DNA from: Nitrososphaerota archaeon
GTDB taxonomy: Archaea > Thermoproteota > Nitrososphaeria > Nitrososphaerales > Gagatemarchaeaceae
NCBI GenBank assembly: GCA_027886975.1
Contig: JAPCJK010000001.1
Location: forward strand, 12,892-76,891
Length of the DNA stretch: 64,000 nt
Reading direction: 5' to 3'
The position numbers were made by a program, and so were the translations under genes. Each line of letters begins with the position of its first letter. Within the stretch, counting starts at the first letter, position 1. Shown here one piece after another: positions 1 to 64,000 of the stretch. The notes beneath the pieces are model-generated. The model did no database searches, was not told the origin of the DNA, and worked only from the letters and a program-made list of their open reading frames with translations.

Positions 1-117
1 TCTTCACTGCCGGGTGCGTCAAGCCCGCAAGCGCCAGCCAGTGTCCGGCCCCTGTGTCCTCATGCTCTTATCCGCCACCAAGGGACGGAGGGCCCTCATG
101 AGGATGGGATTTCGGGA

Positions 118-1125
118 ATGAGCGCACAGGTTGTGCTGCCTCGGCGTGGAGTAATGACAACGACCGCGGTGGAACACGTCGTCATCATAATGAAAGAGAA
201 TCACACGTTTGACAATTATTTCGGGACCTTCCCGGGCGCGAATGGGATTAGAATGCCTAGGTCGCCGAACCCTCCCCCGCGCGACCCCAACCACACCCAC
301 GCCGCATGGCTCACTCGAGATACCACGTCGGTAAGGGAGCAGTTTGTGGAACAGGACATTCCGGCATACTTTGACTATGCAAGGAAGTTCACCCTCTGCG
401 ACAACTACTACACGGATGTCGCCGGACCGTCGACTCCGAACCACCTGATGGTAGTTGCGGCGGATTCGCCGGTAATCGACAACCCGCCCCACTTCGGGAC
501 CGCGAGCTTCATGCTCTCCTCCTCGCTTCCTCTGAGTCTTGAGAAGGCGGGTCGGACCTGGAAGAGCTACGGTGGATTCGCCATGAACTATATGTCGGGA
601 ATCAATGCGAAGTGGAAGCAGACCTCGGCCCAGTTCAAGGCAGATGCGAACGCGGGCAATCTTGCAGACGTCTCCTGGGTCTGGGCGCCGGGACAGTACG
701 ACGAGCACCCGCCGTTCGGGAGTGTGAATGGCAATGTCACGGTGGGGATGCAATGGACCGTGGACCAGGTCGCCGCCCTGGTGGCAGGAGGGCTGTGGCA
801 AAAGTCGGTGGTATTCATCACCTGGGACGACTGGGGAGGGTGGTACGACCACGTGAACCCGCCCAATGTGGAGACCTGGACTGGTGGCGGCGCAAGTCCA
901 TCCTACAACGGGACGCAGTTCCGGTACGGTTCAAGGGTTGGATGCCTTGTACTGGGACCTCACGTCAAGGGAGGCTACGTTTCCAAGGCCCTGCACTCGC
1001 ACGTGAGCCTCGTCAAGTTCTGCGAAACAATTTTCGGGGTGAAGCCGATGAACGCACGCGACGCGAGTGCGGACGGCATGTCGGACTGCTTCGACTTCGC
1101 CCAGAGTCCGCTCGCCCCGCCTTAG
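118..1125 (+). CDS. Phosphoesterase family protein (phospholipase C / acid phosphatase type)
   Basis: 335-aa ORF. The N-terminal 'VEHVVIIMKENHTFDNYFGTFPG' is the typical opening of the phosphoesterase (PF04185-like) family. The start may be the ATG at 154. The antisense ORF 19..852 is judged spurious. Confidence 0.75.
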   Translation: MSAQVVLPRRGVMTTTAVEHVVIIMKENHTFDNYFGTFPGANGIRMPRSPNPPPRDPNHTHAAWLTRDTTSVREQFVEQDIPAYFDYARKFTLCDNYYTDVAGPSTPNHLMVVAADSPVIDNPPHFGTASFMLSSSLPLSLEKAGRTWKSYGGFAMNYMSGINAKWKQTSAQFKADANAGNLADVSWVWAPGQYDEHPPFGSVNGNVTVGMQWTVDQVAALVAGGLWQKSVVFITWDDWGGWYDHVNPPNVETWTGGGASPSYNGTQFRYGSRVGCLVLGPHVKGGYVSKALHSHVSLVKFCETIFGVKPMNARDASADGMSDCFDFAQSPLAPP

Positions 1126-1148
1126 GCCTAGTCTCGGGCTTCTTCGGT

Positions 1149-1868
1149 TTAGGGATTGCTTCTGAAGTAACGGGTCAGGGAAACCCCCTTGGCGTCTACT
1201 TTGAGGTTTACCTGCCATCGCTCAACACCCGCCTTCTCGGCAGCTCGTGCGGCCGCGAGTATCCTTCTGTTCGTGCCATCGGGAGCTGGAGGTTTGAAGG
1301 GCTTGGCATCATAGAGAAAGCACAAAACAATCTTGGCCCGCATGCCACTGGCAAGCGACCTTTGTAATTCCCCCATGTGCCTGATCAATCGGTCGAAGGA
1401 ATCGAACCTGCTGCGTTTCACTCTGGCAACTTCACCGCTTGCCGGGAGCATTATCAGAGGCGTTTTCACTTCGACGTAGGCGTTTCCAATTAGGAAATCA
1501 ATCCTTGATTTGCCGAGCTTGACCTCCCTTTGCACTTCGCCCCTGGCCAGACGAGCGAGTGCCCCCTTTCTCAAGAAGAACTCGAAGTATCTGTTGGCTG
1601 CTGTCTGGTTGATTCCCACCCAGCTATTGCTGCGCGGAGAGGTCGAGATGGCTTCTACGGTGTGCGCCGTCTTCCTCTTGACGTTCGTTGACGTTGAATA
1701 GAGACATGGCAATCCCTCCAGTTTCAGGTCGCCCAACCTCCCTGTCGTGGGGCAGTGACATCGGATTGTTTTGCCCTCAGATTTTACCATCATGATGAAC
1801 CTGTTCGGTCGAGAAAGGATTGTGCCCACGCGGAGGGGCCTGGGGAACCTGTAGACTCGCGATTTCAC
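1149..1868 (-). CDS. sfsA: Sugar fermentation stimulation protein SfsA homolog
   Basis: 239 aa. 'RPNRFIMMV...IRCHCPTTGRL', 'KSRIDFLI' and 'YVEVK' match the SfsA layout (OB-like N-domain plus PD-(D/E)xK-like C-domain). Confidence 0.8.
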   Translation of the reverse strand: MKSRVYRFPRPLRVGTILSRPNRFIMMVKSEGKTIRCHCPTTGRLGDLKLEGLPCLYSTSTNVKRKTAHTVEAISTSPRSNSWVGINQTAANRYFEFFLRKGALARLARGEVQREVKLGKSRIDFLIGNAYVEVKTPLIMLPASGEVARVKRSRFDSFDRLIRHMGELQRSLASGMRAKIVLCFLYDAKPFKPPAPDGTNRRILAAARAAEKAGVERWQVNLKVDAKGVSLTRYFRSNP

Positions 1869-1917
1869 TATGTTTCAGCTCTGCCCTCAATATCGGAAAG
1901 CATGACTCTTTGAAGTG

Positions 1918-2625
1918 TCAGAAGTCCCAGAATTCGCTCTTCATCCCGATGGAGTCCCAGTAGGCCATCAGCTCCTCCCTAGGGGGTCTTTCGTATTCTA
2001 GTTCCATCCTGCCTCTCGACAGCGGCCTGCAAACTTCTGCCATCTTCTCAACGGTCAGGGATTCTCCCTCCAGCCCGGGGTTGCTCGCCAGCCAATCCTT
2101 CATGTGTCCCTCGGAGGCGAAGTAGACCATGTTGTTGGAGCAGGTGTTGATCAGATTATCGTACCACTTGGCTACGGGCATGCTCAGGAATATCATCGGC
2201 ATGGGAGGGATGCTGGAACCGACTTTCCCGCGGCTGAGGGAGATCTCTATCGACTCGGCGCAATGGTGGCAGTGGGATTCAACCGTAGCTTCAGCGTCCA
2301 GCATGACATGCATGGAAACGGTGTCCCAGGCGCAGTTCGCGAAATATCGCCTTTCTCCTATTCTGACTCGGAATGGCGTGGTCACAGCAGAGTAAGGGTT
2401 GGCCATCAGGATTCTTTGCGTCCCAGGTACAAGGAGAATGTGATGTTCGGACTCGAGTCCCTTGAACCGCGAGTATGCTTCTTTCCTAGAAACCCGAAAA
2501 TGCTGCATGACTTCCTCCAAGGTGGGCGCTACGGAGTGTTCGAAGAAGCGGTCGAAGATGTACTTTCTGAGAGTCTTCAGATCTGAGTTCATCATCGGCA
2601 ACCCCTCAATCGCGTCGGCCTCCAT
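1918..2625 (-). CDS. merB: Organomercurial (alkylmercury) lyase MerB-family protein
   Basis: 235 aa. 'RYFANCAWDTVSM...VESHCHHCAESIEISLS' and 'NTCSNNMVYFASEGHMKDWLASNPGLEG' align from memory with MerB 'RLYAWCALDTLIFP...SSHCAATGAPVSLTVS' and 'SFCCHVHFFAS...DWASKHQGLEG'. The Cys/Asp/Cys catalytic positions are conserved. The start may be an internal Met. Confidence 0.7.
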   Translation of the reverse strand: MEADAIEGLPMMNSDLKTLRKYIFDRFFEHSVAPTLEEVMQHFRVSRKEAYSRFKGLESEHHILLVPGTQRILMANPYSAVTTPFRVRIGERRYFANCAWDTVSMHVMLDAEATVESHCHHCAESIEISLSRGKVGSSIPPMPMIFLSMPVAKWYDNLINTCSNNMVYFASEGHMKDWLASNPGLEGESLTVEKMAEVCRPLSRGRMELEYERPPREELMAYWDSIGMKSEFWDF

Positions 2626-2684
2626 ACCGGCGCTCGTAGATAAGAGTGAGATGTGTGGTTAATACGAGAAGCATCTAGCCCAGG

Positions 2685-3614
2685 ATGATGACCCGAGGCC
2701 AACTGCGACGCATACTGAATGAACTGAATGGGCAGCCGGAGGCATTGGAGAGGTTCGCCCGATCGAAGGTCCCGAAGGCACCACGTGGTTCCATTTTCGT
2801 AGGTGCGGGAGACTCCTATGCTGCGGCGCTTGCCGGGTTCTACGCGTCCAAAGGAAGCTGCACAGCGATCGACCCTTACGCTCTGGCCAGCGTCCCTGAA
2901 ATTGCGAAGGGACGGGAAGTGTTTTTCATTTCTGTATCTGGAAGGACTTCTTCCAACCTCCTCGCAGCGAGAAAGGTCAGTAAACTTGCGAAGATGACAA
3001 CAGCACTGACCGCCGTTCGTGAAAGCAAGCTAGCCGCGCTGACCGACCAGACTGTGGCACTTCCGATGACCTATGTCCCCAAAACGCCAGGTATGCTCTC
3101 TTTCAGCCTCTCGCTGCTCGCGGTCCTCAGCATAGTGAAGGTGGAGGCCTCCTGTGACTTCGAAAAGGCGTTTGAAAGTGCTCAATCGGACCGCAAGAAT
3201 ATTTCATTCGGAGGAGGGACCACCTACTTCCTTGGTAACTCCCTGGCCTATCCAGTGGCCCTCTACGCGGCGGCAAAGACTTACGAATTTCTGGGGGCCA
3301 AGGCGCACGCCGAGTTGGTGGAGGAATTCAGCCACTTGGAGTTGTTCTCGCTGAGGAGATCCGACTCGGTCAACCTGTTTGGATGCTTCGACCCCTCAAG
3401 AATGTCAAGGAAGCTATCGAGAGCACTAGCCGCCCATGGCTACGACTCCCACCAAATCGCAGCCCGCGGCAATTCAGACTTAGAGAGGATCTTCCATTCG
3501 GTCTTCGCATCCCAGCTAGCGGTCCTACACCGGGCTGAGGCTGCAGGGTTGAACGAACCCAAGTTCCTTTCCGCCGGCGACAGGTTGGACGTCAGTGATG
3601 CGATGATTTACTAA
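2685..3614 (+). CDS. SIS (sugar isomerase/phosphosugar-binding) domain protein
   Basis: 309 aa. 'FVGAGDSYAAA' and 'VFFISVSGRTSSNL' are SIS-domain signatures. A TATA-like 'ttaata' lies about 25 nt upstream of the ATG. Confidence 0.7.
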   Translation: MMTRGQLRRILNELNGQPEALERFARSKVPKAPRGSIFVGAGDSYAAALAGFYASKGSCTAIDPYALASVPEIAKGREVFFISVSGRTSSNLLAARKVSKLAKMTTALTAVRESKLAALTDQTVALPMTYVPKTPGMLSFSLSLLAVLSIVKVEASCDFEKAFESAQSDRKNISFGGGTTYFLGNSLAYPVALYAAAKTYEFLGAKAHAELVEEFSHLELFSLRRSDSVNLFGCFDPSRMSRKLSRALAAHGYDSHQIAARGNSDLERIFHSVFASQLAVLHRAEAAGLNEPKFLSAGDRLDVSDAMIY

Positions 3615-3806
3615 TCACAAAGTCGTTGAAGTCATATCTTCCAGCATAGCTGGCATTGCCAGGAAATTGCAGGCCAGTGGACCCGGGCCCGGGGGTAGCC
3701 CGCTGCGTCCCCTGAAGTTGATGACCATTTTCAACCTGGTTCATTGCCGCCTATGCGATGAACTTCCTGGTGCTGTACTACAGCAAGTAGTAGGGTTTCA
3801 CAGGGC

Positions 3807-5195
3807 CTAGGTTTTCTGCTTCCTCATCACGGCGACCAGCTCGCTGACGACCCTCTTCGCGTCGCCGAACACCATCATTGTGTTGGGGTTGTAGAAGAGG
3901 TCGTTCTCTACACCTGAAAAGCCCGGATTCATCGAGCGCTTGACGAAGACGACCGTCTTTGCCTTGTCCACGTCTAGGATCGGCATCCCATAGAGGGGCG
4001 AGTCGGTCTTGGTGCGGGCCGCTGGATTGGTGACGTCGTTGGCACCGACCACAATCACGACATCCGTCTCCGGAAACAACGGGTTGATTCTCTCCATCTC
4101 CCAAAGCTGGTCGTAGGGCACCTGCGCTTCGGCGAGGAGGACGTTCATGTGCCCCGGCATCCGGCCCGCGACAGGATGTATCGCGTATTTCACGTCGACT
4201 CCTCTGGCCTCGAGCACATCGGCCAGCTCCTTGACGACGTGCTGGGCCTGGGCGACCGCCATCCCGTAACCGGGGGCAAACACGACCGAGCGAGCGTTCC
4301 CAAGGACGGTCGCCACATCTTCGACCGTGTACGCCTGGGCTGTCTTCCCTGGCTCTCCCGGTTTGACTGTGGATTCGCTCCTGACTGCGCCCACTCCGCC
4401 GAACAATATATTGACGAAGGAGCGGTTCATCGCTTGGCTCATTATCAGGGCTAGAATCAGCCCAGAAGAGCCGTCCAGCGACCCCGCCACAATCAGCAGT
4501 TTGTTGTTGAGAACGAAACCCAACGCTGCCGCAGAAAGTCCGGCGAACGAGTTGAGTATTGCAATGACCGTTGGCATGTCCGCACCGCCTATCGCTACGA
4601 CCAGCTGGAATCCGAACAGGAGTGCGAGGGCTGCCATCACAGGAAGAATGATCTGTTGATCCTGGTAGGCAACTAGGAGCACCCCTGAGGCAACCGCAGC
4701 CCCCAGGGTCGTGAGGCTGACAACAGTTCTTCCCCGGAACAAGATCGGCCTTCCACTGACAATCCCCTGCAATTTCGCGAATGCCATTATGCTGCCCGTG
4801 AAAGTTAGGAAACCGAGTATCATTTCGGCGGATAGGACTGACATACTGAACGTGTCAATCCCAGGTTGGCCCTGGTAATACTCCGCCACCCCAACAAGCG
4901 CCACTGCCAGCGACCCGAAGGCGTGCGACATCGCGGTCCTTTGAGGGATTCCGGTCATGGCCACCTTGAGACCGATAGGCGCTCCGACTACCGATCCGAT
5001 GACAACGCCGCCAACAAGCAGGTCGACGCGCCCCACGTGAAACGCGTCGAGGGTGGCGACCACGGCCAAGCCCATCCCAGCGACCGCACAGAAGTTGCCA
5101 ACGCGGGAAGTCCTGACTTCGCTCATGAATTTGAGAGAAAGGACGAACAGGACCGCTGACACTATGTAGAGGTACTCGACGATTATGTCAGTCAT
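3807..5195 (-). CDS. pntB: NAD(P) transhydrogenase subunit beta
   Basis: 462 aa, polytopic N-terminal half plus a C-terminal NADP(H) domain ('GYGMAVAQAQH', 'HPVAGRMPGHMNVLLAEA', 'VIVVGANDVTNP'). The start ATG overlaps the pntAB stop (ATGA). Confidence 0.92.
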   Translation of the reverse strand: MTDIIVEYLYIVSAVLFVLSLKFMSEVRTSRVGNFCAVAGMGLAVVATLDAFHVGRVDLLVGGVVIGSVVGAPIGLKVAMTGIPQRTAMSHAFGSLAVALVGVAEYYQGQPGIDTFSMSVLSAEMILGFLTFTGSIMAFAKLQGIVSGRPILFRGRTVVSLTTLGAAVASGVLLVAYQDQQIILPVMAALALLFGFQLVVAIGGADMPTVIAILNSFAGLSAAALGFVLNNKLLIVAGSLDGSSGLILALIMSQAMNRSFVNILFGGVGAVRSESTVKPGEPGKTAQAYTVEDVATVLGNARSVVFAPGYGMAVAQAQHVVKELADVLEARGVDVKYAIHPVAGRMPGHMNVLLAEAQVPYDQLWEMERINPLFPETDVVIVVGANDVTNPAARTKTDSPLYGMPILDVDKAKTVVFVKRSMNPGFSGVENDLFYNPNTMMVFGDAKRVVSELVAVMRKQKT

Positions 5196-5500
5196 TTCTT
5201 GGGCTTCCTCTTCTCGAAGAGCTTCAGTATGCGATCCGTGATCAGGAACCCGCTCACGATGTTGGTTGCGGCCAGGGCAACCGCGACCCCAGCGAGCAAC
5301 GAGATTGACGCATCAGTTGTCTCAGACAGTACTATGAGCGCCGCGATGAACGACACAGAGGAGATTGCGTTGGTCAGCGCCATGAGGGGAGTGTGAAGAA
5401 GGCGCGACACGTGTCTGATGAGCTCCTGGCCGAGGAGTGTGGAAAGGAGGAAGATCAGCAGGTCGACCTCCAGGTCGCCTGGGGAGATTGGGATCGTCAG
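5192..5500 (-). CDS. pntAB: NAD(P) transhydrogenase subunit alpha part 2 (membrane domain), start codon uncertain
   Basis: The track gives only 72 aa from the GTG at 5410. The in-frame upstream codons read 'DLLIFLLSTLLGQELIRH-VSRLLHTPLMALTNAISS', which is the conserved first helix plus the 'HTPLM..TNAIS' motif of PntAB. There is no in-frame ATG/GTG/TTG upstream. The candidate start is CTG 5500..5498, overlapping the pntAA TGA as CTGA. ATC at 5494 or 5488 are alternatives. Confidence 0.7.
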   Translation of the reverse strand: MTIPISPGDLEVDLLIFLLSTLLGQELIRHVSRLLHTPLMALTNAISSVSFIAALIVLSETTDASISLLAGVAVALAATNIVSGFLITDRILKLFEKRKPKK

Positions 5501-6630
5501 TTGTTCCGCTCCAGTGCGTCTTTCAACGGCTTGTACACGACCTCGCCTTTGAGCAGGACCATAGGGTCCTTCACGAGTTGGTCTTGCGTGTCGAGGTTCA
5601 ACTTGCGGTCCTTGACGATGGCGCCAACGAATGAAGCGACGTTCCGAGAGAAGAGTTGGCTCGCCTGCGGTGCCATGTCTGAGGGCACGTTCAACGGTCC
5701 CCTGATGACGATCCCATGCTTCACAACCGTCTTCCCCGGTTCCGTCAATGTGCAGTTCCCGCCTTGCTCGGCTGCCAAATCTATTATCACCGAGCCGGGC
5801 CGCATACCCTTCACCGCGTCTTCCGAGATAAGTATGGGTGCCTTCTTCCCGGGTACAAGGGCGGTCGATATCACAACGTCCGCAACCTTCATGCGTTCAG
5901 CCAAGAGCTCCTGCTGTTTCCTGTAGAAATCCTCTGACTGGGACTTGGCATAGCCTCCGGAAGTCTGCGATTCCTGGGTTTGGAGAGGCAGCTCGACAAA
6001 CTTCGCCCCCAGACTTTCGATTTGCTCTTTGACCGTTGGACGCACGTCGTAGGCCTCCACCACTGCACCCAATCTGTGAGCCGTGGCGATCGCTTGGAGT
6101 CCTGAGACACCGGCTCCCAGAACAAAGACCCTGGCGGGGGCGATGGTACCGGCCGCCATCATCATCAACGGAAAGATCTTCGGCAACATGTCTGCAGCCA
6201 TTGTGACAGCCCTGTATCCCGCGAGGGTCGCCTGCGAGGAAAGAGTGTCCATGGCCTGTGCGCGACTAATCCGCGGCATCAGGTCGAGGGCGAAGGCTGT
6301 CACACCTCTTTCGGAGAGCTTCTTCATCGAAGGCAGATTGTTCAGAGGATAGAGGTAAGAAACAAGGGCGCCACCTTCCTTGAATCTGGCCGCCTCGTCA
6401 ACAGTCGGAACCTGGATCTTCAGAATTAGGTCTGCGTCCTCATACAGGCGTTTTGTGTCATCCACCACGCGTGCGCCAGCTTCGACGAAGGCGGCATCGG
6501 GGAACCCCGCCTGGGCTCCTGCATCCTTCTCAACTTCAATTGTAAGCTGTCCGATTTTAGGAATGGACTCCGGGACGATGGCGACGCGCTTCTCGCCCTC
6601 GGCAGTCTCCCGAGGAACGCCTCCTATCAT
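5497..6630 (-). CDS. pntAA: NAD(P) transhydrogenase subunit alpha part 1 (alanine-dehydrogenase-like dI)
   Basis: 377 aa. 'IGVPRE..EGEKRVAIVP' and the Rossmann motif 'VFVLGAGVSGLQAIATA'. It lies directly upstream of pntAB and pntB. Confidence 0.92.
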   Translation of the reverse strand: MIGGVPRETAEGEKRVAIVPESIPKIGQLTIEVEKDAGAQAGFPDAAFVEAGARVVDDTKRLYEDADLILKIQVPTVDEAARFKEGGALVSYLYPLNNLPSMKKLSERGVTAFALDLMPRISRAQAMDTLSSQATLAGYRAVTMAADMLPKIFPLMMMAAGTIAPARVFVLGAGVSGLQAIATAHRLGAVVEAYDVRPTVKEQIESLGAKFVELPLQTQESQTSGGYAKSQSEDFYRKQQELLAERMKVADVVISTALVPGKKAPILISEDAVKGMRPGSVIIDLAAEQGGNCTLTEPGKTVVKHGIVIRGPLNVPSDMAPQASQLFSRNVASFVGAIVKDRKLNLDTQDQLVKDPMVLLKGEVVYKPLKDALERNN

Positions 6631-6729
6631 CGCACATGAGCCATCTGCGAGTCGGGTTTAACGTTTGTTCAGTTCGTTTCTGGGGACCAAGGTTTTGGGG
6701 TCTCTCCAACCCCTGTCCCTCAATCTCTA

Positions 6730-8232
6730 TTGTTCGCCATCGAATTTCTTCGCCGCCGAGAACGCTTAAGGGGCGAATCGCGCCTTGCGCTAACTGTGAA
6801 CCGGGGAGCAGTCCTCGCGGTCGCGGTCCTGGCCGTGTTGGCGGTTTCCGCCTTCGCATTGCTGACGTCCTCTCCCGGAAAAGTTTCGACCACCAGTGGT
6901 GGGTCGTCGACGACATCCTCGAGCACGTCGACCACATCGACCACGAGCCATTCAACTAGTAGGGCCGGCTGCGGGTCGACGAATAATCCTCTCGTTGATT
7001 GGACCACGTACCATGGAAATAACTCGCGCGCAGGCTATGCTCCTGGCTCTATCGCCTGCGCCAAACCCGACTGGACGTCGCAGAAGCTTGATGGAGCGGC
7101 GTACGCTGAGCCACTTGTGTACACAGGGCTGGTGTTCGTTGCCACCGAGAACGATTCTGTGTATGCCCTTAATGAAACCAACGGGGCAATGGTCTGGAGG
7201 ACCCACATCGGGACTCCGGTGGATGGCTCTACGCTTCCATGTGGTAACATAAGTCCTAGCGGGATAACTGGGACGCCTGTCATTGACCCTGGAACAAACA
7301 CCATCTTCGTCGTAGCGTACGAGGCACCGGCAACGTTACACTATCTTGTGGCGCTGGGCATAACGGATGGCAGGGTCATCTTCTCGCAGCCTGCTGACCC
7401 TCCGGGGGCCATCGTAAAGGTCCAGCAAGAACGAGGGGCGCTGTCCCTGGCAAATGGCATGGTGTACGTTCCATACGGAGGTCTGGACGGGGACTGCGGT
7501 CAGTACCACGGGTGGGTCGTGGGGATCAAGGCTGATGGAAGCGGTGCAATGTTCTCTTATCAGGTTCCGACGGGCAGGGAGGGGGGAATTTGGGCGCCCT
7601 CGGGGGGAGCCATAGACTCAACGGGCAACCTGTTCGTGGCGACAGGCAACGGCGCGTCCTCATCAAACTTCGACTACGGAAACGCAGTGGTGAAGTTATC
7701 GCCGACCCTGCAGAAGCTCGACTACTTTGCTCCATCCAATTGGCTGCAGCTCAACAATGGGGACACGGACCTTGGCTCGGTTGGACCCCTTCTCGTCGGA
7801 CACAATGAGATTTTCCAAATCGGTAAGGAAGGGGTTGGGTACATTCTCAACGCGTCCAACCTTGGAGGGATTGGCGGGCAGATGTACTCGGGGGACGTCT
7901 GCTCGTCGGTCTACGGTGGGACAGCGACGGCGGGGGGTTACGTGTTCGTCCCCTGCTCCGACGGGCTGGTAGCGCTCTCGCTTTCCCCCAACACATTTCA
8001 GGTGCTCTGGAGAAGCCCCGGGTTCCCCTCAGGGCCCCCAATAGTGACGGGGAACGTAGTATGGGCGCTTGACACTTCGAGTGGAATTCTTCACGGGTAC
8101 GATGTGAAGTCGGGGACGTCGCTCTTTTCACTCAGCACCGGGCAGGTCACGCGGTTCACAACTCCGGCAACAGGGGACGGGCGTTTGTTTGTCGGCGCAG
8201 GTTCGAAGATTTTCGCCTTTCAGATATCTTGA
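6730..8232 (+). CDS. Secreted/anchored PQQ-like (BamB-type) beta-propeller repeat protein
   Basis: 500 aa. N-terminal hydrophobic anchor, a Ser/Thr-rich stretch, then repeated 'NDSVYALNETNGAMVWRT'-type blades. Confidence 0.7.
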   Translation: MFAIEFLRRRERLRGESRLALTVNRGAVLAVAVLAVLAVSAFALLTSSPGKVSTTSGGSSTTSSSTSTTSTTSHSTSRAGCGSTNNPLVDWTTYHGNNSRAGYAPGSIACAKPDWTSQKLDGAAYAEPLVYTGLVFVATENDSVYALNETNGAMVWRTHIGTPVDGSTLPCGNISPSGITGTPVIDPGTNTIFVVAYEAPATLHYLVALGITDGRVIFSQPADPPGAIVKVQQERGALSLANGMVYVPYGGLDGDCGQYHGWVVGIKADGSGAMFSYQVPTGREGGIWAPSGGAIDSTGNLFVATGNGASSSNFDYGNAVVKLSPTLQKLDYFAPSNWLQLNNGDTDLGSVGPLLVGHNEIFQIGKEGVGYILNASNLGGIGGQMYSGDVCSSVYGGTATAGGYVFVPCSDGLVALSLSPNTFQVLWRSPGFPSGPPIVTGNVVWALDTSSGILHGYDVKSGTSLFSLSTGQVTRFTTPATGDGRLFVGAGSKIFAFQIS

Positions 8233-8257
8233 TTTCGTGGATGGCTGCCCACGACTG

Positions 8258-8803
8258 TCAGTCGTGATACTTCTTTTCGCCGGCTCGAGTCGGGACGATT
8301 AGCCAGTTCTCCCTAGGCGGCAAGGGGCAGACAAAGTCCTCGCTGTATGCGCAGTAGGGGTTGTAGGCATAGTTGAAGTCGACGACATACTCGTCATCAT
8401 GCTCCACTTCCAAGTCCAGGTAGCGCGCCGAGCCATAGCTCTCTTTGCCCGAAGTGGCATCCCTGAAGGGAATGAAGAGGTTGGGGTCGGCACGTTCGGC
8501 CGACTGATATGCATGAAGTCGTACCGGCTTTCCGAGGATATTCAGGTCGAAGTATCCCTCCCTGTTGAAGAGTTGGCGTGTCCCCTTGCTTGTCGCCATG
8601 ATCACAGCGTCCGGATTCGAGGCCCTCTGGAGCTTCGCTTCGAACCTGTATGAGGGGTCAGGGTCGAAATACTTCAGCCCCGTGAACCTAGGTTTCTCGC
8701 CGAAGGGGAGCGGGGAATCGTGGCCGGTGAGGTAGAACTTGTCCTTCTCCTCCCTGAATCGGCTGAGCGCCCGTCTCCAAGTCTCCTGCTCTTCAGGAGT
8801 CAT
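8258..8803 (-). CDS. DUF1684 family protein
   Basis: Only the C-terminal 181 aa of track ORF 8258..9589 look real: 'MTPEEQETWRRALSRFREEKDKFY...SPLP...FTGLKYFDPDPSYRF...FNYAYNPYCAY'. The ATG is at 8803..8801. The upstream extension is antisense to the carboxypeptidase gene. Confidence 0.8.
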   Translation of the reverse strand: MTPEEQETWRRALSRFREEKDKFYLTGHDSPLPFGEKPRFTGLKYFDPDPSYRFEAKLQRASNPDAVIMATSKGTRQLFNREGYFDLNILGKPVRLHAYQSAERADPNLFIPFRDATSGKESYGSARYLDLEVEHDDEYVVDFNYAYNPYCAYSEDFVCPLPPRENWLIVPTRAGEKKYHD

Positions 8804-8893
8804 CGAACTCTCAATAACATCGCTCAAACAAGAATCTTGCGCCTCCACTGAAAATCGTTTAAAATCGGCCTTCCTAACGCTAGCTGTTAGCGT

Positions 8894-10375
8894 TTGGCCC
8901 GGAATCCTGTCGTTCGAGACATTCTGAAGAAGTACAGGCAGATTTGGGCACTCGGCCACTCGATGGCTCTGATGGGTTGGGACACTGAAACGCACATGCC
9001 AGAGGGAGGTGCTACGCCGAGAGGGATTGCGTCGGGACAGCTCGCGGTCATGGCGCAGAAGGCGACCATCGAGCTGGATGGGATGGTCAGGAAGGCCGAG
9101 AAGGCGAAGGACCTGGACGACATGGAGAAGGGGGTGGTCCGCGTCCTCAGGAGGGGCCTGGACTACTACCTGAAAATCCCGCCCGAATTGGTGGATGAGA
9201 TTCAGCGTGTGACGACCGAAGCCACGGTAGTCTGGAGGACGGCCCGGAAGAAGTCGGATTTCAGGCTCTTCAGGCCTCATCTGGAGAAGATAGTGAATCT
9301 CGAGAGGAAAGTGGCGGAGAAGCTCGGTTATCAGAAGCATCCCTACAACGCCCTTCTGGACCTCTACGAGGAGGGGTTCACGGTCCGCGATGCCGACGCC
9401 GTCTACTCCAAATTGATACCTGCCAGCAGGAAGCTCGTCGAAAAGGTCATGGCGGCAGGGATGTATCCCGAAAAACAGCCGCTCGAGACCGCAAAGTACG
9501 AGACGGAAGCGATGGAGAGGGTCAACCAGGGAGTCGTGGGCATGCTGAAAATGCCGGGAGATAGGTTCCGGATGGACGTTTCGACCCACCCTTTCTCAGT
9601 CCGCATCGCCTCAGACGACGTCAGGATAACTACCAGGTACGAGGGAGAGAACTTCAGGGACTCTCTCTACGCAGTCATTCATGAATGCGGGCATGCGCTC
9701 TACGAGCTGGGGATTGACGAAAAGCTGGCGTACACCCCGTTGGCGGATGGTGCATCTTTTGGAATCCACGAGTCCCAGTCCAGGTTCCTGGAGAACGTCG
9801 TGGGGCGGAGCAGGGAGTTCGTGAAGCTCCTCGACCCGTTGCTCAGAAAGAACCTTCCCTTCGTTCATGGCTACGACAATGAGAAACTGTACAAGTACTT
9901 CAATGCGGTGAAGAGGAGCCTCATCAGAGTGGAAGCCGACGAGCTGACCTACAACTTCCACACGGCGCTCAGGTACGAGATCGAGAAGAAGGCAATCGCA
10001 GGGGAGGTCGAGGTCTCGGAGCTGCCATCTCTGTGGAACGACACCTTTGAGGAATATTTGGGGATGAGGCCCAAGAACGATGCCGAAGGAATCCTGCAGG
10101 ACGTCCACTGGAGCGGGGGTTCGTTCGGCTACTTTGCAACCTACACATTAGGAAACGTGGTGGCGGGGATGATCTGGCACAAGATGAAGGACGGCGAATT
10201 CGTGCGAGAGGCCCTACAGAGAGGGGACGTCATGGAGATAAGAGGATGGCTGAGGAACAACATCCACAGGTACGGGTCGACCTACGCGCCCAGGGCCCTC
10301 CAGATGAAGGTCTTCGGAGAAGCGTACAACCCTGAGAGGATACTGCAATATCTGAATGCGAAGTACTCGTCCTAG
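8894..10375 (+). CDS. Carboxypeptidase Taq-type metallopeptidase (M32)
   Basis: 493 aa. HExxH as 'HECGHALYE', plus 'IHESQSRF' and 'DVHWS.G.FGYF.TY'. TTG start at 8894. Confidence 0.87.
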   Translation: MARNPVVRDILKKYRQIWALGHSMALMGWDTETHMPEGGATPRGIASGQLAVMAQKATIELDGMVRKAEKAKDLDDMEKGVVRVLRRGLDYYLKIPPELVDEIQRVTTEATVVWRTARKKSDFRLFRPHLEKIVNLERKVAEKLGYQKHPYNALLDLYEEGFTVRDADAVYSKLIPASRKLVEKVMAAGMYPEKQPLETAKYETEAMERVNQGVVGMLKMPGDRFRMDVSTHPFSVRIASDDVRITTRYEGENFRDSLYAVIHECGHALYELGIDEKLAYTPLADGASFGIHESQSRFLENVVGRSREFVKLLDPLLRKNLPFVHGYDNEKLYKYFNAVKRSLIRVEADELTYNFHTALRYEIEKKAIAGEVEVSELPSLWNDTFEEYLGMRPKNDAEGILQDVHWSGGSFGYFATYTLGNVVAGMIWHKMKDGEFVREALQRGDVMEIRGWLRNNIHRYGSTYAPRALQMKVFGEAYNPERILQYLNAKYSS

Positions 10376-10467
10376 GAACTCTTGCCGTCCAACTGGGCAA
10401 GTCTCGGGCTGAGTCCAGCTCCTCTCTTGTCCAAGTGACAGAATTTTTGTGTCGTGGTCGTAAAGGC

Positions 10468-10902
10468 CTAGCGATGGTTAGGGCCCCGAAGAGTGACCCC
10501 GTTCGAAGGAAATAGCTCGTCGTAGATTGGGATTTCGACGTTAAGAACGCTCTGACCCGATGAATCGACCCCATCCCATAGTGTTTCTGGTTCGATGTTT
10601 CTCCATTCGAGGCCTGCCAATATATTCCGGAGCCAGGGGATCGAGATTTGGTGGTCGCCGTACCGGCCCCCATGCGCTATAGCGGCTCGGACTACCCCTG
10701 CATAGTAGTCTGTTATGTTTGCGTTTGGACTGAACTCTCCCTTCACCCTTGAAGCGGCCAGCAAGTCCGCGCTGTCGGTGGGGAGCTCAGGGCTTACTTC
10801 AACCTCCGGCTGGAGATTCAGGTCCGCATCCCAGAGGCTGTTGTCATCGACGGACTTCAGTTTGCGCTTTATTCCGTCCATCATCGCAGATGGTATCGTC
10901 AA
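10468..10902 (-). CDS. Hypothetical protein
   Basis: 144-aa ORF with ordinary amino-acid composition, last of three same-strand ORFs. No family recognised. Confidence 0.4.
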   Translation of the reverse strand: MTIPSAMMDGIKRKLKSVDDNSLWDADLNLQPEVEVSPELPTDSADLLAASRVKGEFSPNANITDYYAGVVRAAIAHGGRYGDHQISIPWLRNILAGLEWRNIEPETLWDGVDSSGQSVLNVEIPIYDELFPSNGVTLRGPNHR

Positions 10903-10995
10903 ATAGGTTTTTGAATCGATGCATTTGAAAACTGAAACGTGGGTCGTTCATCGGCGTTGAACGGGTTTCTGGAAGTCCGCTGAGTCGTCCAGGGT

Positions 10996-11475
10996 TCAGC
11001 TGGCAGTTATTCTGACGGAGTTCCAGACTGCCTCTGACCCGCTCCCGAAGTACCCCTCGACGCTTATCGTGTACATCTTACCCGGGGACACGATGATTGT
11101 CGCCGGGAATGTCAGATTCAGCACCCTGTTGATGCCTGGCTTGAAGGGGCCTTGGGCCCCACCCGCGGACTGATTGCCGACGAATACCTTGACGCTTGTA
11201 ATCGGCATTCCTCCAGAGGCGTTCAACCCTAGGGAGAGGGTGGCGTAATTCACAGGTCCCAACACGTCTGTGTAATTAACTGAAACCAGGCGGGCCGAAG
11301 TGATCGAGAAGCTCACGCAGGATGATGATTGGGTGGCGCATGAGGTGGTCTGGGTCGTGACCAAGGGAGTCTGTCCCTGCTTCCCAACCCCTGCCGTGGC
11401 GTAGTTCAGCACGACGACGAAGCCTACCACGAATGCAGTGCAAAGGGCCACTACGAGCAGGCTGCGGAGATACAC
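10996..11475 (-). CDS. Hypothetical secreted/anchored protein
   Basis: 159 aa, N-terminal hydrophobic helix followed by a Thr/Ser/Gln-rich segment. It starts 3 nt after the stop of the upstream membrane protein. Confidence 0.5.
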   Translation of the reverse strand: MYLRSLLVVALCTAFVVGFVVVLNYATAGVGKQGQTPLVTTQTTSCATQSSSCVSFSITSARLVSVNYTDVLGPVNYATLSLGLNASGGMPITSVKVFVGNQSAGGAQGPFKPGINRVLNLTFPATIIVSPGKMYTISVEGYFGSGSEAVWNSVRITAS

Positions 11476-11477
11476 GA

Positions 11478-12506
11478 TTAGTCGGTCTGAACCTGACCCG
11501 ATTTAGGCGCTTCGAGGTTGCCAGTCTCGCTCGGCAGGGCTCCTTTCCTCCAAAGCCTTCTGAAGAAGAGGATCATGACTGCATCGGCGAGTAGGGTCAT
11601 AGGTAGAGCGATCTCCGCCACGACTCCGAAGACAGCGATGGGGAGGATCAACCCAAGAGCGAGGGAAAGCAACCCCTTCCGATTTTCGCTTATGCCGGCA
11701 CTCCGTATGACATAGACCAAGAAGAGAGACTGCACCAGCATCACCAGAACGAAGTCAGGCGCCGCCGGCACGCCTGCCGCCCTCGGGATGTTCTCAGTAA
11801 GGAGGATCACCGGGAAGAAGGAGACACCCACGATGCCGAGAACCTTGTTGGATGAGCCGCGAATCACCGTCTTGGCGGCCAAAGCACCGGCTGGGATACG
11901 GCGTGCCGCAAAGATGAGTACGCCGATGAAGACCAGGCTCAGGATCAGGATGGGCAGACCCATCCAGTAGCCTGAGGCCCTGAACACGATGGCCATGAGG
12001 ACAAGTACGTCGGCTAGGAGTATCACGACGACAATTGCTATCCTTCTCTTGGAGAGAAGGCTCTTGCCGACGGTCTCCGGGAGTGCGAGTCCCAGCAACA
12101 AGATTGGGAGGGAGATGCTCCAGAGAGCGTGGAACGGCACGATCCCCGCAGACCAGACCCAGTTTACCCCGACCCAATGACCGTAGATGCCGAAATCACC
12201 CACTGGGCCGGCTTTAGGGTCGTACAGGGTGCTCAGTGCAACTCCCTCCTCGAGGATTCCGTAGGCGGCTCCGAGGAGCAGGACGGTCGCCCATCCCTTT
12301 TTCCACCTGACCTTTGCTTCGTAAATCAGGAGGACGCCAGAGCCGTATAGGCCGAGGTTCGCGGTCAGTTGGAAGAGGAACATGAACGGGTTGAGGATTA
12401 TCGCGTTAATCGGGCTCGAGCTAGAAAGGTACTCAGGAATCCCAGGAGTGAGCGCAAGGAGGAGCGCGACCGGATGAGATTTCAGGTATCCTGGCAGCGA
12501 CACCAA
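11478..12506 (-). CDS. Polytopic integral membrane protein, unknown function
   Basis: 342 aa with about 8 or more hydrophobic segments. No family recognised. Confidence 0.6.
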   Translation of the reverse strand: MVSLPGYLKSHPVALLLALTPGIPEYLSSSSPINAIILNPFMFLFQLTANLGLYGSGVLLIYEAKVRWKKGWATVLLLGAAYGILEEGVALSTLYDPKAGPVGDFGIYGHWVGVNWVWSAGIVPFHALWSISLPILLLGLALPETVGKSLLSKRRIAIVVVILLADVLVLMAIVFRASGYWMGLPILILSLVFIGVLIFAARRIPAGALAAKTVIRGSSNKVLGIVGVSFFPVILLTENIPRAAGVPAAPDFVLVMLVQSLFLVYVIRSAGISENRKGLLSLALGLILPIAVFGVVAEIALPMTLLADAVMILFFRRLWRKGALPSETGNLEAPKSGQVQTD

Positions 12507-12554
12507 GTCACAATGGTTTAGAGAGGCCCTTGAAATGTGAATCGTCAGGCCAGC

Positions 12555-13016
12555 TCAAAGCTTAGCCCTCATCTCAGTCGTGGGCAGGAACCCCAGGCTC
12601 TCGTAAAGCGGCCTCCCCGCTTCGGAGGCGTGGAGGTTAACCCTCTCGTAACCATGTTCCCTGCACCATTTCAGGGCGCTCTGCACGATCAACCTCGCCA
12701 CGCCTTTTCGTCTGAACCCCGGCGCTGTGTACATGGACATTAGATACGGCGCGACCATGCTTGGATTCGTTGGCCTTGGCTGCTCGTCCCTCAGCCAGAT
12801 GCAACCGCTCCCTGCCACCTTGCCGTCTTGTGTCCGTACGACGAAGCCGGTGAGTCTAACATCCGAAAGCTTTTTCCTGATTCATTCCCGAGTCCACTCC
12901 TCCGATTCGTCTATCTTCGTCCCGAGCTCAGGATGGACCTCACGCAACAAGTTCGGCCTTTCCGCGGCGAGTAGCTCTAGGTCGCCAGGTCCGGCGTGGA
13001 CGAGATTGAATTCCAA
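12555..13016 (-). pseudogene. GNAT N-acetyltransferase interrupted by a single in-frame TGA
   Basis: One frame reads 'MEFNLVHAGPGDLELLAAERPNLLREVHPELGTKIDESEEWTRE-TGA-IRKKLSDVRLTGFVVRTQDGKVAGSGCIWL...YTAPGFRRKGVARLIV...LYESLGF'. That is a full-length GNAT of about 153 codons. The TTG start is at 13016..13014 and the stop codon at 12884..12882. The track shows only the C-terminal 87 aa. Confidence 0.7.
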
Positions 13017-13130
13017 ACAAGACGCCGAGGGGGCAGTCCGGTTCTACGCTTTATTCTCTATTCCGTTCCTGAGGCGTTTTCGGAAAGTTGAAAGCGCTCT
13101 ATTTGAGGGAGAGACGCCGGTGCTCATCAA

Positions 13131-13364
13131 TTGAGAATGTCGATAGCTGAAGTGATTGGAGTCGCCAAGAAGTTCCTAAGGGAGGATGCAGGATACGATA
13201 GGATGACGATCTCGTCAGTAGTCGCCATGGAGCCCGATTCAAAATGGAAGGTCATAGCAGAGATTTCGGGGATTGCGCCGCAGAAAAAGGAAGTGATCGT
13301 AGACGACAAGGACGGAAATGTTGTCTCGTACAAACCAGGCCAGGACAGGGAGGGCGCCGGTTGA
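13131..13364 (+). CDS. Small hypothetical protein (possibly a PepSY-like fold)
   Basis: 77-aa ORF with an alternating pattern ending 'VIVDDKDGNVVSYK'. The assignment is weak. Confidence 0.4.
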   Translation: MRMSIAEVIGVAKKFLREDAGYDRMTISSVVAMEPDSKWKVIAEISGIAPQKKEVIVDDKDGNVVSYKPGQDREGAG

Positions 13365-13388
13365 GTAAGGAGAGGATGTAATACAGTC

Positions 13389-13638
13389 TTGACCTTCAAG
13401 TGCCTATCTGGACAACATTCAGTCCAAGACGGGGAAGTCACCGGATGATTTCTTCGAGTTGGCGAAGAAGAAGGACATGATCAAGCATGATAAGCTACTC
13501 GCAAAGCATGCCGAACTGCTTGCTTGGCTGAAATCTGATATTGGGTTGGGGCACGGTCATGCAAACGCGATGATACTGTACCTGAGGATTCGGACGAAGG
13601 ACCCTAGAGTACAAGAGACAAAGAAGAGACTGGATTAG
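13389..13638 (+). pseudogene. DUF4287 family protein with a 1-nt frame disruption after codon 4
   Basis: TTG ACC TTC AAG (13389-13400), one extra base at 13401, then GCC TAT CTG GAC AAC ATT. Together this reads 'MTFK/AYLDNIQSKTGKSPDDFFELAKKK...LLAWLKSDIGLGHGHANAMILYL', matching the DUF4287 consensus 'MSFQAYLDNI...GLGHGHA'. The stop TAG is at 13636-13638. The ORF is absent from the track. Confidence 0.65.
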
Positions 13639-13661
13639 AACGGGAGAGACGAGACGTATCC

Positions 13662-15170
13662 CTAGGTGGCTTGGTTGGCTTCGGGCTTGCCCCACTGCAT
13701 GGGCGGCGGGTCTTTGATACGCAGAGCGATAACGAAGGCCAACGCTCCCAGCAACACTCCTGCGAATAGGGCGTATTGGAAGCCGGTCACCACTGCTGCA
13801 GCCGTTGCGAGGGCACCAGCGCCTGCTGCTGCCGGGGGGTCGAACACACCTGCAACGGTCAGAAGCACCGCCAAGCCGAGTGGGAATCCTATTCGGAATG
13901 AAGTGCTGACTACTCCCGAAGCGAGGCCTTCCTCGCCATGCTTTGTACCTGCGACCGCGGCGATGTTTACTGCCGGGAACCCGATACTGGCTCCTAGAGC
14001 CCATACAACCATACCCGGTACGATTCCGAAATAGTTCCCTTGCGCCGAAATTGGAATGAGCAACAGGACGCCGATTGTCACGAACGCGGATGATAGCAGC
14101 AGAGTCTTTCTGGCTCCGAACCTATTGAGCACGCGGGACGCTCCCCAGCCACCCACCAAGAAGAAGATCAGTGCGGGTGGGAGAGTGCCGAATGCTGCGG
14201 CTATGGCCGAATATCCGAGTATTACTTGGAGGTAAATGGTGAGTATGAAGGAGATTCCTCCAACGATTGAGGTGAGTACCAACGCAAGGGTGTTTGATGC
14301 TAGGACCGACCCGCGTCTGATGAAAGACAGCGGCATCAAAGGCGCCTTGGACCTGGATTCGATGAACACAAAGGCACCCAGTAGGACAAACGAGATGAGG
14401 AGCGGAACGTAGGTTAGCAATGCAGCGAACCCGATAGTAGCGGCGTTCGTCAAAGCATAGACGAATAGGACGATACCAGCTGTCACAGTTACGGCACCTG
14501 GCACATCAAGGTGCTTATTCTGGACCCAACCAGCGGCGTTTGGCAAGTACTTCTGACTTAGGAGAATCGCTACTATGCCGATCGGCACATTTACGAACAT
14601 CACATAGCGCCAACCGAAGAATGTTGTCAGGACCCCTCCCGCGAAGGCCCCTGCTACGAACCCGCCAGAGAGCACTGCTACAAACACCCCAAACTTCTTG
14701 TTCCTCTCGGGCCCTTCGGGATAAAGCCCCAGGAAAATCGCGAACGCTGTAACTGTGGTCATCGCCCCTCCGATTCCCTGCAAAGCCCTGAAGACCACTA
14801 GGGTCAGAAGATTAGGAGAGAGTCCACCCGCGAATGATGCCGCGGTGAAGACAGAGAGACCGATTAGGAAAATCTTCTTCTGGCCGAAGACGTCTCCCGC
14901 CCTCCCCATGAGTAAAAGGAAGCCAGCGAGAGTTATCGCATAGGCACCGTACACCCACTGAAGGTCCGCCGTGGAAACGGTGAACGACTTCTGAATCGAA
15001 GGCAGAGCTATCTGGACGATGGAAGCGTCTATGATGTCCAGGAAGTAGGCTGAGATAATTATTACGAAAGCCAGCCCGGCATGAGAAGCCATCCGTCCTG
15101 CTGCATTGGCTGAATTGGGCCACCCACCATCAGCACCAGCAGGTGGCGAATTTCCTTCGGCAGCGGACAT
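13662..15170 (-). CDS. MFS transporter, DHA2 (EmrB/QacA-like, 14-TMS) drug:H+ antiporter family
   Basis: 502 aa, about 14 hydrophobic segments, motif A-like 'LLMGRAGDVFGQKKIF'. It is divergent from a TetR gene. Confidence 0.85.
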   Translation of the reverse strand: MSAAEGNSPPAGADGGWPNSANAAGRMASHAGLAFVIIISAYFLDIIDASIVQIALPSIQKSFTVSTADLQWVYGAYAITLAGFLLLMGRAGDVFGQKKIFLIGLSVFTAASFAGGLSPNLLTLVVFRALQGIGGAMTTVTAFAIFLGLYPEGPERNKKFGVFVAVLSGGFVAGAFAGGVLTTFFGWRYVMFVNVPIGIVAILLSQKYLPNAAGWVQNKHLDVPGAVTVTAGIVLFVYALTNAATIGFAALLTYVPLLISFVLLGAFVFIESRSKAPLMPLSFIRRGSVLASNTLALVLTSIVGGISFILTIYLQVILGYSAIAAAFGTLPPALIFFLVGGWGASRVLNRFGARKTLLLSSAFVTIGVLLLIPISAQGNYFGIVPGMVVWALGASIGFPAVNIAAVAGTKHGEEGLASGVVSTSFRIGFPLGLAVLLTVAGVFDPPAAAGAGALATAAAVVTGFQYALFAGVLLGALAFVIALRIKDPPPMQWGKPEANQAT

Positions 15171-15182
15171 ACCAAACGGTAT
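15169..15182. promoter_or_regulatory. Operator-like palindrome ATACCAAACGGTAT at the MFS gene start
   Basis: Perfect 5+4+5 inverted repeat overlapping the MFS start codon (15170..15168). A TATA-like 'cttattac' (minus strand, 15194-15201) lies about 27 nt upstream of that start. A near-identical site is at 15273. Confidence 0.5.
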
Positions 15183-15272
15183 TTTGGTTAGGGGTAATAA
15201 GCCTTGTGCACAACGGTCCAGCCTTGCGTGCCTCTTTCATGAAACTAATCGGGCACTCATTATTCTATGAAC

Positions 15273-15286
15273 ATACCGAATGGTAT
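15273..15286. promoter_or_regulatory. Operator-like palindrome ATACCGAATGGTAT overlapping the tetR TATA box
   Basis: Second copy of ACATACCnAAnGGTATnTT. It abuts and overlaps 'tatattaa' (15284-15291), about 32 nt upstream of the tetR ATG at 15320. Confidence 0.5.
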
Positions 15287-15319
15287 ATTAAACAGGGTGT
15301 TGTTTAGCACATTACCGAA

Positions 15320-15949
15320 ATGAGGGACCCGGAGAGAACCAGGGCCGCCATCTTAGACGCAGCTTTTACTGAAATCTACGAAAATGGATTCCAGGCCACG
15401 AGCATCGACGATATCGTTGCCAAAGCCTCAATGACCAAGGGAGCTTTCTTTTCCCACTTCCATTCAAAGAACGAATTAGGTTATGCCCTGGTCGACGAAG
15501 TGCTGAAAGATATGACACTGGACAGATGGATCAGACCTGTTGCTGCCTACAAGAACCCCGTCCAGGGAATAATCACCCGTTTCAGAAAGATAATCGAAAC
15601 TACGCCTGAGGAACACATTGCACTTGGGTGTCCTCTGAACAACCTCACGCAGGAGATGTCTGCGGTCGACCCCGTCTTCCGAGACAAAATCCAAGCGGTG
15701 CTTTTGATGTGGATTGAGGAGACAGAGAAGTACCTGAAGAAGGCTCAGGCCGAAGGCTACCTGAGGAAGAACGTGAACACAAGGCAAGTTGCGGAATTCG
15801 TCGTCATGGTGGAAGAAGGCTCCTTCGCTATTGTGAAGAACCTCAGAGACAAAAAGGTCTACTGGGCGCTGTACGAATCACTGAAGCAGTACCTGGAGTC
15901 CATCAGCGAGAGGCCCGAGGCAACTCAGGATCCGCTTGTACGTCGATAA
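15320..15949 (+). CDS. TetR/AcrR family transcriptional regulator
   Basis: 209 aa. N-terminal HTH 'ATSIDDIVAKASMTKGAFFSHFHSKNEL'. Divergent from the MFS pump. Confidence 0.87.
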   Translation: MRDPERTRAAILDAAFTEIYENGFQATSIDDIVAKASMTKGAFFSHFHSKNELGYALVDEVLKDMTLDRWIRPVAAYKNPVQGIITRFRKIIETTPEEHIALGCPLNNLTQEMSAVDPVFRDKIQAVLLMWIEETEKYLKKAQAEGYLRKNVNTRQVAEFVVMVEEGSFAIVKNLRDKKVYWALYESLKQYLESISERPEATQDPLVRR

Positions 15950-15960
15950 GCGACCCAAGG

Positions 15961-16407
15961 TCATCTAGAGGCCTTCCTCAACCGCCAGTTTGTCGGCCGT
16001 GTAAACGCAAGAACCGCAAGGCTGACGAAGAATAGTTCTGCATTGTTGAACCAGACGATCGCAGGGAAGTAGGTCTGCAAGTTGAGTACGTGGTTGAAGG
16101 TGTCTACTTGGTCGAAGAGGATGATTTGTAATGTGGCCACGAATGCAATCAATGAGACGAAGAAAATCGCCTCCTTGACGCCTCTCTTCAGATTGCTGCG
16201 GCGAAAAGACAACACGGAAATCACCAGGACGACTGCGCACAGGGCACCCACGTAGTCTTGTATTTTCGACAAGAGGCCGGTCTTGTCCATGGACAAATAC
16301 CAAGTGTGGGAGACTGCCCAGTTGGCCGTCCAAGACCCGTAGAGCGCAACACCGGAGACAATTGCACTCCATTTTGCCATTCCGTCGATCTTTGACATGC
16401 TGACCAT
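15961..16407 (-). CDS. Integral membrane protein, unknown function
   Basis: About 4 hydrophobic segments. I chose the start at ATG 16407 to avoid a 29-nt overlap with the upstream gene. The track ORF extends to 16440. Confidence 0.5.
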   Translation of the reverse strand: MVSMSKIDGMAKWSAIVSGVALYGSWTANWAVSHTWYLSMDKTGLLSKIQDYVGALCAVVLVISVLSFRRSNLKRGVKEAIFFVSLIAFVATLQIILFDQVDTFNHVLNLQTYFPAIVWFNNAELFFVSLAVLAFTRPTNWRLRKASR

Positions 16408-16411
16408 CGCG

Positions 16412-16843
16412 CTAAGCGCTTGGCTTGCTTGCCTCAGCAACTAGCTTCTGGAATTCCCTGTCGAAAGTCCCTTCGGACCTGCTATGCACCTCTTGGAATA
16501 CGGGGTGCTTGGCCATGGTCTTCAGCCACGCGTGCCACTGACTCCAGGTATCCTCGTCTATCCATTTCTTTGCGTATAGCAGATAGACTCTTTCGAACAA
16601 AGAGTAATTCAGGAGCATATATCCGAAGACTGCGCCCTCCTGCGGAGTCACTTTGCGTGATTCCGAGCCTGCGGCCCTGGTGATTTCGGCCATCTGTTCT
16701 ACGAGGGCTGCCAGCTCAGGCTTCTGGACGAGCAGGGCGATGGTATCGGAGTAGTCATCCAAGGCCTTCTGGTAGGCGGCGTCCTTGATTGCCAAGTTCT
16801 GGCTGCGAAATTGGTAGATGAAGATAATCATGGTCAGGGTCAA
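16412..16843 (-). CDS. Membrane-anchored hypothetical protein (N-terminus possibly longer)
   Basis: 143 aa from the TTG at 16843. The in-frame upstream codons complete a transmembrane helix, 'PIVLFTLAQTVV-LTLTMIIFIYQF', but contain no ATG/GTG/TTG. Confidence 0.5.
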   Translation of the reverse strand: MTLTMIIFIYQFRSQNLAIKDAAYQKALDDYSDTIALLVQKPELAALVEQMAEITRAAGSESRKVTPQEGAVFGYMLLNYSLFERVYLLYAKKWIDEDTWSQWHAWLKTMAKHPVFQEVHSRSEGTFDREFQKLVAEASKPSA

Positions 16844-17006
16844 GACGACCGTCTGGGCGAGAGTGAAGAGGACGATGGGGTCTGAGATGTCTGTTGCCAG
16901 TTCTATCGGCCTCCTATCCGGACAATTGTCTGGGTTATTTTAACAATGGACGCCGGGCTACAATCAAAAGGAATAAGGGGGCACCTTTGCGCTGAACGGT
17001 GAAGCC

Positions 17007-17294
17007 TTGAGCCAAGAAGAGTTCCGCGAATGGGTGAATCGAAGGTCGCACCTGCCGCTGGCGGTGAAAGGTCACACTTTCGTGATGAAGGAAGCCAACA
17101 TCGTCACTGTTGATGGGGGGAAGTTCGTCTACGAGGAGGCCCTTCAGCTGGTGAAGCAGCTGAACTCGAGGAGCCCCTTCGCCCAGATCAACGCAAGCGT
17201 CATGATTTGGGAGCGGAACGGAGGCCTGCGTCTGATAGTCCTCGGTCTTATTGCAGCCATAGTCGTGGTCGTGATTCTCTTCGCCAGGCGCTAG
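17007..17294 (+). CDS. Small C-terminally anchored hypothetical protein
   Basis: 95 aa, TTG start, C-terminal hydrophobic helix 'LIVLGLIAAIVVVVILFA'. Confidence 0.4.
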   Translation: MSQEEFREWVNRRSHLPLAVKGHTFVMKEANIVTVDGGKFVYEEALQLVKQLNSRSPFAQINASVMIWERNGGLRLIVLGLIAAIVVVVILFARR

Positions 17295-17306
17295 GATCCA
17301 GGACGG

Positions 17307-20057
17307 TTATTGCTTGATTGTAACGTAGTACATGTACGTCACTCCCTGTGCTGGTACGACTATGATTCCGAAGTTGAGGTTGCCAGAATTATCAATCCAG
17401 GAATAGACGGTGTTCGCCACGCTCCCCGGCCCGTAAGACTGTAGAAGGCTGGCCACTTTGTCCACGGTCTGGCTCGCTCCCGCCGCACTGAGTGATATGC
17501 TAGCCACGTTCACATATACCGTAGGGTTGACGGACGTGGCGTTGACCAGACGGTAGCCCTTCGACGCGATGAGCGCGTCTACCTGATGGACCAATGCCGT
17601 CCTGCTCGGAGTGGCTCCTGTCGTGGAATTGCTGGTTCCGAGGTTGTTGAAGGCAGCCGTGGCGTCGGCGCCCACGCCTACGACCCCTGTGGACGGGTTG
17701 ATTGCAGTCATGAAAGGTAGTTGCGTGACCACCCCGCTCGAGCCTGGGTTAGTGTAGACTGCAACGAAATAGGTGAGCGCTCCCCCGACAGAGTAAAGCA
17801 GGTATGAGCCGAACCTGTTGTTCGGAAGGAGTGTCAGCTGGGTCCGTACCTGCTGGTTGGTGGTGAGCGCGTTCTCCGCCGCCGTGGGGCCGATGATGAG
17901 CGCCGACTGTGAGGGATTCTGATAAAGATAGATTTGCCCGAGTCTGTCTCCGCCGTAGGCTATGTAGAGGGCCCCGAGGTTCTTGCTGACTACCCCTTGG
18001 TACTGGGCGAGCTGCAGGCCCACGAAGTAGGTCTTGTTCCCGACGGCGAATGGAATGTATTGTACGTTGCTGGCGCCAGCTCTTTCGTAGAACTGAGTGC
18101 CCGACCTGAAGATGAACGGGTCGTTCACGTGATAGATGAAGTTGTAGTCCAGCTGTCCAGGCACAGTGGGAGATCCTAGTAACTGCTCGGGGTACCTGAG
18201 CTGGGGGATAAGCCAAGAAGGAGGAGCCTTCCAGGTGCTATAGTAGCCCTGGTAGAACTTCGTGATGAAGTCCGTGCTGTTCACGCCCGTAGGCGATAGA
18301 AGGTTGGACACGGTGTACCCTTGCAAAGAGCCGTCCTGGATGTTGACCAGGACCACGCCGAAGAACCTGAGGTAGGGGCTGTCCGCGAAGCCCGATTGCA
18401 GTGGGTAGTCTATGTAGACCTGGACGGTGTAGTAGAGGTTCTTCCCATCGGACACGATGTATGCTGAGGGGTCCATCGTAAGACCGGGGATCAGCACGTC
18501 CCCGACCCTGGAGAAGATGTTCCTGTTCCACTGCATGTCGATCGGCTGGCCTGAGAAGGCGAAACCGAGCTGTCCCTCTGCGAATGTGAACCACATCGAC
18601 TTCTGCCAGCCGCTCAATGTATAGTCGACTGTTTTGGAATACGAAACGTTCTGAATCTCATTGTACCCGGGGACGTGGACGTAGACGTTTTGATTGAATC
18701 CATCCCCTTCTCCGTAGTAGATGGGAGGCTCTGACCTGATCCCGAAGGCGTTGGTTGGCGGTATCACCGACCCGTTGTGGGTGTTGATTACCAGGACCTT
18801 TGCAGCGTGGGTATAGATTAAATGCTGGCTGATCCAGTCTGCCGACGGGAAGACAGGGGTGGTGGGCGAAACCCAGTACTCCGTGCCGTTGTAGAAGACT
18901 ATCTCCGAGCTGGCAAGGCCCATCCAGTTGTACGCGCCGATTTCTTTCGTGTTCGTGACGGACGCCGCTTGCTGGTCCCATTGCCTGACGAGGTCAAGCG
19001 TCGTCCTGGGGTTGCTTGTTGGAAGGGTGGTGATATTGTTGACGTGGATGCTGTCGAGGCCCGCCGACCATCGGGTCACCGTGATCTGCTTCTGGGTCTG
19101 GGGGTACCATTGGTACGCGAGGAAGTTGTTGTTCCAGTTGAAGTAGTAAAATGCCCCAGCAGCCACCTGGGCTAGGAGGAGTATTGCGAGGAGCACAGCG
19201 AGCCCCTTGAAGATCCTGAGTCTCGTCGCGGTAATGTCCCTCCTAGAGAGAGCAACGATTCCCAGAAGAGAGAGAAGCAGGGCGCTCCAGACGATCCCGT
19301 AGACGTAAGGGGTTGCTATGTTCATCAGCCAGTAGGGAGCGCCCAAGATTGTCTCGAATAGGATAAGCGTAACCAGAGTGAGGAGGTTACCGAGCCAGAC
19401 GCCGCTCCGCCGAGTCGCGAGGTTGGCGAGGAGACGGATGAGGACCCTGAATCCGGCGATCAGGAGAAAAGCGGACAGGATGTAGACAATGACCGCGTAC
19501 TGAACGGTCAGAGTAGGCATTAGTCCGATTAGTCCAGAACCAGACGCCGGGGCCAACGGAAGGGTGAAGACCCTCGGCACATCGCTCCAGCTCCCCAAGC
19601 CCATGGACATCATCTGAACCGGGTTCATGATGGGGCCGAGGAATGGGAAGGCACCGAAGGTCGCGAAGGTGTAGAAGCCTATCGCCCACTTGACTGTCTG
19701 CCAAAGGCCCCAAAGCCAGATGTTCATCTTCTCGCTGGGCCTGTTCTCCCCCTCTGCCTCGTAGGGCCGCATAAGTCTGTAGACCACGGTGCCGAGCTTA
19801 CGGAGGTCGCTCCGCCCTGGTCGAGGATTGACAAGAAGGAGAGAGAACAGAGCAGCTGCGATGAAGGTGTTTTCGTGGTAGAATGTTATGCCGAACCAAT
19901 CGAGGCCGGCCTTCGCCGAAAATACGGACTCGGCGATGGCCCATCGGAGGAAGACCCAGGCGAGTGCCAGGACGACCGCGACAGCCAGAAGTGCGACGAC
20001 CAGGACGGCGAGCCATTTGGAGAGCCTTAGACGGTCGTTTCCCGCTTCTGATTCCAT
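17307..20057 (-). CDS. UPF0182 family large membrane protein
   Basis: 916 aa. About 7 N-terminal TM helices and a large extracytoplasmic domain. 'DWISQHLIYTH', 'EPPIYYGEG', 'LRYPEQLL' and 'SYLLYSVGGALTYFVAVY' parallel the UPF0182 motifs 'DWINRHTVYTH', 'PRIYFG', 'HLRYPEDLF' and 'LLYVEPVY' (recalled from memory). Confidence 0.68.
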   Translation of the reverse strand: MESEAGNDRLRLSKWLAVLVVALLAVAVVLALAWVFLRWAIAESVFSAKAGLDWFGITFYHENTFIAAALFSLLLVNPRPGRSDLRKLGTVVYRLMRPYEAEGENRPSEKMNIWLWGLWQTVKWAIGFYTFATFGAFPFLGPIMNPVQMMSMGLGSWSDVPRVFTLPLAPASGSGLIGLMPTLTVQYAVIVYILSAFLLIAGFRVLIRLLANLATRRSGVWLGNLLTLVTLILFETILGAPYWLMNIATPYVYGIVWSALLLSLLGIVALSRRDITATRLRIFKGLAVLLAILLLAQVAAGAFYYFNWNNNFLAYQWYPQTQKQITVTRWSAGLDSIHVNNITTLPTSNPRTTLDLVRQWDQQAASVTNTKEIGAYNWMGLASSEIVFYNGTEYWVSPTTPVFPSADWISQHLIYTHAAKVLVINTHNGSVIPPTNAFGIRSEPPIYYGEGDGFNQNVYVHVPGYNEIQNVSYSKTVDYTLSGWQKSMWFTFAEGQLGFAFSGQPIDMQWNRNIFSRVGDVLIPGLTMDPSAYIVSDGKNLYYTVQVYIDYPLQSGFADSPYLRFFGVVLVNIQDGSLQGYTVSNLLSPTGVNSTDFITKFYQGYYSTWKAPPSWLIPQLRYPEQLLGSPTVPGQLDYNFIYHVNDPFIFRSGTQFYERAGASNVQYIPFAVGNKTYFVGLQLAQYQGVVSKNLGALYIAYGGDRLGQIYLYQNPSQSALIIGPTAAENALTTNQQVRTQLTLLPNNRFGSYLLYSVGGALTYFVAVYTNPGSSGVVTQLPFMTAINPSTGVVGVGADATAAFNNLGTSNSTTGATPSRTALVHQVDALIASKGYRLVNATSVNPTVYVNVASISLSAAGASQTVDKVASLLQSYGPGSVANTVYSWIDNSGNLNFGIIVVPAQGVTYMYYVTIKQ

Positions 20058-20366
20058 CGTCGGGGCGCCCGAAGGCGGCTATTTAGTGTCTGCCGCGAGG
20101 GGAGGGCCAATCCGTGCATGAGACTCGCTAAGCCTCCAAAGTACGGGAAGCGTGAGTAATGGAGACTACAAATCAGTATTATGAATTCTTGCCAAGTCGG
20201 ACAGAAGGAGTTTCAGATTTCGGCAGGAAGTGAGATATCGCTCCAGCATCAAAGACTCCGAGAGAGAAAATGCTCCGCGTTGCGAGCGGCTGGATGAAAG
20301 TAGATTCTGGCTCCATCAAGCCAAAGAGGGAGTTGGCGCCACCATATCGAGGGTCGAGCGAATAGC

Positions 20367-22505
20367 ATGAAGCATTCGGAATCGCCTCCGCCAATATCCA
20401 AGGATAAGGCACGCCGACTGGGAGTTGGTGGCCGCTCAAGGCGCTGGATGTATCTTGTCTCTTTTCTTTTGGTAGGTTCCGTGGTTGCGATGGGAGGCGC
20501 GTATGGCGTCCTCAGTCACACTGGATCTTCAACATCAACAACTTCATCTTTTACAAACACGTCTTCATCTTCAATCAGTACTTCGATTAGTACCTCGATT
20601 AGCTCTTCGTCGGGTCTTCAAGCAACCTCGGTAAGACTGGTCTGTTCTCCGTCGCCTCAGATTGTGGGTGCTGGTTCCGATTGCATTGCCACGGTCAGCA
20701 ACTCTCCGGATGCTAGTCACGGGGCCGCCCCCTCCGGTAAGGTCGGGTTCACCAGTAGGTCAGAAGGGGGGTACGGAGCGATTACGTGTGCTCCTACAAC
20801 CGGTACTTTGGTCTGCAGCACGTTGTACACCCCTACGCTTGGTGCCGAAGGCAATCACACCTTGACCGCAATCTACGCCGGTGACTCGGGTCATCGTGGG
20901 AGCTCGGCAAGTATCGCCCTACAAGTCTCTAAGCGCCCGTCCTCCATCAACGTAAACTGCTCCCCCGAGGCCGTGCCCGTGAACACCAGGACCACGTGCA
21001 CTGCCATCGTCTCAGACACGGGTGGCGGAACTACTTTGGTGCCGTCGGGGGCCGTAGAATTCGCTGGGACCTCTTCGGGCAGCTTCAGCGTATCAGGATG
21101 TGCGCTCTCAGGAGGTTCTTGCTCTGTTGATTTTTTCCCGTTTCCTGGCAAGGAGGGACCAATTTCACTCTCCGTCGCCTATGGCGGCGACTCAGACCAC
21201 GTCCCAAGCAAGGGGCTAGGGACCAATGCTCTTACCGCGGTCGCGAGGCCGACGAGTGCCTCGGTCTCGTGTGTCCCTTCAATTGCTACGAGCGGATCTC
21301 AGGTATCGTGTAGAGCCACCGTCGAAGATTCTTTGAGCTCTGGCGTCCCGTTGGTACCGAAGGGAGATTTCAACTTCAGCACTTCTGGTAGCGGGAACTT
21401 TAGTCCGGCAACATGCTCGCTGGCACCTCTGACCTCACACAGCGCGGCCTGCCTAGTTCACTACGCCCCGGCTCTCGGCAACACAGCCTCCTCCCAACGA
21501 ATCGGGGGCAAGTACGGGGGAGATCCAGACCATTCCTCAGCATCTGCCACCACTTTCACCTTGCAGGTGAGGGCTCGGGCTGCCTCTCTATCGCTATCCT
21601 GCGCGAGCGCCTTGACGACGGTGAACACTCCTCTCAGCTGCACCGCCACGGTCTCGGATGCTTCCGGAACGTCTCCTCAAGCCCCAACCGGGGGAGTCAA
21701 CTTCGCGTCGACTGGTGCGGGGAGCTTCAGCCCAGCCACGTGCACTGTCCACTCTGGGACCTGCTCGTCCACCTATACCCCCCGGGCTGGAAGTGAGGGG
21801 AGCGCCACGATTACGTCAGTATACTCAGGGGACCCGAACTATGGGCCTAGCTCGGCGTCAATCGTAATCAGCGTGGATCAACGACTCAGCTCCACGACTC
21901 TCGATTGCGCCCCGTCCACGGTTCCAGTCAACGCTCCCACAATCTGCACCGCGACCGTTTCGGACTCCACCGGGGTGGGGACTTCGATAACCCCGTCGGG
22001 GCATGTGGAGTTCAGCTCCCGAGGCGGGTCCTTTGGCTCCGGAGATACTTGTACTCTCTCTGCGGGCGCATGTTCGGTGAAGTTTACTCCATCTCCAGGG
22101 AGCGAGGGAGCCTTATCTGTGGGCGCAAGCTACTCGGGAGACGTCGACCACTACGGCGGGACCGCAGCGCCAGTGGGCGTGACTGCGACAACGAGATCTG
22201 TAACCGTTTCAGTTGTCTGCGCTCCATCGTCAATCCTCCCCGCACAGAGCACAACCTGTACCGTGACTGTAACCGACTCCGACGGCGGGTCCCCCATCAT
22301 GCCGACAGGCAAAGTTCATTTCTCCGCAAACGTGAGCGGAACCTTTGCGCCCTCCACGGATTGCATTCTCTCAGGCGGGACCTGCTCAGTGTCCTACAGC
22401 ACCCTAGCCATCGGCACCCCGACCACTGTAGCCATCACAGCGACCTATGCGGGAGACACAGACCACAGTGGAGACTCGGATGTGGCGTACGTCCAGTTTG
22501 CTTAA
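20367..22505 (+). CDS. Surface protein: N-terminal anchor, Ser/Thr stalk, six tandem Ig-like (Big_3_5-type) domains
   Basis: 712 aa. Each repeat has the pattern C.P....V......C.ATV.D......P.G.V.F.....G.F....C.L..G.C.V.(F/Y).P..G.EG......Y.GD..H. Confidence 0.78.
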   Translation: MKHSESPPPISKDKARRLGVGGRSRRWMYLVSFLLVGSVVAMGGAYGVLSHTGSSTSTTSSFTNTSSSSISTSISTSISSSSGLQATSVRLVCSPSPQIVGAGSDCIATVSNSPDASHGAAPSGKVGFTSRSEGGYGAITCAPTTGTLVCSTLYTPTLGAEGNHTLTAIYAGDSGHRGSSASIALQVSKRPSSINVNCSPEAVPVNTRTTCTAIVSDTGGGTTLVPSGAVEFAGTSSGSFSVSGCALSGGSCSVDFFPFPGKEGPISLSVAYGGDSDHVPSKGLGTNALTAVARPTSASVSCVPSIATSGSQVSCRATVEDSLSSGVPLVPKGDFNFSTSGSGNFSPATCSLAPLTSHSAACLVHYAPALGNTASSQRIGGKYGGDPDHSSASATTFTLQVRARAASLSLSCASALTTVNTPLSCTATVSDASGTSPQAPTGGVNFASTGAGSFSPATCTVHSGTCSSTYTPRAGSEGSATITSVYSGDPNYGPSSASIVISVDQRLSSTTLDCAPSTVPVNAPTICTATVSDSTGVGTSITPSGHVEFSSRGGSFGSGDTCTLSAGACSVKFTPSPGSEGALSVGASYSGDVDHYGGTAAPVGVTATTRSVTVSVVCAPSSILPAQSTTCTVTVTDSDGGSPIMPTGKVHFSANVSGTFAPSTDCILSGGTCSVSYSTLAIGTPTTVAITATYAGDTDHSGDSDVAYVQFA
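20628..22502 (+). repeat. Six tandem coding repeats of about 100-106 codons each (Ig-like domains)
   Basis: Protein-level periodicity from residue 88 to the C-terminus. The repeats have diverged at the nucleotide level. The Ser/Thr stalk also holds a short 12-nt tandem, AGTAC(T/C)TCGATT x2, near 20577-20600. Confidence 0.75.
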
Positions 22506-22651
22506 TCTCGCTGAAGACCTTCGGACTTCGGCGGGAACGCATCTTCAAAAAAAATCGCGCGTCCCAATTCCACAACGCAATTAGCAACTGAGGCTCAAAC
22601 GAGCCGCGTCGTGCTTATAACGAGAAACACGCGGCCTGAGCCGACAGAGAT

Positions 22652-23056
22652 ATGCCCGGGAAAGGAACCAAAGCAGACCCCTGGGTCCTGAAGACTCCTC
22701 CTGGAACGTCGGAGTTCAAGGCATACCGAGACGAATCCTTGAATCCCCAAGCCCTGGTCTGCTGGGTCGGAAAGACACAGCTCAGCTACGACCTCCGCTG
22801 TTTGAACGACCTCCATGCCGCCCTCAAGAAACATGGCGACTGGATGGAACTCGGGAGTGCCGACGAGCAAAAGCCCGCCCGGGAGGGGACCGTCGAGGCC
22901 TGGGGGCGGTCGGCGAAGAATCCTGTGGGGGGCTGGTATGGTCTGAAGAAAGGCCTGCGCGGGAGGTTCGCCATGTACGTGCCTCCGGTCATGGAGGCCC
23001 TGAAGCTCGCAGAAGTCGAGCACAACCCGAAGAACAACCGGATGCGCGCTCTCTGA
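22652..23056 (+). CDS. Conserved protein of unknown function ('GGWYGLKKG.RGRF' family)
   Basis: 134 aa. 'DPWVLKTPPGTSEF..YRDE', 'GTVEAWGRSAKNPVGGWYGLKKGLRGRFAMYVPP' and 'NNRMRA' resemble a widespread bacterial DUF recalled from memory. It has its own TATA-like 'cttataa' about 32 nt upstream. Confidence 0.6.
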   Translation: MPGKGTKADPWVLKTPPGTSEFKAYRDESLNPQALVCWVGKTQLSYDLRCLNDLHAALKKHGDWMELGSADEQKPAREGTVEAWGRSAKNPVGGWYGLKKGLRGRFAMYVPPVMEALKLAEVEHNPKNNRMRAL

Positions 23057-23093
23057 AGTAAGACTGGCCGGACTTGCGAAATGCGGAACAACG

Positions 23094-23101
23094 TTAATTA
23101 A
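23094..23101 (+). promoter_or_regulatory. TATA-like box (ttaattaa) for the Ku-ligase-PolX operon
   Basis: A/T octamer about 30 nt upstream of TTG 23127. No SD-like purine tract lies between them, which fits a leaderless or short-leader archaeal promoter. Confidence 0.4.
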
Positions 23102-23126
23102 CTTACAGGCAGGTTTTGGACAGAAA

Positions 23127-23972
23127 TTGCCCAAGGGAGACATCTTCTCTGAGGTTGAGAAGCAGGCCGACAGCGCGGCCGTCTCAAAGGCTTCGTGGCG
23201 AGGGGTCCTCAGCCTGGACATCCCGACCCTGGGCCTCGGGGCCGTTGAGTACCACTTGAGAGCCGCGAAGGCCCACGGGGACCTCCAGCCTGTGAAGGTG
23301 ACGAAGTTGGACAAGAAGACGGGAAAGGAGGTCGTCAGCAGGGAGGTTCCGAGGATTTACAGGTACAAGGAGGGCCCTGCCGGGGAGAGGCTTGACATGC
23401 AGGAGGTAACTCCCGAGGAGGCAAAGAAGTTCGTCAGGTACAAGGGGGACTTTCCGATCACAGTTAAGACAGAGAAGAGGTACTTCCTGAAATACGAATT
23501 GGAATTCGAGGGGAAATTTATCGAGATCCCGCTGAGTCAGACATACGACAAGCAGGAGGGAGAGGAGGTCGAGCCCTTCGACAGGACAAAGAGGATCGAA
23601 GTAGAGAAGGATGGGTTTGTGCCGTTGGAGAGGGTTTCAGAGTACAAGTTCAAGGAAGTCTATCAGCTCGCCCCAGACACCGACAAAAAGGTCGGGGAGA
23701 CCGTTTCGAGAGTTACGCAGCTGGCCAGGTACCTGACGGAGAAACAGATGGCTCTCGTGGCGTTCTTCTCCTGGGGAAGGGGGTACAACTTCTACACGAG
23801 CGTCGTCTATCCCTACGAGAGGAAGGACGGACGCCTCTGGCTTCTGATGGGCATGAGTGAGGGAATACTGAAGCTCGACGATGCGTGGGCCCTTATTGAG
23901 GAAAAGGGTTCCGCCAGGCTGCCGGCCGTCCCAGTAGCTAAGAGGAAGGCCAAAGCCGTCATCTCGAAGTAG
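23127..23972 (+). CDS. ku: Ku-like DNA end-binding protein (highly divergent)
   Basis: 281 aa. 'SWRGVLSLDIPTLGLGAVEYHL' compares with bacterial Ku 'WKGSISFGLVNIPVKLY'. Later 'RIEVEKDGFVPLERVSEYKFKEVYQLAPD' and 'LARYLTEKQMALVAFFSWGRG...' follow the Ku core order 'I.I..FV....I.P.Y....Y.L.P' and 'AY.LL...L.....A.A....R'. The C-terminal tail is basic. It is directly coupled to a DNA ligase gene. Confidence 0.55.
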   Translation: MPKGDIFSEVEKQADSAAVSKASWRGVLSLDIPTLGLGAVEYHLRAAKAHGDLQPVKVTKLDKKTGKEVVSREVPRIYRYKEGPAGERLDMQEVTPEEAKKFVRYKGDFPITVKTEKRYFLKYELEFEGKFIEIPLSQTYDKQEGEEVEPFDRTKRIEVEKDGFVPLERVSEYKFKEVYQLAPDTDKKVGETVSRVTQLARYLTEKQMALVAFFSWGRGYNFYTSVVYPYERKDGRLWLLMGMSEGILKLDDAWALIEEKGSARLPAVPVAKRKAKAVISK

Positions 23973-23974
23973 AG

Positions 23975-24808
23975 ATGAGCGACGAGCTCCCGAACTACGT
24001 TCAGGATAACTATTCGAAGGCTGTCAAAATCGACCTGGGGACATGGCTCCTTGCCAACCCGCTCCCCGCTCTGTGCGAGCCGAAATTCGACGGGATCAGA
24101 GTGTTTCTCTTCAAGAGCGGGGACAAGCTTGTACTGTCGAGCAAGCACGGCGGGGTCTACACGCCGAAAGGGAGTCCAACTGTCTTCTCCAGGGTTCCCG
24201 AGTTCTTGCATGCACCCCACAAGATGATCCTCGACGGGGAATATGTAGCGAGAGAATCCAAAGGGTTGTTCCTTTTCGACGTCCTTCAGGTCGACAACAG
24301 GGACCTCAGGGCAAAGACCCTGACTGAAAGGAAGAAGGTCCTGAAAGAGATACTGAAGGGAACGGGGCTAGAGGTTCCCTACACCCTTGCCAAAACAACC
24401 GACAGCATCATCGCTGTACGCAACGAGATGGTGGAGAAAGGCAGGGAAGGAATCGTCGTCAAGAATCCCCTGTCGAAGTACGGCCAGAGGAACTCGTGGC
24501 TCAAACTGAAGCGTTTCGACACGGTCGATGTCTTCGTGATGAAGACGGTGGAGACTCAAGAGATGAAGAGGACTGGGATTGCAAGGTCATGGTCTGTGGG
24601 TGTCTATGACGATAACGGTCAAGTGGTGGAGCTGGGCGACGTAGGGTCCATGGTGGAAAGGGTAGACCCGAGACAGGTGAAGAAGGGGTCAGTCATCGAG
24701 GTGAGGTTCCAGGAGCTCACGAAGGACAAGAAGCTGCGCGCGCCGTTCATCGTAAGGATAAGGCATGACAAGACGCCGGACGAATGCCTGTACTCTCAGT
24801 TCGGATAG
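23975..24808 (+). CDS. Minimal ATP-dependent DNA ligase (adenylation + OB domains only)
   Basis: 277 aa. Motif I 'KFDGIR' (Lys codon 24083-24085), III 'ILDGEYV', IIIa 'LFLFDVL', IV 'EGIVVKN', V 'WLKLKR', VI 'LRAPFIVRIRHDK'. The ATG lies 2 nt after the Ku stop. Confidence 0.88.
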   Translation: MSDELPNYVQDNYSKAVKIDLGTWLLANPLPALCEPKFDGIRVFLFKSGDKLVLSSKHGGVYTPKGSPTVFSRVPEFLHAPHKMILDGEYVARESKGLFLFDVLQVDNRDLRAKTLTERKKVLKEILKGTGLEVPYTLAKTTDSIIAVRNEMVEKGREGIVVKNPLSKYGQRNSWLKLKRFDTVDVFVMKTVETQEMKRTGIARSWSVGVYDDNGQVVELGDVGSMVERVDPRQVKKGSVIEVRFQELTKDKKLRAPFIVRIRHDKTPDECLYSQFG

Positions 24809-24817
24809 GGGATTGAT

Positions 24818-25357
24818 GTGTCATACAAGAAAGACATCAAGCTGGAAGAGGCCGAAAAGATCGGACTAGACTTTCAGGAGAAGACGAAAGACCTCTACAA
24901 GAAATACCTACTCGCAGGAAGTATCAGGAGAAAGCAGCCCATCGTTCACGATATTGACTTCGCCGTGATTCCCAAAGGCATGAGTTTTGGTGCGTGGAAG
25001 GACAAGGTCTCGGAGAGGGTCCAGGAAATCGGAGGGATGGTAGTCACATTCGGCGAAGTCATCTCGAACTTCCGATACCGGGGGGTTCAGGTCAACCTGT
25101 TCATCTGTCTGAGCGACGGCGCCTGGGGAGTAACGCAGATGTGGGCAACAGGGCCGAAGGGTCACACCATTGGGATGACAATCAAGGCGAGAGACAAGGG
25201 ACTAATCATAAACTCCAAAGGGCTCTGGACTAGGGACGAACCGCCTAAGCTGATTCCGACGAGGACGGAGCAAGAAGTCGGAAGGATCCTTGACTGGAAG
25301 TACAAGCCGCCTGAAACGAGGGGAAAAGGCGGGAAACAAAAGCCATCTCCTCTGTGA
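24818..25357 (+). CDS. polX: Mini family-X DNA polymerase / Pol-beta-like nucleotidyltransferase (palm + thumb only)
   Basis: 179 aa, GTG start. 'LLAGSIRRKQPIVHDIDFAVIP' is the GS-x-RR...D-x-D NTase motif. 'WATGPKGHTIGMTIKARDKGLIINSKGLW...IPTRTEQEVGRILDWKYKPPETR' matches the PolX thumb and C-terminus. The size and layout resemble the 174-aa ASFV Pol X. Confidence 0.7.
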   Translation: MSYKKDIKLEEAEKIGLDFQEKTKDLYKKYLLAGSIRRKQPIVHDIDFAVIPKGMSFGAWKDKVSERVQEIGGMVVTFGEVISNFRYRGVQVNLFICLSDGAWGVTQMWATGPKGHTIGMTIKARDKGLIINSKGLWTRDEPPKLIPTRTEQEVGRILDWKYKPPETRGKGGKQKPSPL

Positions 25358-25375
25358 GGCCTAGCCTTCTTTCGA

Positions 25376-26092
25376 TTAATCGGCGTCCAATTTTTCTGCT
25401 AGTCTCTGGGCCAGGACGGCGTTTTCCCCGGTTTCATCGTGGCGGAGATAGACGTAGGTTTCCTCTGAACCCTTGGCAGTCTCGGTTATTTTCGGGACCC
25501 AGGCATCGACTGTCTTCGCATCGTAGAAATCTTTCCTTAGCCTGAAGTAAGCGGTCTTTCCGGTGACCTGGAGGACTGGTTTCATCTCTTCGGTCTCGGC
25601 GATGCAGAACCCCGCCCCATTCGCCTCGAGCAGCTGGTATGTGGAATCCTTGAGCCACGACTCGTGCCTGAATTCGAAAACCCTGTTCTCGATTCCTCCT
25701 GTTGCGCTTAGGAATTCGCCAAGGAGCTTGAGATCAAGCTTCGAGAATGGAGGCAACTGGAACAAGACCGGACCCCGCCTGGGTCCCAGGGAATCTAGCA
25801 CCTTCGACAGTTTCTCGGCTGCTTCCGATGAGCCCTTTCCCAGCTTCAGGATATGAGTTATCAGGCGGGGCGCTTTGAAAGAGAACCTGAACTTCTCGTT
25901 CGTCTTCCCAGACCAACTCTTCACCATGGCCGCGCTGGGTTGAGCGTAGAAGGAGCTGTTGATCTCCACGCTTCCCAGGTGTTGCGAATAGTAGGCTAGA
26001 AACTCGTCGCTCTTTGTGCCCTCGGGGTAGAACTTCCCCTTCCAGCGGGGATAGCTGAAGCCGGAGACCCCCACAAATGTGTTCTTGGTCAA
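25376..26092 (-). CDS. DUF72 (YecE/UPF0759) family protein
   Basis: 238 aa. 'VGVSGFSYPRWKGKFYP', 'LAYYSQHLGSVEINSSFY' and 'FRFSFKAPRLITH' are typical DUF72 motifs. TTG start. Confidence 0.85.
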   Translation of the reverse strand: MTKNTFVGVSGFSYPRWKGKFYPEGTKSDEFLAYYSQHLGSVEINSSFYAQPSAAMVKSWSGKTNEKFRFSFKAPRLITHILKLGKGSSEAAEKLSKVLDSLGPRRGPVLFQLPPFSKLDLKLLGEFLSATGGIENRVFEFRHESWLKDSTYQLLEANGAGFCIAETEEMKPVLQVTGKTAYFRLRKDFYDAKTVDAWVPKITETAKGSEETYVYLRHDETGENAVLAQRLAEKLDAD

Positions 26093-26116
26093 GTCCTCCC
26101 CTCGCTATGAATGCTG

Positions 26117-26584
26117 CTACCGGTGCTCAGGATTGCCCTTCATCCACATTTTCTCCTCCCTCGTCGGGGTGAGTGGATACTCCACCATCCATAGAAACAT
26201 CCTGGCTGTAGACGGCCCAACGTGCTTGAATTTCTCTTGGAGTTCTTTCTGAAGCCTGACTTCGCCGCCTCCGAAGGAGTCAATGTACCCCTTGATTGAC
26301 CCGAACTCCTTTTCGATGGCGAGGATGGCCTTGGCATTCTCGACTGTCGCCCGGATCTTCTTCTCATTCCTCACGATCCCTTGATTTTTCATGAGCGTTG
26401 CAACATCCCTCTCTGTTAGCCTAGCGACCTTGGCTGGGGAGAATCCGAAGAACGCCTTCTGGAACGCAGGCCATTTGTTTTCGACCATCTTCCAGTTGAG
26501 ACCCGCCGTGAAAATAGCCTTGGACATCCGACCGAAGTAGTCTGCGTCATCCTTGGGCGGAGTGACCTTCCAGGCTGGGGCCAT
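26117..26584 (-). CDS. tag: DNA-3-methyladenine glycosylase I (Tag-like, Adenine_glyco family)
   Basis: 155 aa. 'IFTAGLNWKMVENKWPAFQKAFFGFSPAKVA', 'GIVRNEKKIRATVENA' and 'HVGPSTARMFL' parallel Tag 'QAGLSW..VLKKR..YR..F..FD', 'GIIRHRGKI.A...NA' and 'FVGTT.CYSFM'. It lacks the N-terminal Cys-rich part of E. coli Tag. Confidence 0.72.
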   Translation of the reverse strand: MAPAWKVTPPKDDADYFGRMSKAIFTAGLNWKMVENKWPAFQKAFFGFSPAKVARLTERDVATLMKNQGIVRNEKKIRATVENAKAILAIEKEFGSIKGYIDSFGGGEVRLQKELQEKFKHVGPSTARMFLWMVEYPLTPTREEKMWMKGNPEHR

Positions 26585-26733
26585 AGCAGATTAGACCTTT
26601 GTTCTTCTATTTATTCCATCTTTGACTGGTCGTTGCGATAGCTCCTACGACTTGAATGGTTCTTCTGTCTGGCCCTGCGAAGTATACTTTCATTCCCAGA
26701 CTGAATAAATACCCGGCACCCAAACCCCGGCTT

Positions 26734-27120
26734 ATGGATTCAATAGTCCATTTCGAAATACCTGCAAAAGACGTGAAGAGAGCCTCGACCTTCTACACGA
26801 AGGCGTTCGGCTGGCAGATCACCCAATTCCCGAACTTCGAGTATTGGAGCCTGGTCACCACAGCCTCGGACCAGAATGGCACCCCCCAAACCCCCGGCGC
26901 CATAAACGGCGGAATGGGGAAGAAAGGCACAATGGCACCCAATGCGGTAACCGTGACCATCAGCGTGCCTGACATCGACGCCGCTCTGGCGAATGTGAAG
27001 AAGCTCGGAGGCAAGGTAACTGGGAAGAAGACGCCTGTCGGAGACATGGGCTTCAGTGCCTATTTCGAGGACACCGAAGGCAACAACATCGGCCTCTTCC
27101 AGTCAACAGGACGGATGTAA
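26734..27120 (+). CDS. VOC (glyoxalase/bleomycin-resistance/dioxygenase) family protein
   Basis: Start taken at 'MDSIVHFEIPAKDVKRASTFYTKAFGW'. The C-terminus is 'FEDTEGNNIGLFQ'. A GAATAAATACC box lies about 28 nt upstream. Confidence 0.75.
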   Translation: MDSIVHFEIPAKDVKRASTFYTKAFGWQITQFPNFEYWSLVTTASDQNGTPQTPGAINGGMGKKGTMAPNAVTVTISVPDIDAALANVKKLGGKVTGKKTPVGDMGFSAYFEDTEGNNIGLFQSTGRM

Positions 27121-27248
27121 TCGAGTCTCGGGCGCTAAACCCGGGCCTCTTCCTTTGTTATTTGTCGGTAGGGATTCTCAGTGGAACTTACTGCAGGGCC
27201 CTGGTGCCCTCTGAGGAAGCCCCAGCCGGGCGAGCATAGCTAAAACGG

Positions 27249-28481
27249 TTAGCCCCCGAAGTGCCTACTTCTGAACTGCAGAAAGAATGCGGCGAAGGCC
27301 CCTGCGCAGAGTATGCTGCAGAGCATGAAAAGAGCGGCGAAATCGAATTGCATCGAGACATATCCGCCCAGAAATCCGCCGCCGGCACTCCCCAGGCCCA
27401 CGAGTGCCCCGTAGAACCCGGCTTGTCCCACCTGTGCGGTCTCGAGAAAAGCGAACATGCTCGAAACGTCAAAGAGCGACCAGACTCCCTCGAGCACTGC
27501 GAGCACTACCGCAGCCACTGCGAGGCCAGGAGCAGCTCCCAAAGCCGCCAAAAGCAGGAGGGGTATCACTATCGTCCTCACTGAGGACGAGAGGGCCAGA
27601 CTCCTCCCAGTACCCCCGGCTCGACGTCCGACGATCAGGTAGGAGATGGATCCGGCCAGCGAGCCCCCGAAGAATACCAAGAACACTGCCTGCGGGGAGT
27701 AGAAACGGAGGAAGTACGCTGGCAGCGGGGAATAGAACGCCGCTCCGGCGAGGGAGAAGGTGAGGATTCCGAGCATCAGATATTTCGTCGAATGGTTCAG
27801 GGAACCCAGGACCTTACCATAATCCATCCTGGGGGGAGAGATTCTCAGGGTCCCCACGATGTCCGACACTGCCACAAGGGTCGCTGTCGAGCGCTCGAGC
27901 GCTACTAGTCTCCTCTGAATCATTAGACCTGGTTCCTGAGCGAGCACACCCAAGGCGATGGCTGATGCACCGCAGAGCGCTCCGCAAACTAAGAAGAGTT
28001 GAGCGAATCCAACGCTGGCAACCAAGACCGCGCCTATCCCCATTCCCACAGTTTCGCCGAGCGTTGTGACGAACTGCATGTCAGCCAAACCCTTCTTCCA
28101 ACCTTCACGTTGTTCCGACTCTACCGTGAGGAGCTGCCGTGAAGGGAGGGTCGCCGCATAAAGAACCGACTTCAGAGAAACGATCGCGATGAGTCCCGAC
28201 ACGCTCCCCACGAACGGGACCAGAACAAATGAGACGCCCATCCCCACAAAGCCCAGGAGGAGAAATGGCTTGCACCTCCCGACGGAGTCCGTCATCCTCC
28301 CCCAAAGCGCCTGCGAAGGTATGAGGGCAAGGGCCGACAGTCCCGCAACCAAACCGATGTCAAAGAGCCCACCGTGCAGGTACGAAATCAGAAAGAACAG
28401 AACGAGTATGCTTGCGAGGCCGTTGGCAATTGCTTGTGGAATTAGGCCAAGTTTCCAGAATTTGCCTGCGGAGGACGGCAT
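27249..28481 (-). CDS. MFS transporter (12-TMS type)
   Basis: 410 aa, about 12 hydrophobic segments, 'WGRMTDSVGRCKPFLL' motif-A-like loop. Confidence 0.75.
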   Translation of the reverse strand: MPSSAGKFWKLGLIPQAIANGLASILVLFFLISYLHGGLFDIGLVAGLSALALIPSQALWGRMTDSVGRCKPFLLLGFVGMGVSFVLVPFVGSVSGLIAIVSLKSVLYAATLPSRQLLTVESEQREGWKKGLADMQFVTTLGETVGMGIGAVLVASVGFAQLFLVCGALCGASAIALGVLAQEPGLMIQRRLVALERSTATLVAVSDIVGTLRISPPRMDYGKVLGSLNHSTKYLMLGILTFSLAGAAFYSPLPAYFLRFYSPQAVFLVFFGGSLAGSISYLIVGRRAGGTGRSLALSSSVRTIVIPLLLLAALGAAPGLAVAAVVLAVLEGVWSLFDVSSMFAFLETAQVGQAGFYGALVGLGSAGGGFLGGYVSMQFDFAALFMLCSILCAGAFAAFFLQFRSRHFGG

Positions 28482-28719
28482 CCCCTCCGATGGAATAATG
28501 GTCCTGAAGAGAAATTGAATCTAAAACAATTGCCCGGAGGGTGAAAATGCCAGAACTGCGTCTGATCCAGTCATAGAAAACTCGGACGCCGTTGCATTGA
28601 GTTCGTTTAAGGCCGAGAAACGCGACTTGCAGAGTCTAATCTAGTCAAAATCGTCCTAGTTGGAAGTGTAATGAGATTGATTTGGGGGCCTTTATCACGC
28701 TTATCATGGTGATATTGCG

Positions 28720-28863
28720 ATGACTAAGGCATACTGCGTGAAGGAAAAGAAGAACAGGGAGATGCACTCGCCCCGCACAGTCACCTTCAAGAACGGCCGC
28801 AAGGCCCTCACAGGAACATGTGAATCCTGTGGTACCAAGCTCTTCCGAATAACGGGCAAGTAA
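28720..28863 (+). CDS. DUF5679-like small zinc-ribbon protein
   Basis: 47 aa, 'MTKAYCVKEKKNREMHSPRTVTFKNGRKALTGTCESCGTKLFRITGK'. It matches the recalled DUF5679 pattern 'AYCVKC...M......T.KNGR.A..G.C..CGTK.FRI'. It is not in the ORF track. The overlapping minus ORF 28645..29184 is judged spurious. Confidence 0.6.
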   Translation: MTKAYCVKEKKNREMHSPRTVTFKNGRKALTGTCESCGTKLFRITGK

Positions 28864-28971
28864 CAACATCTCCCTGTAGTTTTTCTTAGGGTGCCTACGG
28901 CTCAGACTACTGGAGTATTCCCAGTTTTCAGATATGCTTAGAAGGACGAGAAGAGCCAAATTAATTTCCTC

Positions 28972-29547
28972 TTGGGCGAAGTCATACGACTTATCTCCGT
29001 GAACGTCGGCAAGCCCCGCGAGATAGGTAAGGTTCGAGAGAAGCCTGTCGAATCTGCGATACACAAGACGTCGGTCAAGGGCCCTGTGAGAGTGAGGAAG
29101 CTCAATTTGGATGGAGACGGGCAGGCCGACTTGACAGTGCATGGAGGAGAGGACAAGGCAGTTTACGCCTACCCCTCGGAACACTACGCATACTGGAAGG
29201 GAAAATTCCCCGGGAGAGTTATGCCGTGGGGGATGTTTGGTGAGAATCTAACAACGCAAGGATTGATGGAGGGAGATGTTCACACCGGTGACCGTCTTGT
29301 GATTGGGTCCGCGGAATTCTTCGTAACCCAGCCGCGTCTCCCCTGCTTCAAGCTGGGGATCAAGTTCGGGACCAATGTCATGCTCAAGTGGTTCATGGAA
29401 TCTGAACGGACAGGATTCTATCTCGGAGTCTCGAGGGAGGGACAGATTGAAGCTGGAGATGCGATAAGCCTGGTCAGGACCAACCAAACATCAGTAACCA
29501 TTGCGTCAATCGTCCGAATGGCCAAGAAGAAGAGCAGTAGAGAATAG
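28972..29547 (+). CDS. MOSC domain protein (YiiM-like)
   Basis: 191 aa. 'GDGQADLTVHGGEDKAVYAY', 'GENLTTQG' and 'VTQPRLPCFKLG' are MOSC signatures. TTG start. Confidence 0.8.
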   Translation: MGEVIRLISVNVGKPREIGKVREKPVESAIHKTSVKGPVRVRKLNLDGDGQADLTVHGGEDKAVYAYPSEHYAYWKGKFPGRVMPWGMFGENLTTQGLMEGDVHTGDRLVIGSAEFFVTQPRLPCFKLGIKFGTNVMLKWFMESERTGFYLGVSREGQIEAGDAISLVRTNQTSVTIASIVRMAKKKSSRE

Positions 29548-29588
29548 TCGTTTTCGCCTTAAATAGACAACATCCAAATTGATGCTCA

Positions 29589-29882
29589 TTGGACGAAGTG
29601 CGTCAGGCACACCTGCCAGGAAACTTCGAACTCTACGACCCTGATTCCACCGAGCCAGGGCCGGCCCTTTGCAAGTTGTGTTGGGAGGAAGAGGGCCAGA
29701 GGAACTCCTTGTCCTTGGACACTGTGTGGATCATGGTAGAAGGAAGAGAGGCGATGATGTGGCTCTGCCGCGGCCATCGTGAAAACATGAAGTCCAAAAG
29801 CGAATCAAGAGAGTCCCTTCGGAGCGTCAGCGGAGTAACCAGATATCCCGCCTTGCGCGCGCCTTTCGGGGGACGCCAATAA
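29589..29882 (+). CDS. Small Cys-containing hypothetical protein (CxxC...CxxH)
   Basis: 97 aa, TTG start about 27 nt downstream of 'ttaaata' (29559-29565). The stop abuts the next gene's start. It contains 'CKLCW' and 'WLCRGH'. Confidence 0.45.
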   Translation: MDEVRQAHLPGNFELYDPDSTEPGPALCKLCWEEEGQRNSLSLDTVWIMVEGREAMMWLCRGHRENMKSKSESRESLRSVSGVTRYPALRAPFGGRQ

Positions 29883-30488
29883 GTGATGGAAGAGGCTCTT
29901 CCTCCCGGTCAGGTTTGGGGGAAGAAGTTTGTGATCTACGCAGCGTTGGGCATTCCCAGGGTCGATGCACAGAAGTGGAGGCTGAAGGTCGATGGACTCG
30001 TCACATCTCCTATCGAATACACCTACTCCCAACTCACTTCGATCCCTCAGACCCGGTATGTCAAGTCGTTTTATTGCGTAACTAAATGGTCAATCAAGGA
30101 CGTGGAGTGGGAAGGCGTCCCCATCAAAGACTTGGTCAGCGCAGCCGGGCCTAAACCCGATGCAAAATGGGTCATGTTCCACTGCGAAGAGGGGTACACC
30201 GCACCCGTGCCGATTGAAGACGCGGTGGATGCGGATGCATTGCTTGCTTTCAAGCTCAACGGCAAGCCTCTAAGCGCGGAACAGGGGTTCCCAGCCAGAC
30301 CCTTCTTCCCCAACCTCTACGGATGGAAGAGCGCCAAATGGGTGAACAGAATCGAGTTCGTCGGCGGATATCAGGACGGTTACTGGGAGATTTACGGCTA
30401 CCACGAGAGAGCGAACATCTGGGCGGAGGAACGGTTCAAGGGGGACCACGGCAAGCCCGTCAAGAGGACGGCGTACGGGACTGCCTAG
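29883..30488 (+). CDS. Sulfite-oxidase-family molybdopterin-binding oxidoreductase (YedY/MsrP-like catalytic domain)
   Basis: 201 aa. 'W.L.V.GLV..P...TY.QL', 'FYCVTKWS..DVEWEGV', 'NG.PLS.EQGFPAR...P.LYGWKSAKWV..IEF'. Confidence 0.8.
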   Translation: MMEEALPPGQVWGKKFVIYAALGIPRVDAQKWRLKVDGLVTSPIEYTYSQLTSIPQTRYVKSFYCVTKWSIKDVEWEGVPIKDLVSAAGPKPDAKWVMFHCEEGYTAPVPIEDAVDADALLAFKLNGKPLSAEQGFPARPFFPNLYGWKSAKWVNRIEFVGGYQDGYWEIYGYHERANIWAEERFKGDHGKPVKRTAYGTA

Positions 30489-30508
30489 TTTCAGCTAGAG
30501 TTCTTCCT

Positions 30509-31063
30509 TCAAGATGCGACTTGCGGCTCGCTTGGGAGCACAGGTTCTGATCGGGCAATCTGCACCTCTTCGAGTGTCTTCAATCTCTTCTCCAAATCTT
30601 CCATCGACCGGGTAAGATGCTCCACGGTCGAAAGGAGACCTTCGATTCGCGAATCTTTTGCTGGCTGGACCTTGAAGCTCGGTGGGAGGCGCCCTTCCTT
30701 GATCATCTGCAAGATAAGCCGATAGAGCCTATCCTCGACCGACGACTGGTCGCTTTCTACTGTCTGCACCCCTGCCGAGTATGATTCCAAGAGGCTGTCG
30801 AGGTCGGAGAACCTCTTGTCTTTGTAGGTAACCCTGTGCTGATACCCGGTCCCGACGGCGCTGGATGACGCCCATATCTCGGATTTCTTGATCTTCTCAA
30901 ACTGGGGAGCGTCCATCAGATATTCCGCGTTCAGGCCGGTCATTGGATTCTTCTCTGCGAAGTTCGGCTTGATTGAACCGTTGTAATAGGCTAAGGCGAA
31001 GTCTTCCACCAGTCGTCGGCGCATTGTCATGCCGAAGCTCGAATTGTCGTTTCCCTCGCTCAA
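30509..31063 (-). CDS. Hypothetical protein
   Basis: 184-aa ORF with a coiled-coil-like C-terminus. No family recognised. Confidence 0.45.
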   Translation of the reverse strand: MSEGNDNSSFGMTMRRRLVEDFALAYYNGSIKPNFAEKNPMTGLNAEYLMDAPQFEKIKKSEIWASSSAVGTGYQHRVTYKDKRFSDLDSLLESYSAGVQTVESDQSSVEDRLYRLILQMIKEGRLPPSFKVQPAKDSRIEGLLSTVEHLTRSMEDLEKRLKTLEEVQIARSEPVLPSEPQVAS

Positions 31064-31185
31064 TTTTCCTGACGATAACTCATGGGAGCGGATGCTTATT
31101 GAGAAACTAAGCCTAGGAATCTTAATCAGAATGTCAGCATTGGACGATAGGAGGCCTGATCGTGAGGCCTTGTCTTCCGGGATTG

Positions 31186-31563
31186 TTATTCTCTCTGATC
31201 CATTGCGGCCAGATTCCGCTGCACGGCCTCGTTGGTCTTCTTGAGTTCGTCAATAGGGCTGAATTCAATCCATTCCGTTCCAGCGTCAGTTACGGTAGAA
31301 TGCCCGGGGGCCATGTAGTAAGCGTCGCCCCCATTGAGGACCTCTTCATGGTCGACATACTTGACCAGTTTCCGTCCTTTCAGGACCATACCCCAATGAG
31401 GGCACTGGCACTTGTCATTTGGTAGCCCTTTGAGTAAAGGAGCGATATCCAGAGTCTGGTGGCATATTGTCAGGCCCACATGCATTTCTCCCCAGTCGGC
31501 TTCTCGAATTGTCAGTTCCTCGACGTCGACGGTCTTGGGCAGGTCAAAGCCGGATCCGCGCAT
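31186..31563 (-). CDS. Cupin-fold protein
   Basis: 125 aa. 'CPHWGMVLKGR..V.Y......L..GDAYYM.PGH' has a cupin-like two-motif arrangement. Confidence 0.55.
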   Translation of the reverse strand: MRGSGFDLPKTVDVEELTIREADWGEMHVGLTICHQTLDIAPLLKGLPNDKCQCPHWGMVLKGRKLVKYVDHEEVLNGGDAYYMAPGHSTVTDAGTEWIEFSPIDELKKTNEAVQRNLAAMDQRE

Positions 31564-31617
31564 TCGTCGTCACCAGCGTATAGGGTCAGATATTAGTTTG
31601 CCCAGTCGTCTCCGGCC

Positions 31618-32505
31618 CTACGCCGATTGTTGAGCTCCGCATTTGGGGCAGACGGAAGCCCAGGAAGCCATTTGGGTACCACAGCGAGGGCAGAACTTTG
31701 TCTCCGGCTGGACCGCACTGGCCGCGGCCATCGGAGTTTGGCTCATCTGCGGAGGGTTAATCCTAGCGACGTTCGAGTAGTAATAGATGGTCAGGGCAAT
31801 CGGGGCCAGGGGAGTGTAGAATGCCGAGAGTATGCTGCTTACGATGCTGCTGGCAAAGCCGAAGGGCGCACTGATCAGACCTGCTATGAACCCCGCTATG
31901 ACCAAAATTATTCCAAAGACGATGAACAAAGCAAACGACTTCAGCCACCTGTGGTCGACGAGCTTGCGGCTTCGCCCCATGCTTTCTACGATTCCTTTGT
32001 TCTCGTTTAGGAGCACAGGAATCGCAAGGGAGAACATTATTCCTAATATTATCCCTGGGACGAGCAAGGCGATCACTCCCAGCCCGACAATCACCCCAAC
32101 GATGATACTCAAGCCCCAGAGCCACACCAATTTTGATATGGTGAAACGGACCGAAGCTCCGAGGTCTGCGTGTCCTTTCTCAATTTCTTGAGATGCCATC
32201 TTAATCGCGCTTGCGGTAGCCACGGTACCAACCACCAATGATATGATGATGCTCAGGGCGACGAGGTAAAACAGGGCTCTGAAGAACCCGGGCAACCAGT
32301 TCAGGGTATCTTGAGGCGTAGCGTTTGCGGGAAGAGTAGGGAGGACGACGGCACTCCTTAGCAAGGTGGTGAGGGTTCCGGTGATAGCCTCTACAATTAG
32401 GAAGACCACCAGATACTTCACGAAATCGTGCCGGTAAAGGTCGAAAGTCTTCGAAATCACCTCACCGATGGTCAGCTCACGTGTGATCGCCTGCGCCTCG
32501 GGCAT
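31618..32505 (-). CDS. Polytopic membrane protein with C-terminal zinc ribbon
   Basis: 295 aa, about 6 hydrophobic segments, ending 'FCPRCGTQMASWASVCPKCGAQ'. Confidence 0.6.
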   Translation of the reverse strand: MPEAQAITRELTIGEVISKTFDLYRHDFVKYLVVFLIVEAITGTLTTLLRSAVVLPTLPANATPQDTLNWLPGFFRALFYLVALSIIISLVVGTVATASAIKMASQEIEKGHADLGASVRFTISKLVWLWGLSIIVGVIVGLGVIALLVPGIILGIMFSLAIPVLLNENKGIVESMGRSRKLVDHRWLKSFALFIVFGIILVIAGFIAGLISAPFGFASSIVSSILSAFYTPLAPIALTIYYYSNVARINPPQMSQTPMAAASAVQPETKFCPRCGTQMASWASVCPKCGAQQSA

Positions 32506-32610
32506 CTGGATGCGTGGTTCTGCTCTGTGTTACATATTCGTTTGGCCCGAAGACAAATTCGACAGATTGGAGTTTGTTTGTCCAGCGGATGATAAATAGG
32601 AGACCATGTC

Positions 32611-32823
32611 ATGGGGCAAAACATGACAACCAGGAAAGAGGCCAAGGAAGCGGCACGGAAAGCCTTCAAAGAATCTAAGGATACGGCGCGAAAGGCCTAC
32701 AAGGACGGAGTGGCAGAGGCACGGAGAATACGGAAAGAAGCCATAGCTAAAGCGCGGAAAGTACGCCAGAATACGATGGCAGAGGCAAAGAAATTGCGCA
32801 AGAAGGTTTCAGCGCAAAGATAG
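32611..32823 (+). CDS. Small Lys/Ala/Arg-rich helical protein
   Basis: 70 aa of repetitive 'KEA..AR KA.K' heptad-like sequence. The start may be the ATG at 32623. Coding status is uncertain. Confidence 0.35.
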   Translation: MGQNMTTRKEAKEAARKAFKESKDTARKAYKDGVAEARRIRKEAIAKARKVRQNTMAEAKKLRKKVSAQR

Positions 32824-32839
32824 CCACGCGGCTTGGCGC

Positions 32840-33016
32840 TTAGACCGCCTTGATTCTCTTCGCAACCGTGGGCCCCACTTTCTTCAGGGCCCTGAAGCCA
32901 CAGTTTTTGCATCGAATCTCCGGAAACCTGGATAATTCTTCCAAGCTTTGTTTGGTTCCGCAGCGCTCACATTCGTAGATTATTGAACGGAAGACTCTCG
33001 CCTGGTCTTTCCCCAC
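32840..33016 (-). CDS. rpoP: DNA-directed RNA polymerase subunit P (Rpo12)
   Basis: 58 codons, absent from the track: 'MGKDQARVFRSIIYECERCGTKQSLEELSRFPEIRCKNCGFRALKKVGPTVAKRIKAV'. The CxxC...CxxC zinc ribbon and the 'R..K.....K...A' tail match archaeal RpoP. The GTG start (33016..33014) lies 1 nt after the upstream gene's TGA. Confidence 0.78.
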   Translation of the reverse strand: MGKDQARVFRSIIYECERCGTKQSLEELSRFPEIRCKNCGFRALKKVGPTVAKRIKAV

Positions 33017-33017
33017 T

Positions 33018-33566
33018 TCAAATGTCTGATTGCTGTGGTGGTCCTTCAGCGAACGACCCCGTCTTCACCTCTCCTGCGCGCCCATACGTCGCAACAATGA
33101 CTCCTTTTAGCGAAGTACTGGAGTCGATGAGTTTGAATCCAGCGGGAACGGTTCCTTCGGCGAACAGACGCTTGCCGCTGCCGTGGACCTGAAGTTCTGG
33201 GCCGCTTTGTTCCTTAATCTTCCTGATCTCCTGGACGACATCACCTGAAATGAGGACGGATTTGGCCCAATCAGCCTTCCTCAAAGTCGTCGAAACGACG
33301 AACTTGGTGGCACTGTTCAATTCCTTCGCGCCTGGTACCTCTGCTTTCGGCCAATAGTCCGCAAATATTTCGTAGGTTTTCCGCCCAAGGAGCAGGTCGA
33401 AAGGCCACTTCATCTGCTCCGTCATAACGTTGCCCATGAAGTCGTCCCAATACGGAGCGGACCACCCGCCATGTTTGAATCCGCCAGAAGAGTCTTCTTC
33501 AGGCCCTCCGGGCGCCTGCATCACGCCATCAAGTGTCACGAAAGTGAGGACGACGAGTTTCCTCAT
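33018..33566 (-). CDS. Dihydrofolate-reductase-like (RibD C-terminal domain) family protein
   Basis: 182 aa from 'MRKLVVLTFVTLDGVMQAPGGPEED..GGF.HGGWS.PY', with 'LLLGRKTYEIFADYWP'. The C-terminal third looks shortened ('QVHGSGKRLFAEG'). Confidence 0.72.
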   Translation of the reverse strand: MRKLVVLTFVTLDGVMQAPGGPEEDSSGGFKHGGWSAPYWDDFMGNVMTEQMKWPFDLLLGRKTYEIFADYWPKAEVPGAKELNSATKFVVSTTLRKADWAKSVLISGDVVQEIRKIKEQSGPELQVHGSGKRLFAEGTVPAGFKLIDSSTSLKGVIVATYGRAGEVKTGSFAEGPPQQSDI

Positions 33567-33709
33567 GTGCCTGCGTCTCCTTCGGCCAATCCCACGAATA
33601 AAAGTGATTGCGATGTCGTCAAGAGGCCCCGAGTCCCGGTATGAATGCGGAATACATAACGCAGAATAAGCGTCCGACCTCGTCACGAGAGCGAAGGGAT
33701 GCTGTCTAG

Positions 33710-34102
33710 ATGACAACGACGGTCAAGGCGGAACTCGCCGAAGTCGTAGAATCGTGCTTGGGGGCACTCGCCCAGCAGGCAAAATTCGAACAGTCGCTTT
33801 ACTCGGACTTGAAGAGTGTTGAGAAGAGTATCAGGTGGTTCAGTAACCGAAGAGGTAACGAACCGGTCACAGTCGAAGTAGGAACAGAGATCGCGGAGCA
33901 TGTACGAAGGGCCATTGAAGCAATCCACCTGAGCGCACAAGGCGTGCATATTGTCCTGCTCCTCCTGCTGAAAGTGTCCTTGCTAGCTCAGCAAGAAACA
34001 AGCATGAACACCGAGGCCCTAGCAGAGGCCAAGAAGGAACTCGAATCCTGGTTTGAGCAGTGGACGACTACAAAGGAAGCCTGGGACCAGTACACTGAGT
34101 AG
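33710..34102 (+). CDS. Hypothetical protein
   Basis: 130-aa ORF, helical composition. No family recognised. Confidence 0.35.
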   Translation: MTTTVKAELAEVVESCLGALAQQAKFEQSLYSDLKSVEKSIRWFSNRRGNEPVTVEVGTEIAEHVRRAIEAIHLSAQGVHIVLLLLLKVSLLAQQETSMNTEALAEAKKELESWFEQWTTTKEAWDQYTE

Positions 34103-34702
34103 TCAGTTAAATCTGAACGTTGCAGAAATGGTCGTAGAGTTGGACTGCTGGAAGTTTTGCCCGTTCGTCCCCCAGAAGAGATTGAAATTCACGGTCACGG
34201 TGCCAGGCTGGACCAGCCTGAAGTGGTAGCCACTCCAGCACCCTGGCGTCACGGAAGTGTGGTTCTGGCCTGGGTTGACCGGCGCAATGAACTCTGCGCA
34301 TGCGCACACAGGTCCTGATGAGACCTTCTGAAGCACAGGAGAATTCGCCGGTAAAGTAGCGGTAAGTCCGCTTCCACAGCCGCTTATGACGTAGACCGGA
34401 GAGGTGCCCACATTCTCGAAGAGGACGGTGAAGGTGACGATCCTCTCGCTGCCCGTGCCCTGGTATACAGTCGCTCGCACGTCATCTATCTTGACTTGAT
34501 TGTTCGGCGAATAGGAGAATGAACCAGTCGTAGTGCAAGTGGTGGAAGTCGTCGAAGTGATAGTAGTCGAGGAGCCGTTGGTTGTTGAGGGCTGAAGCGC
34601 AGAGGGCAGGTATATGGCCGCCCCGGCCACGATGATCAGTCCTACTGCGGCGACTGCCAACCACCTCATCGTAAGCATCAATCCATCTTCGCCCAATCCC
34701 AT
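34103..34702 (-). CDS. Secreted/anchored hypothetical protein with a Ser/Thr stalk
   Basis: The real start is probably one of the Met codons at 34702, 34678 or 34669. 'MRWLAVAAVGLIIVAGAAIY' is followed by 'STTNGSSTTITSTTSTTCTTTGS' and then a Cys-containing beta-rich domain. Confidence 0.5.
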   Translation of the reverse strand: MGLGEDGLMLTMRWLAVAAVGLIIVAGAAIYLPSALQPSTTNGSSTTITSTTSTTCTTTGSFSYSPNNQVKIDDVRATVYQGTGSERIVTFTVLFENVGTSPVYVISGCGSGLTATLPANSPVLQKVSSGPVCACAEFIAPVNPGQNHTSVTPGCWSGYHFRLVQPGTVTVNFNLFWGTNGQNFQQSNSTTISATFRFN

Positions 34703-34843
34703 CTTCTCCCCGGTGGTTAATAGTCCCAACGACGCGAACGACTCGTGTCCCGTCCGTTCCGTTCCTTGCTTTTGAGACAGCAAGATGAGACATTGTTGAA
34801 CCAGAGATGTCAGGCTTAAGAACGAGCGTCCGAAAGAAGGCGT

Positions 34844-35704
34844 TTGTTGGACCCGGAGAAAGCCTGCCTGGTTAACTGCGAGCTTTTTGGCAAACACGCA
34901 GGGCTCTTCGAATCGGCAATCGTCCCACTCTGGCAAGGAGTCTACGATTCACTCGTCCAAAGGGCTCGAATTGCCGAAGCCTCCAGAGTCTTGGACGTAG
35001 GCACAGGGACCGGGGAGGTGGCGCTACGCCTCGGCCGTCTAGTGGGGCGGAAGGGCCGTGTGGTCGGAATCGACGCCCAGCCCGAGATGCTCCAGATAGC
35101 CATGCGCAAAGCGAAGGGCGACGGTTCTGGCAACGTCGAATTCAAACAAATGCCGATGGAGGAAATCAAACTTCCAGATGATTCGTTCGATTCGGTGGTC
35201 GGGAATTACTCTTTGTGCTGCTGCATGGACTACGAGGCCACACTCACCGAGTGTCGCAGGGTGCTGAAGCCGGGGGGACGGCTGACATACAACCACGGCG
35301 GGCCTTCCGACCCGCTGGCATACCAGGTAATCACCAGGATTTTCGAGGATTACAAGACGACGACCCCGACCAAGAAATTGAGCGAAATTCGAGAGGCATC
35401 AGCTCTCCAGTCAGAGGCGGTCCAGAAGTACAGGGATCCCATGGTAACCTTGGACACCTTGAGGAGCATCGGTTACGGCGAGGCGGAGGCCACGGTCACC
35501 CAGCGTGTCATCGATTACAAGGACGCCGGAAGCTTTGTCGACGAATGGATTTCCTTTGATTGGAGCTCCGAGGTCGAAGAAATTCCATCTCCTGAAATGA
35601 AAGTCTTCAGGAAAGAAGCCATTGAGGCTCTTCGCCCCTTGTCCAAGGTAGAGGGTTTCAGGGTCGAGGCCGACGAGGTCTTCTTCACCGGTTTGAAGCG
35701 TTGA
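34844..35704 (+). CDS. Class I SAM-dependent methyltransferase
   Basis: 286 aa. Motif I 'VLDVGTGTGEVA', post-I 'VVGIDAQPEML', and 'LKPGGRL'. Confidence 0.8.
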   Translation: MLDPEKACLVNCELFGKHAGLFESAIVPLWQGVYDSLVQRARIAEASRVLDVGTGTGEVALRLGRLVGRKGRVVGIDAQPEMLQIAMRKAKGDGSGNVEFKQMPMEEIKLPDDSFDSVVGNYSLCCCMDYEATLTECRRVLKPGGRLTYNHGGPSDPLAYQVITRIFEDYKTTTPTKKLSEIREASALQSEAVQKYRDPMVTLDTLRSIGYGEAEATVTQRVIDYKDAGSFVDEWISFDWSSEVEEIPSPEMKVFRKEAIEALRPLSKVEGFRVEADEVFFTGLKR

Positions 35705-35799
35705 AGGAAGTTAAGCCTCGTCTGGTGCCGTAACAAACGTGTGCCCTGAACGAAGGCATAATTACAGGAGAGGGGCACTGGGGCCGAAGCAGACCTCAG

Positions 35800-36198
35800 T
35801 TGGTCAGCGCCACAAGAGCCGCCGCCACGATATTGGGAATCGCAGCCGGGTTGCTAGGCACCTTCCACGGATACAACGAAACGCTTCAGGGCAGCACGAC
35901 CCCGAGCGGCATTCTCATCAACGCGATCGGTCCTCCTTGCCAGGGGAACGCATGTTTTCCTGCCATGACGGTCGTCCCCAACTTTTTCTACACTGGCGTG
36001 CTGGCGATCATCGTCTCGCTATTCATCCTGCTCAAAGCCGTGGCATTCGTTCAGAGGAAGAACAGTGGTCTATGGATGATTGGGCTGTCGATAGTGCAAC
36101 TTCTGGTTGGAGGAGGGTTTCTTCCGCCCCTCCATGGCCTTGCGTCGGGAATCATTAGCACCAGAATCAAACGGAACGCCCCAGTCGTTGGGTCCTAG
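35800..36198 (+). CDS. Small integral membrane protein, unknown function
   Basis: 132 aa with 3-4 hydrophobic segments. Confidence 0.45.
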   Translation: MVSATRAAATILGIAAGLLGTFHGYNETLQGSTTPSGILINAIGPPCQGNACFPAMTVVPNFFYTGVLAIIVSLFILLKAVAFVQRKNSGLWMIGLSIVQLLVGGGFLPPLHGLASGIISTRIKRNAPVVGS

Positions 36199-36231
36199 TC
36201 GCTTCCTCGGGAAGAGACCCTCGCGGAGTTC

Positions 36232-37281
36232 GTGGGCTTCATGACCTCTCCCCCAATGAAGAAGCCTAATCGCATCATGATTGGCCTGGTCCTTCTCTCG
36301 CTGGTTGTGGCTTCGGTGCTCATCTATCTTTGGGCACCTTCTTTTGCCTCTCGTTATGGCAGGATTGCAGACAGCCCCATAGCGGGTCAACGCAACTCGG
36401 GGCAGGCGGATGCGGGCTCGGACATCTTCAACGGCAACCTCTACGTCGTAGGCGGTTATGGTTACGGGGCCAATGATAGATTGGATTCGGTTTCAATATT
36501 TTCGTCAACAAACGGGACCTGGAGCGTTGGACCCAGGTATCCGGTCAGAGCTTGGGGCCTGGCGTGCGCAGCATTGGGGAAGTCCCTCTATTGCTTTGGC
36601 GGGCTCGGTGCGGGTCCTAGAGTCTTCAAGCTCGAAGGGGACTCGAAGTCATGGATTCGCTTGAAGGACATGCCAAGCGGATACAACAATTCCCAAGGAC
36701 ACGTCGCGATTCCTGATCCCGTAGGGAATCAGATTCTAATCATGGGCTCCTCGAATGATTTGCTCGTCTCCAACAATACCTGGGCGTACCAAATTGACAC
36801 CGACAGTTATGTCCGGAAGCATGACATGCCGCAGGGGAATGCTTGGTTCACAGCAGCTCTGTTCCACGGAACCATCTATACCTTCGGTGGAAGCCTTCGA
36901 TTCCAACCAATCGGAAACACGATTTACGCCTACGATGTCAACAACGATTCATGGAAACAGTTGAGCACGAAGCTCCCGGGGCCGGCCAGATACGGGATGA
37001 TCAGGAACCCAGGCGTAATTGACGGAATCGTTCCAATCGTGGATGGCTATGCTAGCGGCTCGTCATTCTACAACCTGACGTACTTCTACGACGTCCAGAA
37101 GGATTCATTCGTCAGAGGTACTGACACCCTACTCCCCCGGGACGGAATTACAGGAGGAATCATCGGTCACGACCTGCTTGTGACGGGAGGGCGAAACGTC
37201 CGAGGCTCAATACTGAGTCCCCTCATGGGATTGAGGTTCGCTGAGAAGTTGGACCTGGACCCTTACCTGGCGTTTGCATAG
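36232..37281 (+). CDS. Kelch-repeat beta-propeller protein with N-terminal anchor
   Basis: 349 aa. N-terminal helix, then repeated 'LYVVGGY', 'LYCFGG', 'IYTFGG' and 'LLVTGG' blades. Confidence 0.65.
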   Translation: MGFMTSPPMKKPNRIMIGLVLLSLVVASVLIYLWAPSFASRYGRIADSPIAGQRNSGQADAGSDIFNGNLYVVGGYGYGANDRLDSVSIFSSTNGTWSVGPRYPVRAWGLACAALGKSLYCFGGLGAGPRVFKLEGDSKSWIRLKDMPSGYNNSQGHVAIPDPVGNQILIMGSSNDLLVSNNTWAYQIDTDSYVRKHDMPQGNAWFTAALFHGTIYTFGGSLRFQPIGNTIYAYDVNNDSWKQLSTKLPGPARYGMIRNPGVIDGIVPIVDGYASGSSFYNLTYFYDVQKDSFVRGTDTLLPRDGITGGIIGHDLLVTGGRNVRGSILSPLMGLRFAEKLDLDPYLAFA

Positions 37282-38069
37282 AGGCAATGCGCCCCCCCTG
37301 AAAGTCGGGTCCAAAGCCTATGAGTAATCACGAGGACAGCTGCCGGAAGAGAAAGCTGTCCGAGAAGCAATAGGATCGGCCCGTAATGCTGGACATTTGG
37401 GATTAACAATAGCGCTCCGATTCCATCCCAATAAGCGTGCAAAAGGATTACCGCCACCAGATTCCTCCCGGTGTACCAGTAGCACGCGCTAAGTGAGACG
37501 GCGCCGATGAAGATTTGGAAGAATCCGAGTGCAGAGACAACACCGAAGCCTTCCACCTGAAGAGCGGGAAGATGGAACAGTGAATAAAGTAGTGCTGAGA
37601 CAGTGACCACGCCGGTTCCGACTCCAAGAATTTGGCCAAGCTCGTTCATTAGATACGCTCTGAAGAAAAACTCCTCGGCCAAGACGATGAACATCAAATT
37701 GAGAAGACCGCGCAGGAATCCTTGCAAGTCAGGGTAGCATGCGAACCCGCCCCCACCGCCGATACAGAGATTGAATGGGGATAGGCCCAGCCCGAAATAC
37801 GCGGTCAAAGTCACAAGAAGAAGTGCGGCTATGACAAGTTCGAATGCCGCAACTCTACCCTTCGACTGGATGCGACGCAGGTATCCACATCTCCAGAGCC
37901 AGAACAACGAAACTAGAATCAGAGAAACAGCCACGAAAAGTGTCTGATTCGGAATGATGACCGGCTCAAGGGGCCCTAGGTACGAAGGCGCCGAATTCGT
38001 CAAGTAGACCAAAACGAAACCGATTGCGAGGGCTAACGCAAGCCGAGCGGTCTGACGGACATGGGTCAA
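37263..38069 (-). CDS. CPBP (CAAX/Abi) family intramembrane metalloprotease
   Basis: 'LAEEFFFRAYL', 'YSLFHL' and 'LLHAYWD' are CPBP motifs 1-3. I chose TTG 38069..38067, which overlaps the upstream ATPase stop (TTGA). The track ORF runs to 38204. Confidence 0.75.
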   Translation of the reverse strand: MTHVRQTARLALALAIGFVLVYLTNSAPSYLGPLEPVIIPNQTLFVAVSLILVSLFWLWRCGYLRRIQSKGRVAAFELVIAALLLVTLTAYFGLGLSPFNLCIGGGGGFACYPDLQGFLRGLLNLMFIVLAEEFFFRAYLMNELGQILGVGTGVVTVSALLYSLFHLPALQVEGFGVVSALGFFQIFIGAVSLSACYWYTGRNLVAVILLHAYWDGIGALLLIPNVQHYGPILLLLGQLSLPAAVLVITHRLWTRLSGGAHCLYANAR

Positions 38070-39043
38070 GCCGTTGGCGTTGGTTTGAATTCCTTTGGAT
38101 AAAGATGGCAGTCGCACCAGTGCTGGGGGGCGACTTCGAGAAGTGGTGGATCGACCGTCTTGCAGACATCCATGACGTGCGAGCATCGTGGATTGAAGCT
38201 GCAACCAGGGGGGAGGTCCAGGGCCCCTGCGATTTCACCCATGCTCTGAATCTTCTCGGGCTTCGCCGCTTCTTCCGCGTCGGTGACGACAGGGATGGAC
38301 GAAAGGAGCATTCGAGTGTAGGGATGCAATGGGTTCCGAAAGAATTCCTCTGTGGCGGCCACTTCCCTGACCTTGCCGAGGTACATTATCATCACCCGGT
38401 CAGATACGTTCCTCATCAGACTGAGGTTGTGCGTGATGAACACGTAGGTGAGTCCAAGCTTGTCCTTGAGTCTCATGAGGACGTTGATAATCTTCGCCTG
38501 GATGGAGACGTCGAGAGCGGAAGTCGGTTCGTCAAGAACGACGAGCGACGGATTGGTAGCAAGCGCCCTAGCGATGGCAACCAGCTGTTTCTCGCCTCCC
38601 CCGAGCTCCTCAGGGTACCGGTCCGCGTACTCGACTGGAAGTTCCACGAGCTCGAGAAGCTCGTACACCCTCTGCCTCACAGACTGGCCCCCGCGGTTGA
38701 CTTTGAGTGGGACTTCGAGCGCTTGTTTGACCGATCGTTTCGGGTTGAGAGAGGACGCAGGGTTCTGGAAGACCATCTGAATCTCCCTCTTCATTTGGAC
38801 CGGCCTATCTTTTGCCCTGCTTGGAAGAGGCTTGCCGTTGAAGATAATCTGCCCGGAAGTCGGTGGATATACACCCATTATCATGTTGCCTAGGGTCGTC
38901 TTCCCCGAGCCAGATTCGCCCACCACCCCCAGGACCTCGCCCTTCTGAATTTCAAAATCAACCTCGTCCACTGCCTTTATGACTCCGCCCTTCGCCGGGA
39001 AATACTTCTTCAGGCCCTCTCCGGTCATGATCGGCGAATTCAT
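38066..39043 (-). CDS. Peptide/nickel-type ABC transporter ATP-binding protein (OppF/DppF-like)
   Basis: 325 aa. Walker A 'GESGSGKTT', Walker B 'LVVLDEPTSALD', and the C-terminal oligopeptide-transporter 'HPYT' extension. Confidence 0.9.
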   Translation of the reverse strand: MNSPIMTGEGLKKYFPAKGGVIKAVDEVDFEIQKGEVLGVVGESGSGKTTLGNMIMGVYPPTSGQIIFNGKPLPSRAKDRPVQMKREIQMVFQNPASSLNPKRSVKQALEVPLKVNRGGQSVRQRVYELLELVELPVEYADRYPEELGGGEKQLVAIARALATNPSLVVLDEPTSALDVSIQAKIINVLMRLKDKLGLTYVFITHNLSLMRNVSDRVMIMYLGKVREVAATEEFFRNPLHPYTRMLLSSIPVVTDAEEAAKPEKIQSMGEIAGALDLPPGCSFNPRCSHVMDVCKTVDPPLLEVAPQHWCDCHLYPKEFKPTPTA

Positions 39044-40017
39044 TTGGAACGATGCCCTTCATCGTATAGAAAACAAGCGGCTTTCTGGTCAGTTCCGGCC
39101 TTATACATTCGCGGGACCTGGTCGCACACCTCCATCCTGTAGGGACATCTGGTGACGAACCTGCAGCCTGAAGGAGGAGTAAGATAGCTGGGCACTTGGC
39201 CAAGTATGCCCTCAGGCACTCCACCGCCGGTGAGTTTCGGCACCGCCTTGATCAGCATCTGGGTGTAGGGATGCTGCGGGTTGTTGAATACCTCTTTGGT
39301 AGGCCCTTCTTCGACTATCGTCCCCGCATACATCACATAGATCCTGTCCACGAAGTTCTTGACCGTCCCGAGGGCGTGGGTGATGAGTATGACCGAGATC
39401 TCCTTCTCCTCCACGATTTTCTTGAGAAGCCTCATGATTTGGTCTTCGATGGTGACGTCGAGTGAGGTCCCGGGTTCGTCAGCGATCAGTAACTCGTTCG
39501 CCGAGACGAGGGCCATTGCGATGCTGACGCGCTGTTTCATTCCTCCGCTCAACTGAAACGGGTAGCTGTCGAGAATCCTTTCAGGTTCCGGGAGCGCGGC
39601 TTCCTTCAGATACTTCAGGGCTCCTTCGTGCGTCTCCTCCTTCGACAAGCGTGTGTCTGCCGAGAACTTGATGATGTCGTAGAGCTGCTGTCTGATTGTG
39701 AAGACGGGGTTAAGCGCGGCGGATGGGTCCTGAAAGATCATTGACATCTTCTTCCGTCTCAAGTCCCTGAGTCTCCCTTTCGCCATTGTGAGGACGTCCT
39801 CGCCGGCGTACCTCACCTCCCCTCCCGCTATCTTCGCGTTGCTTGCGAGGAGCCTCATTACAGACTTGACTGTAGTTGTCTTCCCGCAGGCAGATTCTCC
39901 AATGATTCCGACCTTCTCCCCCTTTTCGAGAGAGATGTTGACTCCATTGAGTACCTTGAGCGTTCCTTCGTAGACGCGGTAGTTGACCCTCAGGTCCTTC
40001 ACTTCAAGGAGGGGCAC
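39040..40017 (-). CDS. Peptide/nickel-type ABC transporter ATP-binding protein (OppD/DppD-like)
   Basis: 325 aa. Walker A 'GESACGKTT', signature 'LSGGMKQRV', Walker B 'LLIADEPGTSLD', and 'HPYT'. 4-nt overlap with the next gene. Confidence 0.9.
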   Translation of the reverse strand: MPLLEVKDLRVNYRVYEGTLKVLNGVNISLEKGEKVGIIGESACGKTTTVKSVMRLLASNAKIAGGEVRYAGEDVLTMAKGRLRDLRRKKMSMIFQDPSAALNPVFTIRQQLYDIIKFSADTRLSKEETHEGALKYLKEAALPEPERILDSYPFQLSGGMKQRVSIAMALVSANELLIADEPGTSLDVTIEDQIMRLLKKIVEEKEISVILITHALGTVKNFVDRIYVMYAGTIVEEGPTKEVFNNPQHPYTQMLIKAVPKLTGGGVPEGILGQVPSYLTPPSGCRFVTRCPYRMEVCDQVPRMYKAGTDQKAACFLYDEGHRSK

Positions 40018-40025
40018 CTAGACAC

Positions 40026-40904
40026 TCACGAGATTCCTGACGAGAACATGTCGTTGATTCCGTCCCCAAGGAGATTGAAACCCAAGATTACTACGACTAT
40101 GGCGAACGCAGGGAAGATGCTTATCCACCATTGTGCTGGCAGATATGCCGCTCCTTCGGCGATCATCGTGCCGAGGTCAGGTGTCGGAGCTTGCGCTCCC
40201 AGCCCGACGTAGCTGAGTGAGGCACCTATCAGGATGACCCAGCCGCAGTCCAATGTTACTTTCGTTAGGATTGAGCCCAGTGAGTTCGGAAGTATTTCTT
40301 TGAACATTATGTGCCATCTGCTGGCCCCCACCAACTCGGCTGCACGAACGTAGTCCTCGTTCCTGATCGATGACGAAGAACTGTAGACCAGCCTGGTGTA
40401 CCAGGGCCACCAGGCCAGAGAGACCGCCAGCATCGCGTTGACAGCACTCGGGGTGAGCACCGAAGCCACTGACAGCGCGAGAAGCAGAGGCGGAACCGCC
40501 ACGAAGACGTCGGCGAGCCTCATTATCACGACGCTGATCCCCCTCCCATTGTAGTACCCCGCAATCAGACCCAGGATGACTCCTGGCGCCACGCTGATTG
40601 AGAGAACTACGACCATCAGCATCAGGGAGTATTGGAACCCGAACATGATGCGACTGAATATGTCACGCCCAATCTCCTCCGTGCCGAATACGTGAGTTCC
40701 AGAGGGGGCTTGGCCCGCAGCCGCGAAGTTGACGAACAGACCTGCGTTGCTAGGATAGGGAGATAACCATGGCGCGAAGAGCGCGATGAAGATGACCGCG
40801 ATGATTGCGGCCAGTCCAATGATAGACAGCTTGTTTCGTCTGAACTTGTACCAGTATCTCCCGTACCTTTCAGAGAGACTCCTCCCCGACTTCAGGTTAT
40901 TCAC
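40026..40904 (-). CDS. Peptide ABC transporter permease (OppC/DppC-like)
   Basis: I chose GTG 40904..40902, an 8-nt overlap with the upstream permease stop. The track ORF extends to 40958. 'GTEEIGRDIFSR' is the typical DppC N-terminal loop, and an EAA-like loop is present. Confidence 0.85.
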   Translation of the reverse strand: MNNLKSGRSLSERYGRYWYKFRRNKLSIIGLAAIIAVIFIALFAPWLSPYPSNAGLFVNFAAAGQAPSGTHVFGTEEIGRDIFSRIMFGFQYSLMLMVVVLSISVAPGVILGLIAGYYNGRGISVVIMRLADVFVAVPPLLLALSVASVLTPSAVNAMLAVSLAWWPWYTRLVYSSSSSIRNEDYVRAAELVGASRWHIMFKEILPNSLGSILTKVTLDCGWVILIGASLSYVGLGAQAPTPDLGTMIAEGAAYLPAQWWISIFPAFAIVVVILGFNLLGDGINDMFSSGIS

Positions 40905-41950
40905 CGCTTCTCCCTCGCAGCCTAATCCGTGGGTCAAGGTACCCAACGACCAAGTCAACGAGGATGTTGGCTACAGCGAACATGATTCCGGCCACAAGGA
41001 CCACGGCCACGATCGCGTTCAGGTCCTTGCTCAGCATCGCATTGAGGCCGTATCTCGAAAACCCTGGCCAGTTGAAAATCAGCTCTATGAGGAATGCGTT
41101 CCCTATCTGTGCCGAAATGTCGAGTGCGTAGATGGTGATGGTAGGAATGAGCGACGGCTTCATTAGATACTTCAGGGCGATGGTCCTCTCCGGAAGGCCG
41201 TGGGAGATTTCCGAGAGGGTGTAGTCGCTGTGGAGGTTTTCTACCACTGCCGAGCGCATTATCCTTGCTTCCTGCGCAATCGGGCCGAGAGCAAGGGCGA
41301 AGGCGGGCAGAACCAGATGCCAGAGCGCATCTCCGAAGGCCCCGAAGTTCCCGGTGAGCAGTGAGTCGATCGTGTAAAGTCCCGTGATGGTCGGTGGAGG
41401 AGCAGTGGTTTGGCTCAGCCTCCCAATGATGGGGAATAGGTGCGTTCCGTACCCCAGGGAGATTTGAAGCAGCACGGCGACGACAAAGGATGGGATAGCT
41501 ATGCCAATGTACGACAGGATTCTCACGCCGTTGTCGACCGCAGAGTTGGCGTATCTTCCTGCTACGAGGCCGAGCGGCACAGCAATCAGCAGATCGATTA
41601 TGGCTGCAACCGCAATCAGTTCTACCGTGGAGGGCAGGAACTCCTGCACATCAAGCAGAACGTTTCGCTGCGTGAAGAGGGCAATGCCCCAGTCTCCAGT
41701 GAATATCCCTTGGACCCAGTAGAAGTATTGGACGAAAATCGGGTCGTTCAGATGCATCTGGGCCCGTAGCGCGTCCACCACCGCTTGCGGAACGCGGGGC
41801 CCCAGCGCAAGCCTTGCGGGGTCGCCCGGGAGGACTCTGGCTATTACGAAAATCAGTATTGAAAGGCCCGCCAGAGAAATCGCAGAGTAACCAATCCTCT
41901 TCAGGATGAAGGACCACGAGCTTCCGCGGATGTTCGTCCTAGGCCGCCAT
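40897..41950 (-). CDS. Peptide ABC transporter permease (OppB/DppB-like) with an anomalous 5' end
   Basis: The track gives 294 aa from GTG 41781. The same frame stays open upstream to the stop at 41982..41980. It encodes 'WSFILKRIGYSAISLAGLSILIFVIARVLPGDPARLALGP', the canonical DppB N-terminus, with no ATG/GTG/TTG. An ATG at 41950..41948, after GGGAGG, is one base out of frame. Confidence 0.78.
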
Positions 41951-42019
41951 CCTCCCGTCAGCGCGGGATAATCTTGGCCTCACCACGCGATCGAACAAAA
42001 ATAGGGCCGCACTAGGTCG

Positions 42020-43717
42020 TTAGCCCAGTGCGGAAAGCTGCGATGGGAAGAACTGGAAGTCCCTGAAGTAGAAGTCATACCCCAACAAGGGGATCGGGTG
42101 ACCGTTGGCTGCATACCAGTTGACGACGGTTGGATAGTAGGCCCTTGCCTCATAGACATCGAAGGCGTAGATGGTCGGATATTGGTTGTAGATTTGTGTT
42201 TGGACACCGGCGTAGGCCTGGAAGCGAGCGGTCTGGTCTAGGGTGGACAAAGCGCTGGAGACGAGATGGTCAAGGGTCGAGTTCTGGAGCCATTCGTTCT
42301 GCTCCCAAGTCCCAACCGACGCCGAGGTGTACCTTGACTGAAGGACCGAGCCAGCCTCGAAGTAGCTCGCGCCGTCCTCAATCGAAACTACGTTGGGGGC
42401 ACTTGCTTGCTTGGCCAGGTCTGCTACCACTGTCAACCATGGTTGTTGGAGTACTTGGACGGTTATCCCGATCTGCTGCATGTCCGAAGCGAATTGGAGT
42501 GCCAGCTTCTGCTCTGCGGGGACCTCGGAGACCCAGAAGTACTTCACTGGGTAGTCTCCCAGGTGGCCGGCGTACTTCGATTTGGCTATGGTCTGTTTGG
42601 CTAGCGCAATGTTCTGCGCTGAAGCTGGGATGTTCGAGTTATGGCCTGGCAAAGAGGTTGGGACAGGACCTGCCGAGGGCTTGGACCCTTGGAAGATGTT
42701 GTTGACGATGGCCGAGTAGTTGAGAGCCTGAGACATTGCCTGCCTGACGTAGACGTCGTCCGTGGGGGCCGCCTTTGTGTTGAGCATCAGGTACATCTCA
42801 TTGACTGTCGGGATGGTGGCCAGTTTGGCTCCATTGCCCTGGGCGAGTGCAATAATGGTGGAATACGGCTGCCACTGGTCAGTTATCTGAATCTGATGGC
42901 TGCTGAAGAGGGCCTGTGTTGAGGATGTGCTCCCCAACATTTGAACAGTGCTTGGCTGATTCGGCTGGGTACCATTCCAGTAGCCGGTGAACGCCGAGAA
43001 GGTCATCGAAGACTCCAGGTTGGCTGCTGAAATCGAATAAGGACCCGAACCGGCGTCGTGCGTGAGCAACCATGCCGACCCGTAGTCCTTGTTGCTCCCA
43101 TATTGTGTTCCAGTAGCGACTTCGTTGGCTTCCACCTGCTTTTGGTCGAGGACGTACAGTCGCACCAGTGCCGTAAGGAACGGGCCGAACGACTGTTTCA
43201 GCTTGATGACCACTGTCGAGCTATCGGAGGCGGTGATGCTGGCAATGTAGGGCGCGAAAAGATACGAGTATCCTTGTCCGATTGTTGTCAGCCTGTTCAT
43301 CGAGAACGCTACGTCGCTCGCACTCAGCGTATCCCCGTTGTGGAACTTCACGCCTTGCCTGATTGTGAATGTGTAGGTCAGACCGTCGCTGGAAACCTGC
43401 CAGTTTGTCGCCAAGTCATGCTGAAGGGTTCCCGCTGACGTTGGAAAGACCAGGGTGTCGTACACGTTGGCAAGCGCTGCCGAGCCAGCTTCGTCCGAAC
43501 CCACGGCTGGGTCAGCCTTGGGGACGTTTGCGAACGTTATGCTCAGAGTGCCAGAGGCCAACGCTCCTGTCGTCGATGATGTGGTGTGGGCGGGAGGAGT
43601 GCTGGTGGTTGAAAGATAGTATGCTGAGACTCCTACGACCGCTAGAAGGACGATGATGACAACTACTGCTGTCATTCTGCCTATTGCAGTTCTTTCATGT
43701 AGGCCCAGTATTTTCAT
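42020..43717 (-). CDS. ABC transporter substrate-binding protein, family 5 (peptide/nickel type), membrane-anchored
   Basis: 565 aa. N-terminal helix plus an 'STTSTPPAHTTSSTTG' stalk, then an SBP_bac_5-like body ('YTFTIRQGVKFHNGD'). Confidence 0.85.
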   Translation of the reverse strand: MKILGLHERTAIGRMTAVVVIIVLLAVVGVSAYYLSTTSTPPAHTTSSTTGALASGTLSITFANVPKADPAVGSDEAGSAALANVYDTLVFPTSAGTLQHDLATNWQVSSDGLTYTFTIRQGVKFHNGDTLSASDVAFSMNRLTTIGQGYSYLFAPYIASITASDSSTVVIKLKQSFGPFLTALVRLYVLDQKQVEANEVATGTQYGSNKDYGSAWLLTHDAGSGPYSISAANLESSMTFSAFTGYWNGTQPNQPSTVQMLGSTSSTQALFSSHQIQITDQWQPYSTIIALAQGNGAKLATIPTVNEMYLMLNTKAAPTDDVYVRQAMSQALNYSAIVNNIFQGSKPSAGPVPTSLPGHNSNIPASAQNIALAKQTIAKSKYAGHLGDYPVKYFWVSEVPAEQKLALQFASDMQQIGITVQVLQQPWLTVVADLAKQASAPNVVSIEDGASYFEAGSVLQSRYTSASVGTWEQNEWLQNSTLDHLVSSALSTLDQTARFQAYAGVQTQIYNQYPTIYAFDVYEARAYYPTVVNWYAANGHPIPLLGYDFYFRDFQFFPSQLSALG

Positions 43718-43794
43718 CTGTGTCGCGCTTGAAGCCCCGAGGATTATTTAGGGGTTATCGGGGGCCTCGATGAAGCGATACGACTGGCCGCGGG

Positions 43795-45540
43795 CTATTT
43801 TGGCGAGCTGAGAAAGCTATTCCGGAGACTCTTGGTTGCTCCGAGATTAACTTTCATCTGGATTTCGTCAATGGCTACGCCGTACTCGTTCTTTGCCTGT
43901 TCTACGGTGACATATCCGTCGACTACATCATTGAGGACCCTCTCAGGGTCCCTCTCAAGCGGGTCCCCGAAGCCGCCCCCGCCTCCGGTCCTGAGCCTAA
44001 TGAGGTCGTGCGCCTGCAGCGACTCGGCTGCCACCTTCCGGAGTCTCCGGGGGGCTTGATTCGCCTTCTCAAGTATGAAGTAATTTGGCGTCCCCTTCCC
44101 CCCTCCGTTCATCCCCCAGCACGGATAGAGCGAGCGTCCCATAGACGAAGTGAAACTCGCGTTGGAGTTGTTTATCCTGTAGTCTTTCATGATTCCGAAG
44201 CCACCTCGGAACTTGCCCTTCCCCGAACCATCGCCGATGTTCAACGAGTACTGCTCAACTACTATCGGGTATCGGACCTCCATTACTTCGTTGGACATGA
44301 TGTATGTCTCCCCATCCCCCGAGCATACAAGCCCGCTTTCGCCGTCTTTCCCCAGCGCGCCTCCCCACCCTCCGGGCTGCGGCTCGACAATGGCGAAAGG
44401 TTGCTTAGTCCTATCGTCCATCCCCCCGACTATTGTTGCGCAGACGCTGAGGAAATGCCCAGCCGACAACTTGTCAGGGATCATGGGCGCCAAGGCATGC
44501 CACACGAGGTCAGTGATGAAAGCCATCGATTCCCAATAGGTGGAGGTCGGAGCGGGTGGAATCGGGTTGAAAATAGTGCCCGGGTCGGCGAGTACCTTGA
44601 GCGCCCTGAAGTTGCCGTCGCTTACGGGGCCGTGAGTGTCTGTGACGGCTTTGAAGATTGCCCTTGCGGCCGAGACCGTGGCGCACCAGGGGCAGTTGAT
44701 CGAACCCCTGGCCTGTTTCCCCGACCCTCTGAGGTCGACGATGAATTCGTCGTCGGATATTGTGATCCTCGCCCTGACAGGGACAGGGATGTCTGTGATC
44801 CCGTCGTCGTCGACAGTGTCTTCGACTTCGAACGTTCCATGCGGGAGCTCCTTCAACCTGAGCTTAGTGAGCTTCTCCCCTTTCTTCTGGATCCTGTCCA
44901 TCGCTTCGAGGATGGTGTTGACGCCGTACTTCTTGCACATGTCCTCAATCCTCTTCGCCCCGACCCTTAGAGACGCCGCGTGCGCTTCCATGTCTCCGAG
45001 GGTCATATCGGGTGTCCTGACGTTCGCCCTGATCATGTCTACCATGGCCTGGTTCACTTTGCCTTTCTCGAACAGTTTGATGGGAGGGAAGATGAGTCCC
45101 TCTTGGTAAATCTCCGTGGAGTCCGAAGTCCAGCTCCCGAAGTGCATGCCGCCCACCTCGCTCCAGTGCCCCTTGATTGCGGAGTAAGCGACGATTCGGC
45201 CTTGGACGAAAACGGGCATGATGAGGTTCACGTCGTTGAGGTGCGTGCCGCTGGTATAGGGGATGTTGACGATGCATATGTCCCCGGGTGAGAATCCGTC
45301 TTTGCCAAATTTCTTGATGCAGTCTTGCACTGCCATGTCAAGAGTTCCGAGAAAGCCGGGGACGCCGTTCGCCTGCGCTATGAGTAGGCCGTCGGCGTCT
45401 GTGAGACCGGCCGCGTAATCGAGGACTTCGTAGATGACAGGGCTCTTGCTTGCCCTCCCAAAGGCGGAGAACGTCTCTTCCGCCGATGCGATCAGGCTAC
45501 TTTCGATGATGTCCAGCGTGAAGTCCGATAGCTTGGCCAT
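43795..45540 (-). CDS. hyuB: Hydantoinase B / oxoprolinase family protein
   Basis: 581 aa. 'DFTLDIIESSLIASAEE', 'GMHFGSW', and the C-terminal 'GGGGFGDPLERDPE.VL.DV..GYV' are typical of HyuB. Confidence 0.87.
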   Translation of the reverse strand: MAKLSDFTLDIIESSLIASAEETFSAFGRASKSPVIYEVLDYAAGLTDADGLLIAQANGVPGFLGTLDMAVQDCIKKFGKDGFSPGDICIVNIPYTSGTHLNDVNLIMPVFVQGRIVAYSAIKGHWSEVGGMHFGSWTSDSTEIYQEGLIFPPIKLFEKGKVNQAMVDMIRANVRTPDMTLGDMEAHAASLRVGAKRIEDMCKKYGVNTILEAMDRIQKKGEKLTKLRLKELPHGTFEVEDTVDDDGITDIPVPVRARITISDDEFIVDLRGSGKQARGSINCPWCATVSAARAIFKAVTDTHGPVSDGNFRALKVLADPGTIFNPIPPAPTSTYWESMAFITDLVWHALAPMIPDKLSAGHFLSVCATIVGGMDDRTKQPFAIVEPQPGGWGGALGKDGESGLVCSGDGETYIMSNEVMEVRYPIVVEQYSLNIGDGSGKGKFRGGFGIMKDYRINNSNASFTSSMGRSLYPCWGMNGGGKGTPNYFILEKANQAPRRLRKVAAESLQAHDLIRLRTGGGGGFGDPLERDPERVLNDVVDGYVTVEQAKNEYGVAIDEIQMKVNLGATKSLRNSFLSSPK

Positions 45541-45544
45541 TTTG

Positions 45545-47590
45545 CTAGACCTCCACCACGAGGTTCCCGTACCTGTCGATGGTCATGAGGTTTCCTTTCT
45601 TGAGTATTGTCGTGGCCGTCGGCTCTTCGATGATGGCCGGCCCTTGTATCTTCGCTCCCACCGGGATCGAATCTCTGGAATAGACAGGGACGCGTTTAAA
45701 CCCTGATTCGTCAAGGTACACTGACCTCATCCTGGACTGTTTCGCCCTGGCCCTCCTCGGCGCCCTACTGGGCCTGAGAGGCTGCTTCTTCACCTTCCCG
45801 AAGGCAACCACGCGAATATTCACGACCTCGGTAGGGTCATTCAGGTTGAACGTGTAGGCCTTGAAATGGAGGTCGTGGAAGCGCCGGCGAATTAGGGCGA
45901 GTGAATCGGCCGATTTCACGCCCATTGGGACTGGTGTGGGAATTGTGTGCTCTTGCCCCAGGTAGCGTATGTCGAAGAATCCCTCGTACCTCATCTCACT
46001 TGCTTTGATTCCTTCGGACTCGAGCTGCTTTGTGCCTTCCTTCTTCATCTCATCGAGTGTCCCTTGAAGCTCACCGAGATTGCTCGACTCCAGGCCCACG
46101 ACCTTAGTGCGAATGTAGTCATGCCGGAGGTCTGTCATGAGCATCCCCCAGGCTGAAAAGACGCCTGGAACCTTTGGGACCACGACTTTTTTGATGCCGA
46201 GCTCTTGAGCGAGTGCAACAGCGAACATGGGGCCCCCTCCGCCGAAGGCCACCATCGCGAAGTCTCTCGGGTCGTAGCCCCTGCGCACAGACACCAGCTT
46301 AATCGCGTTCACCATGTTGGCAGTCGCAATTTCGATGGCGCCGATCGCCGCGTCGATCGCTTTCATGTGCATCTTTCCGCCAACCTCGCGGTAGGCCTTC
46401 TCCGCAAGCTCAGGCCTCAGTTTGATTTCGCCTCCAAGGAAGTAGTTCGGGTCTATCACACCCGTCAGGACGAAGGCGTCGGTGAGTGTCGGGTCTGTGC
46501 CCCCCTTGTTTTGGCATGCAGGACCAGGGTCTGCGCCTGCGCTCTGAGGCCCTACCTTCAACGAACCAAGCTCGTCGACCCATGCGATGCTCCCCCCGCC
46601 TGCGCCGATCTCGACGATGTCCACGACAGGGGCCTTCACCGGGTAGCCGGAGAAGAACTGGTTTCTGCCGATGAAGTATTCGGTGTTTATCTTCATCCTG
46701 CCGGAATCGATCAGCGAGGTCTTGGCCGTTGTCCCGCCGACGTCAAGCGTGATTACGTCAGCCCCGATTGCCTTGCCAATGGCCTGCGCCCCTATGACCC
46801 CGCCAATCGGGCCTGACTCGACCTGGTAGATCGGGGTCTTCCTTCCCTGCTCGAAAGTAGCTACCCCGCCGTTGCTCTGCATCACGTGAGCTCCTATTTT
46901 TGCCCCCAGCCTCCTGAGTTCGAGTTCGAGTGTGGTGAGGTACTGGTGAACCTTGGGCTGGACGAAAGCATTCAGAACGGTGGTGTTCACCCGTTCGTAC
47001 TCCCGCCACTCTCTAGAGAGTTCGTGAGACATGGAGATGTACGGCGTCTTGACCTTGTTCTTGAGAATCTCATAGCACTCCAGCTCGTGCTTCGGGTTGG
47101 CGTAGGCGTTGTAGAATGCAATTGCTATCGCTTCGGCTTTGTTTCGGTTGCAAGCTTCCGCAACCTTCAACACGTCGTCCTTGATCAAAGGCCGCATCTC
47201 CTCTCCTTTGTAGCTCGTTCGCTCGTCGACCTCGTATCTGAAACGCCTGGGGACAAACGGTTTTGGTTTTTCGTATCTGAAGTTGTAAATGTCGGTCCTG
47301 TTCGACCTTCCTATCTCGAGGACGTCCCGGAATCCCTTGGTTGTGACTAGGATTGTCTTCGCGCCCTTTCTTTCCGTCAACGCGTTTATCACCATGGTGG
47401 AACCCGTCCCGATGAACCTGTTCATTTCACCCCCCGGTATTCCGCTCTTTCGTACGACGTTGATGACCCCGGCCGCGTAGTTCTCGGGTGTGGTGGAGTC
47501 CTTCACGAATGCGTACTCACCGGTGGCCTCATTGAGGGCGCACAGGTCAGTAAAGGTGCCACCTACATCAATGGCTACCCTGACTGGCAA
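45545..47590 (-). CDS. hyuA: Hydantoinase A / oxoprolinase family protein
   Basis: 681 aa, TTG start. 'VAIDVGGTFTD', 'ITLDVGGTTAK' and 'FGGGGP' are ASKHA-fold HyuA motifs. Confidence 0.87.
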   Translation of the reverse strand: MPVRVAIDVGGTFTDLCALNEATGEYAFVKDSTTPENYAAGVINVVRKSGIPGGEMNRFIGTGSTMVINALTERKGAKTILVTTKGFRDVLEIGRSNRTDIYNFRYEKPKPFVPRRFRYEVDERTSYKGEEMRPLIKDDVLKVAEACNRNKAEAIAIAFYNAYANPKHELECYEILKNKVKTPYISMSHELSREWREYERVNTTVLNAFVQPKVHQYLTTLELELRRLGAKIGAHVMQSNGGVATFEQGRKTPIYQVESGPIGGVIGAQAIGKAIGADVITLDVGGTTAKTSLIDSGRMKINTEYFIGRNQFFSGYPVKAPVVDIVEIGAGGGSIAWVDELGSLKVGPQSAGADPGPACQNKGGTDPTLTDAFVLTGVIDPNYFLGGEIKLRPELAEKAYREVGGKMHMKAIDAAIGAIEIATANMVNAIKLVSVRRGYDPRDFAMVAFGGGGPMFAVALAQELGIKKVVVPKVPGVFSAWGMLMTDLRHDYIRTKVVGLESSNLGELQGTLDEMKKEGTKQLESEGIKASEMRYEGFFDIRYLGQEHTIPTPVPMGVKSADSLALIRRRFHDLHFKAYTFNLNDPTEVVNIRVVAFGKVKKQPLRPSRAPRRARAKQSRMRSVYLDESGFKRVPVYSRDSIPVGAKIQGPAIIEEPTATTILKKGNLMTIDRYGNLVVEV

Positions 47591-47655
47591 GTTACAAGCA
47601 CGCTCTGCGCCTTATGGTATTAATAAGAATCCTGCCGCGGACTCGGGCAACGACA

Positions 47656-48000
47656 TTGGTGGACAAGACAAGGTACGCCAGGATTATCACGATGAAAGCC
47701 AAGCCGGGAAAAGGAGATGAATTCGTCAGGACATTTAGGGATCGAGTGGCTCCCACAGGCGTCGAACTGGAAGGCATTAGAAGGATGTACCTCCTTCGCG
47801 CAGTAGGAAAGAATGACGAGTTTGTCGTTGTCTCCCTTTGGGATGGGGAGGAGGCTGCAGAGAAGTACGCTAAGAGTGGGAACAACAAGCGATATGGTGC
47901 GATCTTAGCCAGCGTGCAGGAAGGGAAGGAAAGAGTGAGGAAATTCCATGTTGAATTGCACTCCGTGGGCAAAACGACCCGCCGCCGCAAGAAAGATTAA
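47656..48000 (+). CDS. ABM (antibiotic biosynthesis monooxygenase-like) domain protein
   Basis: 'YARIITMKAKPGKGDEFVRTF...FVVVSLWDGEEAAEKY' has the ferredoxin-like ABM pattern. The start, TTG 47656 or GTG 47659, lies about 30 nt after 'ttaataa'. The track ORF starts at 47614. Confidence 0.6.
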   Translation: MVDKTRYARIITMKAKPGKGDEFVRTFRDRVAPTGVELEGIRRMYLLRAVGKNDEFVVVSLWDGEEAAEKYAKSGNNKRYGAILASVQEGKERVRKFHVELHSVGKTTRRRKKD

Positions 48001-48027
48001 GAAATCAGACTAGAGAAATCAAGAGTC

Positions 48028-49344
48028 TTGCCAGCCCAGTACGACATAGTCATCGTCGGAGCTGGAATAATGGGGGTGGCGTCGGCTTACCACCTGAAGA
48101 AGAACAACCCCGGCATCAAAGTCCTAGTGGTTGAAAGATACGGCGCGGCCGGCCAGGGCAATACGGGGAGAAGCAACGCGATGTTCAGGAATACTTTCTC
48201 CTCTTCAGACAACCAGATTCTATCGAATAGTTCCATAGATTTCTACACCCACGTGCAAGAAGAGCTGAAGGTCGACATAGGCCTCCAGAAGATTGGCTAC
48301 GAATGGCTGATGAACGAGAAGCAGCTCTCCAGAAGCGAGCCTTTCCTCGAGGGGATGGAGAAGAACGGAGTAGAAATCACAAGACATGGGAAGGATGACC
48401 TCAGACGACTCCTCCCGAGCATGGTAACCGAGTTTGGTTCGAGCAGCGAAGCTGCTTTGATGGAACTCCCTTCAGTCGATGGCGGCGTCTTCGGACCCAA
48501 GTGCGGCCGGCTCGACCCTGACAAGCTCGTGAGGTTCTACGCTGGAGAATTCATCAAGGCTGGAGGCGAATTCGCCTTCAACACCGAAGCAAGGGCCCTG
48601 GTCGTCGGGCCTTCGAAGCGGCTGGGCATCGAAGGCGAACCCCTTGTCTGGCAGGACTTCAAGGTCGAGGGAGTCTCTGCCCGCGGTGCGATTGATGGAA
48701 TAATCCGCGCTGAAACAATTGTGCTCGCGGGAGGTGCGTGGGAAAACGAACTGCTTGAGCCAATTGGGATCGAGTGCCACGCGAAGTCGAAGAAAAGACA
48801 GCTATTCAGCATTCAGGCGGAGGGAAGAAAGCTTGAGGGACTGCTCCGCTCGGACGGCTTCAACCCCCAAGGCCTCTTGCCACTCGTCATTTTGCCAAAG
48901 TCAGGGGTGCACTTCAAGCCTGTGAGCGAGGAGAACGCATTCTGGGTCGCCTGCGAGGACGAAGTGAACCGTCCATTCATCGACCTACCGGAACATGACC
49001 TTGACAGATATACAGCAGAAAGAAAATATTACGAAAGAAGTGTCTATCCGATTCTGGTTTCCTACTTCCCGGAGTTCAAGGACTCGCGGGTAAAGGCAAT
49101 GTGGGCGGGGCTCTATTCGTACAATACAATTGACAACCTACCGTTCGTGTTCAGGGAAAAGAACCTGATCGTAGTTGGTGGTGACAGCGGGAGCGGCATA
49201 ATGAAAGGAGATTCCCTAGGAAGGGTTGTCAACTCTCTGTACCGTGAGGAAGGGGAGACGACACTTTACGGAGGAATTCCGTACCGTACCTCTAAACTAA
49301 GCTTTGAAAGAAGAGATGTGGAAAGGGAGGAGTGGGTCATCTGA
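48028..49344 (+). CDS. FAD-dependent oxidoreductase (DAO family)
   Basis: 438 aa. 'YDIVIVGAGIMGVASAYHL' dinucleotide-binding motif. Length and layout fit the sarcosine/glycine/D-amino-acid oxidase family. Confidence 0.8.
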   Translation: MPAQYDIVIVGAGIMGVASAYHLKKNNPGIKVLVVERYGAAGQGNTGRSNAMFRNTFSSSDNQILSNSSIDFYTHVQEELKVDIGLQKIGYEWLMNEKQLSRSEPFLEGMEKNGVEITRHGKDDLRRLLPSMVTEFGSSSEAALMELPSVDGGVFGPKCGRLDPDKLVRFYAGEFIKAGGEFAFNTEARALVVGPSKRLGIEGEPLVWQDFKVEGVSARGAIDGIIRAETIVLAGGAWENELLEPIGIECHAKSKKRQLFSIQAEGRKLEGLLRSDGFNPQGLLPLVILPKSGVHFKPVSEENAFWVACEDEVNRPFIDLPEHDLDRYTAERKYYERSVYPILVSYFPEFKDSRVKAMWAGLYSYNTIDNLPFVFREKNLIVVGGDSGSGIMKGDSLGRVVNSLYREEGETTLYGGIPYRTSKLSFERRDVEREEWVI

Positions 49345-49356
49345 ATTCATTTAGTT

Positions 49357-49785
49357 TCAAGTAACCCTTATTTCGAAATCTCCCCCTATTGTTTGCTTTG
49401 GGAAAATCTGCCAAATCTCTTTGGGGACTCGGTCTTCAAACAGTTCATCAGCCCTCCATTTGGAGGAATGAGCAATCAAACGCGCGATGATGGGAACGGT
49501 GTCCTTTCCTTTCTCGGTCAAAGCCCAAATCGGTCGGCGTCTTGAATTCCGAGAGATTCTCTTAACGTAGCCCGCCCTTTCGAGCTGCTTCAAGCGTTTT
49601 GCTAGAACGCTCGGAGTCACTTCAGGTATGTAGGTGCGCATTTGGTTGAAGCGGTTGACGTTCATGAATCCCATCGTGTATAGGATGAGCATTGTCCACT
49701 TCTTGCCGAGAACATCCAAGCTTGACCTGACCGGACACCCAAGATAGACCACCATGGGCTTGAGCGACTTTCTGAAGGGGAGCAT
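49357..49785 (-). CDS. HxlR-type winged-helix transcriptional regulator
   Basis: 'CPVRSSLDVLGKKWTMLILYTM....RFNQM...IPEVTPSVLAKRLKQLERAGYV.R' is the HxlR signature. The start is uncertain (Met at 49785, 49806 or 49824). Divergent from a VOC gene. Confidence 0.72.
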   Translation of the reverse strand: MLPFRKSLKPMVVYLGCPVRSSLDVLGKKWTMLILYTMGFMNVNRFNQMRTYIPEVTPSVLAKRLKQLERAGYVKRISRNSRRRPIWALTEKGKDTVPIIARLIAHSSKWRADELFEDRVPKEIWQIFPKQTIGGDFEIRVT

Positions 49786-49901
49786 ACGCGAGTCGACTCC
49801 CTGCATGATCCGACCAGAGGTCATTGCGATATTTAGCCTTCGGGGAAGTATCCGTTCTGACACTTGTTGGAATAAATACCGTGGCATGCACAACCTCTTG
49901 C

Positions 49902-50294
49902 ATGAAGCCCTTTGCCAAACGCATTTGGACTGTGTCGATACCCGTTTCGAACTTCGACAAGTCTCTTGCGTTCTACAGAGACCAGTTGGGACTGAAGGTA
50001 CAGCTCGATGGCCGAATGTTCAATTGGATGGAACTGGGCCCCGACGAACCGCTTTGCAAGATTGGACTCTACGAATGGAAAGAAGGAATTCCGAGGGGTT
50101 ACCCGATAATCACAGGTATCACGCTTGATACCGACGACATTCAAGCCCTCCATGCGAGCCTGAGCAAGGGAGGGACTCGCTTCCCGAACTTACCAAAGCA
50201 ACAGCCTTGGGGAGGGTGGTCAGCGGATTTCCTTGATCCTGATGGCAATTCGCTGAATGTTGTTCAGGACCCGCAACATTACAATCGACAATAG
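49902..50294 (+). CDS. VOC (glyoxalase) family protein
   Basis: Start at 'MKPFAKRIWTVSIPVSNFDKSLAFYRDQLGL'. The C-terminus is 'FLDPDGNSLNVVQ'. A GAATAAATACC box lies about 28 nt upstream. Confidence 0.72.
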   Translation: MKPFAKRIWTVSIPVSNFDKSLAFYRDQLGLKVQLDGRMFNWMELGPDEPLCKIGLYEWKEGIPRGYPIITGITLDTDDIQALHASLSKGGTRFPNLPKQQPWGGWSADFLDPDGNSLNVVQDPQHYNRQ

Positions 50295-50489
50295 TGAGTA
50301 GGAAAAGCTTGCCGAAGAATTGCGCTCATCGAGACTGAACCCGGATCGTCATCATTGAGGATTGACCTCCCACCGGCCTTGGGTCTAGATTCTAAGTCGC
50401 TTGGGGCGTCTAATGGCGAATGAATCATCCCCGCATTTGCGCAAGGTTGGCCAAACAGCCTTAACTATCCCTGAGGGTCCGGCAGGCAA

Positions 50490-50669
50490 ATGCCTCGAAT
50501 CGAAATCTACGAAGGCTCTCAGAAGATCGCAGACGTTGGACTCCCCGAGAAGAAATTCAGCACAGGCTCGGTCGGCTTCTGGGCCACCCAGAAGCTGGAA
50601 ATCAATGGGAAGAGATACCAGGGTCAGTTCCAGTTGGTTGAAATCGGGTCCAAAGAGAAGAAAGAGTAG
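50490..50669 (+). CDS. Small conserved hypothetical protein
   Basis: 59 aa, not in the track: 'MPRIEIYEGSQKIADVGLPEKKFSTGSVGFWATQKLEINGKRYQGQFQLVEIGSKEKKE'. It resembles a small-protein family recalled from memory ('F.TGS.GF......I.GK.YQ....LVEIGSK'). The overlapping track ORF 50401..50673 is Arg/Ser-rich and looks non-coding. Confidence 0.5.
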   Translation: MPRIEIYEGSQKIADVGLPEKKFSTGSVGFWATQKLEINGKRYQGQFQLVEIGSKEKKE

Positions 50670-50700
50670 CTAAGTCACTACCGGCGGACTTGGCAAAAGG

Positions 50701-51333
50701 CTACAGTACAAAGGAGTATATGGCACTCACGGCAACAAATCCCACCAGAGCTGCCCCAGCGTAAAGGGTCGGCGACCCAAAAGGATTCGTTCGCCGGAAT
50801 CCGAAGAATGAATTGGCGTTAGTGACATGGAAAACGAAGCCAACGGTCAAGACGGCCAGAAGCGAGGACGACCCCACAAAGAAGACTGCAAACGCAACAA
50901 AAACGAAAAGTTCTACAAAGAAAGCTATCGCTCCCTTCTTCCAGAGTCCAAGTCCAACCCTTCTGTCTCCGTTGAAGCCAAGGACAGGGAGGTCGCGCAG
51001 GTGGACCACTGTATCTAGTAGCCAATGCGAAGCTGAACCTGCGACGAAGACAGTGAGCACCGTTAGATTCTGAAGCCCTGCAGCCAGCACTGCGCCTACC
51101 ACCAAAGAAATGAGGCCGGTAAGCAACAGGGAATGAGAGTATGGGAACTTCTTGAAGACTATCGAGCTCTGCAGCGAGTTGTTCTTTTCGACGACCACCA
51201 CCTCTTTCTTGGCCCAGATGAGAATCGCCCATAGCAGGTCAGGAAAACTTACAGCGACAAGTGGTACCCAGACAGGGACGTGGGGGAATAGGACGACTAG
51301 AAGGAAGGCTATGGCGAAGTGCCCAATGAACAA
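50701..51333 (-). CDS. Membrane-bound metal-dependent hydrolase-like protein (YdjM/DUF457-like)
   Basis: 210 aa, 'MFIGHFAIAFLL', 'YSHSLL' and 'GSASHWLLDTVVH' with about 6 hydrophobic segments. Confidence 0.5.
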   Translation of the reverse strand: MFIGHFAIAFLLVVLFPHVPVWVPLVAVSFPDLLWAILIWAKKEVVVVEKNNSLQSSIVFKKFPYSHSLLLTGLISLVVGAVLAAGLQNLTVLTVFVAGSASHWLLDTVVHLRDLPVLGFNGDRRVGLGLWKKGAIAFFVELFVFVAFAVFFVGSSSLLAVLTVGFVFHVTNANSFFGFRRTNPFGSPTLYAGAALVGFVAVSAIYSFVL

Positions 51334-51339
51334 CGCAGC

Positions 51340-51786
51340 CTACTTTCCGCTCGCTGCCGCCTCGGTTGCTTTGGCGCGGAGATCAGCGAACTCCTGACGA
51401 CCAAAGGCGGTTCCTGATAGGCCCCAGCCGCCTTCGGCTGCTTCAGTTAGCAGAACCCAGGTCCGGCTGACTTGAGTCGGGTCGCCGGAAATCCTGGCGA
51501 CGATTTCGGTGACCTCTTTGACGAGTTGCCTCTGGCCCTCGCGATTCAATGCTCCTGGGGGCGTTATGACCTGAACGCGCACCGTGCGAGCAGAGTCTCT
51601 GGCCGCTGTGTGAACTGCATGCGGGTCCATTCGGTGGATATACGCGGCCGTATTGTTCAGGTGGAAGGGACCAGGGTTTGCCACGCCCTCGGCGCGGAGG
51701 ACCGCCATGGTGAGCTCATGGCCCAGCTGACCGTCGGCGCCTGCTGGGAAAAGGTCCGCCGCTGCGTAGACATCGATCATGGGCAT
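51340..51786 (-). CDS. Tautomerase-superfamily protein (Tautomerase_2-like)
   Basis: Start at 'MPMIDVY', with Pro after the initiator Met. About 148 aa. The track ORF extends to 51864. Confidence 0.62.
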   Translation of the reverse strand: MPMIDVYAAADLFPAGADGQLGHELTMAVLRAEGVANPGPFHLNNTAAYIHRMDPHAVHTAARDSARTVRVQVITPPGALNREGQRQLVKEVTEIVARISGDPTQVSRTWVLLTEAAEGGWGLSGTAFGRQEFADLRAKATEAAASGK

Positions 51787-51855
51787 GGTAGAACAGTCAG
51801 CCGATTGTGATGAGATGGCTAAATAGCTTGTTGCCTCAGAGGCCACCAAAGAAGA

Positions 51856-52515
51856 ATGCAGCAAGTGGAAAGGAGACCGAGGCCCAGGATAGAGACGTTA
51901 GCAGACCTGATTTTCGGCGTGTCGCTTGGGATTGGCTCCCTTGTTCTCATTGGAAATTCCCCTGCCTCGTCCGGCGAGATTAACGGCCACATCGCTGCCT
52001 TCGGCTTTACATTCCTAATCATCATCACTGCGTGGATAATCTACACGACGGACATGTCGGTCCTCCCGGTCGAGACGAGGGCGGTCACCTTCCTGAACGT
52101 CGTGCTGCTTCTACTTGTCGCTCTGGTCCCGTATCTCCTCAACGGAGTCGAACTAGTCAACACATCACTGAGCGCCTCTGAATCCTCGGCCATCAGGGAT
52201 TATTTTTCGACCCTTTTCGCAGCCGACCTTGCCGGAATCCTGTTCATCCTTGCGACCTTCGCTCATGTCATTAGCAAAGAAGAGAAGAGGTTGGTCGCCC
52301 CGGAGTTTGCAGCGCTCTTTCGGAACGGGAGGAACAGGATGTTCGTCCTGGGCATAATCATGGCCATCACCGTCTTGCCAATCTTCTGGCAGCTGACATG
52401 GTTTGGGATCCCTTTGCGGACGTACGCCTGGTACCTTCCCCTGATCTCGTACTGGGTCGGAAGAGCCGTAAGGCCTGACAGCAGGACCTACAAGGTCTCA
52501 CAAGACGTGCCGTAG
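51856..52515 (+). CDS. TMEM175/DUF1211-like membrane protein (putative K+ channel family)
   Basis: 219 aa, 6 hydrophobic segments. 'RIETLADLIFGVSLGI' resembles the 'R.E.FSDGV.AI' helix-1 motif. Confidence 0.55.
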   Translation: MQQVERRPRPRIETLADLIFGVSLGIGSLVLIGNSPASSGEINGHIAAFGFTFLIIITAWIIYTTDMSVLPVETRAVTFLNVVLLLLVALVPYLLNGVELVNTSLSASESSAIRDYFSTLFAADLAGILFILATFAHVISKEEKRLVAPEFAALFRNGRNRMFVLGIIMAITVLPIFWQLTWFGIPLRTYAWYLPLISYWVGRAVRPDSRTYKVSQDVP

Positions 52516-52518
52516 AAA

Positions 52519-53007
52519 TTAGATTGGCTGTCCGCAATTCCCGCAGAACTTATGGCCCGGGACCAGCGCCGAACCACATTTCCTACATGATAATGCCGAA
52601 AATCCGGGCGAGGGGGCAGGCTGCCAAGTTGGGGTGGGCCTTGGAGCCGTAGCGGTGAATGGTGTCTGATACCTGACGAGATTCTCTCTGATGGTTCCGT
52701 AGGCTTTCTGAGCATCGGAGTTGGGCAGGTCGTCAAGCAGGAGAGGCTCGCCTTTGAACCTCAAGGTGCACGTGAGAGCAGAGCGTAGGATTCCCTTTTT
52801 CAGGACCACGTTCGCAACGTCTTGGTAACTGTAGTCAGTATAGTCTTTTTTCATGCCGAGGGCGTGGGGGTGCCTAAGGATTATCCTCTCGTTGGTAATG
52901 ACTATGGAATCGACATTAATCCGGGGGTGATAGATTTTCTCCTTGATGAAGAGCTGAATCTGCTCGTTCGGCCCCAAGATGCTCTTCAGGTCCTTAGGTG
53001 TTTCCAA
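52519..53007 (-). CDS. Bacterial-PH-like (YdbT/DUF304-type) domain protein with C-terminal double zinc ribbon
   Basis: 162 aa. 'VDSIVITNERIILRHP' PH-like core, a Pro/Thr linker, then 'CRKCGSALVPGHKFCGNCG'. Confidence 0.5.
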   Translation of the reverse strand: METPKDLKSILGPNEQIQLFIKEKIYHPRINVDSIVITNERIILRHPHALGMKKDYTDYSYQDVANVVLKKGILRSALTCTLRFKGEPLLLDDLPNSDAQKAYGTIRENLVRYQTPFTATAPRPTPTWQPAPSPGFSALSCRKCGSALVPGHKFCGNCGQPI

Positions 53008-53120
53008 GTTCCCGTCTTCTCTTCAACGGGTTGTATTTGACTAGTATCAAGCACAGATATGTATCAGAAATCGGGTTTTGCATTTGTTCCTTTTCCCTGA
53101 GATATCTTGAGTTCATCCGG

Positions 53121-54002
53121 CTAATTGCAGAAAGTGTCGAGAGATGGAAAATCGTTTCTTTTCGGCTTCCACTCAGTTGAGCCGTCGGTAGATTCCAGCC
53201 CGTATCGCTTCACTAAGTCTGACAGCCTCGCTACAACGTCGTCTCGCCCGACGAGTGCCTCGGCTGTGCTCATCCGCGCGGCTTCTTCGAACATCTTCTT
53301 CGATTCCTCATACCCGGTGAACCTCAGGATGCCGAACGAGACAGACGAAACGCCTGCGTCGCTCAGGTCTTCGAAGAGCTGGTCGAGGTCGACCATCATG
53401 ATCCCGGGGATCACCGGCGCCAGCGAGACCCAGGTCCGTATCCCCGCTTCGGCCAACTTCCTCAGGGTGACTATTCTCCTCTCAAGCGGAGGGACTCCCG
53501 GTTCAAACTGCCTGACCGGGACGGTCGTTATTGACATCCCTACCTTGACCCAGTCGAACTTCCTGAGCAACTCCAGATCCCTGAGGACCAGCGGTGACCT
53601 TGTCAGGATGGAGACCGGAAAGCCGTTCCTAAGGAGTGATTCGAGGCACCGTCGGGTGATACCATACTTCGCCTCGACCGGCTGATAGGGGTCTGACGCG
53701 CTCGAGAGGAACACCTGGTCTTTCCTTATTCCTCTAAGTTCCCTTTCGAGGACTTCGGGGGCATTGACCTTCACATCGACGTATCTCCCCCACTTTCTCT
53801 CGTCGTGGGTCAGTGAAGGGGCGTAGCAGTACGCGCACCCATGGATGCATCCCTTGTACAGGTTGGCCGTGTACCCGGTTGACGATCCGAACTCCAGCCG
53901 GTGGAGGAGGGTGGTGCACCTGGTCTCTCTGATTGAAATCCCGTTTCCATCTGAATCCGGCAGTGTCGACGGAGGTTGGATTGAGATAAGCGTCATGCGC
54001 AT
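53121..54002 (-). CDS. Radical SAM protein, SplB / 'DNA repair photolyase' COG1533-like
   Basis: 'NLYKGCIHGCAYCYA' (CxxxCxxC), 'FLSSASDPYQP' and 'PVSILTRSPLVLRD'. I chose Met 54002. The track ORF runs to 54083. Confidence 0.72.
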   Translation of the reverse strand: MRMTLISIQPPSTLPDSDGNGISIRETRCTTLLHRLEFGSSTGYTANLYKGCIHGCAYCYAPSLTHDERKWGRYVDVKVNAPEVLERELRGIRKDQVFLSSASDPYQPVEAKYGITRRCLESLLRNGFPVSILTRSPLVLRDLELLRKFDWVKVGMSITTVPVRQFEPGVPPLERRIVTLRKLAEAGIRTWVSLAPVIPGIMMVDLDQLFEDLSDAGVSSVSFGILRFTGYEESKKMFEEAARMSTAEALVGRDDVVARLSDLVKRYGLESTDGSTEWKPKRNDFPSLDTFCN

Positions 54003-54359
54003 TTGGTTCAATGCCCGCAGGAATATTAGCAGTAGGTGCGAGGAGCATCGGTCCAGGACAGAGTAGCCTGAAAGTATTCCCAAGCTGCGGCGATTTGCCG
54101 TAGGTTAGTTTGGAACTAGCTTGTTTGAGTAACGGAAACGTAAGAAGTCGTACCACTACCCCAATTCCGCGACATGGTCATGGGCATGGTCGCTGTAGTT
54201 ACAGCACCAGGATATTCTGGGAGAAAACTGATAGGGTTGTCCGTCGCGGTGTTGACGCCATTCGTGGGACCACTGCAGCTCAGCGGCACCGTGGCGCTTC
54301 CTGGAGCCAGCGTGGGCGACCTAACTAGGTTCGAGATCGAAAAACGGCAATAAACCGCT

Positions 54360-55205
54360 TCATGCCTTGCGGACATTGGTGACCAAGGCCACGGCCAGCA
54401 GGAGCAGCGCCCCACCTGCGACTGTGAATATGGTTACACCTTCGTTCAGGAGCAAGACTCCGCCGACCACGCTGACGATTGGGGCCAGATACAGTTGTAC
54501 TGAGAGCCTTGAGACCGCTCCTCTGCTGACTAGTGTGTAGTAAATCAGGTACCCAAGGACAGTACTAAGAATAGAGAGGTAGAGGACGGAAATCCATCCG
54601 TAGAACGAAAGCACACCCACCTGAGATACAAAACTCGTGGAGAGCAGAGGAACGAGCATCACAGTCCCTAGCAACCCTGCCCAGATTGTTATCGGGGGTG
54701 CTCCATACTTGTGAACGAGAGGCTTGGCGAGGACAGTGAACATAGCATAGAACAAGGCGCTGAGGACGACCTCGGCCGGTCCGATGAAAGAAGACAGGTC
54801 GGAGAGGCTCACCTGGCCGACCGAGAGGACGAGAGTCCCGACAACGGCGAGGAAGAGTGCAAACACGACCTTGGCTCCGGCACGTTCGTGCAGGAGCAGT
54901 GCGGAGAGGATCACTACGAAGACCGGTGCGAAGGATATGAGGAGACCCGCTAGGCCGGCCGAAACGGTCGTTTCCGCGTAGTACAGCGCGAGATGGTAAC
55001 CGACAACGTTCGCGAAAGCGATCACAAGCAGTCGCGGAAGGTCCCCCCTCTCGAGCCTGGTCTTCGGTTTACCTATGACAGGGATTAGAACGAGAAAACA
55101 CGCGCCCGCAACGAACCATCGCAGCAGAGCGAGGTTCACCGGCGACAGCTCAAAGGTGGCTTGTTTGATCGCCACGAATGCGAGGCCCCAGATGACGCTT
55201 AGCAC
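54360..55205 (-). CDS. EamA/DMT family transporter (N-terminus probably longer)
   Basis: 281 aa from GTG 55205, with two EamA halves. The in-frame upstream codons, 'RVRRVAGAYAALTV', would complete TM1 but contain no canonical start. Confidence 0.8.
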   Translation of the reverse strand: MLSVIWGLAFVAIKQATFELSPVNLALLRWFVAGACFLVLIPVIGKPKTRLERGDLPRLLVIAFANVVGYHLALYYAETTVSAGLAGLLISFAPVFVVILSALLLHERAGAKVVFALFLAVVGTLVLSVGQVSLSDLSSFIGPAEVVLSALFYAMFTVLAKPLVHKYGAPPITIWAGLLGTVMLVPLLSTSFVSQVGVLSFYGWISVLYLSILSTVLGYLIYYTLVSRGAVSRLSVQLYLAPIVSVVGGVLLLNEGVTIFTVAGGALLLLAVALVTNVRKA

Positions 55206-55439
55206 TGTTAGGGCTGCGTAGGCTCCTGCAACCCTGCGGACCCTCGCAGTTGATGCCTCAGCGGTATGATTGGAACTGGGTGATGCTATGATTATTCGCC
55301 GTGGTTCAATTTACTTCGCCGTAAAAAGAGGATATTGAACTTGTCTTGGCAGGAATCTAGGAGGACGAAGGCATGAGGTCGAAGCTCCGCACTCCTAGGA
55401 GCGTAACGGATTTTTACGTCATCCTTCGTATGGTAGACC

Positions 55440-56144
55440 GTGAAGGCGTGGAAAAGCGTCGACGAATACATAGCGGCCGCTCCCAAGGATGTACAGCCCA
55501 AGCTTAGAGAAGTCCGGGCTGCGATCAGGGATGTTGCGCCGGATGCCGGTGAGAGCATCAGTTACGGGATGCCCTTCTACAACTACAAAGGAGAATCGGG
55601 ATACAAGGGCCGGTTCTGCTACTTTGGTCTTCAGAAAGCCCACATCGGGCTCTATATTCCTCCTCCGATCATCGAGGAACATATAGGTGAGTTGGCAGAG
55701 TATGAGACTACCAAATCAGCCCTGCACCTTCCCCTAAACCGACCAATTCCAATCTCGCTGATCAAGAAACTGGTCAAGGATCGGCTGAAGAGGCACGAAG
55801 CTGGAGAACTGGGCTCGCATGCAAGAGGCAGGAAACTTGGTAATCCAAAAACAAGTGAGAAAGTCCTGACCCTCAACCCTGTGAAGGGGAAGGAGGGCGT
55901 GAAAATGGACCGTAACAAGTATGAGCTTGTCAAGTCGGCAATCATGGACTGTTTCAGGGCGAAGCCTGAACTCACGAAGGCGAAATTAATAGAAGGAGTT
56001 GATCGACGACTCAAAGGGAAACTTGACGGCTCGGTGGAGTGGTCTGTGATGGCCGTCAAACTCGACCTTGAGGCAAGAGAGATTATCTCACGGGTCACAG
56101 GGACTTCGCCGGTAGTACATCATCTCATGAGGACAAGGAATTAG
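55440..56144 (+). CDS. DUF1801 (YdhG-like) domain protein with C-terminal extension
   Basis: 234 aa. 'SVDEYIAAAPKDVQPKLREVRAAIRDVAPDAGESISYGMPFY' is a typical DUF1801 N-terminus. Confidence 0.7.
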   Translation: MKAWKSVDEYIAAAPKDVQPKLREVRAAIRDVAPDAGESISYGMPFYNYKGESGYKGRFCYFGLQKAHIGLYIPPPIIEEHIGELAEYETTKSALHLPLNRPIPISLIKKLVKDRLKRHEAGELGSHARGRKLGNPKTSEKVLTLNPVKGKEGVKMDRNKYELVKSAIMDCFRAKPELTKAKLIEGVDRRLKGKLDGSVEWSVMAVKLDLEAREIISRVTGTSPVVHHLMRTRN

Positions 56145-56146
56145 CG

Positions 56147-56740
56147 ATGGTAAAATTCTCGGTCCAGGAACTCGGGCCACAGACTTGGCCTGACTTCGTA
56201 CGAATCATGGAGAAGCACAATGGTGTTTGGGGCGGCTGCTGGTGTGTCTCTTACCACCTCAAGCGCGCTGAGGAGAGCAAGTGGACCGGGCGACATAGGG
56301 AGTTAAAGCAGATACTCGTTCAAGCGGATCAGTCCCACGCGGCGCTCGTCTACAGCGGGACGGATGTCGTCGGGTGGTGTCAGTTCGGACAGCCAATTGA
56401 GCTCCCAGCCAGAATGACAGGCTACGGCAAGTTGGGCTTGGTTCTGCCCGACTGGAGGGTTCCGTGCTTCTTCGTCGACCGTGACCGGAGGAAAGAGGGA
56501 GTCGCGGACGCGGCCTTGAAAGGCGCACTTCGGATCATCGCCGCCAAGGGGGGCGGGACGGTCGACGGATACCCAATCGCCACTAAAGGGAAACCATACT
56601 CGAGCTCGTTCCTGTGGGGTGGGACTGATTCGATGTTCACCGAGGCCGGGTTCCGTCCAGTCGGCCGTCTAGGCACGAGCAAATTGGTGATGCGAAAAGC
56701 GGTTCGTGGTTTACAAAAAACGAAACATAGCCGTGCATAG
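56147..56740 (+). CDS. GNAT family N-acetyltransferase ('GVWGGCWC' subgroup)
   Basis: 197 aa. 'WPDFVRIMEKHNGVWGGCWCVSYH' and 'RRKEGVADAALKGAL'. It begins 2 nt after the previous stop. Confidence 0.62.
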   Translation: MVKFSVQELGPQTWPDFVRIMEKHNGVWGGCWCVSYHLKRAEESKWTGRHRELKQILVQADQSHAALVYSGTDVVGWCQFGQPIELPARMTGYGKLGLVLPDWRVPCFFVDRDRRKEGVADAALKGALRIIAAKGGGTVDGYPIATKGKPYSSSFLWGGTDSMFTEAGFRPVGRLGTSKLVMRKAVRGLQKTKHSRA

Positions 56741-56824
56741 GGTTCGTGCGCCTCCGTTTTCCCGTAATGTTGTTGACTGCATTTCAAGCTGAAACTTATC
56801 TATCTCGTCGACCTCGACGTCCCA

Positions 56825-57592
56825 ATGCAAGCGAAGGCGTATCTCCCGATTAGGGGATCGCAGATTTACTATCAGACATCGGGGGACGGCGAACCGCTGG
56901 TACTGCTGCACGGCGGCTTTGGGACAGTTGAAGACTTCGCATCACAGACTCCTGAGCTGGCCAAACACTTCAGGGTGGTTGCTTTCGAACGGCCAGGGCA
57001 CGGACGCACGGCCGATAATGGCGAGCCCTTCAGCTTCACAACGATGTCCGAGTACACGGTCGACTTCATGGAATCGTTGGGTCTGAAGGCAGCAAACCTC
57101 GTGGGGTGGAGCGATGGAGCGGCCGTCGCCTTGTTGGTCGCAATTGCTCGACCAGACCTCGTCAAGCGTATCGTATCCGTTGGGGGATTCTTCAACACAA
57201 GTAATATGAGCGCCGGCGATAAGGACTGGTTCAAGTCCGCCACGCCAGAGTCGTTCAGAAAGGCAGCGCCGGAGGTTGCAAAGCACTACGACGAAGTCTC
57301 ACCTGACGGCCCAGCCCACTTCCCAATTGTGTTCGAAAAGATGGTAAGGATGTGGCTCAACGAACCTGATATTCAAAAGGAAGAGCTGGCAAAGATCGCT
57401 GCCCCTACGTTGGTGATGGCAGGTGATAGAGAGGCGATTCCCCTTGAACACACTCTAGAATTGTTCAGGTCGATCAAGGACTCCCAGTTGTGCATCGTTC
57501 CCGGATCTACGCATTTCCTACTTGCTGAAAAGCCGGTTGCGGCAAACAGAGCTATCTTGGAATTCCTGCTTACAGAAGAGAAACCAAAGTAG
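56825..57592 (+). CDS. Alpha/beta hydrolase
   Basis: 255 aa. 'LVLLHGGFG', the nucleophile elbow 'VGWSDGA', and a C-terminal 'GSTHF' His motif. Confidence 0.82.
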   Translation: MQAKAYLPIRGSQIYYQTSGDGEPLVLLHGGFGTVEDFASQTPELAKHFRVVAFERPGHGRTADNGEPFSFTTMSEYTVDFMESLGLKAANLVGWSDGAAVALLVAIARPDLVKRIVSVGGFFNTSNMSAGDKDWFKSATPESFRKAAPEVAKHYDEVSPDGPAHFPIVFEKMVRMWLNEPDIQKEELAKIAAPTLVMAGDREAIPLEHTLELFRSIKDSQLCIVPGSTHFLLAEKPVAANRAILEFLLTEEKPK

Positions 57593-57616
57593 GCCGTGCG
57601 TGATGAAGGCGTTGGC

Positions 57617-58087
57617 CTAAAGGTGGACACCATAGGCGAGCAGGATCAAACTTGCCCAGAACAAGGCGAACATTGAAGGTAACACTACCGTGAAGAACCA
57701 GAACCCGGCGCGGTGCGCTACGCCTTCGGCTAGGTTGTGGTATTGCATCAACTTCCCGTCCTGGTCATGTTCCTCGAAGAAATCCACCACCTTCCCCCGG
57801 AGCATGGTGATGATAATCCACACGACGAGAAGAGAAATTCCAAATGCGGCAAATAATAGTACGAGGCCGCGATTGTCTAACCTGGTCGCAGCAAGAGAGA
57901 CTGAGAAGGTCTCGCTCACCAGGAACATCGAGCGGTAGTTCTGGAGGACGGACTCGTGATGCGTGAACTCGTCGACTGCATCCTTGTGTTCGACGAAAAG
58001 CTCATTTGAGATAGGAGTGCCGCATGCTGGACAAAACTTGGAGTCCGGCTCCAAAGGTGCGCCGCATTTTCGACAGAGAGCAGTCAT
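57617..58087 (-). CDS. Zinc-ribbon membrane protein, unknown function
   Basis: 156 aa. N-terminal 'CRKCGAPLEPDSKFCPACG' followed by 3 hydrophobic segments. Confidence 0.5.
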   Translation of the reverse strand: MTALCRKCGAPLEPDSKFCPACGTPISNELFVEHKDAVDEFTHHESVLQNYRSMFLVSETFSVSLAATRLDNRGLVLLFAAFGISLLVVWIIITMLRGKVVDFFEEHDQDGKLMQYHNLAEGVAHRAGFWFFTVVLPSMFALFWASLILLAYGVHL

Positions 58088-58105
58088 ATTGAACCCCCGC
58101 CGCGC

Positions 58106-58738
58106 ATGATTTTTGACACCTTAAGTAGGATGGCCATCGCCCGCAGTCTGGTTTCCTTGCCGGTCGAGTTCATTTTCGTGGTGAGGCACGGCGAAACCAA
58201 GGCCAATGAAAAAGGGATCGAGGCGGGTCCTCTCGAATACCCACTCACCAAGAAAGGTATCAAGGAGGTCAAATTCATAGCCAGTACCCTTTCTCGTGCG
58301 AGGATCAAAAGTGTGTACAGCAGCCCTGTCTACCGCGCCGTCCAGACTGCTAAGATTTTGGCGCTCCCTCATAAGCTGAAAGTAAAGACTTTGGAAGAGT
58401 TGACCGAGGCGAGAATAAAACCTGAATTCGTCGGCAAGAAGGGGAGGCACCATATCCTGACTAACCCGGAAGACTATTTGGAAACGAACCGACAATTGCT
58501 GGAAAGGAGTTACAAGGCGATCGGGATCATCAAGAGTCAGTCGCGTGGGAGCGCCATCTTGGTGTCACACGGCGACGTCATAACGGGGCTCTTGGAGGAC
58601 ATTGTAGAGAGGAAATTGAGTACGGAAAAATACTATGTTCTCCACCCAGACCCCGCGTCCTTGAGCATCATCAGAATGGGGGACAAACCATCGCTGGTCC
58701 TCTACAACTACCACAGAAAGATGTTTGCAGACTACTGA
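58106..58738 (+). CDS. Histidine phosphatase (phosphoglycerate mutase-like) family protein
   Basis: 'FVVRHGETKAN' and 'LVSHGDV'. The start is likely downstream of 58106, because only 18 nt separate it from the divergent gene. Confidence 0.75.
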   Translation: MIFDTLSRMAIARSLVSLPVEFIFVVRHGETKANEKGIEAGPLEYPLTKKGIKEVKFIASTLSRARIKSVYSSPVYRAVQTAKILALPHKLKVKTLEELTEARIKPEFVGKKGRHHILTNPEDYLETNRQLLERSYKAIGIIKSQSRGSAILVSHGDVITGLLEDIVERKLSTEKYYVLHPDPASLSIIRMGDKPSLVLYNYHRKMFADY

Positions 58739-59257
58739 TTACTTCGCCTTCTGCCATTCCTCTCGCAACAGACTGTACATGTATTCGTTCCTGTACTCCC
58801 CCTTGTTGAAGAACCGTTTCCTCAGTTCAGCCTCTCGCTTGAACCCATTCTTCTCTAACACCCTTTGGGAAGGAATGTTCTCCACGTCGGTCACCGATTC
58901 GATTCTTTCGATTTCCTTTTTTGTTGCAAAGAGATAATCTACAAGCAACCTTGCCGCTTCAGTTGTGTAACCTTTTCTCCTCTCGTCCGGCTTCATTCGG
59001 TATCCAATCTCGAAGAGATTGAGATAGTCTCGGCGAACCGGATAATACGAAATGAAACCGATCTTCCTGTTTTCCGAGCGACTGAAGATCATGAACCAAC
59101 CTTCTTTGCCCACAAGGTCACGGACATCAATTCTGCTAATTGGCTCGAAGCCTGCGTATTCTCCTGAGAATTCCGGGTCGTTCCACCATTTGAAGAAGTC
59201 GTCGACATCCGAGTCGTCAAGGGGCCTGAGTCCGACTTTGCTCCCGAGTAGTTCCAA
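58739..59257 (-). CDS. GNAT N-acetyltransferase (RimJ/RimL-like)
   Basis: 172 aa. 'LRPL...D.DDFFKW..D', 'IGY....ERRKGYTTEAARLLVDY' and 'NIPSQRVLEKNGF'. Confidence 0.8.
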   Translation of the reverse strand: MELLGSKVGLRPLDDSDVDDFFKWWNDPEFSGEYAGFEPISRIDVRDLVGKEGWFMIFSRSENRKIGFISYYPVRRDYLNLFEIGYRMKPDERRKGYTTEAARLLVDYLFATKKEIERIESVTDVENIPSQRVLEKNGFKREAELRKRFFNKGEYRNEYMYSLLREEWQKAK

Positions 59258-59267
59258 ATTCTACCAA

Positions 59268-59687
59268 TTACACCTGGGTTGGACGGGGATTACTTCTTGA
59301 GGAAGTGGGAAATCTCCCAGAGGTTCCCTCTGGGTCCTCGAAGTATGCGATTCTCTGTCCCCAGGGGAAGGTCGTCGGCGGCTTGACGAAGTGGACGCCT
59401 TTCGCTTCAAGTTCCTTGTACTCCTTGTCCACATCCTCGACGAAGACGGCGAAGAATGTTCGATGAATTGCATTCTCCTTGGGACGGACCTGTGCCTCTG
59501 AAATTAACTTGGCGGCGTTTTCCATGGTCGACAGGCCCAGGCCTGGCCCGCTCATGTTATGGAAGACGAGATACGCGAAATCGGCGTCCTTGTTCTTCAG
59601 TTCCAGTCCCAGCTTATCGCGATAGAACGAAATGCACTTCTCGAGGTCTCGCACCGGAAGGACGTACGCATTGAGATGGTCAATCAT
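59268..59687 (-). CDS. VOC (glyoxalase) family protein
   Basis: 139 aa. 'LNAYVLPVRDLEKCISFYRDKLGL' and 'AYFEDPEG'. Confidence 0.75.
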   Translation of the reverse strand: MIDHLNAYVLPVRDLEKCISFYRDKLGLELKNKDADFAYLVFHNMSGPGLGLSTMENAAKLISEAQVRPKENAIHRTFFAVFVEDVDKEYKELEAKGVHFVKPPTTFPWGQRIAYFEDPEGTSGRFPTSSRSNPRPTQV

Positions 59688-59753
59688 GGTTCATCGGCAT
59701 AGTGGGCAAACCACTTGTTTATGACGGGCACATAGATAGCGTTTCCGACATAT

Positions 59754-61127
59754 TTGCCGATTCGGGCCGCTAACAATGTCGTTGACCTGATTGGCAATAC
59801 ACCGCTCCTCCGTCTGAACAAGGTGACAAAAGGAATTGAGGCGAACGTTTACGCGAAACTGGAGTTCTTCAACCCTGGAGGCAGCGTGAAGGATAGGATA
59901 GGCATCGCAATGATTCTGGCCGCTGAGAAGGAAGGCCTGCTCAAACCGGGCGCCACCATCGTGGAGCCTACTTCGGGGAACACGGGAATGGGTTTGGTCC
60001 TCGCTGGCATACAGCGAGGGTACAAGGTAATCTGCACGGTCCCCGACAAGGTGAGCCAAGACAAGATCGACATGCTCAATGCAGTGGGAGCCTCTGTGCG
60101 GATCACCCCTGCGAGTCTCCCCACATCGCATCCCGACAGCTACCTGAAGCTCGCTGAAAAGATAGCGAAGGAAACCCCGAACTCGTTCATGCCCAACCAG
60201 TACTTCAACCGGGCAAATCCTGAGGCCCACTACGCAACAACAGGCCCAGAAATCTGGGAGCAGACCGGGGGAGCCGTCGACGTGCTGGTGGCTGGAGTAG
60301 GGACCGGGGGTACCATAAGCGGAGCCGGGAGATATCTCAAAGAGAAGAAGCCTAGCGTCAAGATTGTAGGCGTCGATCCCGAAGGGTCAATCCTCGCTTC
60401 GCGTTTCAAAGGGAAGAGAGGGACCGCTAGGCCCTACAGAGTCGAAGGAATAGGGGAGGACTTCGTCCCGTCGACCCTCGACATGGGAGTCATTGACGAG
60501 ATGGTGACGGTCTCCGACAAAGACTCGTTCCTGACCGCAAGGCGCCTCGCAAGGGAAGAAGGCATCATCGCCGGGGGCTCCTCCGGAACTGCGCTCTTCG
60601 CTGCTCTGAAGGTGGCCCGACAACTACCAGGAGACAAGACCGTTGTCGTAATCCTTCCCGACTCAGGTCGGAGCTACACCGACAAGATGTTCAGCGACGA
60701 TTGGATGGCCGAGTTTGGATACTTGCGCTCAAAGGGGCGACGAGTTTCTGTCGACGCGGTCCTTCGTTTGAAGCCAAAGAGTGTCAGAGCAGTAATCGGT
60801 GTCGGGCCTCGCGACCGCCTCTCAAAGGCAATCGCCATAATGACTCGGCATGACATCTCGCAGCTCCCGGTAATCAAGGGAGGGTTCCAGGTGGGGAGCG
60901 TTGGCGTCGCCTCGATGATCAAGAAGGTAGCAGAGAAGAAGGCAGGGTTGGACCACCCCGTTGAGGAAATCATGGAACCGCCTCTCCCGACCGTTGAGAA
61001 GGGAGGCGTCCTCCTGAACCCGGCCAGCCTGATGAAGAAGAGAAACGCTGTCGTGGTCGTCGATAGACAGAAAGTTGTGGGAGTCATTACGACCATAGAC
61101 GTGATAAACTACCTTGCGCGCAGATAG
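59754..61127 (+). CDS. Cystathionine beta-synthase (PLP fold-II domain + CBS-domain pair)
   Basis: 457 aa. 'IGNTPLLRLN', 'NPGGSVKDR', 'GSSGTA', then two CBS motifs at the C-terminus. TTG start. Confidence 0.88.
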   Translation: MPIRAANNVVDLIGNTPLLRLNKVTKGIEANVYAKLEFFNPGGSVKDRIGIAMILAAEKEGLLKPGATIVEPTSGNTGMGLVLAGIQRGYKVICTVPDKVSQDKIDMLNAVGASVRITPASLPTSHPDSYLKLAEKIAKETPNSFMPNQYFNRANPEAHYATTGPEIWEQTGGAVDVLVAGVGTGGTISGAGRYLKEKKPSVKIVGVDPEGSILASRFKGKRGTARPYRVEGIGEDFVPSTLDMGVIDEMVTVSDKDSFLTARRLAREEGIIAGGSSGTALFAALKVARQLPGDKTVVVILPDSGRSYTDKMFSDDWMAEFGYLRSKGRRVSVDAVLRLKPKSVRAVIGVGPRDRLSKAIAIMTRHDISQLPVIKGGFQVGSVGVASMIKKVAEKKAGLDHPVEEIMEPPLPTVEKGGVLLNPASLMKKRNAVVVVDRQKVVGVITTIDVINYLARR

Positions 61128-61128
61128 G

Positions 61129-62277
61129 ATGATGAAGTTCGGGACTCGGGCGGTCCATGCGGGCGAAGAGCCCGACCTCTCGAAGTCAGGCGACGTAGTC
61201 TCCCCCATTCACCTGTCGTCGACCTTCGCGCGAAGGATTGTTGAAAAGCCGACGGGAGGCCTCGAATACTCCAGAACCGGGAACCCGACCCGGCTTGCTC
61301 TTGAGCGAAGGCTGGCCTCCCTCGAGGGCGCGAAGCACGCGCTTGCCTTCTCCTCGGGTATGGCAGCTGAGGCCACTCTCCTGCTTTCAGTTCTCAAGAA
61401 AGGGGACCGCGTCGTGGCGGGGGACGACCTCTATGGCGGAACGGTGCGCATATTCGAGACTACACTCCGGAAGTTCGGGGTCTCTTTCACCTATGTCGAC
61501 ACGAGAAACCTGGAAGCGGTCAAACACGCGCTCGAACGCAGGCCCGCGATTGCCTGGCTCGAAAGCCCCACCAACCCGCTGATGCACCTATGCGACATCC
61601 GGTCCATAGCCAAGGCCGCGTCCCGAGTTGGGGCGATCACTGTGGTGGACAACACGTTCGCCAGCCCCTTCCTGCAGAACCCACTGAGCCTCGGAGCGGA
61701 CGTCGTGGTCCACAGCACCACGAAATACATTGGAGGCCACAGCGACGTAGTGGGAGGCGCGCTCATGATGTCCGACGATGAGCTTTTCCAGTCTGTGAAA
61801 TTCAACCAGAACGCGATTGGAGCAGTTCCCTCACCCTTCGACTGCTTCCTAGTTCTCAGAGGCTCGAAGACGCTCCACCTCAGGATGCAGAGGCACAGCG
61901 AGAACGCGCAGAAGGTCGCGGAATTCCTCTCCCACCATCGAAAGTTTTCTGCCGTCCATTATCCGGGGCTGAAGGACCATCCGCAATTCGGCCTGGCCAA
62001 AAGACAGATGAAAATGCCAGGGGGAATGCTATCTGCCGAAATGAAAGGGGGGATGCCCGAGGTCAGAAGGTTCCTGAAGGAGCTCAATGTATTCGCCTTG
62101 GCAGAAAGCCTAGGGGGGGTCGAATCTCTGGTGGACCACCCTGCGACGATGACCCACGCTAGTCTTTCCTCCGAAAGGCGCAAAAGACTAGGCATAGGAG
62201 ACGGCCTGGTGAGATTCTCCGTCGGGATTGAGGATGCAGAAGACCTGATAGCCGACCTGAAGGGGGCCCTAGGTTGA
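61129..62277 (+). CDS. Cystathionine gamma-lyase / gamma-synthase family PLP enzyme
   Basis: The start ATG lies 1 nt after the CBS stop. 'FGTRAVHAG', 'YSRTGNPT', and 'HSTTKYIGGHSDV' (PLP lysine). Confidence 0.9.
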   Translation: MMKFGTRAVHAGEEPDLSKSGDVVSPIHLSSTFARRIVEKPTGGLEYSRTGNPTRLALERRLASLEGAKHALAFSSGMAAEATLLLSVLKKGDRVVAGDDLYGGTVRIFETTLRKFGVSFTYVDTRNLEAVKHALERRPAIAWLESPTNPLMHLCDIRSIAKAASRVGAITVVDNTFASPFLQNPLSLGADVVVHSTTKYIGGHSDVVGGALMMSDDELFQSVKFNQNAIGAVPSPFDCFLVLRGSKTLHLRMQRHSENAQKVAEFLSHHRKFSAVHYPGLKDHPQFGLAKRQMKMPGGMLSAEMKGGMPEVRRFLKELNVFALAESLGGVESLVDHPATMTHASLSSERRKRLGIGDGLVRFSVGIEDAEDLIADLKGALG

Positions 62278-62320
62278 CACGGATCTTCAAATTAATTAGC
62301 TCCGTTCGAGACGGCCGACC

Positions 62321-63274
62321 GTGGCGAAGTCGAGAGTCTATTTCATCACAGACGTTCATGGGTCCAACAGGTGCTTCAAGAAGTTCCTGAACGCGGCCAG
62401 CTTCTACAAGGCTGACGTTATCATTCTCGGAGGAGATATCACAGGCAAGGTCATGGTCCCCATAGTCGAGCAGGAGGACGGAACTTTCAGGTGCTCGTAT
62501 CAGGGGTCGGACTTGATTCTGAGAAGCAAGGAGGAGGTCGAGGAGTTGAAAAAGAAGGCCGCCGACTCGGGCTCCTACACCGTCCCTGTGAGCCCCTCTG
62601 AGCTCAAGGAGCTGGAGGCAAATCCTGCCAAGGTCACCGAACTCTTCCGTCAGGTCATGGTCGAGAGACTGCGAGAGTGGATTTCCCTGGCGGAACAGAG
62701 ACTGGGGAAGACTCCGGTAAGATGTTTCATTTCACCCGGGAACGATGACGTCTTCGACCTCGACCCTATCCTAGATTCGTCCTCATACGTCGTGAACCCA
62801 GAAGGGCGGGTTGTAGATATCGACGGTGGACACGAGATGATAACACTAGGCTACACGAATCATACTCCCTGGAACAGTCCGAGAGAGGTTGACGAAGACG
62901 TCCTCGCCCAGAAGATTTCAGGGATGGCCGACCAAGTGCGAGAAATGAAATCCGCAATTTTCAACATCCACGTCCCGCCCATTGACACGCTCATCGACCA
63001 GGCTCCTCAAGTAGATCAGAGCCTCAAGATAGTCTTGAAAGCAGGAACGGTTCAGATGATCTCAGCGGGGAGCTCGGCCTGCAGAGCTGCCATAAAGAAG
63101 TACCAGCCGATGGTGGGACTGCACGGACACATTCACGAGTCCCGAGGGGTCGTCAAACTTGGAAAGACGTTGTGCGCCAACCCTGGGAGCGAATACGGTG
63201 AAGGGATCCTCAGAGGGTTCCTCTGCGAGATTGACGGTGAGAAGATAAAGTCGTATCTTCTGACATCAGGCTGA
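62321..63274 (+). CDS. Metallophosphoesterase (calcineurin-like) family protein
   Basis: 317 aa. 'FITDVHGS', 'LGGDITGK', 'SPGNDD' and 'LHGHIHES'. Confidence 0.75.
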   Translation: MAKSRVYFITDVHGSNRCFKKFLNAASFYKADVIILGGDITGKVMVPIVEQEDGTFRCSYQGSDLILRSKEEVEELKKKAADSGSYTVPVSPSELKELEANPAKVTELFRQVMVERLREWISLAEQRLGKTPVRCFISPGNDDVFDLDPILDSSSYVVNPEGRVVDIDGGHEMITLGYTNHTPWNSPREVDEDVLAQKISGMADQVREMKSAIFNIHVPPIDTLIDQAPQVDQSLKIVLKAGTVQMISAGSSACRAAIKKYQPMVGLHGHIHESRGVVKLGKTLCANPGSEYGEGILRGFLCEIDGEKIKSYLLTSG

Positions 63275-63275
63275 G

Positions 63276-63983
63276 TCAGTCGGAGGAGGAACCGGAGACG
63301 ACCGGCTTATCGGCCTCGGGGAGTTCGTACCAAGGAATCTTCTCTCCCACCCTCGCCCGTATCTTCCATGAGAAGCTCTTCGGAACTTTTTCGATGAGGT
63401 TGGCCAGTCTTCCAATCCTGGTCCTGGCTATGTCCATCTCCGATGATGAAAGGCCGTATCCATCGATTGAATCTCGTAGCCTCGAAAGGTTCACGGTGAA
63501 CGTCTTGTAGATGCCCCAATCGTTGGAGCAGAGGCGAGCCACGTAGTCTTCGTTAATGGTCTCACCGTCTCCCGACCCGACGTCGTGGTCCACAAAAAGC
63601 GCCGCCAGGTCTCTAAGGTCCTTGTCGTTAACCTGCACAATCTGAAGCTTTGTCATGAGAAGGTCAGCGAGTGGTAAGGTCAGAGGCTCAAGTCCGACCC
63701 TGTCTCTGAAATCGAACTTGTGGCACATCTCGAAGACGTCGAGGAATATGTCGACCCGACGCTGGTTGACCATGTCGTTGAAAATCAGCCTTTTGCGCCC
63801 CATCAGGGCATTGAATCTCTCCCTCGGCTCGTAGTTCAGCCCGACGAAGAACTCCTTGATCACTTTCGACTGTTTCTCATGGCCAACAAGGTCAATGTCT
63901 ACGTAGTCGCGCCTTAGGCCGTCTCGAACGGCCGAGGGGCACCTCATCGCAATGGCGACCCCGCCTAGGAGCTTCAGTACCAC
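63276..63983 (-). CDS. Pol-beta-superfamily nucleotidyltransferase-like hypothetical protein (may extend beyond the window)
   Basis: 'LLGGVAIAMR...RDYVDIDLV' (G[GS]...D.D) and a later 'VDIFLD'. The frame is still open at 64000, so the true start may lie outside the window. Confidence 0.4.
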   Translation of the reverse strand: MVLKLLGGVAIAMRCPSAVRDGLRRDYVDIDLVGHEKQSKVIKEFFVGLNYEPRERFNALMGRKRLIFNDMVNQRRVDIFLDVFEMCHKFDFRDRVGLEPLTLPLADLLMTKLQIVQVNDKDLRDLAALFVDHDVGSGDGETINEDYVARLCSNDWGIYKTFTVNLSRLRDSIDGYGLSSSEMDIARTRIGRLANLIEKVPKSFSWKIRARVGEKIPWYELPEADKPVVSGSSSD

Positions 63984-64000
63984 CTTCCTTTCGGAGGAGG

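Follow-up and report, generated by a model that had tools for sequence, protein, structure and literature searches.

Textbook prokaryotic end-joining depends on Ku and LigD with its AEP-type polymerase, whereas family-X polymerases are the eukaryotic solution. LigD unites a ligase, an AEP-type polymerase and a phosphoesterase, which are encoded by separate genes in Methanocella. Proteins of the Ku family form rings that bind DNA ends, and the conserved neighbours of their genes in other genomes encode end-joining ligases. Among viruses, ASFV Pol X and the ASFV ligase form a base-excision repair pair, and mycobacteriophage Ku circularises or protects a linear genome.

Full-length prokaryotic PolX proteins co-occur with NHEJ genes, and PolX adjoins LigD in Alphaproteobacteria and an ATP ligase in Methanomicrobia (PMC9226535). 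For the Thaumarchaeota, 'NHEJ components' have been named generically (PMC13006922, PMC11936186). We found no paper in the literature describing an arrangement of Ku, ligase and mini-PolX. The original prediction that the arrangement is uncharacterised agrees with this search, but its novelty is smaller than was implied, as the link between PolX and NHEJ has been published.

A Ku-ligase-PolX operon in a soil archaeon

We analysed a window of 64,000 nt of contig JAPCJK010000001.1 (GCA_027886975.1) from a soil archaeon of the Nitrososphaerales. Three tightly spaced ORFs had been predicted on the same strand behind a TATA-like box, and every coordinate holds. The Ku-family gene (ORF1; 23127–23972, + strand) begins with TTG, encodes 281 aa and ends with a TAG stop at 23970–23972. 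It is followed after 2 nt by the ATP DNA ligase gene (ORF2; 23975–24808, + strand; ATG start, 277 aa, stop at 24806–24808), and after a further spacer of 9 nt by the mini-PolX gene (ORF3; 24818–25357, + strand; GTG start, 179 aa). In the orthologous loci, the median intergenic gaps are ~18 and ~10 nt, respectively. The GC content of the trio matches that of the window.

The TATA-like promoter box TTAATTAA was read directly at 23094–23101 on the + strand, ~26–33 nt 5′ of the Ku start codon. An equivalent TTAATTA/TTAAATA box is located 25–35 nt 5′ of the Ku start in nearly all orthologous loci. This position would suit an archaeal promoter whose transcripts have hardly any 5′ leader, or none. 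Downstream, 34 nt 3′ of the PolX stop, an oligo-T tract (25391–25395, + strand) is a candidate archaeal terminator. From 22600 to 25700, the + strand has no other T5 run; support for this tract as a terminator is weak because ~0.8 T5 runs are expected by chance within the operon. The observation of a Ku-ligase-PolX operon is hereby confirmed.

ORF1 resembles a divergent Ku

ORF1 matched the Pfam Ku profile PF02735 with 32.1 bits (E 1.3e-7; cut-off 25). All 90 relatives tested matched Ku and no other family (best E 1.5e-9), and several were independently named 'Ku protein' by the NCBI pipeline. The W-R-G-x-L-S-L opening noticed in the original prediction is present as W24-R25-G26-V27-L28-S29-L30. 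Further features of ORF1 are a clade-specific N-terminal helix (DIFSEVEKQ), a core insertion of ~40–50 aa and a basic C-terminal tail.

Alternatively, ORF1 might not be a true Ku but an unrelated beta-rich DNA-binding protein with a chance profile match, and the ligase and PolX would then act with another partner. The Pfam score is modest, and the bacterial Ku equivalog TIGR02772 gave 17.9 bits, below its cut-off of 150. When PDB sequences were searched with the ORF1 family profile, no solved Ku was retrieved, including those of Mtb and B. subtilis. Alignment of the family with the Ku proteins of Mtb and B. subtilis by hhalign had a low probability (E 0.014) and was not significant because the profiles are shallow; it was nevertheless co-linear and matched the two best-known Ku motifs. 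The AF2 monomer was poor (pLDDT 60.5), too loose for global superposition, and did not bring out the Ku ring expected in the original prediction. However, in a Foldseek search of 350,542 PDB chains, the top 39 matches of this model were all Ku (Mtb, B. subtilis and human Ku70/80; prob 0.9–1.0), being local matches only on a pLDDT-60 model (E at least 2e-3, TM 0.23–0.29). With these fold matches, and with relatives that match no family other than Ku, we consider it very unlikely that ORF1 belongs elsewhere. The assignment of ORF1 to the Ku family is supported, mainly via the one Pfam profile at 32 bits.

ORF2 is a minimal ATP-dependent DNA ligase

ORF2 consists of a nucleotidyltransferase and an OB domain and is without a DNA-binding domain. 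It matched PF01068 with 79 bits, and its matches to the OB-domain profiles PF14743 and PF04679 were borderline. The best NCBIfam model was the LigD ligase domain TIGR02779 (103.9 bits, below the cut-off of 227.75), and the PDB matches were archaeal Lig1-type ligases, Lig4 and Mtb LigD-Lig. All six ligase motifs, which had been predicted to fit into 277 aa, could be located, among them the Lys that becomes adenylated: I (K37FDG), III (LD87GE), IIIa (F101DVL), IV (E158GIVVK), V (WLK177LK) and VI (R261IRHDK). Across 44 orthologues the motifs are conserved, and four of them (I, III, IIIa and VI) do not vary at all.

ORF3 is a minimal family-X protein with a D-D-N active site

ORF3 had been described as a Pol-beta-like protein of 179 aa with palm and thumb only, and Pfam, phmmer and AF2/Foldseek all bear this out. 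The protein starts at the palm and is without the 8-kDa dRP-lyase, HhH and PHP exonuclease domains. It matched the Pol-beta thumb profile PF14791 with 39.7 bits (cut-off 25). In a phmmer search of the PDB, it was aligned to the palm and thumb of Thermus PolX (E 6e-6) and to ASFV Pol X over the full length (E ~1e-3). The AF2 model was well defined (pLDDT 90, pTM 0.85), and Foldseek matched it to Pol beta/lambda with E ~1e-11 and TM 0.70–0.77; the structure matches in BFVD were giant-virus PolX and ASFV O174L. The C-terminal tail is disordered and basic, ends with a hydrophobic or aromatic residue and looks like a docking motif. The three family assignments (Ku, ATP ligase and family X) all hold.

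The catalytic triad of ORF3 is D45-D47-N93, with an Asn in the place of the third carboxylate (Pol beta D256, ASFV D100) in two independent alignments. N93 is invariant in 121 homologues. This replacement of the third catalytic Asp had been missed in the first reading of the sequence. Invariant as well are G34-S35, D45 and D47, the nucleotide-binding motif G-S-x-R-R, T-G and the C-terminal E/P/R. In Pol beta, D256 is required for efficient catalysis. We found nothing in the literature on the effect of an Asn at this position; altered PolX triads go along with a loss of polymerase activity, and the altered-triad PolXs tested so far are without it (PMC9226535, Prostova et al. 2022). The prediction of a gap-filling polymerase is upheld with respect to the family-X fold, but the gap-filling role is not secure, the D-D-N triad being invariant in the clade.

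D-D-N was found in about one third of a large mini-PolX family, with an intact nucleotide-binding motif. Where the third carboxylate of mini-PolXs is replaced, the replacement is nearly always Asn, with at least 19 independent origins. The nucleotide-binding motif, the first two Asp of the triad, T-G and the C-terminal E/P/R show equal conservation in D-D-N and D-D-D/E mini-PolXs. As the motif is intact and the replacement is repeated and specific to Asn, D-D-N looks selected rather than decayed. A search for a compensating carboxylate in the D-D-N proteins gave a partial trend only, at position 40.

These data bear on a reading in which the trio is a break-repair module, but its mini-PolX is not a polymerase and acts as an accessory factor, either without catalysis or with catalysis of another kind. 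It could bind the gap/5′-phosphate and bridge the ends as a scaffold on which the minimal ligase is positioned, or it could be a lyase. The invariance of D-D-N is in line with such a role, and full-length PolXs with altered triads lose polymerase activity yet stay associated with NHEJ (PMC9226535). Moreover, the ligase is without its own DNA-binding domain, and the PolX tail is docking-motif-like. However, the inactive full-length PolXs keep a working PHP exonuclease, which ORF3 does not have, and GS-x-RR, D45 and D47, which bind the nucleotide and metal B, are as invariant here as in the D-D-D/E proteins. The substitution is also specifically Asn and not random, which argues for retained nucleotide chemistry. 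Overall, we regard a non-polymerase PolX as rather unlikely.

Conservation and genomic context of the operon

Conserved co-occurrence of the three genes had been put forward as a check in the original prediction, and the order Ku-ligase-PolX is indeed kept in ~40 of 49 species-representative Nitrososphaerales genomes (MAGs), whereas the flanks vary. The proteins of the conserved trios share 52–98% identity across these ~40 species-level genomes. Constant gene order with changing flanks indicates selection for linkage, and the arrangement is not due to chance. These data support the view that the trio is one operon which is kept across relatives. PolX is not obligatory for either partner, since two more distant Ku and ligase pairs (L047 and L048) do without it and the members of a sister mini-PolX clade stand alone. 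A second Ku paralogue (L042) is solitary and has no repair partners nearby.

The changing flanks could also mean that a mobile element or provirus carries the trio for its own use, for instance to circularise its linear genome or to protect it. Mini-PolX relatives are present on large viral contigs, and the L048 pair adjoins genes for a DNA-methylase-like protein, an AAA ATPase-like protein and a protein with VWA-like features (these ORFs were read by eye only). However, the viral loci are without Ku and ligase, and no close relative of the close PolX family was found in IMG/VR. No integrase, tRNA or capsid genes were found in the annotated neighbourhoods of the trio, among them that on a near-identical contig (98% identity), and the GC content matches that of the window. 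Furthermore, across the ~40 species the identities of Ku, ligase and PolX fall in parallel, a pattern that vertical inheritance would produce. On these grounds we judge the mobile-element reading to be very unlikely. A defence-system reading was rejected as well, PADLOC having given no match.

The operon, the annotated ±10 kb on the near-identical contig and 20 further ORFs of the window were scanned for LigD-type genes, and neither an AEP polymerase (Prim-Pol) nor a LigD phosphoesterase (PF13298-type) was found in them. The predicted lack of a nearby AEP or phosphoesterase gene is correct in that no LigD-type gene was found locally, but an adjacent gene, for a predicted endonuclease-IV-like DUF72 protein, was overlooked.

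A DUF72 gene is a recurrent neighbour

The DUF72 gene (25376–26092, − strand) encodes a TM1631-like TIM-barrel, is convergent with PolX and is a candidate accessory end-processing nuclease. The protein matched PF01904 on the near-identical contig and TM1631 in the PDB (1vpq; E 5e-22). For TM1631, computational work predicts a repair nuclease of the endonuclease-IV-like type (PMC3828134, PMC4939058). By HMM search, 15 of 40 loci have DUF72 within 1 kb of the trio, its placement following one of four arrangements, and in 22 loci it is missing from the flanks. A higher figure from neighbour clustering (28 of 40 loci) was rejected, as alternative-frame ORFs had inflated the count. The first reading had not noticed DUF72 as a recurrent neighbour. 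DUF72 may belong to the end-joining system and supply end cleaning there, as a non-homologous substitute for the phosphoesterase.

The same neighbour fits a different role, in which the trio acts mainly in single-strand repair (AP sites, nicks and small gaps; short-patch BER) and Ku would give AP/dRP-lyase activity. Such a role would parallel that of ASFV Pol X with its ligase and AP endonuclease, and the architecture of ORF3 is closest to the ASFV-type minimal PolX. DUF72, with its predicted endonuclease-IV-like function, often lies beside the trio, and in the window and in the closest relative it is itself adjoined by the 3-methyladenine glycosylase Tag. Processing of abasic sites has been reported for the Ku proteins of bacteria (PMC4245934). 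However, the linkage of Tag is limited to the closest relatives, and DUF72 is off the flanks in more than half of the loci, as given above. Ku is also an end-binding ring family that elsewhere has end-joining ligases as partners. Single-strand and end-joining roles are not mutually exclusive; a mainly single-strand role appears quite unlikely to us.

A proposed model for end-joining by the trio

We tentatively favour the reading, with confidence that falls a little short of even, that the trio is a chromosomal end-joining-type DNA-break-repair operon of non-ammonia-oxidising and related soil Nitrososphaerales. A single promoter would drive all three genes. A divergent Ku homodimer would thread onto DNA ends and hold them, as suggested by its family membership. 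The mini-PolX, which like ASFV Pol X keeps only the palm and the nucleotide-selecting thumb, might bind the aligned or gapped junction and add one or a few nucleotides; with Asn in the position of the third carboxylate that binds metal, this step is uncertain. The 277-aa ATP ligase has every catalytic motif, and good sequence support suggests that it would seal the nick. In about one third of lineages, the neighbouring DUF72 may, more speculatively, clean blocked 3′ ends or AP sites, which is the job of the PE domain in LigD.

A combination of Ku, ATP ligase and family-X fold corresponds to the parts list of eukaryotic NHEJ, and not to the Ku and LigD (AEP and PE) of bacteria and Methanocella. 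The operon is real, and is apparently an undescribed variant of prokaryotic end-joining. The original interpretation is partly supported by our analysis: the families and the operon stand, but the role of PolX in gap filling is not secure. A stronger version, which we hold to be unlikely, is a complete and self-sufficient pathway of Ku, minimal ligase and family X in which D-D-N is a genuine catalytic variant that had gone unrecognised and DUF72 the 3′-end-cleaning nuclease. For D-D-N, this version spans the mini-PolXs of 150–180 aa in archaea, bacteria and viruses. If true, it would be a prokaryotic counterpart, in a TACK archaeon, of the eukaryotic Ku/Lig4/Pol lambda-mu design, and it would give a first function to DUF72 and to the mini-PolX family.

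A conserved archaeal operon in which a family-X fold is coupled with Ku and a ligase shows that this pairing has also evolved, or has been retained, in prokaryotes. With proteins of 281, 277 and 179 aa, the system is small enough to be reconstituted. The operon makes two questions testable, namely whether a Pol-beta-fold enzyme can function with Asn at the third metal site and what the role of DUF72 proteins is. The module is widespread in abundant, uncultured Thaumarchaeota of acidic soils and bears on how these slow growers survive DNA breaks. If active, it would be a compact end-joining kit that could serve genome engineering.

Comparison with known systems

The locus resembles the AP-NHEJ systems of Methanocella paludicola and bacteria in that a Ku gene is in an operon with a small ATP ligase, whose best model is the LigD domain. 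As in Methanocella, the proteins are stand-alone and unfused. In contrast to AP-NHEJ, the polymerase slot is taken by a Pol-beta-fold family-X protein instead of an AEP, and no LigD phosphoesterase was found locally. Ku and ligase are also far below the equivalog cut-offs (17.9 vs 150 bits and 104 vs 228 bits, respectively).

With eukaryotic NHEJ (Ku70/80, DNA ligase IV and Pol lambda/mu), the locus shares the part list of Ku, ATP ligase and family-X fold; no specific sequence affinity of the archaeal proteins to the eukaryotic ones was shown. Unlike in eukaryotes, Ku is presumably a homodimer and is without vWA or SAP domains, XRCC4/XLF is missing, and the ligase has neither a DNA-binding domain nor BRCT domains. 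In the PolX, the triad is D-D-N, and the BRCT, 8-kDa and HhH domains are absent.

ORF3 is like ASFV Pol X (174 aa) in size, in its restriction to palm and thumb, in fold, in full-length alignment and in its pairing with an ATP ligase. However, the triad of ASFV Pol X is the canonical one (D49-D51-D100), its partner is an AP endonuclease and not Ku, and the identity is only ~20–25%. The noncanonical prokaryotic PolXs share with ORF3 an altered triad and a genomic association with NHEJ genes (PMC9226535). Those proteins are ~570 aa long, owe their activity to a PHP exonuclease and show hundreds of triad variants and palm deletions, whereas ORF3 has 179 aa, no nuclease domain, a single specific Asn substitution and an intact nucleotide-binding motif.

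The three genes form a predicted transcription unit

The Ku-like ORF1 (23127-23972, TTG start, 281 aa), the ATP DNA ligase ORF2 (23975-24808, ATG start, 277 aa) and the mini-PolX ORF3 (24818-25357, GTG start, 179 aa) follow one another on the + strand, exactly where the original prediction had placed them, with spacers of 2 nt and 9 nt, respectively. The sequence TTAATTAA is located at 23094-23101, about 30 nt 5′ of the ORF1 start codon. Orthologous loci share a TTAATTA/TTAAATA box at equal distance, and their first gene opens at the corresponding codon, ATG or TTG (M-P-K-K/G-D-I-F); the start of ORF1 and the promoter are thereby both fixed. A T5 tract lies 34 nt 3′ of the ORF3 stop, the only one on the + strand within 22600-25700, and the gaps between the orthologous genes are short (medians of ~18 nt and ~10 nt). 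The box, spacers, gaps and T5 tract together predict that the three genes are one transcription unit.

ORF1 is a divergent member of the Ku family

ORF1 cleared the Pfam Ku model (32.1 bits, cut-off 25). All 90 tested members of its family matched Ku and no other family, and several of them are labelled 'Ku protein' by NCBI's pipeline. The AlphaFold model of the monomer was mediocre (pLDDT 60.5), which is unsurprising because Ku is an obligate intertwined dimer. When this model was compared to 350,542 PDB chains with Foldseek, the best 39 matches were exclusively Ku, among them the homodimers of M. tuberculosis and B. subtilis and human Ku70/80, and were weak (E 2e-3 or worse, TM 0.23-0.29). 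The predicted Ku identity was upheld as a family match.

Against the bacterial Ku equivalog model ORF1 scored 17.9 bits (cut-off 150), and its family profile retrieved no solved Ku protein by sequence. Profile-profile alignment with the M. tuberculosis and B. subtilis proteins was statistically weak (E 0.014) and co-linear, pairing WRGVLSL with WTGSIAF and FVPLERVSEYKFKEVYQLAPD with FVPAADVDPMMFDRSYFLEPD. ORF1 carries three elements beyond those of bacterial Ku: an insertion of ~40-50 residues, a conserved helix at its N-terminus (DIFSEVEKQ) and, at the other end, the basic tail LPAVPVAKKKPKV-ISK. We consider it highly probable that ORF1 belongs to the Ku family, as a divergent member with a putative ring.

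ORF2 is predicted to be a complete minimal ligase

All six motifs anticipated for ORF2 were located (I with K37, III, IIIa, IV, V and VI), and motifs I, III, IIIa and VI are invariant across 44 orthologues. The protein, a complete minimal ATP DNA ligase by its sequence, consists of a nucleotidyltransferase domain and an OB domain and lacks a DNA-binding domain. Its top curated model, the ligase domain of LigD, was matched with 104 bits against a cut-off of 228; ORF2 is therefore assigned to a small-ligase lineage of its own rather than to the LigD equivalogs.

The operon is restricted to one archaeal clade

A scan of one genome per GTDB species recovered 49 loci, every one in a Nitrososphaerales/Thaumarchaeota MAG. 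Carriers include Ca. Gagatemarchaeum and isolates from a study of acidic-soil Gagatemarchaeaceae, and ORF1 is 100% identical to an NCBI protein of a 'Thaumarchaeota archaeon' MAG. The Ku-ligase-PolX order is maintained in ~40 species-level genomes in which the flanks of the operon vary; Ku identity spans 98% to ~60% across the loci, and the identities of ligase and PolX fall in parallel.

Two remoter Ku + ligase pairs occur without PolX (L048, 9971-11686; L047, 2093-3835, with the Ku gene split by a frameshift), with 55-60% identity for Ku and 43-46% for the ligase. Read by eye, the ORFs adjoining the L048 pair resemble a DNA methylase, an AAA ATPase and a VWA protein, and these surroundings look mobile-element-like. 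The genome of L039 harbours a second Ku paralogue (L042, 9926-10849; 57% identity) among membrane-protein genes, with no ligase, PolX or other repair gene nearby. ORF3 shares 46% identity with a sister clade of thaumarchaeal mini-PolXs, which is also D-D-N at the catalytic triad and is encoded by stand-alone genes (L056, 6001-6567; L057 and L058, 6001-6522). Neither Ku nor ligase was found near these genes or near viral mini-PolX loci. Because pairs without PolX, a lone Ku and unlinked mini-PolXs all exist, the three-gene linkage is an invention restricted to one clade, yet strongly maintained.

A DUF72 gene is repeatedly associated with the operon

LigD Prim-Pol and LigD phosphoesterase (PE) genes were absent from the annotated ±10 kb of the 98%- and 74%-identical contigs and from 20 further ORFs scanned in the window. 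The expected lack of an AEP or phosphoesterase gene nearby therefore holds for LigD-type genes in these regions, with DUF72 as a neighbour that possibly has the PE role. PADLOC returned no defence-system match.

The DUF72 gene (25376-26092, − strand) is convergent with the PolX gene. In 15 of the 40 species-level loci (the one in the window, L002, L005-L010, L029 and L034-L039), DUF72 is encoded no more than 1 kb from the trio. Four arrangements occur: DUF72 is either downstream, where it is convergent or co-directional with the trio, or upstream, where it is divergent or co-directional. The flanks of 22 of the 40 loci lack it. Adjacency kept through several rearrangements suggests that DUF72 is functionally tied to the trio, a linkage that offers a lead towards its function. 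Endonuclease IV enzymes strip 3′ blocking groups, as does the PE domain within LigD. The window's DUF72 protein matches TM1631 (PDB 1vpq), an endonuclease-IV-like repair nuclease by computational prediction only (PMC3828134, PMC4939058). We hypothesise by analogy that DUF72 would fill a PE-like 3′-end role beside the trio.

Directly past DUF72 lies a gene for Tag, 3-methyladenine DNA glycosylase I (PF03352; 26117-26584, − strand), which brings the cluster to five DNA-repair-type genes; the Tag linkage is found only in the closest relatives. The same holds for the DUF6855 gene directly upstream of the operon (22652-23056, + strand; 230 bits), of which the 98%-identical contig encodes a truncated form of 97 aa. 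Further upstream, genes for a 916-aa protein with no Pfam match (17307-20057, − strand) and a 712-aa Ser/Thr-rich protein with Ig-like (Big_3_5) repeats (20367-22505, + strand) are both kept in the closest relative. Elsewhere in the window, a radical-SAM protein (53124-54083, − strand) resembled spore-photoproduct lyase weakly and below the threshold (PF20903, 22.7 bits) and is possibly a further DNA-damage-related enzyme.

ORF3 belongs to a large family of mini-PolXs

Membership of ORF3 in family X is well supported. It cleared the Pol-beta thumb model (39.7 bits, cut-off 25), aligned to the palm and thumb of Thermus PolX (E 6e-6) and aligned with ASFV Pol X over its full length. Its confident model (pLDDT 90, pTM 0.85) superposes on the catalytic cores of Pol beta and Pol lambda (E ~1e-11, TM 0.70-0.77), and also on giant-virus PolXs and ASFV O174L. 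The protein comprises palm and thumb only, as had been proposed. The disordered tail of ORF3 (25319-25354) and of its orthologues is a basic stretch (R-G-K-G-x-K...), after which an aromatic or hydrophobic residue stands close to the terminus (F-H, F-E-L, x-W, P-L).

The third catalytic carboxylate ('QVDL' in Thermus, 'QLDL' in ASFV) is Asn in ORF3 ('QVNL'), a change that the original prediction had not foreseen. This N93 is invariant in 121 of 121 close homologues, as are G34-S35, R37-R38, D45 and D47. Any PolX lacking an acidic triad residue is classed as noncanonical (Prostova et al. 2022, PMC9226535), and representatives of that class have no polymerase activity and work via the PHP exonuclease (PMC9226535). 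By this comparison, the mini-PolX would be a non-polymerase accessory of a Ku + ligase break-repair module, which we consider rather unlikely; in contrast to the noncanonical full-length PolXs, ORF3 carries no PHP exonuclease domain, and the PHP-exonuclease explanation is therefore not simply transferable.

When 1.84 billion representative proteins were searched exhaustively with HMMER, 1103 mini-PolX relatives were recovered, most of 150-180 aa, a large family that is undescribed as far as could be found; our literature search gave no description of a prokaryotic mini-PolX family or an Asn-type PolX site. Among the best 150 of the 1103, the triad was D-D-D in 63, D-D-N in 47, D-D-E in 12, D-E-E in five and D-D-Q in four, with few others. 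When 43 full-length D-D-N representatives (mutually <50% identical) were compared to 79 D/E proteins, G-S-x-R-R, both Asp, T-G and the C-terminal E/P/R were equally conserved in both groups. On a neighbour-joining tree at least 19 switches of the triad state were counted, compared to a mean of 43 when the labels were shuffled. With one specific, recurrent replacement in an otherwise intact site, D-D-N bears the sequence signature of a selected variant. This pattern is opposite to that of the noncanonical full-length PolXs, in which 302 different triad variants were described (PMC9226535).

Residue 40, in a loop two positions past R38 (codon 24935-24937, + strand), co-varies partially with the triad, being Glu in 51% of D-D-N and Lys/Arg in 67% of D/E proteins; it is mostly Glu in the ORF3 clade and Gln in ORF3 itself. 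The exchange may be a charge compensation. ORF3 very probably keeps nucleotide binding, and the odds that it polymerises appear roughly even. An active gap-filling polymerase within a Ku + ligase break-repair module is our tentative reading, to which we give slightly less than an even chance.

Comparison with known end-joining systems

The trio is likely to be a break-repair module of some kind built on Ku and ligase. It would act as a break-repair or end-joining operon with a eukaryote-like part list (Ku, ATP ligase and a family-X protein). Of the further findings, the large mini-PolX family with its D-D-N and D-D-D types and the association with DUF72 are of greatest interest.

The ORF3 tail and the N-terminal helix and basic tail of ORF1 may serve in docking, and bear a loose resemblance to the Ku-binding motifs of eukaryotes. 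Our literature search found no paper on a Ku-ligase-mini-PolX operon. OrthoDB lists Ku for a few Thaumarchaeota (PMC11936186), and for some ammonia-oxidising clades 'NHEJ components' are recorded (PMC13006922). Prokaryotic PolXs of full length are found together with NHEJ genes; in Alphaproteobacteria PolX adjoins LigD, and in Methanomicrobia it adjoins an ATP ligase (PMC9226535). The genes, order and synteny of the Ku + ligase + PolX operon in the original prediction were borne out, whereas its novelty is reduced by these PolX-NHEJ precedents.

Follow-up and report, generated by a model that had tools for sequence, protein, structure and literature searches.

The analysed window, the whole stretch of 64,000 nucleotides, encodes a minimal member of DNA polymerase family X (PolX), with a Pol beta-type palm carrying the hG[GS]x(9-13)Dh[DE]h motif (GS..RR...DxD) and a thumb (nascent base-pair-binding) subdomain (PF14791). 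This gene, referred to here as mini PolX, is the last of a conserved operon in which it follows genes for a Ku-like protein and an ATP-dependent DNA ligase. The third catalytic position of the protein is an asparagine (Asn93) conserved across its relatives, and the family is tied to ligase and Ku by operon structure and gene fusion. We conclude, with a probability of roughly 55%, that mini PolX, Ku and ligase constitute an end-joining and gap-filling module of uncultured Nitrososphaerales, and that Asn93 is a selected and probably metal-ligating residue. A broader proposal, which we advance tentatively and at somewhat less than even odds, is that mini PolXs with a D-D-N triad (DDN) form a large, old and undescribed clade of active nucleotidyltransferases, in which an amide replaces the catalytic-metal carboxylate and which gives the Nitrososphaerales a eukaryote-style machine of Ku, ligase and family X polymerase.

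A preliminary description, made from the nucleotide sequence, had given the limits and length of the mini PolX reading frame and the codon positions of D45, D47 and N93 exactly as we find them. The GTG start lies 9 bases past the ligase stop codon and is preceded by GGGGA, and the resulting N-terminus, MS[FY]KKD, is kept in 120 homologues. An out-of-frame ATG at 24816 was rejected as the start, as it opens a short dead ORF and the homologues have the MS[FY]KKD N-terminus. Pfam searches detected DNA_pol_B_thumb in residues 109-168 (E 4.4e-10; score 39.7 bits, cut-off 25) and no further domain in the 179 residues. The NCBIfam PolX equivalog scored 24 bits against a cut-off of 426, and none of the PolX, Ku and DUF6855 proteins has a PHROGs family. 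The 8-kDa (dRP-lyase), fingers and PHP domains are absent, with alignments spanning residues 154-~320 of Thermus PolX only. At the C-terminus the basic tail keeps the RGKGxK pattern; 98/121 homologues end in F or W, and this protein ends in L. The tail may serve in docking to a partner.

Features of the Ku-ligase-PolX locus and of the mini PolX protein, in window coordinates.
Feature	Position	Strand	Description
DUF6855 protein, 134 aa	22652..23056	+	71 bases upstream of Ku; Pfam PF21619, E 6.7e-69
Ku-like DNA-end-binding protein, 281 aa	23127..23972	+	First conserved operon gene; Pfam Ku PF02735
Minimal ATP-dependent DNA ligase, 277 aa	23975..24808	+	Adenylation and OB domains; KxDG motif 'PKFDGIR'
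Mini PolX, 179 aa	24818..25357	+	GTG start; palm and C-terminal 'thumb'
G34-S35-I-R37-R38	24917..24931	+	Triphosphate-binding motif, Pol beta nucleotidyltransferase fold
H44-D45-I-D47	24947..24958	+	First two catalytic carboxylates after an invariant His
N93 (AAC)	25094..25096	+	Third catalytic Asp position; ASFV 'QLDLF', Thermus 'QVDLR'
Thumb subdomain, residues 109-168	25142..25321	+	C-terminal, dNTP/template-selecting; Pfam PF14791
Basic disordered C-terminal tail GKGGKQKPSPL	25322..25354	+	pLDDT ~60 or lower
DUF72 (YecE-like) protein	25376..26092	-	Convergent neighbour; Pfam PF01904, E 1.5e-53
Tag (3-methyladenine glycosylase)	26117-26584		Downstream of operon

An AF2 model built with 24 close homologues was poor (pLDDT 68) and was replaced by one built from a 104-sequence alignment, with a pLDDT of 94.1 and a pTM of 0.87. 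Foldseek matched this second model to Pol beta, Pol lambda and the palm and thumb of Thermus PolX (E ~1e-12, TM 0.66-0.77), with a TM of 0.77, an rmsd of 2.5 A and 25% identity to the Thermus protein. Searched against the PDB with phmmer, the single sequence matched Thermus PolX (E 6e-6) and ASFV Pol X (E 1e-3). The family profile extended these matches to Thermus PolX (3e-38), ASFV Pol X (1e-26), Pol lambda (4e-21), Pol mu (2e-18) and Pol beta (2e-17). Residues 23-168 of mini PolX align end-to-end with residues 27-173 of ASFV Pol X; 'llaGSiRRkqpivhDiDfavi' pairs with 'vavGSLRREEKMLNDVDLLII', and 'vqvNlf' pairs with ASFV 'yQLDLF' and Thermus PolX 'LQVDLRV'. These pairings show that the ASFV motifs given in the preliminary description were right. 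The palm-and-thumb-only architecture it proposed is likewise borne out by the Pfam match, by AF2 with Foldseek, and by the limits of the Thermus alignment.

Within the active site, G34, S35, R37 and R38 are invariant in 121/121 sequences, and GSIRR pairs with GSLRR in the ASFV protein and with GSARR in the Thermus protein. H44, D45 (GAT, 24950-24952) and D47 (GAC, 24956-24958) are also invariant (121/121), correspond to NDVD in ASFV Pol X and to GDLD in Thermus PolX, and stand at the beginning of strand 46-52 in the AF2 model. In alignments to both Thermus PolX and ASFV Pol X, from the single sequence and from the profile, N93 is placed on the catalytic Asp with high posterior confidence; in the AF2 model (pLDDT 94) it lies mid-strand in the predicted strand 90-96. 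We take its position to be that of Pol beta D256 by homology, and the Asp triad of ASFV Pol X to be numbered D49, D51 and D100. The placement of N93 with respect to D45 and D47 is predicted from alignment and strand topology only. The thumb residues TGP, A124, G128, N132, G135, E151, P165 and R168 are invariant in the family.

The sequence and profile alignments thus agree with the preliminary description that the third catalytic position is an Asn and that the site is altered. A conserved Asp or Glu at that position, or failure of the PolX fold assignment, would have spoken otherwise; neither occurred. A shift in register, which had also been suggested, is contradicted by two independent sequence alignments, the profile alignment and the predicted strand (E90-96), all of which put N93 on the catalytic column. 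It is therefore very improbable that the alignment misleads and that D100, E80 or residue 40 supplies the true third carboxylate of an ordinary three-carboxylate polymerase. Positions 100/101 are often acidic in the family and E is enriched at position 40 of Asn-type proteins (52%, vs K/R in Asp-type), but positions 100, 101 and 40 vary, and this protein has Q40 and G101. The Asp noticed earlier in 'CLSDG' is present as D100, though its column is variable in homologues (E 79, D 24, A/P/V others). E80 is a conserved loop residue common to Asp-type proteins and therefore is not a compensating change. D100 and E40 were rejected as substitute third ligands, as neither is conserved. The earlier suggestion of a different third ligand is left with no candidate: the only invariant acidic residues of the family are D45, D47 and the thumb residue E151, and the complete D-D-D/E triad is missing in mini PolX, with no conserved substitute across homologues. 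Positions 84 and 40 co-vary with Asn at position 93; in our reading of the predicted hairpin, position 84 would be the cross-strand neighbour of 93.

Conservation of the Asn among homologues, which the preliminary description had proposed to check, is complete (121/121). Over 19 sequences the codon is AAC in 17 and AAT in 2, and the dN/dS of the mini PolX gene has a median of 0.11, falling to 0.07-0.08 vs the closest loci. An invariant residue encoded by two synonymous codons in a gene with a dN/dS of ~0.1 indicates that the Asn is under selection. With one catalytic acid replaced by a fixed Asn, either polymerase catalysis can proceed with a neutral third ligand or the protein serves a different function.

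The wider family was sampled as 136 diverse PolX clusters at 50% identity, most of them of mini PolX size. Their triads are DDD in 65, DDN in 46, DDE/DEE in 14 and DDQ in 5, so that the third position is D, E, N or Q, all oxygen-donor side chains, in 130/136 (96%). The GS-RR residues are kept in 41-46/46 Asn-type and 65-66/66 Asp-type clusters, and for GS-RR, DxD, TG[PS], E151, P165 and R168 conservation in the Asn-type matches that in the Asp-type; the invariant thumb residues listed above are also equally conserved in the two. DDN proteins make up a few large clades, and the Asn state is clustered on a neighbour-joining tree (12 changes, whereas shuffled states averaged 33 and never fell below 25). 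The statement in the preliminary description that such small PolX proteins are known mainly from ASFV holds for characterised proteins only; overall, 92/150 of the best representative clusters are 140-210 aa long. Most representatives of the distant Asn-type relatives are on 1-5 kb contigs of small unannotated ORFs, and the genes around one Asn-type PolX on a viral contig of 246 kb gave no informative Pfam matches. Among these relatives, context was informative in two cases only: an Asn-type mini PolX fused to an NAD-dependent ligase with a BRCT domain (P0222), and an Asn-type protein, 32% identical, encoded ~900 bp from an ATP-dependent ligase (L030). Three Asp/Glu-type proteins (P0186, P0219 and P0245) are fused to ATP-dependent ligases. 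GenBank phages yielded two PolX matches only, both Asp-type with an extra N-terminal region.

These data bear on the earlier suggestion that the protein is inactive or structural. The third carboxylate, a ligand of the catalytic metal and the presumed acceptor of the 3'-OH proton, is gone, and in other polymerases replacing Asp by Asn at a catalytic-metal site usually costs orders of magnitude in activity. Mini PolX could thus be a dead or nearly dead pseudo-polymerase that still binds nucleotide-metal and DNA ends through D45/D47, GS-RR and the thumb, serving in a Ku-ligase complex as a scaffold that bridges or aligns ends or as a factor that recruits the ligase. NHEJ polymerases have structural synapsis roles, Pol beta D256A is in published use as a standard polymerase-dead mutant or control, and the conserved basic tail with its terminal aromatic residue resembles a docking motif. 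Polymerase-inactive prokaryotic PolXs are known, and they are tied to NHEJ genes more often than canonical ones (PMC9226535). A scaffold, however, has no obvious need for invariant D45, D47, G34, S35, R37, R38 and Asn, and the D/E/N/Q rule in 96% of clusters argues that a metal- or phosphate-facing oxygen is still needed. The known inactive PolXs moreover have scrambled triads and palm deletions, not one clean change. Inactivity is not the best reading, because the Asn is itself invariant and the rest of the nucleotide-binding site is conserved to the same degree as in Asp-type relatives, in contrast to the decayed triads of published inactive PolXs (PMC9226535). We consider the pseudo-polymerase unlikely, if still the most serious competitor to an active enzyme.

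The operon, which the preliminary description did not mention, is the main clue to mini PolX function. Its first product is called Ku-like on the basis of a single Pfam match barely over threshold (residues 52-238; E 1.3e-7, score 32.1 bits, cut-off 25). Its sequence has diverged strongly, with NCBIfam Ku_bact reaching E 1.6e-3 only and no sequence match in the PDB. The ligase matches Pfam DNA_ligase_A_M (E 4.8e-22) together with OB/C-terminal domains, and its best NCBIfam model is NHEJ_ligase_lig (E 9e-30, 104 bits, under the cut-off of 228). In the PDB it matches archaeal ligases, Lig4 and the ligase of M. tuberculosis LigD. The ligase starts 2 bases past the Ku stop, so that the intergenic gaps are 2 and 9 bases. 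Nineteen related loci were found across 19 Nitrososphaerales species genomes. The ligase is directly upstream of the PolX gene in 17/17 loci having upstream DNA, and of the 15 loci whose sequence reaches far enough, 14 have Ku upstream of the ligase (83-98% identity); locus L008 has an insertion in place of Ku. DUF6855 is a variable accessory outside this conserved core, present among the 19 related loci in L002 only. No AEP-type (LigD POL) polymerase or phosphoesterase domain was detected in the operon genes and immediate neighbours, and no end-processing nuclease or phosphoesterase was recognisable in the operon. As to horizontal transfer, the operon has no compositional anomaly and the window holds no tRNA.

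DUF72, Tag and a glyoxalase/bleomycin-resistance-like gene follow immediately downstream of the operon. DUF72 adjoins the module, on one side or the other, in 11/19 related loci, and a literature search returned nothing on its function. Mini PolX might be a gap filler in base excision repair, the role proposed for ASFV Pol X and its ligase, and not an end-joining enzyme; the glycosylase and DUF72 genes would then be its partners. Both the proximity of these three genes and the DUF72 linkage would fit such a role, as would the standing of ASFV Pol X as the closest small characterised homologue. Tag, however, adjoins the module in no more than three cases (the window, L001 and L002), L011 having a split, partial match, whereas ligase and Ku persist at the frequencies given above, on the same strand and with gaps of 2-9 bases. 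Mini PolX also has no dRP-lyase domain, and to our knowledge Ku has no role in base excision repair. We regard this reading as improbable. Base-excision-repair and end-joining roles are not mutually exclusive.

In the preferred reading, the end-joining and gap-filling module, the stand-alone palm-and-thumb polymerase would act with the Ku and ATP-dependent ligase encoded directly upstream. Broken ends would first be bound by Ku; mini PolX would then fill short gaps or add a few nucleotides at aligned ends, and the ligase would seal the product. Asn93 would represent a fixed, selected state rather than decay, derived from an old Asn-type mini PolX clade with many members on phage-like contigs. 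D45 and D47 would keep the nucleotide-bound metal, while the amide oxygen of N93 may provide a neutral ligand or an orienting hydrogen-bond partner at the catalytic-metal/3'-OH site. The expected enzyme is a slower, possibly Mn2+-favouring transferase rather than a dead one.

The three-carboxylate, two-metal site is treated as defining polymerase catalysis. Asn stands at the third position in one third of the sampled PolX clusters, and throughout the archaeal family, with all else preserved. If active, these proteins offer a natural experiment on the share of the third carboxylate in binding metal and activating the 3'-OH; if not, they form a conserved pseudo-polymerase that binds nucleotide and has some role in break repair. 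Archaea are regarded as having Ku-dependent end joining only very rarely, and the polymerases of prokaryotic systems are of the primase type. The Ku-ligase-PolX operon conserved in these abundant nitrifiers of soil (uncultured ammonia-oxidising archaea) would be a different solution that parallels eukaryotic NHEJ. The small size of the proteins (~20 kDa) suits structural work, and they may be of use as tools. Our literature search found no publication describing the mini PolX family, DDN PolXs or a thaumarchaeal Ku-ligase-mini-PolX module, no biochemical data on any Asn-type PolX, and no D256N-type mutant data for PolX enzymes.

Among known systems, ASFV Pol X (O174L; PDB 1JAJ, 5HRB, others) resembles mini PolX in its ~175 aa, its palm and C-terminal subdomain lacking 8-kDa and fingers domains, its GS-RR...DxD, 'Q-x-[DN]-L-F' strand and TGP motif, and its dedicated ligase partner. 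Identity is ~20-25% only, and the viral protein differs in having Asp third (QLDLF) where the archaeal family has its invariant Asn. ASFV Pol X is also a viral base-excision-repair enzyme, whereas the mini PolX gene is chromosomal in archaea and operonic with Ku. The best palm and thumb match in both sequence and structure is full-length PolX of bacteria and archaea (for example Thermus thermophilus PolX, PDB 3AU2/3AUO; 'PolX1', PMC12926913), which has the motifs 'QV[DN]L' and 'TG.K.H.I' in common with mini PolX but is ~570 aa long and, besides its DDD triad, contains 8-kDa, fingers and PHP exonuclease domains.

Noncanonical full-length PolXs without polymerase activity have triads such as EEK, TQE, DAQ and DAR among 302 variants, often with palm deletions, and their activity is carried by the retained PHP exonuclease domain (PMC9226535). 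They share with mini PolX a non-canonical triad and a genomic association with NHEJ genes. In contrast to these proteins, in which several positions are scrambled, mini PolX differs at the third position only, invariantly, and has no second catalytic domain. 'PolX2' is likewise a prokaryotic and viral PolX cut down to the polymerase core; it lacks the 8-kDa and PHP domains, is described as adding an alpha-helical domain at the C-terminus and keeping the polymerase active site, and no member has been studied experimentally (PMC12926913, 2026). As described, it would differ from the mini PolX family, which has Asn and no extra domain.

Prokaryotic NHEJ (Ku and LigD; the Ku/Lig/Pol/PE operon of the archaeon Methanocella) and eukaryotic NHEJ (Ku70/80, Lig4 and Pol lambda/mu) both combine Ku, an ATP-dependent ligase and a dedicated small polymerase, as does the present set, whose genes lie together. 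The prokaryotic systems use an archaeo-eukaryotic-primase-type polymerase domain, often with a phosphoesterase domain, unlike this operon, which has neither. The Ku and LigD set reported from Nitrososphaerales (PMC7554672) is of the bacterial type and distinct from the Ku-ligase-PolX module. With eukaryotic NHEJ the module has a family X polymerase in common, although the eukaryotic PolXs carry BRCT and 8-kDa domains and a DDD triad.

The mini PolX of the window is a protein of the X-family DNA polymerase type, reduced to palm and thumb. Its ORF is real and as first described, and the codons of the first two catalytic carboxylates, D45 (GAT, 24950-24952) and D47 (GAC, 24956-24958), and of N93 (AAC, 25094-25096), which stands where the third catalytic Asp is expected, had been assigned correctly. 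The start is supported by its 9-base spacing from the upstream stop codon, a GGGGA just 5' of it, and an N-terminus (MS[FY]KKD) common to 120 homologues. The sole Pfam domain, DNA polymerase beta thumb (residues 109-168, E 4.4e-10), scores above the curated cut-off. Among solved structures, the single sequence matched Thermus thermophilus PolX (E 6e-6, residues 184-318 of 575) and, nearly end to end, ASFV Pol X (E 1e-3), and a family profile built from 104 relatives matched Thermus PolX (3e-38), ASFV Pol X (1e-26), Pol lambda (4e-21), Pol mu (2e-18) and Pol beta (2e-17). A viral library returned giant-virus PolXs and ASFV O174L. The AlphaFold2 model from the same 104-relative alignment (pLDDT 94.1, pTM 0.87) was superposed by Foldseek on the palm and thumb of Pol beta, Pol lambda and Thermus PolX (TM 0.66-0.77), with 3AUO the best match (rmsd 2.5 A). 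The alignments open with the first helix of the palm (Thermus residue 154) and run out where the thumb ends, so the protein lacks 8-kDa, fingers and PHP domains; these limits, with the Pfam result, bear out the architecture proposed in the preliminary description.

Single-sequence and profile alignments both place N93 (VQVNLF) on the catalytic Asp of Thermus (LQVDLRV) and ASFV (YQLDLF) with high posterior confidence, confirming Asn at the third catalytic position, and the model puts it mid-strand in predicted strand 90-96. The earlier suggestion of a shifted register is thus unsupported. For a different third ligand, also suggested, no replacement carboxylate is evident, and candidate positions are not conserved: the only invariant acidic residues in the family are D45, D47 and thumb E151. 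D100/G101 was rejected as a substitute ligand, being variable within the family, as was position 40, where about half of the Asn-type (DDN) proteins have Glu but the window mini PolX has Gln.

Whether the Asn is conserved among homologues was examined in the 120 listed (72-91% identical; only one comes with a source organism, given as Thaumarchaeota/Nitrososphaerota) plus the window protein. N93 is invariant in 121/121, as are G34, S35, R37, R38, H44, D45 and D47, and is encoded by AAC in 17 and AAT in two of 19 sequences (the window and 18 related loci). With a median dN/dS of 0.11, and 0.07-0.08 against the closest relatives, the gene is under strong purifying selection. The main rival reading, a pseudo-polymerase that binds nucleotide and DNA and bridges ends or recruits the ligase, draws on Pol beta D256A being a standard dead mutant and on the association of polymerase-inactive PolXs with NHEJ genes; invariance of the whole nucleotide-binding site, Asn included, speaks against it, and we regard it as less likely than an active enzyme. 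The C-terminal tail (25322-25354), predicted to be disordered, has the pattern RGKGxK....[FW] across homologues P0001-P0120, the last residue being Phe or Trp in 98 of the 121 proteins and Leu in the window protein; by sequence, the tail resembles a short docking motif that might bind Ku, ligase or a clamp.

Searching 1.84 billion representative proteins with a profile recovered 2,666 clusters at E<=1e-3 (280 at <=1e-10), and cluster statistics were drawn from the best 150 of the 2,666, of which 92 have a length of 140-210 aa. Triads in the 136 of these that span all three positions are DDD (65), DDN (46), DDE (8), DEE (6), DDQ (5) and other (6); the third residue is D, E, N or Q, all with oxygen-donor side chains, in 96%. 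Triphosphate-binding and thumb motifs are equally conserved in the Asn and Asp groups. On a neighbour-joining tree with the third-residue column masked, built by a simple distance method from short sequences, the Asn state changes 12 times, versus a mean of 33 (minimum 25) for shuffled labels; Asn therefore marks a few large, old clades, in one of which the archaeal family is nested. Two residues co-vary with Asn: residue 84 (T/N in Asn-type versus S/R/Q/E in Asp-type proteins), predicted from hairpin geometry to be the cross-strand neighbour of 93, and residue 40 (E versus K/R). From the within-family invariance, cluster pattern, tree, co-variation and contrast with inactive PolXs, we conclude that the Asn has been selected, and is not a product of decay, in a nucleotide-binding site that is otherwise intact. 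An Asn-type mini PolX (GMQVNCY) is also found at 8001-8480 of a jumbo-phage-sized IMG/VR viral contig (246,684 bp, L028); its flanking ORFs lack Pfam matches, and a protein with a caspase domain is encoded at a distance of about 6 kb.

The mini PolX is the last gene of a co-directional DUF6855-Ku-ligase-PolX cluster, in which 2 bases separate Ku from ligase and 9 separate ligase from PolX. When one genome was scanned for each species, the family was present in 19 of these species genomes, each of them an uncultured thaumarchaeal MAG (18 labelled Nitrososphaerales, Thaumarchaeota or 'uncultured archaeon', one Nitrosopumilales). Ligase lies directly upstream of the mini PolX in 17/17 loci with upstream DNA and Ku lies upstream in 14/15, demonstrating genetic coupling to both. 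In one Nitrososphaerales MAG (L008, 3391-5160), Ku is cut down to a C-terminal remnant, its place taken by an insertion of a 264-aa ORF and a 104-aa ORF read as RelE-like; the intact ligase-PolX pair there may be able to function without Ku. A role in base excision, as for ASFV Pol X, is possible and has less support, since the conserved partners are Ku and ligase and not the glycosylase.

Features of the window around the mini PolX gene
Feature	Position	Strand	Remarks
916-aa ORF	17307-20057	-	no Pfam match at E<=1e-3
Large Ig-like-repeat protein (Big_3_5)	20367-22505		DUF6855 gene lies between it and Ku
DUF6855 protein	22652-23056	+	Pfam E 7e-69
Divergent Ku	23127-23972	+	one near-threshold Pfam Ku match, 32 bits vs cut-off 25
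ATP-dependent DNA ligase	23975-24808	+	277 aa, two-domain; KxDG motif; best NCBIfam model, NHEJ ligase domain
Mini PolX	24818-25357	+	GTG start, 179 aa
DUF72 (YecE-like)	25376-26092	-	adjoins module, on either side, in 11/19 related loci
3-methyladenine glycosylase (Tag-like); glyoxalase/bleomycin-resistance-like protein	26117-27120	-; +	just downstream

The DUF6855 gene adjoins the module only in the window and related locus L002, and is thus not core to it; the DUF72 protein could be an end-processing partner. The Tag glycosylase adjoins only in the closest relatives. With the glyoxalase-like gene and the operon it forms a small DNA-damage-related cluster, seen only in the window, L001 and L002. 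Antisense ORFs of 85-239 aa (22595-23314, 23813-24220 and 24908-25165, all -) overlap the DUF6855, Ku, ligase and PolX genes and are most likely artefacts of coding sequence with 53-60% G+C.

The PolX-ligase link recurs independently. A phage-like contig (L025) encodes a 920-aa fusion of an Asn-type mini PolX with an NAD-dependent ligase and BRCT (P0222), L030 carries an Asn-type protein of the same clade as the window protein about 900 bp from a 392-aa ATP-dependent ligase, and P0186, P0219 and P0245 are Asp/Glu-type PolXs fused to ATP-dependent ligases. One metagenomic fusion (among P0186, P0219, P0245, P0222 and P0174) joins ATP-dependent ligase, mini PolX and GIY-YIG nuclease in 1069 aa; others in the set join ATP-dependent ligase to mini PolX and NUDIX to an Asn-type mini PolX.

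We infer that the mini PolX adds nucleotides or fills gaps as part of an end-joining module in which Ku would bind DNA ends, the mini PolX would fill and the ligase would seal. In the chemistry that we favour, with a probability of roughly 0.55, D45 and D47 would hold the nucleotide-associated metal as usual, and the N93 amide oxygen would ligate or organise the catalytic-metal/3'-OH site. Such an enzyme would be slower and might prefer Mn2+, which would be tolerable for synthesis of one to a few nucleotides.

Our literature search turned up neither a Ku-ligase-mini-PolX operon nor PolXs of DDN type. The mini PolX has the family X fold and motifs, and is classed as a variant, apart from standard members, because the third of the three carboxylates is absent. 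By sequence and structure, the bacterial PolX polymerase core is nearest. The closest characterised small protein, ASFV Pol X, has the same architecture; unlike the mini PolX, it has an Asp triad, is viral and acts in base excision repair. Full-length 'noncanonical' PolXs without polymerase activity look very different from Asn-type mini PolXs: scrambling affects several positions of their triads (EEK, TQE, DAQ, DAR and others; 302 variants), DDN is absent from the abundant variants, palms carry deletions, and function comes from the PHP exonuclease (PMC9226535). The 'PolX2' group of a 2026 survey, no member of which has been studied experimentally, lacks 8-kDa and PHP domains, carries an additional helical domain at the C-terminus and conserves the active site (PMC12926913). 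NHEJ genes reported from Nitrososphaerales are of the bacterial Ku and LigD type, with a full-length PolX (PMC7554672), a set that differs from the Ku-ligase-mini-PolX module of the window.
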